Assembly (NCBI RefSeq): GCF_006345805.1
Contig: NC_043000.1
Coordinates: forward strand, 7,378,001 to 7,442,000
Origin: Octopus sinensis
Taxonomy: Eukaryota
Direction: 5' to 3'
Length of the DNA stretch: 64,000 bases
Shown: piece after piece, positions 1 through 64,000 of the stretch
How positions within the stretch are numbered: position 1 is the stretch's first letter
How the letters are laid out: the number at the start of each line of letters is the position of its first letter
Notes under the pieces: model-generated
Seen by the model: only the letters and a program-made list of their open reading frames with translations
Database searches by the model: none
What the model was told of the DNA's origin: nothing
Translations under genes and position numbers: made by a program

Positions 1-255
1 TAATTATAGTGTACCAAGGATTAAATCATCTAATGTGTCTTGTTTCCACTTTTCTTTTTAAGGCAATGAGAAGTGATTTGAAAAAGAGAGGGACAGAGAG
101 TGGGTTGAGTGACTGCATAAATTTCCAGTGGTTCATTCAGTAATTTTCATTTCAACATCACGATTTAAGTTTTCAACCATTTCTATTACTAACCAAAGTA
201 AATATTAATAAATAAATAAAGTGGGAAATGGATCAGACTTTGGTTTGTTTTATTT

Positions 256-1147
256 GCTTTTCAAGCTCTGGTCTTTCAAGCTCTGTGGCTTTTCAGCTCT
301 TTCAAGCTCTGGTAGCTTTTCAAGCTCTGGAGCTTTTCAAGCTCTGGTGGCTTTCAAGCTTGGTGGCTTTCAAGCTCTTGGTATCAAGCTCTGGTAGCTT
401 ATCAAGCTCTGGTAGCTTATCAAGCTCTGGTAGCTTTTCAAGCTCTGGTAGCTTTTCAAGCTCTGGTAGCTTGTCAAGCTCTGGTAGCTTGTCAAGCTCT
501 GGTAGCTTTTCAAGCTCTGGTAGCTTTTCAAGCTCTGGTAGCTTGTCAAGCTCTGGTAGCTTGTCAAGCTCTGGTAGCTTTTCAAGCTCTGGTAGCTTTC
601 AAGCTCTGGTAGCTTTTCAAGCTCTGGTGGTTGGCTTTCAAGCTCTGGTAGCTTTTCAAGCTGGTGGCTGGCTTTCAAGCTCTGGTGCTTTTCAAGCTCT
701 GGTGGCTTTTCAAGCTCTGGTGGCTTTTCAAGCTCTGGTGGCTTTTCAAGCTCTGGTGGCTTTTCAAGCTCTGGTGGCTTTTCAAGCTCTGGTGGCTTTT
801 CAAGCTCTGGTGGCTTTTCAAGCTCTGGTGGCTTTTCAAGCTCTGGTGGCTTATCAAGCTCTGGTGGCTTTTCAAGCTCTGGTGGCTTTTCAAGCTCTGG
901 TGGCTTTCAAGCTCTGGTGGCTTTCAAGCTCTGGTGGCTTTTCAAGCTCTGGTGGCTTTCAAGCTCTGGTGGCTTTTCAAGCTCTGGTAGCTTTTCAAGC
1001 TCTGGTGGCTTTTCCAGCTCTGGTAGCTTTTCAAGCTCTGGTAGCTTGTCAAGCTCTGGTAGCTTGTCAAGCTCTGGTAGCTTGTCAAGCTCTGGTAGCT
1101 TGTCAAGCTCTGGTAGCTTGTCAAGCTCTGGTAGCTAGCTTATCAAG
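256..1147. repeat. 18-bp minisatellite (consensus TTTTCAAGCTCTGGT(A/G)GC), about 50 units, intronic in the HSF gene
   Basis: Direct tandem repetition with 17/18-nt variants. It accounts for the low-complexity ORFs 228..1166, 370..678, 664..990 and similar. Confidence 0.97.
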
Positions 1148-1250
1148 CACTTTTCCTCTTAATTAGTGTTCAAAGAAATGATTAATTTCATTGAAGCAAT
1201 AGTATTTTTTTGGAATGTGTTATATATTTATTCTATTTCCATTCTTTTAG

Positions 1251-1393
1251 CTACAAGAAGTATCTCCCAGTGAGGAAGCTTTATTAAACAAAGATGTAGT
1301 TCTCAGTGGAAATACTACTCCAAAACATGTAATGCTGACGGAACCTGATACTACCAGCCAAGACCTTATTCTTATAAACCCAGAAGCTGAACG
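1251..1393 (+). CDS. HSF1: Heat shock factor, internal coding exon (regulatory region, LQEVSPSEEALLNKDVVLSGNTTPKHVMLTEPDTTSQDLILINPEAER)
   Basis: Acceptor ttccattcttttag|CTA and donor CG|gtaaga. 143 nt, open in phase 0 to 2. The split codon CG+T joins in frame to the exon at 8751. Confidence 0.75.
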
Positions 1394-4393
1394 GTAAGAC
1401 AGTTTTTCTTCATCTAGACTTTAATCTACCCTGATATATTTAATAATTCCGGTGTGGGATGTTATAGTTTAGGGAATGGGGACTTACGATAATTTCTAAT
1501 GTTAATACAAATGTTGTTTAGTTTTCACATTGTTGGGCATTTTTTTCTGTGCAGTGTGATGCACTTCTATTCACTTCCCTGTCGAATCTGTCCCAGTTTT
1601 TCAGAATTTTTGGAGTTTGTTTCTTTATTGTACCCAGAATCCAAAGTATCGTTATGCATTGGTTGACCAGAACTAGTAGCCAGATTACACCACATGTATG
1701 TTGACAACTGTCACGGGAGAGAGTTTCTTTCACTGTGCCATTTCATTCAAGTTTAAGACGTTACGAAAATTATTCTTTTTTCTGACAGGTTTTGTGACAT
1801 AGTGGACCCAATGAAACAGTAAGTTATACACATACAAATGAGTTTGTGAAATTTTCCTTCTACTTTTACTTTGATGTTCCTTAAGGTTTTTATATTTCTG
1901 TTAATTCTTCATACAACTGTGTATTTGTATTACAATATTAAAAGGACACTATGGTCACTACGATGTTTAGTACATGCTTATAAGCTATCTGGAAAGTCCT
2001 TTAAATTTGTTTAAATTTAGATATCTCATTATTCTTTTCCCCCAATGTTTATTACTTCTGTTTATGTTTTGTAGTGTGCAATATTTGGCAGCTTATAGTC
2101 ATTAAAACCAGGATATTTCTATGCCAGTCGTTCTTTGGGTATCTATTATTTTTGTTTGTGACAAAAAATCACTACTATTATCTGGAATATTTTTCAAGCT
2201 TTTCTCTGTCATTGAATTGAACATGTGGTTGCTTAATTCATTATAGTTAATTATCCACTATTTATTATAATTCTAAGCTTAGCTATTTAGTGGCTTTCCT
2301 CTACCAATTCTTTATTTAGTTTATTGGACTTAGTACCTTGTTGCTCTTGCGATGTTTAATGTTTTTGTTTACAACAATGGATAGCGACACCAGCATTAAG
2401 AGTCATACATCTGGGTTTTATTTCTTGTATCATAGAGCCATTATTTTCATAGCTCTCTCATTGTTTTTCACTGCTTCAAACCATCTGCACAGACGCCTGC
2501 TTCATTGGCTTGATTTATTGCATTCTCATCCTATTACAGTTATATTTTATATTCAACACTCATTATGAAAACTTGTATTATACACATCTCATGCAAACAT
2601 GTTTCCCAAAATATTTGTTCACTTTTCTGTCTGTTTTTCTCTCCTAGCATGGGTTAGATGAATATGTTATGAAGGCATTGTTTTACAGCTGGATATCCTT
2701 CCTGTTACTAAACCTTACCTGATTTTCAAGTAGGGGATCTCTTATTTCACATCTTCCAAGGCGCAAAGCCTGCAGACAATTTGACAGGGGAAATGACAAT
2801 TTCATTTCTTGTGGCTGAGCAGTTATCAAGAAGTGCAAATGTAAACTCACACATACATGTTTATATTTATACACACAATGGGCTTCTTTCAGTTTCCTGT
2901 TTACCATTTTCCCTTCACAAGAGTTTTGGTTGGCTTAGGACTCTAGCAGAATATACACCTGCCCAAACTTCACAGTGTGACTGAACTCAAAGCGAATCGG
3001 CTGAGAACCAAACTTCTAAATCAAACATCCATGCCTGAAAAAGCTGGAAAGCAGTATATAATTACCTGTGGAATTTAGCTAATGAATGACAGATCTTCTA
3101 TAATAATTATTTCACCTGCTAAAACACCACCCATAAAATTTTGTTCTATGCAATACTGCTTCAAATGTATCTTTACACATCATCACATGGAATCTTATCT
3201 TAGGAAAGAAACCTGAACAATGTTTTTTTTATGTATATTGTACTTATTTGTTGTTAGCATATTATTTCAGTTTTTAGTCCTAGCTAAAATTAAAACCAAA
3301 AAAATAAAAATAAAAAAAACTAGCTCAGTTTTGTCAAAGATTGCTTTCTTTAAAAGTCTCTCGTAAGTAAAGAAATTATTCTTTTAAGCTGTATTGATAT
3401 TTGTTCAAGTTCAAATCCCACTGAAATCCACTTAGCCTTTCGCCCTTCCTGGGTCAATTAAAGCACCAGTCAAGATCTGGGGTTGATTTAATTGACCGTC
3501 CTGACCCCTTTCCTGTCTATGGCCTTGTATCAGTTTGAAATCAATATTTATTTACCGAGTGTTTTGCTGTGGTTTGTTCTTATGCACAAGCATGAGCATA
3601 ATTTCTTGCATTCAAGCATGAATTTTGAAAGATTTTATGTGCATGCATGTACACATGTGTTCAAAGGAGATTTAAGTTTGTATGAAGATAATCCTTAACA
3701 TGATTGGTAATACAGGATATTCCCTCAGCATCTCTAACATTATGGAAATGTTGTGTTACTGAAAAATCTTGCTCTAACAAGGAATTCTGTAGGGTAAAAC
3801 CTATTTTCCATTGGCTTCTATGTTGCATAGAAGTCAGTAGAAAATATTCTTTGCATTACAGAAGTCAGCATTATATTAAGGTTTTCAGCAACACAATGAT
3901 TCCAGGACATGAAAGGATGCCTATAGATTTTTTAAAGTTGAGTTATATTGAACAAAAGATGATAATATGAGACCTTTCATTGCTAGACCTAGTCAGATCG
4001 TGAGGATAATGTAGTATTTGGGAATAATTTCATCCTTGAAGCTGTGAACTTCTTATATAATTAGGTTTTGTTCGACTGACTGATTGTTATTGTATTTGAA
4101 GAAATCTAATTTGTTCTCCCCAACTCCCCACCAAAAAAGAAAAATAGTTTTGAATTTTCTGTTTGTCTTGTTTCACAATATGAATTAATAACATACATCA
4201 ATATCCACATGAACTGTTTTTTTTTTTTAAAGAACTGCCAGCTTGAGTATTCAGAGTTTCTAAACCAGTGGATCCCAAAACGTTTTCAATAGAAATATTA
4301 TGTTGATTCATGAAAAGATTTTTGTAATTTTAATTTAAAAAAAAAACAAAACAAATTCTACTTCGACAATTCTTGTGATATATTAAGGTAATG

Positions 4394-4590
4394 ATAAGGC
4401 AGTGAGCTGGCGGAATCATTAGCACACTGGACAAAAAGCTTAGCAGCATTTCCTTCCTCTTTATGTAGTCATCTTTGCCTTTCATTCTTTCGGGGTTGGT
4501 AAATTCAGTACCAATGAAGCACTGGGGTTAATATAATTGACTATCCCCCCTCCCACCAAATTGTAGCTCTTGTGCCGATAGTAGAAACAA
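4394..4590 (+). mobile_element. tRNA-derived SINE, family A (degenerate)
   Basis: Head GGCAGTGAGCTGGCGGAATCATTAGCAC and core GCCTTTCATTCTTTCGGGGTTG, homologous to the copy at 54030. Confidence 0.8.
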
Positions 4591-6350
4591 TGACTGAATA
4601 GTTTTGGTCAATTTATATAGATGTAAGAGGGAGAGATGGTGGTGTGGGGTTGGGGAAGGAAAAAAAGCCCTATTCAATGCCAAATATTTTGATAAAAATA
4701 ATTCTGCAGCAAACTTGAATAGTTTTGGGAACCACTGGTCTAATTTTCTTGATACCTTTTTTTTTTCTACTAACATATTGAGTTTTTTATATTTACAGAC
4801 AAATCACCATAGAAATTAATTGCTAGACACTTTGATTAATTTAATAAAGTGCCTCCTGATTATTAAATTGTGTTTGTTGTATGTGTGTGTTGCATATTAT
4901 TACAGAAGTTATAATAATGCATTACATTGACTTTTTGTTTAAAAAAATTGAGAAGCAGTTCTGAAAAAGAATTTAAATGGGGGTAATGTTTGTTGAAACA
5001 CACACACACACACACACATTAAACTATATACATTTGCAAAAATCATCTCAGAGTAAAAACCAATGTCAGGCCATGCATTGTTTTTGCTTACCAGCTGAAA
5101 ATGTTTCTTAAAACCTAGCTTCTTTGCTAACTTTCCCACACAAATTAAGCATGCATATCTTTCATCTGCACTGCCAAGCTCTTATCATTAAATCCATCCT
5201 TCATACGTTTTACATAGAATAGATTAGTTTCTTAGCTTGGAAAAAGCTTCTTTTTTTTCCCTACTGACTAACGTAGCTTTATAGAATAGTATCCTGTATT
5301 TTTCCATTAAAACATTATTTACATATGCACACCAATTTATACATAGTGTTCTAGTTATCTATTTATATTGCCCATTGTCTTCTTCTTTAGTTCATCAGGT
5401 TAGAGGTTAGTTGTGTAGCTCCAAGTTCAGTATTAGAGAGCATAGGCAAGAGAAATAGAGGAAGACAATAGTTAGAACGAAATTCGTATGAAATTAAATG
5501 GGGGTGAAAAAACCCGTTAGCCATCAAAATTTTAACCTGGGGCAAGGGACATAACTCTGTAAAAGAAAGCCACTCCAAGTCTGTACTTTTCAGCTGATTC
5601 AGAATAAACACACACACACACACACACACACGCACAAATCTTTTATGAATTTGAAATTAATAATAATTTATTTTGAATGATCTGATTTTGCAAAAGTTGC
5701 AGGAAAAAAAAAACTTGGCACATTAAAAAAAAAAAAAAAAAATTCTTGTTTGCAATTGAAACCTGAAATATTGCAAACGTTCCTTCGAATGCATCACATA
5801 AAATCTGACGAGTTTTTTTCTTGTACTTTTCCATCATTTCAGTAAATTGTTTTAATTTAAGATTTAGCCTAATACCAACTGCTTGACTGTGAATTTGCAA
5901 GACCAGATATTTTGTTTTTTAAAATTTCCATCTATAAATTCAATCTTCAAAATTCTATTTATTTTACAGTTGGTTGACTTTTATGTGTAAACATTTTGTT
6001 GAGTATATCTAAACATTTTATAGTTAATAAACCAAAGAGTGTTTTGTTTTATTTTATTACTTGATTGTATTGTTATAAAAATTCTAGCTGGTGTAAGGAT
6101 TAAAGTAGAGTTGAAATCACCCATGGGCAAACTGCAGTAATGAAATATTACCTTGAATCTTTTTTTTTTCATGTGCAGCCCGCCTAATAATGAGCCATGT
6201 CTCATGTTGCTCAATTCTCAAAAATGCTCATCCTTGTCTGCTTTAGATACAAATGGAAAATGTATTCGGTGTTTGATAGTCTGTTGAGGAAAGGTTAGGA
6301 AGTGGCAGAAAGAAAATTATTTTATAAATAAAGAGAAATTATTAAACCAC

Positions 6351-6560
6351 TTTAACCATTTTGTTACCATATTTCTGTTAAAATATTACTGTCTTTGTTT
6401 TAATTAATTTTGAAAATAATGAAGAATTTTGTAAAATAACTTTGTCATTATTAAATTAACATGAAATCTTGATGGAAAGTTTTAATTAGATCATTTTAAA
6501 ACAGGGAATTTGTATCATAATATCAAGGATGGATTCAAACAGGTTGATATCAAAAGTGTT
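6351..6560. mobile_element. Degenerate TTAA-flanked MITE related to the 36933-37152 and 43107-43293 copies
   Basis: TTAA-bounded ends resembling CCCTTTCGTTAC...GTAACGAAAGGG, with a similar internal AT-rich body. Confidence 0.5.
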
Positions 6561-7589
6561 AACAAGTTTTTGTTTTTTTGTACCTGTGTAGTATTGATGT
6601 TCTATGTGTAATGCTAAAACACCCATATAACATTTCACTAGTCATGGTTGAATGGCTGGTTGTCCACTTTGCAATCACAATTAGGTCAGTGGTTTTGAAC
6701 ATAGCTTGAACTGGCCTAAGCAGTATGAAAGAAATTGGGGAAACGGTGGAGTGCTTCATCAAATGGATTTTGCCTAGAATCAGAATCACCTTTCCCCACA
6801 CACAAACGAAAGGGGTTCTTGGAAGTTCCTGGCTTTGGGTAAAATACAAGATCAGTTAATTATGATTTTATTCAACATCTTCTCTTCTCAGACTCACCCA
6901 CTTACGGCAGCGGTCTTTTGATTTTTCTAAACCCTGTAAAAGAACTCAGGCAGTCAGGCCTCCAACCAGGCCTTTCATAATACCCTTAAAGTCAGGAACT
7001 TTTCAGCACCCACTCATACATAGTTATGTTGATTCTGCTTGGACAGTCTTATTCTACATTAAGGGCATGGATGGAACACTCAATCACTTATACTATAATT
7101 CATTTAGTCGACAGCCCCATTGATTGAACAACTGGAATAACTGAAGTCAAAATTGACGTATGAAAAAGAAAATGCTGTCCAAATAATATTCAAATAATAC
7201 ATTTCTTAGTTGTTATTGTTTAGCTTCAAGTCATCTCTGTTCAAGCACACTTTTGATTACAACACATCCCTGGCTCCACTTTCCAACCATGTCATGTATT
7301 TCACCTAGAGTTACATTATCCAATTTAGCTGTAATGGGTAGAATGGAATCAAGGTAGGCTTGGCTACCCTGTATATAAGCAATCGAAAAATTTGAATGTT
7401 ATGTATTTTTGAAGAAAAAATAAAGCATGTAAGCAAAAATATACTATAGTCTATTATTAGTTAATAAACCTTGGTCATAATTATTTAGCTCCTTTGGTAC
7501 TTTCAGACATCAGTTTTATTTGCCATGACTTATCAATATCACCATCATCTTCATTATTACTTTTCTACAGCTTTAGGCTTGCAAGAACA

Positions 7590-7658
<69 letters not shown>

Positions 7659-8750
7659 GCAGTTTACCAAGGAGTTTCTATAGTGTTGCATCGTATAATT
7701 CTTCTGCATTTGCCCACCCCATTTGCAGCTTATCACATATGCTTACTGTAATTTAAAGCATAACAGGTGTCAATATATGTTGCTGTAAAAACCTTGTGTG
7801 ATTTGCTCTTTCAGATATTAACATATTAATATCAAATTATATATTAATCATTTCGTGACAGGCACAATTAAATACTATTTGTCAGTATTTTCCTGTAAGG
7901 ATACCAAGTAGATGTATCTTAAAATTGAAGCCAAACTCACTCATGATTTTGAATTACTGTTCAGAGCATAATTTATAAAATATATTTTTAGAGAACAGCA
8001 ACCTCTTAGTAGCAAAAACTTGTTTTTAAACAGAATCATGATGTTGCGACTACTGATAATAATATATTTAAAATATTGTTTTTTACATTGCTCTGTATCA
8101 CAATTTATAAGTATTATTCCACAAGATATTATGGTCAAGTGATTCTAAGTTTTGATATTGATATCTTGATTTGGTGAAAAGAATGTTTTTCATTTCAACC
8201 AAAAAAACAAAAACAAAAAAACAAGTCTGCAACATTTTGAAATTGAATAATATAATAATTGCATAATTAATATTAATATTGCATTCCATAATTTAGAATT
8301 ATTATAAACTAGCGAGATTGACATTCAATCTCGCTAGTGATTAGCTGTTTGGCACATTGATAAAAGGAAGAGTTCTTTAGAATAGTTATTACATATGGAA
8401 TATGTTTTGGAAGAGTACCTGTAAGCTACAGCTTACTTGAAGTTCAAGATTTCACCTAATTCTGGAAGAAAACATTTGATTATTATAAATACAAATCACA
8501 GATTGTATGAAATATGTGCTGCAATTTGATTATATAGAATTAAAATTATGCTTAAAATTTTCAGTGAAACAATGGCTTCTTGTTTACTGTTACAGAAAGT
8601 AGTTTAAAATGGATGAGATTATTGCTGCAGGGCAGTGGCGTTAATTATTTAATTTCCTAATTAGGATATACTTCATTCTCTTTTCTGTCTTTCTCTCTTT
8701 TTTTTTGTACATTTGTAAATTTATTTTTTTGTTTTTTGTTTTTACTTCAG

Positions 8751-8862
8751 TGAAGCTCTGGCTGAACAACTTGATTCAATACAAAATGATTTGGATGGTC
8801 TCCAAGGAATGCTATCAGATTCTAGTTCCACCTACAACTTGGATACCAATACTTTATTGTCT
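8751..8862 (+). CDS. HSF1: Heat shock factor HR-C exon (EALAEQLDSIQNDLDGLQGMLSDSSSTYNLDTNTLLS)
   Basis: Acceptor tttttacttcag|T and donor TCT|gtaagt. The peptide aligns by eye with the human HSF1 HR-C exon as I recall it ([34 protein letters not shown]), with the same intron phases. Confidence 0.88.
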
Positions 8863-10549
8863 GTAAGTTGAATTTTTAAAAAAAATTAATTCCATAACTT
8901 GTGTTGACTATTTGATAATATGTTTAAAAATAGGTTTTATCTTGAGACAAAACTGATTTGGATTTTTGATAAATCGAGGGTAAAAGAAATTGGATAGAAA
9001 ATAGTTTTCACTTTTGAGAAATTCATTCTTGTGATCAAGATTATATATTATACAGACTAGTGGTTCCTAACATTTCTCAAAACATTAGATAAACTTGTAT
9101 AAGAAATTGAAATATTGTAACTAGGATTGCTTATTGAATAAAATTAGGGAAAAATATTTTTAAAATATTAGAATAACAAACCTACTTTTTTTAGTGGTTT
9201 CAAATCCATTTTTTCCTCCCACTTTAGTGGCGTGATATATTTATCAGGGCAGTTATTGGTGCTGTTTTAGCATGCAGTCTACTGCAGTGTCCACAGCCTA
9301 TGCTGTCAAATGATTTGATCTAGGTTAGGGGTTACGTTTAGGGTTAGAGTTAGACCACATGCTTAAGTGTAAATGGCCAGGTAGAGTACATACCAGGAAC
9401 CCTATTATTTTTTTAGTTGGATGCCCTTTCTGCTCCTAACCACTCAGCCATGAAATAAATGTAGGCTTTCAAAATCTGAACTTTGAACTTAGCTTGGTAG
9501 TAGCCCAGTACTTGAAATCTTTTGTGACTGTGTTGCAGTTAATTTTAAAATAATGAAGAATCTGGAGGTATTTTGTGAAATAACCAAGTTCATTCGTTAA
9601 TTGGAATATAAATAGTTGTTAATTTATTATACAAAAATTGCAGTAGGTTTTAATTTGGATATGAAATCTTTATAGCAGTAAGTTTTGTCTTATAGAACCA
9701 AAGCAGTGAGAGTGTCTCAGCTGTGTTGGTATAAAACTATTTAAACTCCAAAATGGTTTGTAGGCTGAAAAGTTAAACTCCTAAACATTTTTGTGTTTCT
9801 AACATTAATTTTCATTCATTTAAACTATTTGAATCTAAGTTCTATTGATGTGTGCATGTGTACATCCACACATCCATATCTAAATATTACTTCTTCATTG
9901 AGTAAATATAATTTGAAATTTTGACAGTCTTATTACTAATGATGGGACAGATTAAGTTTCATAATCACCAGTGTTTCTAATTAATGTATTAATAACTTGA
10001 ATATCCAACAGAAACATTTACCCATTCAACCTTTTTTTTTTTTTTACCTTATACCTCTGATAATTTATGGGTTTTGTACATGTTCCTACAGTCTATAGTA
10101 TTAAGTGGACAAAGAAAATCTTCACCCAGATAGATGCTAACTCTGTTATAGATAAACTTATTCATAAAGTCTGATACTTATTTTCTTGTGAAATACATCA
10201 AGGTAGACTCTGCTAAGTACCTTGACCCGTTTATGTAATGTCAGGTATTCACTGTTCAACACAAACTTGCATGCTGGCATCTTATCTGCATAGCCATTGC
10301 ATCTCACAGCCTATACAGCTATCTTTTTACCTTTACCTCTGCTCCAGATACAAATTTCTCCCCCCCCCCCACACACATCAGCTTTTGGTCCATAGTCTCA
10401 AACTCTCTCTCTCTTTCTCACCACTACTGTAATAGCCTCTACTCCACTCCTTGGTGTTGGCTGGTCTTGTACCACCTCCTCTTCAGCACCCTAGACTCAC
10501 TTGTCTTTCCTCCTCCCATCACTCATACACCACCCCGATCAGATGCTGC

Positions 10550-10780
10550 ATTAATGCACCCGTGCTGGTGCTACTTAAATGCACCCATGCCAGTGGCACC
10601 TAAAAAGCACCCAGCACACTCTGTTACCTTGTTGGTGTTGGGAAGAGCATCCAGCTGCAGAAACCATGCCACAACAGACAGGTGTTGTTTGAACTGCTCC
10701 CTACTCACCAGCTCCATGTCAAGCTGTCCTACCTGTGCCAGTATGGAGAGCGGACGTTAAACAATGATGATGATGGTGAC
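10550..10780 (+). mobile_element. RTE-tail SINE or RTE 3' end fragment (family C)
   Basis: GGAAGAGCATCCAGCTGCAGAAAC motif and a (GAT)n tail, shared with the RTE 3' UTR at 20664-21100. Confidence 0.75.
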
Positions 10781-11889
10781 GTATAGTACTGAGGTAAATG
10801 TTCCAACTCTACAACATACAAATTCATGGTCAATTACCAGTTTCAGAAACCCTTGTTTATTTTTCAATAAAACAAGCTACCTCATCATTTTACTGTCTTC
10901 TTCTCCATGCTTGCATCTCTCAGAAGAAATTTGTTGAAGCAGACATTCATACTATAGGTGGACACCCTTTCTGCTGCTGATCACCTGTTTCCAAGCAGTG
11001 ATACATGTTTATAATTAGTTTAGTGCACAACGCCTAGGCAAGGATAGATGGATGGATGCCTCCATGCACATGCGTGCGTGGCAGGTTTCTTTACAGTTTC
11101 CAACAACAAAATTCATCAGCAAGCCTGGTGCTATAGTAGAAGACACTTGCCCACAGTTCTGCACAGTGGAACTGAACCTGAAACTGTGTTATTGTAAAGA
11201 ATGCTTCTTAACCACTCAGCCGTGCCTTTTCCTATTTTCAAAATATTTCATCCATTAATTGCTAAAATTACGTGTAATATTAGCAATATGAAGTCTATCA
11301 GTAAAATTGTGTTATTGGTTTTGTGTGTGTATGTATAGTATAGATTCTTGCAGAGTTGTTTCCTCCAAATTGTCTGTGTTTTCACTGGTTTCAGTTATTG
11401 GACTGTATCTATGCTGGGGTACTGCCTTCAACGGTATTAGTTTATAGTTTATTACATCTATCTCACCACTTGTTTCATTTGGTCTGCAGCATATTTTACA
11501 ATATCTATTGGACAAGTATTTTATCTTTAGGTGTAAAGAGACTCAACTTGACACATTTTAATATAGTTGCACACTCACTTATACACACACACACACACGA
11601 AATTTTCACATAATAGTTTATGTCTAACCAAATTTCGCTCAAAGATTTATTGGACTTGAAGCTATAGTAAGAGGATGATTAATCAATATATTGCATAGTT
11701 GGATTGGATCCAGAAGCATGCGGATGTGGAGCATACATGTCAATCACATGGACTAGTTGACCTGTGTGTGTGTGTGTGTGTGTAGTTGCATGTGTTCATT
11801 CATGTATGGTGCAAATCAGCATGCTACTGGTAAATAAAACAGCAGTGTATATATAGAATGGTAACAGACCATTACTTACTCTCTCTCAT

Positions 11890-13400
11890 TGATGCTGCAG
11901 AGAAAGAGGTTCATGAGACTCTTACACTGAGAGATTTGCTGGAAGAAGGGAATGCAAGGAAGAGTGAGGGATCAGCTGCTCCAAGTGGATTCAGCAAAGG
12001 TCCCAGCTATTGAAGTTAACAACTATATGATCAAAATAGAGCCCTAGAAAGGAGCACCCTCAAAGACATCAAATTGATGAATCAAGTTATTAAGTAACAT
12101 TTTGTTACTAATTAGGAAGAGAAATAGCTTAAACGTGTTGCAAGCCTATAACGAGAATGGTTGTACATCAATATGTTTGCTTTCTAGTGAAACAACTATA
12201 CAAGTCCTCAGGTAAGAGCAAACTCCAGCATCTGTTGTCCTGGAGAAGACCTTTAACACAGTTTTACACTCTGTAGTCTGGGGTCTCTAAGAAAACTTTG
12301 GTATAGGTGAATTGCATATGAGAGCTGTACAAGTCCTGTACAGAGATGCCACCAGCAAGAGGAGAGTTGGCAATGAGTTCAGCAAAGAATCTAGTGTACA
12401 GTTATGTATCTATCAGGGCTGGTGGGATCATCTGTATGACTGAATTTTCAGAGCTGTATCTATTGATTAGTGAAGATATTTCAAGCAAGCCTAGAATTGA
12501 CAGGCCTTAAACCCTTTAGAATTCAGATTACTCTGTCAAATGTAATGCTTATTTATATTCACATTATTTTGAATCAATTGTGCAATATCTTGTAGCTTCT
12601 AGATTTTGACGACATGATTGTTTACATTTAGAATGACATTGTAGGGTAGGTGTGAGAAGTTGGATCTGATTAGTTTGAACATAAAACAGGTAGAATATTA
12701 GAGCCAGATTACAGCCAGTATAAATGTTAATGAGTTAAACTAATTTAATTAGCAGTAAACAAGACAAGCATGTGAGAAGTGGCTCAGCTTGATCTGTGGA
12801 AAAGGAGTAGGCAAGAAGTCCATATCGTATGTTTGATATAAACCTGTTTGGTGTACAAGAAATGTTATGGGATCATAGGCAGATTGACAGAGTAGGACTT
12901 AGTGTGCAGCAAATGTACAGGAGTAGTCAGTTATAATAACTCTTCATAAAATGAATTCCTAGAAATAGGTAACAGGCTTTTCTTACCGAGATGACTTAAT
13001 CAACAATGCAGGTGGTTCTTTTGATGGTATTGTTGCCAGTGTGGAAAAAGTTTTGGAAGCTATTACTCTTGCAGCAACAAAGAGATCTTCCTCTGCAAGT
13101 GAAGGGCTGATTGTACAATACATCTGTATTAAGTGTATTATTGGCACTAAATACAGAGGATACCTCCTGAGTAGAAAGACATGAGGTGGAGCTTTCTCTG
13201 ATAGATGTGTAATGTTATATGAATGATTGTCAGAGTACAAATGAGCTGTAAGAAAAACTGGGTATCAGTGGAAATGGTTGTAATATGGTGCAAGAGAGGA
13301 TACTGCACTGGTATTGACATTTCATACAGACAGGATGATGATGGTTGACTAAAGAAGTGCTAAGCAATTGAGCTAGGAGGAAGATGGAGGGAATTGGGGC
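11890..13400 (+). mobile_element. Heavily degraded RTE-clade LINE (RT region), interrupted by a MITE
   Basis: Frameshifted remnants colinear with the RTE at 21229-22515: LEKxF, RAVQVLYRDA, CGKGVGKKSI, KGxLY and QERxLxWY. Confidence 0.75.
12512..12734 (-). mobile_element. TTAA-type MITE, inverted degenerate homologue of 36260-36481
   Basis: Ends CCCTTTAGAATT...AATGTTAATGAG next to TTAA. The body is the reverse complement of the 36.3-kb element. Confidence 0.75.
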
Positions 13401-13976
13401 AATGGCTGATCTTAAAGAAATTATGAGGGACTGCAACAAGGGACAAGACACTCATCCGACCCATGCAAGATAAAAAAACAAAACATAAAGCAATAATAAT
13501 GATGATAATGATCTCTTTCTTTCTCTCTCTCTCCTTTCTCTCTCTCTCCTTTCTCTCTCTCTCACAGTTTTTTGAGGTTACTTGATAAAATTCGATTCTA
13601 CCAGATTTTGTGTTGCTCCTATTATTTAATTTGAAAGTCTAATTGATTGATCACAACAAATATCTTTTTCAACTTAAGATATGATATTAATATCATGAGA
13701 GCTATAGTTGGATTTTTATTTGCTTTTAGTTTCATAATTTTCAAACACTCAGTGATTGAGCTCTTTTAATATTATGCAAAATACTTATTTCTCTATGGCC
13801 TTCATTTCATTCTCAAAATTTGTCACTTGATTTAAAATGTAAACCAAGCAAAAGTTTTTTTTTTTAAATTTGAATTTTATTAAGTATAAAATGTGAACAT
13901 CAATTTGTGCAGTATTTTTACTGCACATATTGATGTTCACATGCATATATTTATGTGTATACATCATACTCTAGAA

Positions 13977-14210
13977 TAGTGGCTGTCAACCATTTTTCAC
14001 TTATGGACCCTTTTGATCCCTATTTTACTAAGGCAAGGAGGTCCCTCATAGCCATTCAATGTCTAAAAACCCCTATTACTTTTTTATGATTAAATATGTT
14101 TAGGAATTGTATAGAGAAAGGTGTAAATGTTTTGTGTATTGCATAAAAATTTTAACAAAATCTTATTTAGAACCCCCAAGGGCAATATGAACCCCGGTTG
14201 AGAACCACTG
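13977..14210. mobile_element. hAT (Charlie-like) MITE
   Basis: TIRs TAGTGGCTGTCAACC and GGTTGAGAACCACTG (12/15 match). The 8-bp flanks CTCTAGAA and ATATAGAA resemble the NTCTAGAN target of hAT-Charlie elements. Confidence 0.7.
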
Positions 14211-15099
14211 ATATAGAACCATCAAAGTCACTACAAATACTTGGCCTTACTATCACTGATGATTTCTTTTGGAAGATCACATTGCTAAAACTGCACCCAA
14301 AATACTAAACTCCTTTGGAATTGGAAAATATTTTAGCTGTGATTAGATGCTGAAAATCTACAAAGCTTAAATGTGATCAGTATTTGAAAGCTATCCATAT
14401 ATGCATCTGAAATGGTAATGATGCTTCTCTCTCTCTCTCTCCCGCTTCCTCTCTCTGATACATAGAATATCCAGCTGATAAGCAAAGACTTTCAATCCAG
14501 GCATTGGCTTACTATCACTACTACAACAACTTCTGCTTCTCTAAACTAGCATGCAACACACCATTGCAACCCAAGCTCATTCATGCCATCTCCACCTTAA
14601 ATAACCATCTTCTTTCACCATACCTGACATTATTCCTGCCTATGTTTTTTGCTCAGGCATCAGATTCCAACAAGGAATCCTCAACCACATCAGGCATAAA
14701 GGTTTGCATAGACCATAGGCAACACATCCCATTCTTTATCTAAAAGATAATTATAAAGTCAACAGCTAACATAACAGCACTAATTCTGGAAATGAGTTTC
14801 TGCTAGAAATAGCAGTCAAAGACTGTAAGGGCTCTCTTTGAATTCACCTTACTGTCTTAAAAAAAAACATCAACATAAAAACAAGGTCTCGTTGGATGGT
14901 ATGATCCTTGATACACCAGACTAAAATAAAAGGTGGGATGTGCATGGCTGAAGCATGCTAGGATATACAGTTTTTCCTTTCTTTGACCTCCTTGGACCAA
15001 ATAAAAAGTAACTTTGATGTGCAGGATCTAGTAACCACTCCTAAGTATTTGATCTGTGATCAGGACTCAAACTTGCATGGACAGAATTAACTTAAACTA

Positions 15100-15560
15100 T
15101 TCAATGAGGCACACTATGATGTCCTTAGTAAAATCATAAAGTATGGCTTAGATGTCTCAGGCTTCCCTTCTCAAGCTCAAGCCAGTGGGGTTAGACCAAG
15201 GGGATGGTGAAAGGCCTGACTCTGCCAATTTTCCTGTTCCATGGTGGTAAGCCCCCATCTAGGATGTCACATGCTGTGACACCTTCAGTGGCAACTTGGT
15301 GTGTTCAGTTACCAGTCCAGGCTCTGCTGCTTGTCAGCTTGAGAAAAGCAAACTGTCAAAGTATCAGTTGTTCTCTGGCAGGTTTATGGTTGGGCCTGTG
15401 GCAGTGGAGACCTCTGGCATTCTCAACCCCTGGACCATATCACCTCTATTGGGAAGGAGATGACTATCTGCAAGTGCATGCCCCATGAGTCAGAGTGGCT
15501 GTTCCAGTACATCTCCCTCCTCATCTTCAGGGACAATGCCTTTTCCATTTTGTCTGCTGG
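15100..15560 (+). mobile_element. Degraded CRE-like (restriction-like endonuclease) non-LTR retrotransposon, C-terminal fragment
   Basis: Frameshifted translation gives RH..DVLSKIIKYGLDVSGFPS, PVGLDQGDGERPD, (W)DVTCCDTF, PVAVETSG and EWLFQ..SL.I.R(G)NA. These are the motif series of CRE-clade RLE domains. Confidence 0.65.
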
Positions 15561-16579
15561 GACCATGAAGCTGTCTGAATTACAGGAAATTGAGAGAATG
15601 TAAGAATTTTGTTGCTTTATTCTTTTTTTCCCCCCTTTTCAGAATGATCATGATAATATACTAACATAAAGTAAACTTAAAAAACATGTTTTTTAACTAA
15701 GCTAAAATAAAAAAAACAGCAGTTGCAGTGGGTGATTTATTCTTTGCCCACTCAATAAAACTGCCAGTGTGACTCTGATGTCAGTTTATATTTAGAATAT
15801 AAATGCAGAAGCATTGAGAAATATGTAGATAAGTAATTTAAAGATGTAATTTGAAGGAAATTCAGTTGTAAATAATAGCTTGTAATAATATATTGGGTTC
15901 TTAGAGGCATTTCGTCTGCCTTTGTGTTCTGAGTTGAAATTCTGCAGAAGTTGACTTTGCCTTTCATTCTTTTGAGGTCGATCAAATAAGTCCAAGTCAA
16001 GGACGAGGGGTCAATGTAATCGACTTACTCCCTCCCCTGATATTATTGGCCTTGTGCTAAAATGTGAAACCATTAATATATTGGGTTAAATCACTTTGAT
16101 TGGGAAAAAAAAATGACCGAAAGTTTGTGGCTTTTGAGTAGACTTGGATTTGGTTGATATAAACTGAAAGAAGCCCATCATTTGTGTGCGTGTTTGTGCA
16201 GCCCTGTTTTGACATTGCATGATAGTTGTAATTGAATGTCACTGTCATAAAAGTAATGTCGTTTGTTTCCAATTTTCCATGATAACATGTCTAGTCATGG
16301 GAAAATATTACCTTGGTTACAAGCAAGTAAGGATTGGTGACAGGAAGGGCATCCAACTGTAGAAAATCTTCCCCAGCAGATTCTGTCTGATCCATACAAG
16401 CATTGAAAAGTGAACATTCGAATGATTGTGATGATTATATTACAAGATCATAGATTTAGTTTTGGGGAACAGTATGTAGGAATTGAACCTGTATGGCAGC
16501 CTTTGTTTCCTGTATCATTATCTGCTCATGAACTATGGGTTCCTGCCCCTGACTTCATCTATGTAGAGCTAAAAAGACT

Positions 16580-16717
16580 GAGCCAGTAAATAGTGTTGTT
16601 GTTTCTTGATCAGGTCATTCTTGATCAAGCAGGCCTTTCATCAAAGATGTTCTCGCTTTAACCATCCCTTCTTTATTTAGAAGTAATATCAGACTGTTAT
16701 ATGATGTGTTGTTGTTG

Positions 16718-16780
<63 letters not shown>

Positions 16781-18377
16781 TGTTTTCCATACTGACATTG
16801 GTTGGACAGCTTGACAGGAACTGGCAAGGACAGTGACTGCAGCAGGTTCCATAATCCATTTTGGCTTGGTTTCTATGGTTGGATGCCCTTCCTAATGTCA
16901 ATCACTTTACAGAGTGTATTGGGTGCTTTTTATGTGGCCCCTTGGTTTTAGGGTTTCAATTATTCCTTTTATTTTTTCCAAGACAGTATGGTGTAAGGAG
17001 AAGGAAAATTGACTGCTATTTCCTGGACGTCAAATACCCCATTCTCGTTTTTGATCAGTAGACCAAATTTCTTGACTAGTTTAACATCCGCACTTGACCC
17101 TTGGGTACCTTCAGCAGAGTCCTCTCTGCTGCAAGTCCCTTCTATTTAACCAAGTTTCTGTTCTGAGGACAAGTTCCTGTCCTTTTGCCAGTCACTGAGC
17201 CCTTGCAAAGGATCATAGGGGTCTACCCTTTTGCCTTTCACTAGCCCCTTAAAAATCATCTTGATTGTATTTCACTGCATCTAATGAAAATAACTTTAGC
17301 TCATCTGCCGATTTTAGACACTAAATAGCTTATTGAACAACGTGTATATATAAACAAACTTACATTTGTTTTTATTAGAAGCATTGAATGGGTATTGTAC
17401 GATACAAACAAGGAGGTAATTTACCCATTATTTCAGCAGTTCTAACGGCAATGCTGTGTTCGAAACAAATATCACCTTGTTTGTATCATACATTGCTGCT
17501 GCTTTACTGTCATGTCGCTTCACACCTCTAACTTGTACATCACACTGTCCATTCTTAGTTGATTCCCTTCTTTATTCTATACACTCACGCAATGCTTATG
17601 AAGTTCCAGCCCTAAATTAGATTGTGTATAACTTGGGTATAGAATATGTACACTCTAAGTTGGAATATAAACTGTCCTATAGGGGTCATATTTTTGACAT
17701 CACAAGGCTTTACACTCTGATACTCAGTACTTTGCTTTCTCTCTCTCTCAAGTTTTATCAAAAGTAATGCTGTGAAGAAAATAAATAAAAGATAAATGGC
17801 TAGAAGAAATAAGGGAAAAAAATCAAGAAATATGTATGCAGGTACATGTTTACAGAAGCTTACATAGAGATATGTGCAGATTTTTACCATCTTTAAAAAT
17901 GTTTCTTTTGGTGTAGATGATGCAAAAATGTATGAAAATACAATGAAAAAATAGATGACTTCAAGGAATAACAGTGTAAAATTTCAGTTGTGAAACAGAT
18001 TTCCATATCTGAAGATCTTTTCTAAGTACATGTGTTTAGATGGAAACTTTTAGTATTTATTTAGTAGTAACTCTTATTTATTAAATTAAACTAGATATTC
18101 TATTAGCACAAATCCCAAATAGAAAATTATGTACACAGAACCACCCCTGGGAACTGAACCAAACATCTGCTGCAAATCCAGACAACACTACACTGATTCG
18201 CCAACACTACACCTGATTTTCTCCCCTCCATACTCACGCAAACATGTATCTGACTCATACACTGTTCACTTTCCAGACATTTCTACATTACTACATATAA
18301 ATTATACACACTTTTAACAAGTTGTGGTGCACCTGAGCACTGTATACAATAATTTCATTATTATTTTATTATTATAA
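16580..18377 (+). repeat. Copy A of a roughly 1.8-kb inverted duplication (partner 54789-57088)
   Basis: Near-identical reverse complement. The ORF track shows mirrored ORFs (17612..17890- vs 55109..55387+; 16861..17061+ vs 55938..56138-). Confidence 0.97.
18195..18372 (+). mobile_element. CR1-like LINE 3' UTR fragment with (ATT)n tail
   Basis: Matches 32000-32135, the 3' UTR that follows the CR1-type ORF2 end. Confidence 0.7.
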
Positions 18378-18994
18378 ATTTTATAGACTGCATAAGCACA
18401 AATCTAACTGGAAATAATTGTGCCCATGGAATTGAACCACACATACACAAGCAATAGGCTTCTGCACAGTTTCCCCTTCAACAAAATTTCACTCACAAAG
18501 CATTGGTTAACACAAGTCTTGTTGAAGACAACTTGCCCAATGAACCACTCAGAGCTGTGGGGTTGTGTGAAGTGAACTTATTAATCATGTAACCATGACA
18601 GTATCTAATTTTCCAGTTGCTCTCCCAGAAATTTTGTTATTTTTGTGTTCAGTGAAGTTCTTTTTAAAAGATATATTTCTAACAAATTATGTTTGCAAAC
18701 ACTTTAAGACATCTATTAGTTATGTCAGTGGATTAATAGCTACATACATTGCAAACACTTATTGCACTTTTGATATTCTTTTCTACTCTAGGCACAAGGC
18801 CCAAAATTTTGGGGGAGGCGGGGGGCGCAGTCGATTAGATCGATCCCAGTACGCAACTGGTACTTAATTTATCAACCCCAAAAGAATGAAAAACAATGTT
18901 GACCTCAGCAGAATTATACCGCTAAGCATTTTGCCTAACATGCTAACGTTTGTGCCAGCTCATCACCTTCTTGCATTTTTAATCTGAAGAACAT

Positions 18995-19195
18995 GAAGAT
19001 GGTGAGTTGGCAGAATCCTTAATGGCATTTCGTCTGTCCTTACGTTCTGAGTTCAAATTCTGCCAAGGTGGACTTTGCTTTTCATTCTTTCGAGGTTGAT
19101 AAAATAAGTACCAGTTGGACACTGAGGTCAATGTAATTGACTTCCCTCTTCTCCCCCAAATTGCTGGCATTGTACCAAAATTTGAAATCAATTTA
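18995..19195 (+). mobile_element. tRNA-derived SINE, family A
   Basis: GGTGAGTTGGCAGAATC head, GAGTTCAAATTC B-box and family core. Confidence 0.8.
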
Positions 19196-20663
19196 GAACA
19201 ATATACTTTTAACATTTAGTTTATATGAAGAAGTAATGGGGAAAAAGAAATGGAATTACCACTGAAATTCTAGATTACAATTGGTTAAACGTGGAGTAAT
19301 TATTCTGTTGTTTACTTTGAATGCAGTTTTCTAAAATTCCCATAAGGACACCCAATTTTGGAAGGAGTATGTGATTGATTAATCAAACATATTACGGAGA
19401 AGTATTTGCATTGATCTGAGATTGTGTGCTGGAACAAAAATAATTGCAGCATAGAAGGTGCTTATAAGCCATTTAAGAAACACACAAAACCGTTAGATTC
19501 ACTTCAACATTTAAATTTAATTTGTCAAAATACTTTTGTCACTTTGAGACCGCAACCTGTTCACTGACAAAACTTTGTGCTGCATCACAAAGTTTTGTTG
19601 TAATCAAACATATTCCTTGACTAATGCTTTATTTTATTGACTCCCTGGAAGGATGAATGCTAAAGTTGATCCTGATGTAATTTTAGTTCAGAACATAATG
19701 GCTCTGCAATTAAATCCTCCAAAACACTTTGTTCAATGTTTTCAAAATTCTTTCTGTTGATTACTTTCCTAACCTTGCCTTTCAATAACTGTGTAGAACG
19801 TTTGAGAAGTGACTGCTACTCAAGGGAGGCAACTGTAACTTTTTCTGATATTTAATAATCAATGAATTTTCTTTATGCAAAAGATTAATAGGGACCTGTA
19901 AGTTCTGTTTAATTTTTAAAAATAACATTTTCATAATTTCAGAATAGATTAAGCATAGATAAATGTAGCAAGTGCATTCATATATGTAAAAACATACTCA
20001 TTTAACTAGTGACTGTGAACCTCACTAGTTAAATGAAGATAAAATAATGTCACGCAAATTCAGTGATGATCTATCCATTACTGTTAGAGAAAACATGTTA
20101 TTGCATAATCAACATGAGCTTCCTATAAGGGTTACTTCAAGGAACCTTCATTATTTTTTTTATATACATATATGTTGAAGAAATTTTAAGATTTTTACTT
20201 TCTTGCTGATTTCTTTGTGTTTATTTATTTTTGCAAATTCAGTCACCATAGGCCAAACTATTGGCTGGAGATAAAAGCAATTAATTCTCAAAATAAAATT
20301 CTAGGCTTCATTGATTTATAATATGATTGATACCTACTTAAATGATACTGTACTATACTTGTATACTGTGTAGTAATGTGAAATTAATAGAAATGAAAAA
20401 TACACCTAGCACAGGCATAAACTGATTGAAGTAAATTTTTTATCAACTATCCAATAAATTTGTTTCAATTTTTTCCATAAGAAATTATTTTTATGTACAT
20501 ATATATTTATATATTCTTCTTTTCTTTTTATTTTTCTATGCAACTTTATCTTGATTTCAATTTTGCTTTTACTATTTATTATGTTTGCTTTCTATTTATG
20601 TGTCTGTCTGTCTGTCTGTTGTTCAAAAGAACAAAAGGAGTAACCATAATCTTAACAGACCTT

Positions 20664-22596
20664 TCATCATCGTTTAATGTCAGTTTTCTGCGCTAGCACG
20701 GGTTGGACGGTTCGACTGGGGTCCGGGAAGCTAGGGGCTGCACCAGGCTCCAGTCTGATCTGGCAGAGTTTCTACAGCTGGATGCCCTTCCTAACGCCAA
20801 CCACTCCGCGAGTGTAGTGGGTGCATTTTACGTGCCACCTGCACAGGTGCCAGGGGGGTCCGGCATCGGCCACGATCGGTTGGAGCTTTTAACGTGCCAC
20901 CAGCATGGAGGCCAGCCAAGGTGGTGCTGGCAACGGCCACGTTTGGATGGTGCTTTTTATGTGCTACCGGCACAGAAGCCAGTCAAGGCGGCGCTGGCAA
21001 TGGTCACGTTCGGATGATGCTTTTTATGTGCCACCTGCACAGGTATCACAACTACTATTTCCATTGATATTTGTTTTGATGTTCATGTACATGCACTTGA
21101 CTCAACAGGTCTCCTCAAGAACAGCGAGACGTTCCGGGTTCCAGGGTACTTTGAATGGGCAGGGGCTATGCGGAACTGGTGCAGGAAGCAGCCCAGGTCT
21201 TTGCAGTCACAGCATATCTCCAGAGATCTCAGTCCTTCGCCATTGCCTCAGTGAGGCTCAATGCTCTGAGGTCATGCTTGACTACCTCATCCCATGTCTT
21301 CCTGGGTCTACCTCTCCCCCTGATTCCTTCAACTGTTTGGGAGCGGCACTTCTTCACACATCTCTCCTCATCCATCCGCAGTACACGACCATACCATTGC
21401 AAGCGTCGCTCTTGCACACCACATCTGATGCTTCTTATGTCCAGCATTTCTCTCAGGGTGCTTACACTCTGTCGTGCGTGCACACTGACATTACACATCC
21501 AGCGGATCATGCTAGCTTTATTTCTTTCAAGTCTATGCATATCCTCCTTAGTCACAGCCCATGTTTCACTACCGTGAAGCATGGCAGTTCGCACACATGC
21601 ATCATACAATCTACCTTTCATTCTGAGCGAGAGACCCTTTGTCGCCAGTAGGGGTAGGAGCTTTCTGAACTTTGCCCAGGCTATTCGTATTCTAGTGGTG
21701 ACACTCTCCGAGCATCCACCTCCACTACTAACTTGGTCACCCAGGTAGCGGAAACTATCAACTACTTCTAGTTTCTCCCCCTGGAGTGTGATGGAATCTG
21801 TTTTCTGAGTGTCTGTGGTGTCTATTGTCCCTGTGCATCTGCCACACATGAAAGCTATCTTATCAGTTAATTTCCCTTTGATGTTGCTGCACCTCTTATG
21901 CGTCCATAGCTTACACTGGGTGCATCTTATGGAGTTTCTACCTACACCTTTCCTACAGATCGAGCAGGGCCACCTGCCCGATGGGGTGTGTGCTGAGTTC
22001 GCCTTTCTGCTTACTATAACTTTGGTCTTTGCTACATTTACTCTAAGGCCCTTTGATTCTAACCCTTGCTTCCACACCCGAAATTTCTTTTCTAGTTCCG
22101 GTAGTGATTCTGCTATAAGAGCCAGGTCATCAGCATAGAGGAGCTCCCAGGGGCATCCTGTTTTGAATTCCTCTGTTATTGTCTGGAGGACTATGATGAA
22201 TAAAAGGGGACTGAGGGCTGAGCCTTGGTGTGCACCTACTTCTACCCGGAATTCTTCACTATATTCGTTGCCAATCCTAACCTTGCTGACAGCCTCTCTG
22301 TATAGAGCCTGTACAGCCCTTATTAGCCATTCGTCAATCTCCAGTTTCTGCATCGACCACCAGATAATGGATCGGGGAACCCTGTCAAAGGCTTTCTCCA
22401 AGTCCACAAAAGCTATGTAGAGGGGTTTATCTTTAGCTAGGTACTTCTCCTGCAGTTGTCGGACCAGGAATATAGCATCAGTGGTGCTTCTACCCGGCAC
22501 AAAACCGAACTGCATCTCATCTAAGCAAATTCTCTCCCTAATGAGATGGGATTATGACCCTCTCTGTGACCTTCATCACCTGATCTAACAGTAATT
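20664..22596 (-). mobile_element. 5'-truncated RTE-clade LINE with a nearly intact reverse transcriptase (ORF 21229..22515, 428 aa)
   Basis: RT motifs FVDLEKAFDRV, QGSALSP and YADD; RTE C-terminus RGRGRPRKTW; (GAT)n tail at 20664. A +1 frameshift lies just upstream of MQFGF, and a TGA near the C-terminus is probably decayed from CGA. Confidence 0.93.
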
Positions 22597-25309
22597 CCAC
22601 CCAGAAGCTTCTGCGCATATTTAAATTTTCATTAAGCTAAGAATCTAAAGGAGATTAACAAAGTCAGAAGAAATCAACCAGACTTGGTAGTAATTGTTGA
22701 AAGCTGAAGTTCTCCCAGGCCAAAACTTTGACTCTCAACCTTTTGAAATGAATATATTTTAATCTGCCATGCATTTGCAAAGTTAGGTTCAAGTCGATCT
22801 CCACTTCTCGATGGACACCTCTGTATCATTGGATTTGTGTCTAGTCTGAAGAAATCAGTTTCACTAAGCTGTTGATTAAAAGAGATTGAGTGATTATTTG
22901 TGATAAGTGCTGTCAAGGAAGTTCCTTGGCATTGCCTTGTATATGACCTTGGTTGTAGCCACCACATCTTGTTTCTAAGCTTTCATGTGAACTGTTTTAT
23001 TTTATAGATAGAATTTATGAAGTTTCAAACTGATGTAGCATAATTTTCTACTTGCGTATATAGTTTAATTATTATTAAATATCTTCTGAATAGATTACCT
23101 GTAAACAAAGACTTTTTGAAGTAATATTCAAACTTAAAACCGTGACTAATTTTTAACAAGAACATATGGTATTGGTGTCCGTATGTAATCTGTGAAGTAA
23201 AAATAACAATAGTAACAACTGTTTTTAATTTAGGCATGAGGCTAACAGCTTTGAGGAGAAATGGTTAGTCTATACCATTGACCTCAGTATTTGACTTGTG
23301 CTTCATTTTATTGACCCTGTAGAGATAAAAAGTGAAGTTGACTATGGCAGGATTTGAACTCAGAAAGTAAAGTTGAAAGAAACACCACAAAGCATTTTGC
23401 TTGACACTCTGATCCCACTTGCTCGCTGGCTTAATAACAACAACAATGACGGCATTTTAGTTTAGTCACATTGAAGAAGGGATACAGCCATTGCACTTGC
23501 AAGCTCTTCCAGATTGGTTTGGCCATTACAGTTGACATTCAGCTTGAATTCTGTTGCTGATATTTAGGGGGTTTACTGGGAAGATAATGCTGTTTTGGGC
23601 CAAGTGCTTAGCACAGGATCTGACAGCTAAAACACTGTTAGGATAAAGAAGGAGAGGTGGGTGCATCAAAGGGTTTAGGTATGGTTCACAGAGGTGTAGA
23701 AACGTTTAGAAGAAATACAATTGTGCACACAGCTTGTTAGTTTATTGGTTGTTATTGTGTGTTGGTTAGTGAACACTTGCTTATTATGCTTTATAGGATG
23801 TGAAGCTGTTCAGGATTGGGGTAGCTGTTGTTGTTAAGCAACAAGACGTTAAGGGTGATTAGGTGATGGTCTAGAGCTTAGGGGCGGGAGACTCCAGACC
23901 TTGGGGGGAAAAAAAACTTTGGTTGTCTTGTTGTAGCCAAGGGCTCTTCGTTGACGCCCGACACCAGTGGGAGGTGACCCTCGAAGTCACTGGAACTGGA
24001 GATCTCCAAGTCCAGACAGACAGACAGAGGCTATGTGTTACTGCTTTTGGGATTATGCTGTTTTGTCCTTAAAGAAAAAAGGGCCTATACAGTCTTTGTT
24101 TGTGGAAGTCATGCTGGAGGTGTCCTGATTGTGTGCTGCATCTAACAAAGAAAGTAGTTTACCCCTTGTTTAATGGTGATAGCCAAAACATTGTTAGAAA
24201 TGGTCAGCGTGCTGAGCAAAAGTAATTATTATTTCGCACTTGGAAAATTGTGCGTATCATATTGGGACATTCAATGGATTCAGATGGAAAAGGTATGCCT
24301 GGAGTGGATGTGTTCTATGTGCACGTGTGTGCTTTACAGAGCAAAGTTCAATGCCAAATGGAGAGTGAATGTAATGACTTTGTAGGAATATAGCTCATAG
24401 TATCAATGAAGAGAATTCCATGAAGTTTGTTAAGATATTCTTGGCAAGGTCAGACTACATTTAGGAAGTGACAGATGTGACAGTCTATGTTGCATGAAAG
24501 TATCATTTACTCCTCTGATATTGTGCAGATGTTCTGATAGTGTATAGATGCCTCCTAATTGGTGATGGTTTGGTGATTTTCTTCAGGTACTGTGTAACTA
24601 GAGGTGATTTCCTCAGTATTGTTGTACAAACTATTTATATAATAAATGATGTTTGCTTTGTTCTCAAAAAAAAAAGTATAAGTGTTTAATTAAAAATAAA
24701 AATAATTATTTTTTCCTTTTCTTTTTCCTTTATGGCTGTTTATAATAAATTTAATTTAATCAGATTTTTTGGAATATTATCTGTAAAAACTGTTTTATTT
24801 ATTTATTTATTTTTACACAATCTCAAAGCAGTTCTAAATAGAAAAAAACCCAAAAGTTTTCAAGGGGCCGGAATAATTATAATATTTGATATCCAAATTA
24901 TATTTGAAAATTTTCAAGTTTAAGCTAAAACTAATTATTTCAGAACTTGAGCTGTTAGGTTTAATTACATTTAAGTCATGTATCTATCTTTTTTTTTTAA
25001 ACTCATGTTGCTTTCTTTCAATAAATATTCTGATGACAGTTATTTAATCTCAAAACTTATTTCAAAATCTAAATTCAAATCCCTTTGCATTTTTGCAGCA
25101 ATTGCTTCATAATGGTTCTAAAATTAGTTGATCAAATTGAATGACTCATTTTCAAAGACTGCACTCAGTAATCTTTCGACAGAAATTTGTAAAGAGAAGC
25201 AGGAGGGTACCTTTCTTAAAGATCTGATTGAAGGGAAAACAGCTCCTCTGTATAACATTTTAAAAAAATCCTTTAATCCTTTATTTTTTTTTTTTAATTT
25301 TCTTTTTAG

Positions 25310-25348
25310 CTTTTCAGTCAAGACACTCCAACTGGATGGCAAGATTCG
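25310..25348 (+). CDS. HSF1: Heat shock factor 39-nt microexon (LFSQDTPTGWQDS)
   Basis: Long U tract ending tttttag|CTT TTC AGT and donor TCG|gtaata. Phase 0-0. LFS matches the LFSP that starts the exon after HR-C in vertebrate HSF1. Confidence 0.75.
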
Positions 25349-26004
25349 GTAATAAATTTTGTGTTCAGTAGTTTTATTTTCATTTCTAACCCAATTCCTG
25401 CCAAGGCCCTCTTAAAACCTCCACACGCTAATTAATGCTCCTGTAAAAGTTTAGGATTTTATCGTTATTTTATTGTCAGCTTCACTATCATCATTTCATG
25501 GAGTGAAAAATGAACCGGCCACCATTTGAAGATGTCTTGTTTATGTAGTGTATTGTTGAGAGCAAATCCGTTTAGCTGAACCAATCTCTCTCTCTCTGAT
25601 ATCGACAACAACAAGAAACCACAAATGTCTCAAGTAGATGAAATGAAGAAAACTTTAAACATGCCACAGATCCACATTACTACCATTCCACAGCTTGTAA
25701 TGCCTCAGAAAAATCAGCTTTTTTTTTTATCTGATAATTCTGTATAATGTGACCAGCTAAAGATTGGAATGGATATTAAAGAAAGTTGTAGAGTTCACAT
25801 CATCTCATTTCTCCTCTTCTATAAATCTGAGCTCTTTTTGGCTATTGGTATTTATGAAGTCACATATCTTTCAATTTGTGAAGTTAAGTTGATGTGCATC
25901 CTTTCTACCAACATGTGTCAGTCCTTGTTTTGTACATTGAATACATGAGGTAATTCATTATAGAAAACCCACTGGCATCTAGTATTAAATTATTATTATT
26001 ATTA

Positions 26005-26460
26005 TTAAGGCTGTGAGCTGACTGAATCGTTAGTGCACCAGACAAAATACTTAGCGGTATTTTGTCCATCGCTTTGGTCTTAATTCAAATCCCACCAAGG
26101 TCGACTTTACCTTTCATCCCTTCAGGGGTCAATAAAATAAATACCAGTTGAACACTGAGGTTGATGTAATCAACTCATCCCCCTTCCCCAAGATTGCTGC
26201 CCTTGTGGCAAAATTTGAAACCATTATTATTATTACTGTTATTATTAAGGTAGCAAGCTAGCAGAGTTGTTAGCATGCCACACAAAATGCTTAGCAGCAT
26301 TCCCTCTGTCTTTACATTCTGAGTTCAAATTCTGCCGAGGTCAACTTTGCTTTTCATCCTTTCGGGGTCGATAAATTAAGTACCAGTTGCATACTGGTGG
26401 TCAATCTGATCGACTGGCCCCCTTCCCCAAAATTTCAGACTTTGTGCCTATAGGAGAAAG
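26005..26460 (+). mobile_element. Two tandem family-A tRNA SINEs
   Basis: Two successive head, B-box and core modules (about 26005-26225 and 26245-26460). Confidence 0.8.
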
Positions 26461-26462
26461 GA

Positions 26463-26515
<53 letters not shown>

Positions 26516-27446
26516 GAGTGACACTGGGGTAAAATATATGAAGCCCAGTATACCCATCATGACAACCAGTCTGATAAGGGTACACCAAGCACATGCATCA
26601 CAACCATATGTGCACATCATGGTGATCTCGTATCAAGATAAACAGAGCATGACCTTGCAGGTGAGGCCCAGTTAGAATTTTCTTCAGGGCGAGTAGCCCA
26701 TCCTGCTCAAAAGGTCCCTGAATAAGGGTTGTTTAAGGATGTTGAATGAAGCACCCATGTTTCCAAAGGTGAATTATTCAAACCCCAAAGAATCCCTCTC
26801 AACACATGGCTATGATGCTCCCCTACTACTTCTGCTCGTGATCAGAGATGCACATATCGTCAGCCACTAAGGGACATGCTCAACTGGTTAAGGTCAAACA
26901 ACTGGCAAGCAAATCTGTGGTGTTGAGCAGAATATTTACTGTAGCCCATCTTTTATACCAAGACAAAACAATTCTTATTCTTGATTATTATTATTATTAT
27001 TGAGTGAGAGGGTAGTGCATGCCATCAAAGTGACACTGGGATACAAGTATACGAAGCCCAATATACCCATCATGACTACTCAGGTGATAAGGGTATACCA
27101 AGCATGTGCACAACAGGGTGATCTTATATCAAGATAAACAGTGCATGACCTTGCAGGTGGGGTCCAGTTAGAATTTTCTTCAGGTCGAGTAGCCCATCCT
27201 GCTCAAAAGGTCCCTGAATAAGGGTTGTTTAAGGATGATGAACAAAACATCCATGTATCCAAAGGTGAATTATCCAAACCCCAAAGAATTCCTTTCAACA
27301 TATGGCTATGATGCTTCCTTACTACTTCTACTGATGATCAGAGATGCGGATTATCATCAGCCACTAAGGGACATGCTCAACTGGTTAAGGTCATAGAACT
27401 GACAAGCAAACCTGTGGTATTGAGCAGAATATTTGCTGTAGCCCAT
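26516..27446 (-). mobile_element. Two tandem, diverged copies of a roughly 450-bp non-coding retroposon embedded in (TTA)n
   Basis: 26516-26973 and 27002-27446 align along their length, with (TTA)n at 26463-26515, about 26985-27001 and 27447-27472. Confidence 0.8.
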
Positions 27447-27563
27447 ATTATTATTATTATTATTATTATTATTTCTAATATTCCTTTAAAAAAAAAAGTA
27501 GTTTCTATCTGATTATAAATACCTTGAATTAAGTATTTCCATATAAGTTTAAAGTAGTGTGTG

Positions 27564-27601
<38 letters not shown>

Positions 27602-28634
27602 GGTATCTTGTCACTTAATATAAAAAACCCTCATTTCTAGAATTCTCTCTTTTATGCAACAAAAATTTGAAATTGAATCATTAAAGAATGCTAGTAGCCG
27701 CAGCAGCAGCAGCAGCCCACATGTACACCCTTTTGCCTGTTTGTATTTTGCTCATATTCTTTTATCATCCTACTGGTTGGGTAGTTTCACAGCCACTTTC
27801 CATACGGTGCTCATTTTAATACTAATGTCACAGTAACCACGACCGTGTTATTGTAGTGCTGCTCCTGCTGCTGCCGAGGATGACGTAACAGACATCAATA
27901 TTCTCAGTCCCCCCCCTCATCTTTTTAACTGAAAAACCGATTTAATTTCATGTGTTTTACTACTTTTGTTGCTACCTTTATCTAACATACGTACATACCT
28001 CTGGTCTGCTGTCACTAAACTGATGTAAACTGTGTATGCGTTATTCTAACAGTGCAGTTATACAGCTTCGTATATGATTCAACACCCATCCCTGTATATT
28101 TCCATCTTTCACAAGCCTTACAGCATAATATAAACATTTTCAGGCAATTTCTTGTGTTGCTAGTTCCTACACTATCATGTTTTAGGAAGGTGGTGTAGGT
28201 GGTGGTGGTGGGGATTGGTTCTCCACCACCACCACCACCACCTACACACACCTGTTGGAGTGTTGTAATTGGCTTCACAAGCTTTCGAAACACCTCAGTT
28301 CCAGCCAATGAGAAGAAGGCTGTTCTATATGGTTTCTTCAGCTGTTAGAAATAACTGGCAAAATCTCATTCAAATACTCCTCCTCCTCCTCCTTGTCATT
28401 CCTCTTTTACTCTTTTCAGTCATTTGACTGCGGCCATGCTAGAGCACTGCTTTTTAGTCGAACAAATAATCGACTAAATAATTATTTAGTCAAATAAGCC
28501 CCCAGGACTTATTCTTTGTAAGCCTAGTACTTATTCTGTCAGTTTCTTTTGCCGAACTGCTAAGTTATGGGGAAATAAATACACCAACATCGGTTGTCAA
28601 GCGATGGTGGGAGGACAAACAACACAGACATGCC

Positions 28635-28673
<39 letters not shown>

Positions 28674-30889
28674 GACAAGTGTCTTTCAGTTTCTTATAAT
28701 AGTGAACTGTAATCATATTATGATGTCTACTTAATTAGATGAACTTAGTCTTTAAGTGTTGAGTGTGTTGGCCATAGGAGCAATGCAGTACCAACAGGAG
28801 GATCTGAATTGTTGATCTCTTCACTGTTTGTTAGGTATCTATTGATCTCAACCAACCCTGCTCATTTTGTAAACTTGTGTAGCCATAGATAAAGAATAGT
28901 CCGTGGAAAGGAGTAAGGACCATAGCTTTTACAGACCTTCTTAAATTGGCAGATAGAGATGACATTGAGCTTAATTAGGTAATGTTCAGGTTGAGCTTTT
29001 GCATGTTACGTTAGCGGTTAGAAGGTCAGCCAGATCAGGGAGGGAACACGAGAAAGTTGCAGTTTGGGTAGTGTTTGTTGTATGCTGTGGGTGGTGAAGG
29101 GAGGGGTGGGAGGTGGGCAGTATTTAGTGAATGAGTTCAATGGTATAGCAAATATTACAATCAAGGTACATAAGACATTGAGGGCATGTCAGATGTTGCT
29201 GTGTGTTGGTATGTGAACAAACACACACACATGTAAATTACAGAAGCGAAATCAGTTTCTGATCTTTTTAATTGTTCTTGTTCCATGAAATTATTGCAAT
29301 ACTGCTGTTGGTATTTTACTATTGGTTTTGGAAGTAATAAAGATAGTAAGTGCTGACTTAATTTGTTTTTAGTTACTGAAAAATCAGTTTCAATTGAACT
29401 CTCATCTTTTTCAATACACCAGAGTAACCAATGCATTCAGAAATTGTATCTGCTGTAAGGTCAAGAAATTTGCTTCACAACCATGTGGTTTCAGGTTCAA
29501 TCCCTCTGCATGGCACTAGTTCTCATGTTTCTGATGAAATATACTGCTTCTGTTTCAGTTGGTTTTGGAAGTAATAAAAAATTTATAAAAAATAATTTTG
29601 TTATTATTAAGCTGACATGTGGAATAAAAATTAACATGGAATTTCGATGGAAAGTTTTGATTTGTAGTCTCAAGTGATTTTATATAAAAAGAGGTTAAAC
29701 ATCTTCTACCTTAACTTCAAATTGACCAATACTTTGTGAGTGGAGTTTGACAAAAGCCTATCTTTGTGTGTGTGTATGTCTGAGAGAGAGAGAGTCTGCA
29801 TATCATTCAGAGATAGTTATAGACAAGGGAGAAAGTGGAGTGAAAACCCAGCACTTTTCAAATGAAGGTGCTTGGTATATTCCTCTTGTTGTGCTTTAGA
29901 CACTTTCTTATCAATGTCACTCACATAAATGCAGTTGTTGATCTTTGCAACATGCATGCATGTATACATACATTGTGTGTGTATTTATAAAGAGAGATGC
30001 CAAAAGTACTAAATGTGAGATTTCCATCAATTTATTTCTTTTCTCACATTGATATTTACTCAGATTTCTTTAGAATCTTGTAACATTTTAAATAATGCAC
30101 CAGAGGTCATCTTGGTCTGAAGAAATCTCCCACTAGATGCTGTTAAATACAGTTTTGTTGATTCTTGTTGGCAAAGACTTTAGCAGTTTTATAATTCTCA
30201 GCAAGAGAGAAAACGTAAAAGGGTGGGTTTGCAGTAAAAGAAGTAATTTTGTTTCATTTTGATCCAAAATGGCAGAAAAGTTTTTTCTTTCTTTTTTAAA
30301 ACCAAGACTCAGTATTTTGTTGAAGCATAATTTTTTAAAGGATCTCATAATTTTCAATAATGTAGTGAATTGTTTCGCAAACATCAAGTTTTCATATGAT
30401 CTATACATAATTCCAGTTTTTGTGGCATTAAACAAATGAGATACAAATCTATTTCAGAGTAAGTTACCTATCTGTCATAAGTACCTTCTTTCCCCAGATG
30501 TACCTATTCCTCAATAGAATTGAGCTCATAATTTCTAGTTGACTAACAAAAAAAAAAAAACCCAGGGTTATCCAAAAGTCACAAAGTATAAAATTACAGT
30601 TGGTACAACTGCTGAAACCACTGGATTATTTCCACAGGTTGCAATATGCAGGATGGACCTAAAGCTTTCTGGTTTTAGGTCCATCCTGCGTGTGTGATAA
30701 TGTGTATGCAGTCAGACATTTGGAAAGGTATACGGAAGCATTATGCCTTCATCAGCAGAACTGTTATAGGAGTGAGTTACCATTTATATATTTTGTGGTA
30801 CAGAAACTGGGGACTGATGGAAATAGTCCAAACATCAAGCATACAAATACACTTGATTTGTTTTGCAAAATACCTTACAAAATGCTTGA

Positions 30890-30929
<40 letters not shown>

Positions 30930-30934
30930 GCTTG

Positions 30935-31093
30935 ACTGCTAGCTCCAAAAATTTGTTTTATTTCCTCGTGTTCTTTTCTGTTGAAGAGCGTAGGCTCGAA
31001 ACGTAAAAGACTTTCTCACCTTCCCGAGCATTAAACTAATACACCTGTTTGTTGATTATACCTGTCTTTGTCTTTTGTTTTTCTGTAGATTTC

Positions 31094-31100
<7 letters not shown>
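30935..31100 (+). mobile_element. Penelope-like terminal-repeat fragment with a hammerhead-like motif
   Basis: CTGTTGA-A-GAGC-GTAG-GCTC-GAAAC-GTA arrangement between microsatellites. Confidence 0.5.
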
Positions 31101-31135
<35 letters not shown>

Positions 31136-31173
31136 ATCAAAATAGTTTGATTCAAATTCGTTGGTACCAACAA

Positions 31174-31236
<63 letters not shown>

Positions 31237-31284
31237 CACACACACACAAACACCCACACATATATATATTGGTTACAATGATGA

Positions 31285-31572
31285 GGGTTCCAGCTGATCT
31301 GATCAATGGAACAGCCTTCTGAAATTAACATGCAAGTGGCTGAGCATTCCATAGGCATGCGTACTCTTAACTTAGTCCTCAGGGAGATTCAGCATAAAAC
31401 AGAGTGTGACATGGCTGGCCCTTTGAAATACAGATACTACTCATTTTTGCCAATTGAGTGGACTGGAGCATCGTGAAATAAAGTGTCCTGTTCAAGGGCA
31501 TAACACTTCTGGGAATTGAATGCACAACCTTGTGACTACGATCCAAATACCTTAACCACTAGGCCATATGCC
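31285..31572 (-). mobile_element. tRNA-derived SINE, family D
   Basis: Homologous to 57585-58085. The reverse strand has a tRNA-like head (GGCCTAGTGGTT A-box). Confidence 0.75.
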
Positions 31573-31869
31573 TTCACTTATATACAGCAATAAAAGGGGC
31601 AAGTAAAGTGCAACACATGACCAGAAATTGGGCTCCCTAGTAGGATCCACACTTCAGTCCAGAATCCAGTGTAATATGATGCAATGCATCAACCTCAGGA
31701 TAGGCTGACGTGTGGAATACAAACTAAATGATAGTAATATGAAGAAAACAGGGATGGTATTGGTATTCAATGCATTATCAGACGCATTTACATTTCATCA
31801 AAGTGCTCAAGTAATTACTTAACAGTTGTAGAAACATTTTGCAATCATGCACTTCATTTCATCAATATC

Positions 31870-32135
31870 CCACAGGAAGCTCCCATGACTTTCGGAAACA
31901 TTTTTTCACGCTAAGAGTTGCTGAAGCATGGAACAAACTGCCGGCATCAGTTGTTAGTTGTCGGAGCACTGCATCCTTCCAAACTTCCATGCTTCCTGAG
32001 ATTCGCCAACACTACACCTGATTTCCTCCCCTCCCCCATACACACGCAAGCATCTATCTGACTCATACACTGTTCACTTCCCAGACATTTGTACATTACT
32101 GCTTTATACGCACTTTTGACAAGTTGTGGTGCAAC
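31870..32135 (+). mobile_element. CR1-like LINE 3' end
   Basis: Translation HDFRKHFFTLRVAEAWNKLPASVV fits the CR1/L2 ORF2 terminal motif FFxxRVxxxWNxLP. Stop at 32021, then 3' UTR. Confidence 0.8.
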
Positions 32136-32288
32136 AACCAGTGTTAAAGCTCCAAATATACACCTTTATTCCCCTTATGCAGATTACCAACAATCTTGCA
32201 TCTCATGTAAAATAGCAAGGGACAGAAAATGCATCATATCAAGGGTGTTCGGACAATACCACTCCTCTCTCAAATTCAAGAATATGCA

Positions 32289-32351
<63 letters not shown>

Positions 32352-33804
32352 GAAAGGAGGAAGAATACTGATCAAACTGATAGCTTTAATGTCAATCATT
32401 GTATTTACTGTGGGACACTGATGAGGTGAAGTGTATCATCATCATCATCATCATTGTTTAATGTCCACTTTCCATGTTAGCATGGGTTGGATGATTTTGA
32501 CTGAGGGCTGGCGAACCAGATGGCTGCACCAGGCTCCAATCTTTATCTGGCACAGTTTCTACAGCTGGCTGCCCTTCCTAACACCAACCACTCCGATAGT
32601 GTAGTGAGTGCTTTTTACGTGCCAATGGCACGGGGCCAGTCAGGCGGTACTGGCAATGACCTCACTCGAATCTTTTTGTATGATTGCAATAATGTTCCTA
32701 CAGCTGTTATGTAATTATTTTGCTGAAATGGATGTCCTATAAATGCATTGAATGCCATACCTGATTTCTGGTCACATGCTGTTATTATTTGTACACACAC
32801 ACATTGGTTATTCAAAAAAACACTTTGCAAAAATATATTTTCTTCCTTTCTGTAGAATTTACAATATTTGGAATGTCTTTGTCCAGGTTGTAATCTCTCT
32901 TTTGCTTACAAAGAAAAAAGAAAAGTATGAGCTGTTTGGTTTGGACTTTTTAAAATGTTTAACATCATATTTCTCTAAAAAAAATATGTTGTTTTTTAAA
33001 ATTTATTCAATTCTGGTCACATAAACTTTAAAAAAAAAAAAAAAAAAGAGGTATAGAAACTTTTAACATCCAAGTAATATTTCTAGGGTAAATTGTTGGG
33101 AATCAATTTCAATGTGTTCCCTAGTTTGTTTGTTGATTTGATAGTGGGATATCACTATAAGATTTGATTTTATCATAGTAAGAAGTGATTAAATAAATTT
33201 GTTATGAAGTTAATTAGCCTGAACTGTTTTCTGCTTAATTAACATTCTCTTCACAATGTTATATTTTTCAATCTGAAAGATTAGTTTGTTGTTTAGCCCT
33301 AGGTCTGTCCCAATTGAGTTGATCTAATTAATGATTGAAAAGTGTTCTGTCTCTACTCATCATATCATATTTTCAGATATAGCAATATATCTGGAATGAC
33401 ATTATCCCGTGTGTCATACCTTGCCTAAAACAGCAGGATATGATTTGACACATTTTGCTGCTATTTCTAGTAAACTGAGAAACCACTTAGAAGCCAGTAT
33501 TCTCTTCCTTTCTTTGGTTCATTGAATCTATGGTTTTTATCTTTTAGAGAGAGATGCTGCAAAATCAGATCTGATAAATGAATGCATAATTTTGGTTTCT
33601 AGGTGCAGGTTTGGTAAGAAGGTTGCTTCCCAGCCACACGGTTCCAGGTTCAGTCCCACTGCATGGCACTTTGGGCAAATGTCTTTTACTATAGTCTAGG
33701 GCCTATTAAAGCCTTGTGAGTGGATTTTGTAGACAGAAACTGAAAGAATCCTGTCGTGTGTGTGTATATACACACACACACACACATACATCCATACATA
33801 CATA

Positions 33805-34993
33805 TCATCATTGTCATTTAACGTCTGCTTTCCATGGTGGCATGGGTTGAATGGTTTTGATTGAGAACTGGCAAGCTGGGAGGCTGTACCAGGCTCCAAT
33901 CTAATTTGGCAATGTTTCTACAGTTGGATGTATTTCCTAACGCCAACCACTCTGAGAGTGTAGTGGGTGCTTTTTAGGTGCCACCAGAATGGGGGCCAGT
34001 CAGGCAGCACTGGCATCAGCTGCGCTCGAATGGTGTTTTTTTACATGCCACTGGCACAGGTGCCAGTCAGGTTGTACAAGCATCAGTCACACTTGAATGG
34101 TGCTTTTTACATGCCACCAGCACGGGTACTAGTCAGGCGGTACTGGCATCAGCCATGCTTGAATGGTGCTTTCTACGTGCCACCAGCACAGGTGCCAGTC
34201 GAGTGGCACTGGCATTGACCATGGCTATGATTTCACTCAGTGCAACAGGCCTTCACAAGAAACCTCATATTGCCCAATGATTGAAGGGTGCTTTTAAATG
34301 GGCCAGTTTTGCGACACTGGCATTGGCCACGACTACAGTCTCACTTGGCTTGCCAGGTCTTCTCAAGCATGACATATCTCCAAAGGTCTCCGTCACTTGT
34401 CATTGCCTCTGTGAAGCCCAATGTTCAAAGGTCATGTGTCACCAATTCATCCTATGTCTTCCTGAGTCTACCCCTTCCACAGGTTCCCTCTACTATTAGG
34501 GTGTGACAGTTCTTTACACAGCTGTCCTCATCCATATGCAACACATAACCACACCAGCACAGTTGTCTCTTGCATACCACATTTGATGCTTCTTATGCCC
34601 AACTTTTCTCTCAGGGCGTTTATACTCTGTCGTGTATGCACACTGACATTGCTCATCTATTGGAGCATACTAGCTTCATTTATTTCAAGCCTATGCGTGT
34701 CCTCAGCAGTCACAGCCCATGTTTCACTGCCATGTAGCATGGCTGTTTGTACACAGGTCATACAGTCTACCTTTCACTTTGAGGAGAGGCCCTTTGTTAC
34801 CAGCAGAAGTAGGAGCCCTCTCAACTTTGCCCAGGCTATTCTTATTCTAGCAGCTACACTCTCGGAGCATCCACTCCCGCTACTAACTTGGTCACCTAGG
34901 TAACAGAAGCTATCAACTACTTCTAGTTTTCCCCTTGGCATGTGATGGAATCTGTTTTCTTCACATATTTGGTGTTTATTGCACCTCTGCATG
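33805..34993 (-). mobile_element. Second, older 5'-truncated RTE copy with family-C 3' region
   Basis: KLEVVDSFCYLGDQVSSGSGCSESVAARIRIAWAKLRGLLLLLVTKGLS (ORF 34774..34992) is colinear with the 21-kb RTE. Confidence 0.85.
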
Positions 34994-35585
34994 CATATGT
35001 GTGTATGTATTTGTGTCTTTGTCCCCCACCATTACTTGACAACCATTATTGGTGTGTTTACGTCCCCATAACTTAGTAGTTTGGCAAAAGAGACTGATAG
35101 AATAAGTACTGGGGGGTCAATTCATTCAACTAAAATTCTTCAGGGTGGTGTCCCTGCATGGCTGTAGTCACATGACTGAAAACAAGTATTTAAAAAAAAG
35201 AAACCAAGCAACATATCCAATGAACCAATGAGAGTAGGTGGAGGGCGGCTTCCAAGTTGCTGCTCAGTTTACTAGAAATAGCAGCAAAATCCCTATCAAA
35301 TCATACCCTGCTGTCTTAAACAAGGTATGGCACATTGGATAATGTAGTTCAAGATATACTACTATATCTGAAAATATGACATAATGAGTACAGATGGAGC
35401 ACTTTTTGACCATTAATGAGATCAGCATAGTCCTTGGGCTAAACAACAACAGGCTAATCTTTCATGTGTGTGTGTGTGTGGGGGGGATTCAGAGAGTAAT
35501 AATCTCAAAAGTATGTATCTACTTAGGGCCTGTTTTTAATTTATGTTAAATTGGTAACTAATTGGTTAATTTTTTTTCTTTTTAG

Positions 35586-35640
35586 CTCCTGACTACTTTT
35601 GATGATCCTAAAGATGAGGATAAAACAGAGAAAGCAAAAG
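35586..35640 (+). CDS. HSF1: Heat shock factor penultimate coding exon (LLTTFDDPKDEDKTEKAK-G)
   Basis: Acceptor ttttttctttttag|CTC and a weak donor AAG|gttttc. 55 nt, phase 0 to 1, which matches the phase-1 acceptor at 37349. Confidence 0.7.
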
Positions 35641-36259
35641 GTTTTCATTAGTTTATATATTTGTAGTTATTTTTTAGTAAAAAAAAAAAAAAAAGTCTTT
35701 GATAATTTGTTACCTAAATTAAATACTATTTTATCTCTGCTTAGGGTGTCTTGGACAAGAAAGGTGAAGTTTGAGTTCAATATTTGCCAGTTAGACTGCA
35801 AAATATATCTGCGATTTCATAATGCCTATTTACAGTTAGGTGGACTAAGTCATTGAACTTTTTAGTATTTCCAGAAATGTAGTGGTTGTCATGTGTTAGG
35901 CTGTCACCTTGTTAATTCCCAGATTCCCAACGTACCACTCAGCAATTACTAGATTTATTTTTTAGATATTCTTCAATAGAGGCATGGTTAAATTTTAAAA
36001 ATCTGATTTTACCTTTTCAGAACTAGAAAACAATTCACTCCTAAGCAGATTTTAACTCTACACAAAGCACAAATACTCCTTACACCAGAATCTCTCTCAT
36101 ATATCTTTGATTGTAAGTGTATTCATCATACGCATGTATATTCTTGACTGTATTCTAAAAAAGTCTTTGCCCATCCTTTCTCCTCTCTAGTTACTTCTCA
36201 GGTATATTTTATCTGTCCAAACTGTGAATGGTGTGAATAACGATACTCAACTGTCTTAA

Positions 36260-36481
36260 CCCTTTAGCATTTAAACCGGTATAAGATCCATCCAAAATAT
36301 TCTGCCTGTTTTACATTAAAACTAGCCAGAACTGACCTGTCACACCTACCCTACAATGTCGCTCTAAAAATAAATGATCACATCATCGAAATCTCCAAGC
36401 TACGAGATAATGCATGATTAATTCAAAACAATGTGAATAAATAAGCGTTATACTTGACTGAATAATCCGAATGCTAAAGGG
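36260..36481. mobile_element. piggyBac-like MITE (TTAA TSD), family 1
   Basis: TTAA|CCCTTTAGCATT ... AATGCTAAAGGG|TTAA: perfect 12-bp TIRs. Confidence 0.9.
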
Positions 36482-36932
36482 TTAAGATTAAATCTTATCA
36501 TTTCCACATATTATCATAGGCTTAACAAACTAAGTAGATTTCTAATTTAATAATGAGAAATTAAAAAGACTATCAGGTTTCTAATATTTATTTAGAAGCA
36601 TTCAATTCAATTTGGTTGCTTCCTTTCCCAACCAGTTCAAGGGTGATATTTACATTCAACTAATTATTTTTGGTATTTCAGAACTAAAATATGATAACAA
36701 TAGAAATTCTAACTTGAGATTACTCTCCTTAATTATTTATTATTACTTATTGCCTTAACTTTTCTTTCTCTCCTTTAAAAGTTAATTTTTTTTTTAGAGA
36801 ATTACTATTAAATCAAAAGTTTTGACAGATTTTTAGCTTCAGTGCTATCATCTGTACTTTTTCATATAAGAATTTCTACTCGGAGCCACACTTTTGCCAT
36901 TGACCAGCATACTTTGCATTCATGCTGATTAA

Positions 36933-37152
36933 CCCTTTCGTTACTGTATTTATTTTGAGATGCTCTGTGTTTCTTTCAGTTATTTTAAATATAACAAAGA
37001 ATTTAGTAAAATAACTTAGTTATCATTCAGCTAGTGTTAGGAGCATAAATTGTGACTAAGATTTGGTGGAAGGTTTTAATTCAAAACTTATGAAAACAAG
37101 ACATTTGTACTCAGAGCCTGAGCCGGTTTCAGCCGGGTTGGTAACGAAAGGG
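36933..37152. mobile_element. piggyBac-like MITE (TTAA TSD), family 2
   Basis: TTAA|CCCTTTCGTTAC ... GTAACGAAAGGG|TTAA: perfect 12-bp TIRs. Confidence 0.9.
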
Positions 37153-37348
37153 TTAAATGATGCTTGTAAATTTATGCTAGTGAGATCTAATCTACATAAT
37201 CAGATGCAATGAATCTTTGTAAACGGACTCTTTACTAATCACATCAGCAATGCTTTTGTTGCTCAGTTCCATGTCCCATGTTATTTGTATGTAACATTTG
37301 CTACTCTGCTGTGACTTCTGCTAAATCCATTGTCTATTTATATTTCAG

Positions 37349-37560
37349 GTAATGAACTGATTGCATATCCACAAGAAGATCTCTCCTCTTGGCTGGTCGA
37401 TTCTCCATCTGCTAGCAGTGAATTAAATGATGATATAGACAGCACAATTGATGCGACCTCCTTAGATACTCCTGATTGCAATTTTGACAAAGATTTGGAC
37501 TTTCCATCCTCTTCAGGCAAGAGAAAAAGTAAACGACCAATGCGAATTATTTTGTCATAA
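37349..37560 (+). CDS. HSF1: Heat shock factor last coding exon, acidic C-terminal domain (GNELIAYPQEDLSSWLVD...KRKSKRPMRIILS*)
   Basis: Acceptor tatttcag|GT AAT. GNELIAY corresponds to vertebrate HSF1 GKQLVHY, also after a phase-1 intron. D/E/S-rich, with stop TAA at 37558-37560 (part of ORF 37330..37560). Confidence 0.85.
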
Positions 37561-38163
37561 CCAGGAATGTACGTTTTTGGGAAGTCTTTAGGTCTGGTGG
37601 AAGGAAACAAGAAGAAAGGAACCTTTTTTCTCTAGCGTCCACTCTGTAACCAAACAGTTGTCGGTAAAGATAAAGAAACAAATGCTAACCAATGTAACTG
37701 GGTTTGCTGACTAGAAGAAAGCTGATGGCATAAATTATATAGGCTGGAATTTATAATCCCCACCAGAAAAGAGAACTTTAGATGTGCTCATTAGCTTCTC
37801 CTCTGCACCCTCATAAAAGACACATTTTCTGTCTGTCTACTTAAAAACCTCCAAATCTGCGTTGGAGAAGATTGGCATTAGGTTTACTTTACTACTAATG
37901 TATGTATGTATCATATCAGTAGGCCTACTAATTCCTGCCTTCAGTAATCACTGAGGTGCATCTTCTGCATTTACTGGAGTTACTTGCCATCAAATGCAAT
38001 ATATATATACATATACAAGAAAAGAAAAAAAAAAAAAGATATCAGACCTTTTTTTTATATTATTATTACTTTTCTTTCTGCCCAGCACACATGCACAAGG
38101 AGTAAAGAATTAAGGATACAAAAGACAGACAGTTAGGAACTATTATTTTGGTTTCTTGAAGAT

Positions 38164-38219
<56 letters not shown>

Positions 38220-38573
38220 TTTCTCCTCTTTACAAAATGTATTTTGGCATTGAGAACAGCTTTCTGAAAGATGCTTACCACTCTATTAACCATCCTGGCA
38301 CTCTTCCAATGTCACTATATTGCTGTAGCATTTATATTTTGGATGTTCTGCCCCCTCCCCCCTTTTTAAAAAAAAAAGATTTAAACGCTTTTGCGTTTAT
38401 ATTATTATTATTATCATTATTATTATTATTATTATTATTTTATTTGATAAAATAGATATCATGGCAAGCATTATTAAAAATAAATTTTCAAATTATTTCT
38501 AATTTTAATATATACAAAAATATAATTTTTTTCAAACCATTTTCCTATCATCATCATCATCATTATTATAATA

Positions 38574-38612
<39 letters not shown>

Positions 38613-40250
38613 TCTTGACATGCGTAGTTGATTACAGGTTACCTATAAAAATTGTTGTAATCAATCTATATTAGAATCTTCATCAAAGCTCTAGAGGTGC
38701 TTTCTTTGCTTGAGCTGGTATTTTGATTATAAGTTTATCTGATTAAGATACTTGGTTAAAACTAAATCCACTTTAAGCCTTTGGTGACAAAGTAAACCAT
38801 GTTGGTTTTGTAATTAGTTGTCTTCAAACAGGGTCTCAGATGACAAATACCTAAGACTGTGGCTGACTTCATAGTGCCACATGCTTCTTTGGATTTTGGC
38901 TAATATGTAGGAAAATGAAAAAGGTTTGAATTTGAAAAAAAATGATAATTTGAAAAAAAAAAAAAAATGAATAAAAGTAATTGTATTTGCTGGGGGTGGG
39001 TGGGTTTGAAAATGAAATAGAATCTATTGTCTAGGCAAAAACAGAAATTAGTAATATAGTTGAATTTTAATTTTATTTTGCTTTTTTTTTGTTGTACCTT
39101 TTAAGTTAATTCTTCTTATCCTATGTTTTTAATCTTCACTGTATATTTAATGCCTTGCTGTCACTGCGCTTTGTGACAAGCTGTTACTAAGAGATGTTTG
39201 GCCTATTTATTAAATAATAATAATAATAATAATAATTGTGACTTTTGCTAAATCTGTGAGGAATTAGAAGAGAGATAAAAGAAAAAAAAAAGAAAAATAT
39301 TAGCTGTTATTTTGTCTTGGTTATCAAAATATGTAATTTTTTTTTCTTTTAATTTTAAATTGTTAACATAATCACTTCATTGAAAAGCTACAGCTACACA
39401 CTAACCATTCAGACACTCAACCTTCTCCCTGGCCAAATCCTTTAATACCAACAATGTTTTTAAGTTAGTGTACAATTGCAAGGGTTCATTGGCCTTCTGT
39501 TTTAAAGCATGTCCCATTATTGATTTGTTTTTACTTTACAACTGATCGCCTTATCATCCTTAAACACCAACCCTATCAATCGTTGTTGTTTAGTCTCCCA
39601 AGTCAGCTGTGATGAAGCTGATCTTTGAGTCAAAGATAGTCCAGCCATGACCATGCTCTCTCACTCACTTTCTGTTTTCTTTTCTTCTTTTTTTTTTCTA
39701 TTTTTCTGTTAATATATATGATCTGGAGAAGGAAAGGATGTGTCAAAGACTTTTTACTGAGTATCTGTAACTAGAAAGGTTATCTTCAGACTGACTGGGT
39801 ACCTGGCCTGGACGCTTGCAAAAGTGCACTCTGCTAAAAGCTAACAAAGGGGCCGGCCAAGTGGTGGTGCTAAAAACTAGGCAACAGATTAGGATTATCT
39901 CAGACTACATTCTTTAATGTGTCTTTCTTTTTATTAAAGACTGTAATACCTGACTTGAGCGAGATTTGGCTGCTATTTCTACCAAATTCAGTGATCAAAA
40001 AGAGGCTTCCTTGGCTTGATATCACTGACAACATTTTGGTTTGGCAAAAAAAAAAAAACATGTTTTATAAATGCTTCTCTTTTTTCCCTCTGGCGGATCC
40101 TTCTCTATTCCATTATCTGTTGACCTGTTGGTCTTAAAATTCTTCCCTTACACGGGAATAGCTTGTCTTACTTTTAAACCTTTTTATTTTCATTTTAATT
40201 TTTTATCAAAACCTATGTAAATAAATATTTTGTAGATAGTTACATTAGTG
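37561..40250 (+). other. Candidate HSF 3' UTR (end uncertain)
   Basis: AT-rich and nearly free of interspersed repeats. AATAAA at 38479 and 40220; the latter is followed by a U-rich tract. The true end cannot be fixed without RNA data. Confidence 0.35.
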
Positions 40251-41765
40251 GATTAAAATTTTTCAATTTCCTTTCAGTTTTGCTTCTTTCTTTTTGCTTT
40301 TATATTAGCCATGAAGTAACTCACTCTCAGCATTAGATATATTTTTAAAAGTATCAGAATAATTGTGAATGCTTTTTTTTAAATTTTTTTTTTATTGCTA
40401 CATTTAATCTTTCTTTCTTTCTTTCTCTTCACCCCCTTTTCTGAAGTAATACTACATATAATAAACATTATCTTTGATTTTTCTTCCACATCAGTAAAAA
40501 CCAGTAAAAAGTTACTACCCCACCCTTTCTTCCATCCACCCCAAATCAGTGAATTTTTTTCTTCTTTTTTTTTGGTTTCAGACTTTGTTCATAATATTGT
40601 GCATAGGATGGAATTCAATTAGCTACACACATGTATCAATATGTTAATTCAGTTTTATTGAAAGAAAAGTATGTAAATTGACTTGATTTTTTAATAAAAA
40701 ATTTATACATAGCAATATTATTACTTTTCTTGAATTCTGTAGATCAGTGTCAAGTTTCACTTGAGAAATGGTTTCCTAATGTTTTGAGTCAGATCATTGT
40801 TTAGATGGTTTAATGACCAAATAATAGTGAAAGTAGTTATGTTTTCCTTGTTTTTTTCATAATACAGAAAGACACTTCAAATTTATTGAGAAGATGTGAT
40901 GTTTATGCTTTTCTGAAAAAACTACCATTAACAACTTAAATAAAAATTGTCAAAACTTTTAGAAACCAGGTTGTAGATTGATTTGTTTGGTGCTCTTGAC
41001 CACATACTGACATTTGATTACAAGAACCACAAGAATAATAATAATAATTTCTTAGATTGGTACTAGCCAGTACATATGTAGGAGAGAATTATACTTCTAT
41101 AGTAGATTGAATTATCCATTATAAGCACCTGTTTTATTGAAGTAAAGGGATTTGATAAGTGGCCAGTTAGCACAATTGTTGATGCTTTGCTGTATGTGTT
41201 GTGTATAGCCATTTCTTTCTTTATCTCTCTCCTTGTGCTATGCTTATTTTATAAGCGTCAGCAATCATGGACTTCCATATCAAAGCCTAATGCTTCGTGA
41301 TTTTTCCTGGGAAGATAACAGCAGTGGTTTCCCTTTGCATTCTGCCAGTTTATTTAGTTTTTCTCTGCTAGTTCCATGCTTTTCCAAACTTACCCTTGAT
41401 ACACAAAGGCTATTTAACCCTTCATCAGTGGCACTGGTTCACATGATATCAGTGTGTGTCCATAGACTGGTAGAGTGTGGGGTGGATCTGTGTGACACAT
41501 CCCTGCCTGTGAATCCTCCTCCAAGTCTTGTATGTCTTAGCCTCAGGAGTATCTTCTGCTACTTGACCTTTAACCATTGCTTTTGACAGGTGCTATCTCC
41601 CTAGGTTAGAATGAACTTGGGAGTAATGGTGACTAAGGGGTAACTCCATTCTACCTAAAACCCCCCCATAACTTTCAAGATGGATCCTCACCTCTAGATG
41701 TAGGTTTGTCTTTTCCATGCAGATGTGATGGTCTTGTTTCTATCTAGTGGACAAGATGGTGTCTC

Positions 41766-41803
<38 letters not shown>

Positions 41804-43106
41804 CTGATAGAAGGCATTGGGATATTACTTTTATATTGGCCCATGAAAAATTCATGACAAGCATTGTGTTCCAAGGAAGTCACCAGATATTGTCCATCAG
41901 TTTGATGGTGCTTTAAAGAAAGAATAATTTGAACTCAGGAAGTAATTTAAAACTGCAAGGCATTTTATTCAGGCATTCCTCTGTTCCTGATGATAATAAT
42001 AATTCTTTCTAACTTTGGCACAAAGCCAGCCACTTTGAAAAGAATGAGTAAGTTGATACTGTCAATTCCAGTACTTGACTGGTCCTTTATTTTATTACCC
42101 TTGAAAGGGTTAAAGGCAAAGTTGGTCTTAGTGAGATTTGAACTGAAAATGTAAGGAGCAGCAACAAATGCTACAAAGCTTTTTCTATGAATTCTGCCAG
42201 CCTTTATTTCAAATTTTGGTACAAGGATAAGAATTTTGTGGTAAGGAAGCTGGTCAGCTTCATCAATGCCAAGACTTGACTGGTACTTTCTCAACCCGCA
42301 AAAGATGAAAGGCACAGTTGACTCTAGTAAGATTTGAACTTATAGTACAAACAGGTGGAAGAAATATGGCTAAACATTTTGTCTGATGGGCCAACATCTC
42401 TGCTGGCTTGTTATTAATGCTTCCTTACACTGGTACAAAATCTTAAAATTTACAACTGTTTCTTAGTTTGTTGACCCTGGTCAAGCGAAGTTGATCACTG
42501 CAGTATTTGAACTCCAAACGTAATGGGATATAACTAAACACCACAAGGGATTTTAACATGGTGCTCTGTCATTTGTGTCATTCAATAATAATGTTCTCTT
42601 TTTATTAATAAACAACAATAATAATAATAATGGCCATAGATGATAGGTATTGCAACAGACTACATGTTTTACAGTACTTAGTACCGTCCTTCTTGGCTCT
42701 GCCTCTGTACCTTGCTATAGGCTTCCTTTCATTTCCTTATGAACTGATACAGTACTTCATCAGATGCAGCTCTCATCATTATATTGAAATGGCAGAATTA
42801 GAAGAGCATCAGACAAAATGACTAGTGGTAGTTTTTTTTTCTATGTTCTGAGTTGGAATCCTGTTAAGATCAGCTTTGCCTTTTATCCTTGCTGAATCAA
42901 TGGTGTGAAATATTCGTGTGTGGTCTTGTGCCTCTATTAAAAATCATTATTCTTTTAGGAGTTGTACCAATGGGACAAATCTTTGTTATTGTCTTTAGTA
43001 TTTATTGTCCAGATAATCATGTTACGTCTTTGATATTTTATGGTATCTGGCTAAATCAAATGATTTACTGTTCAGTTTAAATTGTGACTGCAATTTATTT
43101 TCTTAA

Positions 43107-43293
43107 CCCCTTTGATACCAACCTGCCCGAGACTACCCTTCTTTCTTTGAAAAACAAAAAAAAACCTCCCTATTTTAAAGGGATCTAAATCAAAACCTCT
43201 CATCACAATTTCATGTTAATTTATGTTCCAAACACAAACTTAATAATCATAATTACTTCAGTGTATTTCAATAGAAATATGGTAACAAAAGGG
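43107..43293. mobile_element. piggyBac-like MITE, family 2-related, degenerate
   Basis: TTAA|CCCCTTTGATACC ... GGTAACAAAAGGG|TTAA. Confidence 0.75.
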
Positions 43294-45559
43294 TTAATTC
43301 TTTAAAGTAGTTTGAGTAGCAGTTCCAGATAATCAATTGACAAATATGACTCTTTTGTGCCTCCTCATGATTTATCTTTCACTACAGGTTGTGTGGAATG
43401 TGCTGGTGGCTGTGTTAAGATTACTTTGCAAATGTGGTTTCAGAATCACCCCCACCCCCCACATGGCACTTTGGGCAAGTGTCTTCTATTGCAGACTTGT
43501 GTTCACCAATGCCTTATAGTAAGAATTTTGTAAATGAGTTCATTGTGTGTGTATGTTTGTCTTGGCATTGATATTGCTTAGGCAGTCAGGAAAGCTATTT
43601 CATACAAACGGTATGTCTTGCAGGTCAGCAGTTTGATATGTGAAGACCAGAGGTATAAAGTACTTTACTAGAAAACAAGGGTTAATGTCAGGAAGGACAT
43701 CCAGCAATAGAATACTGCTTCAAGACGTCTCATCTACTCCATGCCAGCATAGAAAACGCAGATGTAAAAAGGATGATGATTGAATGGTTAAAGTAGTTGA
43801 CCTATTGACCACATCTGACCGAATTATACTATTATAGCCATTGAAGAAGGTACATAACTCTGTTTACAATTTGAAACAGGCTCTGCTATTACTTCAGAAC
43901 TGAATTGTTAGTGCCTAAGTAGGGCATTTGGGTATTTTGCTTTTAAATCAATGCTCAGAGGGTGAGGAATAGCCCTTCATCTCATAAAAAACAAGCTTAC
44001 CTCTATGCAAGTATTAAAAACAATGTAAAAACAGCCCAATATATTTTAAGAGAGAAAAATAACAACTTATTGTCTGAAATTTTGCATGGGGTCTTCTAAA
44101 ACTAAGAATGAAAGTTATGTATTTGTTAGAGAAATTCCTATATTTTGCTATTAAAAAAGTATAATTCTATTGTATACTGTTCCAAGGAAACTGAAGTAAG
44201 ATATTTCTGTCTCGTTTCATCTAAATTTCTTTAGCTTTAAGCTATTGTTTAGCTGTTTCAGCAAATCGTTTCACCTGTTACCATTCTACATTTTATTTTT
44301 AACACAGTATATCTAGAATTACATTGTCCAGTGTGATCGTTTTTACAAAACAAAAATAGGGAGTGATTTGAGGTTTTTGTGGCTGCTGATTCAAACTGAG
44401 CGACTACGAAGAGGTTCCCTCATTAGCTCGACTAAGCAAGAAGTCATGTTAGGTAGCATTTTCTTTCTCTCTCTCTCTCCCCTTCCCTCTGCCCCTTCTC
44501 TCTCTCTTGTGAAATTTCATTATTTAATATCATTACTATGGAAATAATTGATTGGTGGGGCAGTCTCGTAGAAGAAAATCTGTTTGCACCATGAGTTTCA
44601 TCCTTGACATAACTAGAACGGCATCTCAAAGGCTGGCCCTTCTCTTAGGGCTACAAAATACTTCAGCCTCCAATAAATGCTGACTACTGACATTCCACAA
44701 AGCTCATGTGAGGCCCACAATAGTGTATTGTCTCTCATTTGGGTAAAGTGCTACTATTGCAGACAGATATTGTAGACCTCATCCAGAGAAAGCCCACTTG
44801 ACTGATTGACATACAATTACGCAAGGACTCGCTGGACTCTGGTCCAGAGGTTTACTAATCCCTCTCTCTGTCACTTCTACTGATACTATAATGGTCTTTA
44901 ATTCTTAGAACTGGTTGATCTTGTTACACCTCTACTCAAATACTCATCCCTCCTTAGTGTTGTGTCCACATACTCCAATTCTTGTACGAACCATTTCATC
45001 CAGTCCTGCCTCTTCAGAACATTAGGTTTCTGGAATTATCTTGCAAAGGCCATGCATACTGACCCCTTCTCTAGACCCAGCCCCAGCTAGGAAATATCTA
45101 AAAAATAGGTCTTTGGTTAGGAATATGGTACAAGTGAAAATGACCAACAGTAGAATTAAGTGATGCAACGATAGAATTAAGAATGCTGGGTGGGGGTGGA
45201 GAGTTGTGACTAATTAACTCATTAAAGTTTGTTGTTTTATTTGGAACCCCTCCTCCATCTCTTGGATTGAGTAGAATCAAGTGAAGCCAAAAGAATTCTA
45301 ACACTGGTTCAAGGCTACATGTTTTGGGAAAGGGATAAGTTGATCCATGTTTTATTAAATGTGGCAAAATTTGAACTCACAACATCAACTAAATATCTAA
45401 AGGCACTTTGTCCAGTTCTGCTACACATTGCAGTTACACATCACTGGTCACAATGCACTTTGCATCGTTTTAGCCATAACTACCCTAATGATTCTTTCTA
45501 CTGTAGACACAAGGCCTGAAAATTTGTAGGAGGGTCGCTAATTGAGTATAGGGAGAAGG

Positions 45560-45770
45560 CAGCAGTCTTTTCTAGCTCAGCTTTTCACCATTTGTTGCAG
45601 TCTTTTGTTATCTCCATCATGAGGTTCAGCTTCTTGAGGTTAGCCTTCACCACTTCTTCCCATGGCTTTCTCAGTCTTGTTCTTCTGCATCTTCTTCCTT
45701 TTAGCTTGCTCTGCACTTCTTAAACCCAAATCCTCTATACACATCACGTATCCATAACAGCATAATTTCT
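45560..45770 (-). mobile_element. Degraded RTE C-terminal fragment
   Basis: The reverse strand gives remnants of RKPWEEVVKANLKKLNL..E.TKD..KW. Confidence 0.55.
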
Positions 45771-47065
45771 TTCTCTCTTGCACACTACATTTCATATTTC
45801 TTATATCCAGCTTTCCTCTCAGCTGTCATTTATACACACCCAACGTTTTTGCTTTGCTTCTTTCCACTTTTCACACGTTCCCCGATTTCAGAACTTGTGT
45901 TTTTGCTCCCATGCAACATTACACATTTTCTTCACTTGTAGAGAGAGGAAGACAGAGACGGAGAGAGAGAGAACCCAACCCCGTTTTTGCTAGCAGAAGT
46001 GATAACTCCCTGAACTTCTTTTTACCCCATTCCTATCCTGGTTACTATGCTTTCAGAAGACCCGTCTCCACTGTTAATTAGGTTGTATTAGCAAAGAAGG
46101 TTATTTATTGCTACTAGGAAACCTTCCAAATAATTTAAAGGATTTATTTCTCGTGTGCTCCCACTGTCATTTATTCACGTACCCCTATAACATATGAAGT
46201 TGTTCTTCTGTGTCAGCCTGCCTGTGATTCCATTTCATCTCTTGAACACTCGTAGTTGACCCTTGATATTCAAAGTTCCCATCTACTGTTTTTGTGCCAA
46301 TTGAACCTGGCCATTGCCTTGATAGCAGGGGTGGTCTTGTCTTCTTACCTGCTGTCTGAATACAAGTATATAAAATATGGCATTTTGTATGTCACATGAT
46401 CACGTGACCAACTGTACACATTGCAGTTACACCTCACTGGTCACAATGCGCTTTGCATAGTTTCAGCCATAAAATGATATCACCCCACTGGCTAGGGGAG
46501 CAGGCCAACACTCCCCCTTGATCAAAAGGGGACTGGAGCAATGTGAAACGAAGTGCTTTACTCAAGAACACAACGCACCGCCCGATCTGGGAATTGAATC
46601 TACAAGCTAGCGATCGTGAGTGCAACAGCCTAACCACTAGGCCATGTGCCTTTACGTGTATACACACACATGAATGTACATATGTATGTATACACACATA
46701 TATATATATAGAAAGCAGTTTGCTAAGTGCCATTGCACAAAGCCCTCTGCCTTTAAGCCGCTTTGTAACTTATACAGATAAAAAAAACAAGAACCTGTGT
46801 GTATGTGTGCGTATTTCAATTTACAAATGAAAAGAAAAGCATTCAAACATATAGAGTTTATTCATTTGAAACTGAAGCTCCTCTGTTGCGATTCTGAGTT
46901 TCCTGTCCATTCCTTGCGTGTTACCTTTGGTAAAATTTAAGTGGCAGCGGAATGAAGACTTGACATCAAATAAATTAATATACATATATGTATGTGTGTA
47001 TGTATATAACATATATCTGTACACACATGCATGTTTGTGAGTGTGTGTATGTACATATATATGTA

Positions 47066-47094
<29 letters not shown>

Positions 47095-47106
<12 letters not shown>

Positions 47107-47271
47107 TTGTTTCAATCATTTGACTGCAGCCATGCTGGAGCACCAACTTAGAGGGTTTTTAATTGAAGAAACTGACCCCAGGAATATTCTTTGTAAGCCT
47201 AGTACTTGTTCTGTTGGTCTCTTTTGCCGAACTGCTAACTTACAGGGATGTAAACACACCAACATTGGTTG

Positions 47272-47343
<72 letters not shown>

Positions 47344-47500
47344 GATAGGCTTCTTTCAGTTTCTGTCTACCAAATCCACACATAAGGGTTTGGTAAGCCC
47401 AAGGCTATAGTAAAAGACACTTGCCCAAGTTGCCATGCGGTGGGACTGAACCTAGAACCATGTGATTGGAAAGCAACTTCTTACCACATTGTCATGCTTA
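47095..47500 (-). mobile_element. tRNA-derived SINE, family B
   Basis: Reverse complement of the 51795-52230 copy, with internal (CA)n. Confidence 0.85.
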
Positions 47501-49503
47501 TTATGGATTCCTTAGTTTTGCTGAGAACAACACTACCTCTCTCATGGAGATGTGATAAAATGCACCCAGTATGTTTTTTTAAAATGATTAGCCAGTGAAC
47601 AAAAGAATTTTAGGGCAAAGAGAGGTCTTTAGTCTTACTTGAGACAAGGTGACCCCTCTTGTACTGGTGTGCAATAAAATGCACTCAATACATTCTGTAA
47701 ATATTTGGCGATAAGAAAGATATGCAGCAAATGGAATTTATGATCAAAACATGGTCCCCCAACCAAATGTAGGAGCTTAGGAATCCCAAATAAGTATGAC
47801 TTACTTCATCTTTGATGATTGTCTAATTCGTCTAAAGTGTATGATAGATGATGATGATGATGTATACAGTTCTGTGGAGACATACATTCAAGTGTATGTA
47901 AATAAATATATTTATGTATATATACATACATGCACACATGTTTGTGTGTACAAGTACTATGATATAAACATATGTATATGTGTACACAAGAGTACATGTA
48001 ATTTATATCATTATACACACCCACACATGCAAGTGTTTGTGTGTGTTTTAAATTTTATATCCATCCTTGCTCAAGAAATAATGAAAATAATGAAATCAAG
48101 TTCATAGCGAAATTGAATATTAAAAATAGGACATTTACAGTTTCTTTTCATTTCTCAGTTACTCTTATTGAAGCCTTTATTATTTATAACCTACCTATGT
48201 TTGCACAAGTCATAATATTTCCCCTCCCCTGCTGTTTTAGGGGACAATGGGTCATTCTTGTTTTCTAATACCCAGCTATCTAGCTGGTATCTGTTTCCTT
48301 ACGACAGTTCTAGGGATGTGTGTGTTTGTGTATATATCTCCTTGTTTGTTATTGTTCAAAAGTAAGACAGCAAGCTGTCAGAATTGTTAGCATGTTGGAC
48401 AGAATTCTTAGCAGTATTTTGTCTGTCTTTATGTTCTGAGGTCAACTTTGCCCTTCATCCTTTTGGGGTCAATAAAATAAGTACCAGCTGAGCGCTGAGG
48501 GTCAATCTAATTGATTTATCCACTTCCTTGAAATTGTCAGCCTTGTGCCAAAACTTGAAAGTCCACTTTTCAATGCTGAGATGGATCAAACAAAATTCAT
48601 TTGGGGCTCCATTTTCTATTGCTGGATCCCTTTCCTGTCACTAACCATTACCTGCTTCCTTCCAAACAAGGTAGTACTTCTCCATGGCTGGAGATGTTTT
48701 CACAGAAGAATGGAAACAAACGACTCTGCATGTATGGTGGTAATGCATGTTGACAATTATCACGTGATGTTGAAACAAGGAGACGCAAACACACCAAGCC
48801 CCAACACACACTACATACATACATACATACACACATGCATACATACATATATACACACATGTGTGTATAATATTATTTTGGCCTTCAGTTGATTTCTTTT
48901 TTTTTTGCTTACCAAATAAGAACCGTTATTTTTGGCGTTCTGGTCTTTTGAGATTTATGTTTTTGTTATCTGTTTTATTTTCTTTGTTTCCCTAAAATGT
49001 CCCTGCTGCTAAGATGCCAGCAAGTATTTTGAAATATAATATTAAAAATATTTTATTAGCTTTAAATATCCTGGGCAAGACTTTCTACAAAAAACAGAAA
49101 AATAAAACAAGCAAAAAGAAAAGAAAAAGAAAAACAAAGTAAAAAAAAAATAAAGATTAAAATGAAGCAAAGAAACTTATCAGTTGATTTTGAAATATCA
49201 TTTTATTTTGCTGTGGGTCTTTGCTTCTGTTTTTATCTCCCAAGTGAATTTCCACTCACATCCAACTTGTGCTGTTATACGCTTTTCTTTATTTATCACA
49301 AATGAAATAAAGGTTGTGTAAGTCATGTTACCGTTTTTTTTTTAATTCCAACTAATTGGCCATTAGTTATCCAGGAATTTCATACACCCTCTTCTCTTCT
49401 ACATACTCCATAAAGGCATTTGTTGTATTTTTTTCCAATCTTTAACAGATGTTCTGTTTGGCTTGGCTAATTTAACACTCATCTCTATAAGATATTTGCT
49501 ACA

Positions 49504-49546
<43 letters not shown>

Positions 49547-50130
49547 CTGCACAAAGACCTACACTCTCTTAACCAAACCAGCATCTAACTCCAACATAAT
49601 AATGATTTTTCAGCATCAGACAGCAACATATATAATAATTTTTTTTTTTTTTGTACATATGACCTCGCACAGACCTTGATCTGTTAAACATATCCAAGTT
49701 CAGTTTAAAACGAAATGTAAACCAGAACAATTTCAACCAAAAGATAAAATCTAAACCACCACAACTTTTTTTTTTTTATTTGGCCAGTGGTGTTCCCTGT
49801 TTCACTGTAATACAGTGTAAATAAATTGTTTTTCATCATCAAATAAACTTAATTAATATTACTGAGTTGTTTGCCTTAATTTCTGTGTGATTTCTTATTA
49901 TTTATTTTTCTTTTCTTTTCTGTGATGGTTTTGGGAAGCCTAAGATGGATTTCCTATCCTGCTTGGTCAATAGAGACACTCCAAAATATGTTTTTTTCTG
50001 ATGTGTATCTTGGGGCCCACCACTGGGTCATGTCCTTGTTGAAGTGTGGTGGCTTGTATGTCTCAACAACTGAGGGCTATGGCAGTAGGGCACAAGTTTC
50101 TGGTAGGGCTTCCTATGCTTGACAGGTTAA

Positions 50131-50645
50131 CCCCTTGACAATGGTTGACGCAAACATGCGATCACACTTTTGCTTGCCTACCTGCAGTGAACGTAAATAT
50201 ACAATGTAGAGCTACCCTACATCAGGCAGCTGATGTATGTTTTACGTCTGCTGTCGTGTACTTTATCTCTTTAGGTGCACACACTCGCCGTCCCATGCAT
50301 TAACTTAGCTATTTTAGGTTACGTTCAAGTCATGAGACTAGCAGAAGACCAATGACATGCGGATACTTTACATGCATAATACCTACCGTGTTTTGAGTTG
50401 TACCACACACAAGCTATTTTTTGAATATGAGCAGAATAACTCATGCATATCATATTATGATAAATAGCTTCACAGAGTTTGTTTCCATAAACCTGGAGAC
50501 GTAAATGTACGACGCTATGTTATTGTAAGGTTGAACATAATTAGACGCGAGCTTGTTAGCACTTGTATGTTTGTGTGGCCTCATTAGATAAAAAAAACAC
50601 CAGAGCAGTGCCTCACATGCTTTGGGTAATACCAGCATCAAGGGG
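50131..50645. mobile_element. Non-autonomous piggyBac-like element, 515 bp
   Basis: TTAA|CCCCTTGA ... TCAAGGGG|TTAA. The interior is CpG-rich and unlike the other MITE families here. Confidence 0.75.
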
Positions 50646-51235
50646 TTAAAGGGTAGAAGCCATACTAATACAGACAACCTTTTATTAGAGTTAAAAATGG
50701 GTTTGCATAGGTCCAACATCCCTATCTAGAAAAAGAGCAAAGTTTCAGAAGCACCAAAGAAAATTCAAAGCTAACAAGACCTGGGAGAGGAAGCCCTTTT
50801 CTCAAGGAGGCTTATGAAATAGCAGGCAGTGGGATACTGAGGTAGAGCTGAAAGAAGCAGACAAAACAGCTCAGAATTAAGGACGATAGGGAATAGTTGT
50901 TGATGACCTATGCACCATAGGGAGGAAAGGGCTTAAGTGAAGCAAAGTAATCCCAGGGCAGGTGAGCTTCTGACAAAATTATTTAGACTCAGTCCTGCAG
51001 ATTAAAGCAGGTGATACTACACCTGTTATACCACTACGTTAGTAAGTTGTTTTGATGCTGTGGCACACTAAGTTATTTTGAAATAAACCTTTTTGTTATC
51101 AAGCCAGCTGAAACTGTCTCTGGTCCTATGATACAATCCCCTGTTTTAAAATGATCTTTTAAAATCTTCCATCAAAATTCCATGCTAATTTATGTTTCAA
51201 CTGTTAGTTTAACAAACCACTTCACCATATGCCCA

Positions 51236-51500
51236 TGGGCATATGGCGTAGTGGTTAAGAGCATGGGCTACTAACCCCAAGGTTCCAAGTTCACTTCCAA
51301 GCAGTGACTTGAACAATAACAACAACAACAATAATAATATTAATAATAACATTGAAAAATACCTTAGGAATGAGAACCCAGTTTCGAAATTTCCCCAAGA
51401 CACCTGAAGAAGGCTGGAGGGTATATCAGCTGAAATGTTGTGTTAACAACAAAAAAGATGAGGACAAATATCCGTTGAATGTAAATAATGTAAATAACAA
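51236..51500 (+). mobile_element. tRNA-headed short element with a Penelope-type hammerhead module
   Basis: A-box TGGCGTAGTGG, degenerate B-box AGTTCACTTCC, (AAC/AAT)n spacer, hammerhead core at 51399-51444 and a repeated GTAAATAAT tail. Confidence 0.65.
51399..51444 (+). ncRNA. Degenerate minimal type-I hammerhead ribozyme
   Basis: Stem I GACAC/GTGTT, core CTGAAGA, A, stem II GGCTG/CAGCT, GAAA, T (C expected) and cleavage triplet GTT. Both deviations are CpG-type C>T changes. Confidence 0.6.
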
Positions 51501-51794
51501 CAAAGTTATTTTACTAAATTCTTCATTATTTCCAAAACTCAATTGAAATGAAGACAGAAATAAAATAATAAAAGGGTCAAATGTTATAATCATGAGTACA
51601 GAATAGTAAGAGTTACAGCAAGCAACTACCAATTTTTTAGTATGATAACCAGGTGGTGCTATTAAGTTAGACATGGCCTGGGCCAATAATGGCCGAAACC
51701 TATCAAAGTATCAAAGTATCAAAGTAACCAAGAAACTAGTGATTGTATGCTGTAATAACTGGCGCACCCCACAAAAGAAAACAAAAAGCTAAAT

Positions 51795-52230
51795 AGGCAT
51801 AGGAGTGGCTGTGTGGTAAGTAGCTTGCTTACCAACCACATGGTTCTGGGTTCAGTCCCATTGTGTGGCACCTTGGGCAAGTGTCTTCTACTATAGCCTC
51901 AGGCCGACCAAAGCCTTGTGAGTGGATTTGATAGACGGAAACTGAAAGAAGCCCGTCATATATATGTATGTGTGTACATATACACACACATATATATATA
52001 TATATATGTACGTGTGTGTATATGTTTGTGTGTCTGTGTTTTTTTCCCCAACATCGCTTGACAACTGATGCTGGTGTGTTTACGTCCCCAAAACTTAGCA
52101 GCTTGGCAAAAGAGACCGATAGAATAAGTACTAGGCTCACAAAGAATAAGTCCTGGGGTTGATTTGCTCGACTAAAGGCAGTGCTCCAGCATGGCTGCAG
52201 TCAAATGACTGAAACAAGTAAAAGAGTATG
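51795..52230 (+). mobile_element. tRNA-derived SINE, family B, near full length
   Basis: GTGGCTGTGTGGTAAG head, GGGTTCAGTCCC B-box, CCTTGGGCAAGTG core and a (TA/TG)n middle. Further copies at about 2850-3030, 11050-11230, 33600-33800, 53800-54030 and 61715-61880. Confidence 0.88.
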
Positions 52231-52949
52231 TGTGTATTTACTGCAGCTGTCCAGGTTTGTTAGATGTCAGGATATTAATGAAAAAAATGCTCATTCTGTA
52301 TCTGATCATTGATATTGTTTCTGTGGTCAAGATTTCTACTCTCAAACAGTCCAGTCAACTCAGTTGTAAGTAAATACAATTCTGTGTAGATTATTGAGGT
52401 AAGCAATGACAGCAAATGTATAATTGGCAAGTTTACACTCTTATAAGGCTGAGTGCTAATCCTCTTGGGAAAATCGCTTGGAGAAAAATATACCTTGCTA
52501 AGCTAGCAGTCTTCAAGTAAGTTAGGAAACTCTTAATTCAGTTTTAAGATTGTTTGCATAATAATACACAATGTTTTGAAATGGAAAGTGCAGCATTTTA
52601 TCTCTGTTATCACTTAACATCCAGCTTCCATGTTGGCTTAGACTGGGTGATTTGTCAGATTCTGATGTGTTGGCGGACTGTGTCACTCTACCGTCTTGTT
52701 AGGTAAGAGTTCTATGGATGGATACATTTCCTATGTCAACTACTTTATAGAGTGTACTAGTTGCTTTTCTTATGATTGCAGCACTAATGATGATTGCCTC
52801 ATAACTTACAAGGCGAAGGACCTAAAGTAGCTCCTATAACAGGGAAGCATATAAAAGGTGGGGAAAAATACTTAAAATATAAAATGCTGAAGTCAAACAA
52901 AAAATTGAAATGGAAGAAATCCTCTAATGCTTATTATTATTACCCAGTG

Positions 52950-53570
52950 GATGAAGGCAGCGAGATGGCCGAGTGAGTAACACGCTGGACAAAATACTTA
53001 GCAGCATTTCTTCCAGTTTTACATTCTGAGTTCAAGTTCCACGGAGGTCAACTTTGCCCTTCAAGCTTTCAGGGTCAGTAAAATAAGTATCAGTTTAAGG
53101 GGATGAGTTGGTAAAATTGTTAGCACGCAGGACAAAATGCTTAGCAGTATTTCGACCATTGCTACATTCTGAGTTCAAATTCCGCCGAGGTCGAATTTGC
53201 CTTTCATCCTTTCGGGGTTGATTAAATAAGTACCATTTACGCATGGGGTCAATATAATCGACCTAATCTGTTTGTCTGTCCTTGTTCATCTCCTCTGTGT
53301 TTAGCCCCTTGTGGGTAGTAAAGAAATAGGTATTTTGCTCATTGTTACGTTCTGAGTTCAAATTCTTTGCCTTCCATCCTTTCAGGGTTGATGAAATAAG
53401 TACCAGTTACGCACTGGGGTAGATGAAATCGACCTTCCCCCTCCCCCAAATCTCAGGCCTTGTGCCTAGAGTAGAAAAGAAAATAAGTACCAGTTGAGCA
53501 CTGAAGTCAATGTAATTAACTTGCCCCCTCTCTCAAAATGTCAGGTCTTTCTATATTAGAAAGAATTATT
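52950..53570 (+). mobile_element. Nested family-A SINEs
   Basis: The inner element 53096-53479 is flanked by AAAATAAGTA(T/C)CAGTT at 53080-53095 and 53480-53495. Confidence 0.8.
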
Positions 53571-54029
53571 ATTCTACATTTGCAAGACTTGTTAGATTGG
53601 CCAACTCTTCAGCGCATTAACTGAACCATTAGTATCTTAGAGGAGTTATGGCCCTTTACATTCTAACTTCAAGTCCTGTCAAAGCTGACTTCGGCTGTTA
53701 GTCTTCTGGGATCGATAAAATAAAATATTTATTGATATAATGAGCTGTTTTTACCAACAATTTCTGACCTTTTGCTTCTATAAATTATCATAAATAGGTA
53801 CAGGTATGGCTGTGTGGTTAAGAACCTTGCTTCCCAACCATGTGGTCTCAGATTAAATCCCGCTGCATAATACTTTAGGCAAGTGTCTTTTACTATCCCT
53901 GGGTCAACCAGGGATAGTAACCAGGAATTTTTGAGTGGATTCAGTCGACAGAAACTGCTCATTATCTACATATGTACTTGTGTGAGTGTGTTTGTGTGTA
54001 TCCTTGTCTTGACATGTATGATTGTAAAT

Positions 54030-54251
54030 AAGGCGGCGAGCTGGCAGAAACGTTAGCTCGCCGGGTGGAATGCGTAGCCGTATTTCGTCTGATGTTACGT
54101 TCTGAGTTCAAATTCCGCCGAGGTCGACTTTGCCTTTCATCTTTTCGGGGTCGATTAAATAAGTACCAGTTACGCACTGGGGTCGATATAATCGACTTAA
54201 TCCGTTTGTTTGTCCCCTCTGTGTTTAGCCCCTCGTGGGTAGTAAAGAAAT
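54030..54251 (+). mobile_element. Young family-A SINE with a 16-bp TSD
   Basis: TSD ATGTATGATTGTAAAT at 54014-54029 and 54252-54267. CpGs are intact. Confidence 0.93.
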
Positions 54252-54457
54252 ATGTATGATTGTAAATGAGCATTACCATCAGACAAACATTGTTGTTCCT
54301 CAGTCTCCCATGAATAACATGTTTGGGCATGGGGAAATATTACCTTGCTTAGAAACAAGTGAGGATAGGTGACAGGAAGGGCATCTGACATTAGAAAAAT
54401 CCACCTTAACAAATTCTATCTGACCCATGCAAGCATAGAAAATTGAATGTTAATATC

Positions 54458-54689
54458 TGTTTCTTTATTGCCCACAAGGGGCTAAACACAGAGGGGACAA
54501 ACAAGGACAGACAAACGGATTAATCGATTACATCGACCCCAGTGCGTAACTGGTACTTAATTTATCGACCCAGAAAGGATGAAAGGCAAAGTCGACCTCG
54601 GCGGAATTTGAACTCAGAACGTAACGGCAGACGAAATACGGCTACGCATTTCGCCCGGCGAGCTAACGTTTCTGCCAGCTCGCCGTCTT
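54458..54689 (-). mobile_element. Young family-A SINE with a 17-bp TSD
   Basis: TSD AATTG(A/G)ATGTTAATATC at 54441-54457 and 54690-54706. Confidence 0.93.
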
Positions 54690-54788
54690 AATTGGATGTT
54701 AATATCATTTATGGTTATGCATTATCAGACTGACCTCAAGAGTTTATCCTAGCCATTACATCTCAAAAACATCCTATGAAAGAGGTTC

Positions 54789-57088
<2,300 letters not shown>

Positions 57089-57837
57089 CTATGGCCTTTC
57101 ACCTGTGTGCTGTTCTGTAACCATCTGGGTGGCAGCAATGAGAAAACTTATCTGTATTTGCACACGGTCTTTGTTGATACAGACAAGACACATATATCTG
57201 CGAATACTCTAGTTTCTCCTCTCCCTGAGCAGATAAATCTTTTGCCTATAAACACAGATACACCATACAAACTATAAGAATAGCTGCTATTCTTTAACAT
57301 GTTTCCTCCATACAGGCTGCAAGAACAGCTGCTCTGCGTATCGCCTGGCCATTACATCTCAAGAACATTCTAAAAATGGTATATATTTCCCTAGTTGCCA
57401 ATCTATGTACTTTATATGGTACACCTATTTAAGTAGCAGCGACACTATGAGATACTTTGAATAAACCTATGATTTCTGTAATAACCTCAGGGAATCTTTA
57501 TCCTGTTTCTGTACACTCTCAAATTAACAGCCTTGTATGGCCTAACCTTCTGTCTGTTACGACGACCAGTGTTCCAGTTGATCCAATCAATAAACCGCCT
57601 GCTTGCGACATTAACGTGCAAGTGGCTGAGCACTCCACAGACACACTTACCGTTTACATAGTTCACGGAGATTCAAAGGGACACACTGAATGGGACGAGA
57701 CTGGTCCATTGATCTAAAGGTACGACTCATTTTTGTCAGCTGAATGGACTGGAGTAACATGAAATAAAGCATCTTGTTCAAGGACACAATACGCCGCCGG
57801 GAGTCGAACTTACGATCATGAACCGAATACACTAACC

Positions 57838-58054
57838 TATTTCTTTATTGCCCACAAGGGGTTAAACACATAGAGGACAAACAAGGACAGACAAAGGGAT
57901 TCAGTCGATTACATCGACCCCAGTGCGTAACTGGTACTTATTTAATCGACCCCGAAAGGATGAAAGGCAAAGTCGACCTCGGCGGAATTTGAACTTGGAA
58001 AAACCACGAAGCATTTCGCCCGGCGTGCTAACGTTTCTGCCAGCTCGCCGCTTT
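57838..58054 (-). mobile_element. Young family-A SINE inserted in the tRNA head of a family-D SINE
   Basis: Perfect 17-bp TSD AACCGAATACACTAACC at 57821-57837 and 58055-58071. Confidence 0.92.
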
Positions 58055-58603
58055 AACCGAATACACTAACCACTAAGCCACTCACCTTAAAAGCCCTGAA
58101 TAGCAACAACCTTAAAACTCTCCATTGTTATCTCAACTTATCTAATTTATCTTATTTGGTATTACTCCGTTTATTTTGCTTCATTTATCACCTTTCTACC
58201 ATCCAACATTCACCAGTTATTTATTTACCTTACTATTATTCAATAATTACATTATTCATTTGCTTATCATCAACAATGGTATTTACAGGCGAGCATGTGC
58301 TCTAGGCATGCAATAATATACATACATGTGTATTTATGTATTGCACATGTCATGGGTATAAACTCAAAACTACTCAGGTGTCAAAACGCATCAGGAAATG
58401 TTATATGTATGAGTTACTCCCCTTCAATAATCAAACTTCAAAATGTCATATTTCTTATATTCCAGAAAGACAGCGAGCTGACAGAAATTGACATTTCTTC
58501 CGGCTCACATCACGTTCAGAGTTCAAATCCCGCTAAAGTCGATTTTGCCTTTCATCCTTTTGGGTTTGATAAAATAAAGTTCCAATCTAGTATTTGGGGG
58601 TTG

Positions 58604-59042
58604 GGATCTTTTCGGTTTGAACGGCAGTTTTTTAAAATAATTTCCACGTAACTAAAAAATTTTAAACTTCGTATACTGGTAGAATGTGTTTATAAAACAT
58701 CTTTTTCTCTTGGCTTTATTGAGAAAATTCTATAGTTTGTAAGATATTTGTTGTTGTTTTTCTTCAATTTCTGCAATTTCAACCTATAATTGACGTCTAT
58801 TGAGGTGAAAAACATTCTGTGCTGTATGCATATGTCCCTCGTTTAAGAAACAGATTGGGTTTATTTACATTTCTGAAGAAAAAAGATACCCTTACCCCCA
58901 CCCCTAACCCTAACCGTAATCCTAACTAACCCTAACCCTAAAACAGATTGAAATGCAATAGATCGATACTAGGGTCATGATTATGGGTGACAATTTCATA
59001 TGACACCGCTAGAAAAAACTGCCGTTTAAACCGAAAAGATCC
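58604..59042. mobile_element. MITE with 30-bp TIRs, an 8-bp TSD and internal telomeric hexamers (Merlin-like, inferred)
   Basis: TIR GGATCTTTTCGGTTT(G/A)AACGGCAGTTTTTT with one mismatch. TSD GGGGGTTG at 58596-58603 and 59043-59050. It splits a family-A SINE. Confidence 0.88.
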
Positions 59043-59634
59043 GGGGGTTGATGTAATCGAATAGCCCCCTCCTCATTTTCAGGCCCTGTTCCTACAATAG
59101 AAAGGAAATACTAGGTATCTCCAGGGCGGCAAGCTGTCTGAATCGTAGTGTGCCAGGCAAACTGCTTGGCGACATTTCGTCCGTCTTTACATTCCGTGTT
59201 CAAATTCTGCCGACGTCGACTTTCATCCTAACGGGGTCGATGAAATCAGTACCAGTTCAACACTGGGATTAATGTAATCCATTTAATCCCTCCCACCGAA
59301 ATTACTGGCCAATTACGTGCCTCTGTAACGATAAAGTTTTATTTTTGTAACGATGCCTGTTATGGTGCAGCGTTGGGATCACCAGTTTGTAATGGTTGGA
59401 GTTTATTGAGTTTATATGGTAAATATATGGTAAATATATGGTAAATAATAGTGTGGTAAATGATAGTTGATACACAGTAGAATGGAATGTCGGAATCATA
59501 ATCAGTTTGTAAGGATTGGTTCTTCATTGATTGCCATTATGTAAAGATGAAAGAACAGTTGTGAAGAAAATATTTATTTTTACCGTTACATTATACAATA
59601 CCTTGCCTCAACGGGCAGGTGATAAGATCCTAGA

Positions 59635-59880
59635 GCATCATCATCATCATCATCGTTTAACGTCCGTTCTCCATGCTAGCATGGGTTGGACGGTTCAACT
59701 GGGGTCTGGGAAGCCAGAAGGCTGCACCAGGTTCCAGTCTGATCTGGCAGTGTTTCTACAACTGGATGCCCTTCCTAACGCCAACCATTCCATGAGTGTA
59801 GTGGATGCTTTTACGTGCCATGGCACGAGGACCAGAGGAGGCTGGCAAACGGCCATGATCAGTTGGTGCTTTTACATGTC
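59635..59880 (-). mobile_element. RTE-tail SINE or 3' fragment (family C)
   Basis: (CAT)n tail and GGATGCCCTTCCTAACGCCAACC, as in 20664-20830. Confidence 0.85.
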
Positions 59881-61248
59881 ACATGAAGTAAAAATGTTAA
59901 TTTCGTCCTGTATGTTCTTATTGTAGTAGTAAACCATGGAGAGAGAGAGATGTGGTAATGTGCAGAGAAAAGAAAGTGAGTTAGTGAAAGTTGTGGAGTC
60001 GTGGGAAGTAGTCTCATAGCTGCTGACAGTAAACTTCATTTCTCCCCTTGACCATCTGTCTTTAGTAGTTGCCTGCTTGTGACCTTGATTCTTGTGGTCA
60101 GTTCACTAACTGATGGTACCTCTCTCTAACTCGAGTTGTCACTCACTGACTAACTGAGGTGTCACCAAGTGACTAACTGACTTTTGCTTGGGGGTTCTTG
60201 TTTTTATAACTATCCAGAAGTATAGACATATCATTGAGAACAATGCATTTCGTTGGTGGTACTTGTTATCTTAATTCTAGCTTTTGGTGAAGTAGAAGAG
60301 GTTAGAAGGATCAAGTGGTGAAGACATTATTTCGGCCTAGCTAAGGCATCTGACAAATGTAAACTGTCACAGAAAAACTATTGTTCCACTGTGAGAAAAG
60401 TTCTGTTGAACTGTTACTTGAAATTTGGCTATGGTGGATTGAATCAATTTCATGCCTGCAAGATTCACTCCACCTCTATTTATTCTAGGTCGACTTCCTT
60501 TACTGTACATTCACATCACACCAGCAAGAGATTTATGCTGACCAAAGGAAAATATTCATCTACCATATTGTTTGTTGTAGGTCTTTAACTGAAATGATTA
60601 ACTGTTGATTCAAAAGTGTCAACATTTGATGCAATTCATAAGTTCCAGCCAGTTTGGGATACTGGCTGACCATATTAAACTATTTATACTCTTCTCTTGT
60701 ACTGGGTACTTTTTTCCTTCCATTCATTCACATTAACATCATTTTATACATCCATTTATATTATTTTTATAGAAATAACTTAGTGTTTACTATTTAATGT
60801 CTAGATCTCTGCAGGGCCACAAAGACTAAAGTGCCAGTGAAAAGGAAAGGAAGAAGAGACCATGACCCATTAGAACAAATGCCTTAGAGATCTTGTCCAA
60901 AAGTCTGCAACAGAGTAAACTTTACAAAAGGCTCCCAGTGGGGCATGAGACATTTCGGCACAACTGTTCTGGTGCTGCCAATTTAGAGTTGCTTATTTGA
61001 TGCTGACATATTTGACATCAGATGTTTAAATTTTTCTGTGGGTATGCTGGGGTACCAGCTTGAAGAATTTTTAAGTTGAACGAATCAATCCCACCATCTT
61101 TTTATTTTTTTCAAAGCTTGGTATTTATATTATTGGGCTCTTTTGCTGAACTGTTAAACACACCAACACCATTTGTCAAGTGGTAGGAGGGGGACAGATA
61201 GAGAACAAAAACAGACAGAAAACACACACACACACACACACATTCAAC

Positions 61249-61712
61249 GTTGGGCCTCACGGAGGCAAAGTGGCTGAGTACCTTTCAAGTGTTGGGCCTC
61301 GTGGAAACGTAGTGGCTGAGTTCCTTTTGAGCTGGTCTCATGAAGGCAAGGTGGATGAGTTCATTTCGAGTGTTGGGCCTTATGGAGGCAAAGCAGCTGA
61401 GCTCCTTTCAAGTTTTGGGCCTCACAGAGGCAATGGCCAAGACCTTTGGCATTATGTCATGCTTCAGAAGAAGACCCGTCAAGCTGAGCAAAATCACAGT
61501 CGTGACAGATACTGGTGTCACACAAATGGCACCTGTGCCAGTGGCACGTAAAAGCACCCATTGCACTCTTGGAGTGGTTGGCATTAGGAAGAGCATGCAG
61601 CCGTAGAAACCATGCTGAATCAGACTGGAGCCTGGTGCAACCTTCCAGTATGCCAGCCCAGTCAAACCGACCAACCCATGCCAGCATGGACAACGGACTT
61701 TAAATGATGATA
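61249..61712 (+). mobile_element. RTE 3'-derived element with four tandem, roughly 42-bp units at its 5' end
   Basis: Units start at 61249, 61291, about 61332 and 61372. A fifth runs into LGLTEAMAK and then the family-C 3' region with its (GAT)n tail. Confidence 0.75.
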
Positions 61713-62571
61713 ATACACATATATGATGGGCTTCTTTCAGTTTCCATTTAAAAAGTCCACTCACAAGGCATTGGTCAGCCCAAGGCTATAGTAGAAGACA
61801 CTTGCTCAAGGTGTCACATTGTGGGACTGAACCTGGAACCATGTGGTTGGGAAGTAAGCTTCTTAGCACACAGCCATGTTTTTTTAAAAGACATAAGGAC
61901 CCTCCCTGTGAAAAGTTGTAGTGTTCATGTCTCTTTCAAGGCATAAGTAGTGTGACTTAACTGGACTTCCATGAACTAAGAATTAGGACCCAGTTATGGT
62001 CTTGATTCACCAGAAGCTAATCTATTGCTCATTAAAATACTGAATCGAATACTGGTTTCACATTTTGGTACAAGGCCAGCAATTTCAGGAGAGGAGCTAA
62101 GTTGATTACATCAACCCCAGTACTCAAGTAGTACTTATTTCATCGGCTCCTAAAAAATGAAAGGCAAAGTCAACCTTGGCAGAATTTGAACTCAAAATGA
62201 AAAAAATAGAGAAAATACCACAAAGCATTTCGTCTGGTATATGAATGATTCTGTCAGCTTGAATTAAATACGGATTCTGTATTCAAGAACATTGGAGTTA
62301 ATACTTAGTATTTAGCTTCATCCCACTGCATTTTGAGTTCAAGTCCTGCCAATGATGGCTATGCATCTCAGCCTCTGTTGTTAGATGAATTCCAAGTATT
62401 ATTTTCTTGTGTTAATACAAGAAATGATACTCTTTCATATAAATTTCTTTCAAAGTTAGGAATCAATATTGTTGTCTCGCTAAGGCAAAAATCAATCGTT
62501 AAAGGAAATGGATATAGTAAAGGTAATCAATTTTACGATATTAATGATTATTAGTTTATTGATCTTAATGC

Positions 62572-64000
62572 TGGTGCCATGTAAAAAGCATGTGTGCCAG
62601 TGCTATGTAAGAAGTGCTTGCTTTGGTTCTATGTAGAAAAACAATTGTTTGGGGCCAAGTAAAGAGCATTTGTGCCAGTGTTATGTAAGAAGTGCTTGCT
62701 TTGGTTCTATGTAGAAAAACAATTGTTTGGGGCCAAGTCAAAAGCATGTGTGCCAGTGCTATGTAAAAGTGCTTGCTTTGGTTCTATGTAGAAAAACAAT
62801 TGTTTGGGGCCAAGTAAAGAGCATTTGTGCCAGTGTTATGTAAGAAGTGCTTGCTTTGGTTCTATGTAGAAAAACAATTGTTTGGGGCCAAGTAAAGAGC
62901 ATTTGTGCCAGTGCTATGTAAGAAGTGCTAGCTTTGGTTCTATGTAGAAAAACAATTGTTTGGGGCCAAGTAAAAAGCATGTGTGCCAGTGTTATGTAAG
63001 AAGTGCTTGCTTTGGTTCTATGTAGAAAAACAATTGTTTGGGGCCAAGTAAAGAGCATTTGTGCCAGTGTTATGTAAGAAGTGCTTGCTTTGGTTCTATG
63101 TAGAAAAACAATTGTTTGGGGCCAAGTAAAGAGCATTTGTGCCAGTGTTATGTAAGAAGTGCTTGCTTTGGTTCTATGTAGAAAAACAATTGTTTGGGGC
63201 CAAGTAAAGAGCATTTGTGCCAGTGCTATGTAAGAAGTGCTAGCTTTGGTTCTATGTAGAAAAACAATTGTTTGGGGCCAAGTAAAAAGCATGTGTGCCA
63301 GTGTTATGTAAGAAGTGCTTGCTTTGGTTCTATGTAGAAAAACAATTGTTTGGGGCCAAGTAAAGAGCATTTGTGCCAGTGTTATGTAAGAAGTGCTTGC
63401 TTTGGTTCTATGTAGAAAAACAATTGTTTGGGGCCAAGTCAAAAGCATGTGTGCCAGTGCTATGTAAAAAGTGCTTGCTTTGGTTCTATGTAGAAAAACA
63501 ATTGTTTGGGGCCAAGTAAAGAGCATTTGTGCCAGTGCTATGTAAGAAGTGCTAGCTTTGGTTCTATGTAGAAAAACAATTGTTTGGGGCCAAGTAAAAA
63601 GCATGTGTGCCAGTGTTATGTAAGAAGTGCTTGCTTTGGTTCTATGTAGAAAAACAATTGTTTGGGGCCAAGAAAAAAGCATTTGTGCCAGTGCTATGTA
63701 AGAAGTGCTAGCATTGGTTCCATGAAGAAAAACACTTGTTTGGGGCCAAGTAAAAAGCATGTGTGCCAGTGCTATGTAAAAAGTGCTTGCTTTGGTACCA
63801 TGAAGAAAAACACTTGTTTGGGGCCAAGTAAAAAGCATGTGTGCCAGTGCTATGTAAGAAGAGCTTGCTTTGGTTCTATGTAGAAAAACAATTGTTTGGG
63901 GCCAAGTATAAAGCATTTGTGCCAGTGCTATGTAAGAAGTGCTTGCATTGGTTCCATGAAGAAAAACACTTGTTTGGGGCCAAGTATAAAGCATGTGTGC
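62572..64000. repeat. 78-bp tandem satellite, at least 18 units, running off the window end
   Basis: Unit GTAAAGAGCATTTGTGCCAGTGTTATGTAAGAAGTGCTTGCTTTGGTTCTATGTAGAAAAACAATTGTTTGGGGCCAA. The 26-aa periodicity of ORF 62759..63994 mirrors it. Confidence 0.97.

Follow-up and report, generated by a model that had tools for sequence, protein, structure and literature searches.

Several described systems produce copies that resemble parts of the locus analysed here. The primate SVA is a composite retroposon with an internal VNTR that changes length between copies. Trans-mobilisation by L1, known from processed pseudogenes, orphan transductions and templated sequence insertion polymorphisms, yields RNA-copied host sequence that is 5′-truncated and carries a tail and a target-site duplication. 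Its products are scattered over the genome, stem from mature poly(A) RNA and depend on relaxed poly(A) recognition. In Drosophila, staggered-break inversions leave inverted duplications at the breakpoints. For stringent LINEs, the standard route to mobilise foreign RNA is a borrowed LINE 3′ end (PMC3747384; PMC8665684), and the CR1 3′ signature is described as a hairpin plus a microsatellite recognised by the reverse transcriptase (RT) of the element itself (Suh 2015, as cited in PMC8665684). In Octopus vulgaris, the sister species of O. sinensis, thousands of retroelement insertions were recently active, including 787 of CR1 and 1129 of Dong-R4 (PMC13282606).

The window, the whole 64-kb stretch of O. 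sinensis DNA that we analysed, contains a real and young inverted repeat pair, copies A and B, separated by 36.8 kb (Table 1). The near-identical inverted copy claimed for A in the first-pass annotation was recovered by repeat search, blastn and global alignment alike. Repeat search and blastn resolved the match into three collinear inverted blocks, 16580-16780 against 57088-56888, 16722-18101 against 56277-54898 (1380 nt, 99.3 % identity, no gaps) and 18262-18369 against 54899-54791. A match of 1.4 kb at 99.3 % excludes chance, and a 35-mer from the segment occurs exactly twice in the 64 kb with none expected. Globally aligned, the copies are 99.4 % identical and differ by four indels and by 10 substitutions (0.6 %) over about 1640 aligned bases, in agreement with the roughly ten substitutions previously counted by eye. 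All ten fall inside 16580-18377 and every one is a transition (P = 0.013, given a transition fraction of 0.65 among older repeat pairs of the window). There are no single-base indels in 1.6 kb of the alignment, and the lengths of the two copies balance (1798 + 669 - 162 - 5 = 2300). A and B share both ends to the base. The end at 16580, which had been described as abrupt, is indeed sharp, and so is the other one; continuation of the homology beyond either end was rejected, as the outer flanks cannot be aligned.

The window covers the 3′ part of HSF, because both the O. sinensis "heat shock factor protein isoform X2" and the O. vulgaris protein match its exons at 100 % identity. Four exons match in this way (the second from 8752 onwards), and an additional small exon lies near 25.3 kb, all on the + strand. 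A search among protein representatives returned an HSF of Argonauta hians, and a second search the O. sinensis isoform X2. No exon for the HSF DNA-binding domain was found in the window by tblastn with human HSF1, and the gene was recognised via the HR-C exon instead; a homologue search with a 42-aa exon gave no candidate. With + strand exons on either side (8751-8862 and ~25.3 kb), A lies within an HSF intron, as had been proposed, and B lies beyond the end of the coding sequence.

Table 1. Positions of the HSF exons, the two copies, their internal parts and the flanking repeats in the 64-kb window
Feature	Position	Strand	Basis or use
HSF coding exon; 100 % identity to aa 305-352 of the O. 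sinensis protein (isoform X2)	1251-1394	+	protein match
HSF exon encoding the HR-C motif, aa 353-389, bounded by AG/GT splice sites; last exon ahead of A	8751-8862	+	protein match and splice sites
Left AGACTG of the direct repeat around A; overlaps the first shared base	16575-16580	+	flank k-mer comparison
Copy A, 1798 nt common to A and B, within HSF intron	16580-18377	+	repeat search, blastn, global alignment
Microsatellite block inside A, (GTT)5 then ~20 (CAT) units, 73 nt	16708-16780	+	blastn, sequence
Old piece of a repeat family found across the window, its copies starting at a (CAT)n/(TCA)n array; identity to the six others 67-73 %	16753-16942	+	
Core of ~1.1 kb; no other match in the window, no protein-family hit	16943-18099	+	
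162 nt present in A only, missing from B; B junction with 2-nt "CT" microhomology	18100-18261	+	
CR1-like fragment, last 22 nt of ORF2 and first ~125 nt of 3′UTR; 86-90 % identical to 32000-32144; spans the boundary between A-only and shared sequence	18195-18343	+	
A/T-only run with (ATT)3TT(ATT)2ATAA; A/B homology stops inside it at 18377	18351-18384	+	
Right AGACTG, immediately past the A/T-only run of A	18385-18390	+	flank k-mer comparison
Small HSF exon, aa ~390-402, first exon beyond A; approximate coordinates	25310-25350	+	protein match
Second CR1-like copy (Y2), ORF tail ...FFTLRVAEAWNKLPASVVSCRSTASFQ...EIRQHYT*, then 3′UTR	31902-32144	+	polarises the 162-nt indel
HSF exon, aa 403-421	35586-35642	+	protein match
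Final HSF coding exon, aa 421-490	37348-37557	+	protein match
Left TCCTATG of the direct repeat around B, 10 nt outside the tail end of B	54772-54778	+	flank k-mer comparison
Copy B (2300 nt), reverse-complementary to A and ~17 kb past the HSF stop codon	54789-57088	-	repeat search, blastn, global alignment
Counterpart microsatellite in B, (GTT)2 and 245.7 perfect GAT/CAT units, 737 nt	56219-56955	+	TRF, 100 % purity
Right TCCTATG, overlaps the final 2 nt of B (5′ end in sense orientation)	57087-57093	+	flank k-mer comparison

The segment is a mosaic of old repeats and 1.1 kb without any other match in the window. It opens with about 130 nt that have no other match, followed by a (GTT)n(CAT)n array and then by a piece of an abundant repeat; the unmatched 1.1 kb, a CR1-like ORF2-end/3′UTR fragment and an A/T-rich, (ATT)-like tail complete it. 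All copies of the abundant repeat family start at a CAT/TCA array. Since the pieces are old, being 67-90 % identical to their relatives, but A and B are 99.4 % identical, the composite was recently copied in one piece. An (ATT)n tail had been described at one end; the long trinucleotide array is in fact (CAT)n/(GAT)n and internal. The terminal (ATT)-like tract is short and specific in length to each copy, about 22 nt for A against 17 nt for B, an indel of 5 nt, and that of B is also purer. The 64 kb contain no relatives of the 1.1-kb core that are older or truncated. Pfam gave no hit for the ORFs of the segment, the 92-aa ORFs inside A and B were not on record in an exact look-up, and a pseudo-protein of 13 ORFs (from A and both flanks of B) had no hit in a homologue search. 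Rfam and tRNA scans of the window returned nothing, and two exact patterns scanned against metagenome contigs resulted in 0 hits.

The CR1-like fragment of A is in sense orientation to HSF, and there is one other CR1-like copy in the window. The ORF tail of this second copy, preceding 32000-32144, reads FFTLRVAEAWNKLPASVV..S..F and had no hit in Pfam. Its motif FF..RV...WN.LP..VV resembles the C-terminus of CR1 ORF2 (as in bird CR1), a likeness that we use as a lead only. No RT or EN domain adjoins either of the two copies. According to the first-pass annotation, the segment ends exactly at a CR1 tail. This was partly borne out, as a sense CR1-like fragment lies near the end and the A/B homology stops within an (ATT)-like tract. 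However, the CR1-like homology quits 34 nt ahead of the segment end, and past 18343/32144 the second copy diverges from A into unrelated sequence with no ATT tract in its next 150 nt. The expected 3′ hairpin was not seen either, RNA folds of 18262-18377 and 18195-18377 being no stabler than those of shuffled sequences (z = +0.6 each). Tracts of ATT/AAT of at least 9 nt are found about 32 times in the window, and ATT tracts act there as tails of other retroposons. The CR1-like 3′UTR showed no convincing similarity to the 3′ ends of ATT-tailed SINEs, with one of the six comparisons borderline (3/300 shuffles) and five at chance level. A different repeat starts from ~18386, so the right boundary of A is a junction of two repeats at a short A/T run.

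Differences between the copies could partly be polarised. The second CR1-like copy runs unbroken across the point 18261/18262 of A, which shows that the 162 nt are ancestral and were deleted in B. Both substitutions that could be polarised against repeat relatives (16828 and 18294) are derived in B. From A to B, the changes are G>A (four), A>G (three), C>T (two) and T>C (one). Read as C:G>T:A changes, six are in B and four in A, with no sign of an overload in either copy. An ADAR-edited template is unsupported, as there is no excess of A-to-G among these changes.

The comparison of flanking k-mers revealed short direct repeats around both copies in the same geometry, a feature new in this analysis. 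The 6-nt repeat AGACTG encloses A and the 7-nt repeat TCCTATG encloses B. With random boundaries in the window, the chance per locus is 0.013 for the 6-mer and 0.004 for the 7-mer, values to be read with the shortness of the repeats and a geometry defined after inspection in mind; jointly it is ~5e-5, or conservatively ~3e-3 when hindsight is allowed for. The 10 nt between the repeat and the tail of B read GAACCTCTTT and are not A/T, and no repeat directly abuts the tail of B. Of the two junctions of B, one has no microhomology (0 nt) and the other has 2 nt ("TC"). Nearby SINE insertions retain clear target-site duplications of 16-17 nt, hence target-site marks persist in this sequence. Looking for paralogous empty sites in the window, we found that the left flank of A is not significantly similar to the neighbour of a related repeat at 43.4-43.6 kb, and that the immediate flanks of B have no other match.

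The interpretation that we tentatively favour, with a confidence a little short of even, is that A and B are two separate insertions of one young non-autonomous retroposon. We favour it because both copies have the same ends to the base and flanking repeats that abut or overlap the common 5′ end in each; the shared geometry of these repeats suggests insertions of one discrete unit. The unit would be non-coding, about 1.8 kb long and composed of older repeat pieces. It would be copied via RNA by a LINE reverse transcriptase in target-primed reverse transcription, and each insertion would leave a target-site duplication of 6-7 nt and a tail of its own length, while the (GTT)n(CAT)n array would vary between copies in a VNTR-like manner. 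An A/T-only tract that follows a sense LINE-like 3′UTR piece and differs in length between the copies is what tail-primed reverse transcription should leave. The recent copying of a mosaic of old repeats as a single unit, the retroelement insertions recently active in O. vulgaris (PMC13282606), the clear target-site duplications of other retroposons in the window and the use of borrowed LINE 3′ ends by non-autonomous elements (PMC3747384) also speak for this interpretation. The HSF intron would serve as a landing site only, and the presumed CR1 tail would be the 3′ end of the element itself. If A is an insertion, its empty site would read ...CTAAAAAGACTGCATAAGC...; the empty B site would read ...ACATCCTATGGCCTTTCACC... 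if the 7-nt repeat is a target-site duplication and ...AAAGAGGTTCCTATGGCC... in the case of a blunt insertion without duplication. Further copies, including a master, would be expected elsewhere in the genome.

Several points weigh against two retroposon insertions. One is the lack, within the window, of older or truncated versions of the 1.1-kb core, and another the shortness of the direct repeats, whose geometry was defined after inspection. Two copies at a distance of 37 kb, which are the only ones in the window, need hundreds to thousands of copies of the unit or an insertion hot spot. The repeat around B, being 10 nt off the tail, is not a textbook target-site duplication. Finally, the 34 nt between the CR1-like homology and the tail, the other CR1-like copy without a tract and the lack of a predicted hairpin weaken the link to a LINE 3′ end.

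A local inverted duplication at the DNA level is the next explanation, which we regard as rather unlikely. A would be native intron, and a break or stalled fork at B would have been repaired by copying 1.8 kb from nearby in inverted orientation, through template switching (FoSTeS/MMBIR type) or synthesis-dependent capture. The skip of 162 nt, the microsatellite changes and the blunt junctions would be further results of an imprecise polymerase. The spacing of 36.8 kb would fit the usual range of replication-based events, and random retroposition would be very unlikely to give it; templated, inverted insertions of such kind are well documented. The absence of a repeat abutting the tail of B, the microhomology of 0 and 2 nt at its junctions, the 162-nt deletion with its 2-nt microhomology and the proportion of four indels to ten substitutions all speak for this explanation. 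A nearby template, microhomology of 0-2 nt and an internal scar are hallmarks of FoSTeS/MMBIR, and none of them is specific to that mechanism. An inverted pair of SINEs (54026-54195 and 54524-54693, 94 % identical, with a 328-nt spacer), 95 nt away from B, might act as a fragile site. However, a local duplication leaves it to chance that the boundary falls inside a short A/T tract after a sense LINE-like 3′UTR, which we estimate at ~1-5 % from the number of ATT/AAT tracts in the 64 kb. It also leaves unexplained the direct repeats of the same geometry round A and B, and the coincidence of the right boundary of A with the start of a different repeat.

The model of the first-pass annotation, which we consider improbable, was that a LINE RT primed at the old CR1 3′ fragment or its tail in HSF pre-mRNA, copied native intron and stopped at random 1.8 kb upstream, thereby producing B. 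The geometry on which it was built stands, with HSF on the + strand, A intronic and in sense with the CR1-like fragment, one end in a tail and the other abrupt. B ends within an A/T tract that is shorter and purer than that of A, it is derived with respect to A for the 162-nt indel and the substitutions at 16828 and 18294, and it is flanked by a 7-nt repeat. In the sister species, moreover, CR1 and other LINE machineries were recently active (PMC13282606). The mechanism as proposed was not supported. With AGACTG directly at its 5′ end and again where its A/T run stops, A resembles an insertion delimited like B at either end and not a randomly truncated native intron; under the pre-mRNA model, both the repeat flanking A and the 5′ end common to the two copies would be pure chance (p ~0.01). 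In a genome of ~2.7 Gb, a random retroposition would by our estimate end up 37 kb away from its source with a probability of ~3e-5. Intron RNA stays in the nucleus and does not last long; the CR1-like piece, for its part, is old (86-90 % identical to its relative), lies 34 nt from the end, has no predicted hairpin and is only tentatively linked to the ATT tract. Neither an A-to-G excess nor an overload of changes in B was seen, and no repeat directly abuts the tail of B. The alternatives that the same annotation had listed, a multi-copy composite element and a DNA-level duplication, now rank above the retro-copying of pre-mRNA.

In the strongest form of this model, a LINE RT recognising a LINE 3′ fragment with an (AUU)n tail might have taken the nascent HSF pre-mRNA and integrated the 1.8-kb intron copy 37 kb off, in a cis retro-duplication that seems to us quite improbable. 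If true, it would mean that nuclear unspliced RNA near the nick can be a template and that retroposition is locally biased. Very improbable is an assembly artefact, in which sequence from the A region, either allelic or chimeric, would have been misplaced, inverted, at 55-57 kb. The differences between A and B are allele-like (0.6 % substitutions, microsatellite lengths, the 162-nt indel) and a perfectly pure trinucleotide array of 737 nt is unusual; on the other hand, B has sharp junctions and is flanked on both sides by sequence unmatched elsewhere in the window, and the lack of single-base indels in 1.6 kb argues for a good consensus quality. Known long-read artefacts are adjacent palindromes and not a block of 2.3 kb at a distance of 37 kb. 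An inversion with staggered breaks is excluded, as the last three HSF coding exons (~25.3, 35.6 and 37.3 kb) are collinear with those at 1.3 and 8.8 kb and the interval between A and B is therefore not inverted. A TIR DNA transposon, a Helitron and an LTR element were rejected on the basis of the ends, GAGCCAG... and ...TTATTATAA, which have no terminal inverted repeat and are neither of the 5′-TC...CTRR-3′ nor of the TG...CA type.

Taken together, the pair probably arose in an ordinary way, either from a composite retroposon active in recent times or by local duplication. Most worthy of attention are its position around the last HSF exons and the pure (CAT)n array of 246 units. Whatever their origin, inverted arms of 1.4 kb with 99.3 % identity today lie on either side of the last three HSF coding exons. 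A recombination event between the two arms would be expected to invert these exons and to produce an HSF ending after the HR-C exon. If stress-induced read-through reaches 57 kb, the arms may pair as long dsRNA, as already suggested in the first-pass annotation, in an animal with very active ADAR editing. If the unit belongs to a family, it would represent a composite retroposon of very recent age, its (CAT)n array resembling a VNTR (~20 against 246 units), and a useful marker of current retroelement activity in Octopus; if it does not, the pair would be an ordinary small segmental duplication.

Compared with the known systems, the segment is like composite retroposons in being built from older repeats, and its (CAT)n array is like the VNTR of SVA. 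It shares with the SINE/LINE pairs of stringent LINEs (CR1, L2, RTE) the lack of coding capacity, a LINE-like 3′ part with a simple tail and short flanking repeats (for the SINE/LINE principle see PMC3747384). Its length of 1.8 kb greatly exceeds that of a SINE, and it has no evident Pol III promoter. Unlike in LINE-tailed retroposons, its last 34 nt and the tract are not common to the sole LINE copy compared, and the repeat around B is offset by 10 nt. The sense fragment followed by a short microsatellite-like tract resembles the 3′ ends of CR1-clade LINEs, but the tract is ATT-like and not the amniote octamer, there is no significant hairpin, and the second CR1-like copy has no tract at the homologous position. 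L1 trans-mobilisation is the closest analogue of pre-mRNA retro-copying, although here the template would be intronic and the copy next door. Staggered-break inversions of Drosophila are similar in the two inverted copies, which here bracket 37 kb, and differ in that the interval between A and B is not inverted. FoSTeS/MMBIR insertions are similar in the kb-scale, nearby, inverted copy, in the microhomology of 0-2 nt and in internal scars resembling template switches; their boundaries are arbitrary, whereas here we see a retroelement-type tail boundary and flanking repeats on both copies.

All ten substitutions that separate copy A (16580-18377), which lies in an intron of the heat shock factor gene (HSF), from its reverse-complement copy B (54789-57088) are transitions, and only one of the ten falls at a CpG position. 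Given a transition fraction of 0.65, as found for the older repeat pairs of the window, a set consisting of transitions only has P = 0.013. The GAT/CAT array of copy B has a counterpart of about 20 units in copy A, which is a more than 12-fold expansion in B, in a pair with 0.6% divergence.

Copy B has one copy of a 65-nt direct repeat on each side, the left one ending 2 nt before B and the right one beginning 229 nt after it. The two share a 29-nt core with 26 of 29 positions identical, their alignment scores about 7 standard deviations higher than shuffled sequences, and the repeat occurs nowhere else in the window. With an identity of ~75-90%, the two are too dissimilar to date from the origin of B.

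Features of the window (window positions)
Feature	Position	Strand	Details
Direct repeat, 65 nt	54718-54786; 57318-57380		one each side of B
GAT/CAT array, copy B	56219-56955		perfectly pure; 245.7 units, 737 nt
Young tRNA-like SINE, four copies	54026-54257; 54453-54693; 57837-58056; 53095-53334		head GACGGCGAGCTGGCAGAAACGTTAGC...
Open ORF, 428 aa	21229-22515	-	RVT_1 reverse-transcriptase domain, E = 2.7e-25
18-nt minisatellite	295-1136		47 copies, 93% matches
66-67-nt tandem repeats	20862-21042; 33966-34215
78-nt tandem repeat	62572-64000		at least 18 copies, 94% identity; continues past window end

The intron that holds copy A also contains an antisense LINE fragment, the 428-aa ORF, which additionally has a weak PHD-like zinc finger match and a relative near 34.5-34.9 kb. 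The 66-67-nt tandem repeats are nested in copies of an abundant repeat family, the same one from which part of the segment common to A and B (16753-16942) derives. The 18-nt minisatellite keeps a 312-aa ORF open and lies upstream of an HSF exon (1251), with a gap of ~115 nt between the two; the 78-nt repeat contains a 411-aa ORF on the minus strand.

Regarding HSF itself, short isoforms are annotated in Argonauta (393 aa) and O. vulgaris (391 aa), and the length of each would allow an end shortly past the HR-C exon of region 8751-8868. The Argonauta protein, the one isoform sequence inspected, ends 6 aa beyond this exon, apparently by reading on into the following intron; in the window, the corresponding intron yields a stop after two codons.

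Three of the four tRNA-like SINE copies have intact target-site duplications of 16-17 nt, and two lie in inverted orientation to each other, 94% identical and separated by a 328-nt spacer, 95 nt from B. Elsewhere, SINE copies at 25989-26513 are arranged head-to-tail, each beginning directly where the preceding copy's (ATT)n tract stops, which suggests insertion into ATT/TAA microsatellites. Such insertion is known for LINEs of the Dong/R4 type.
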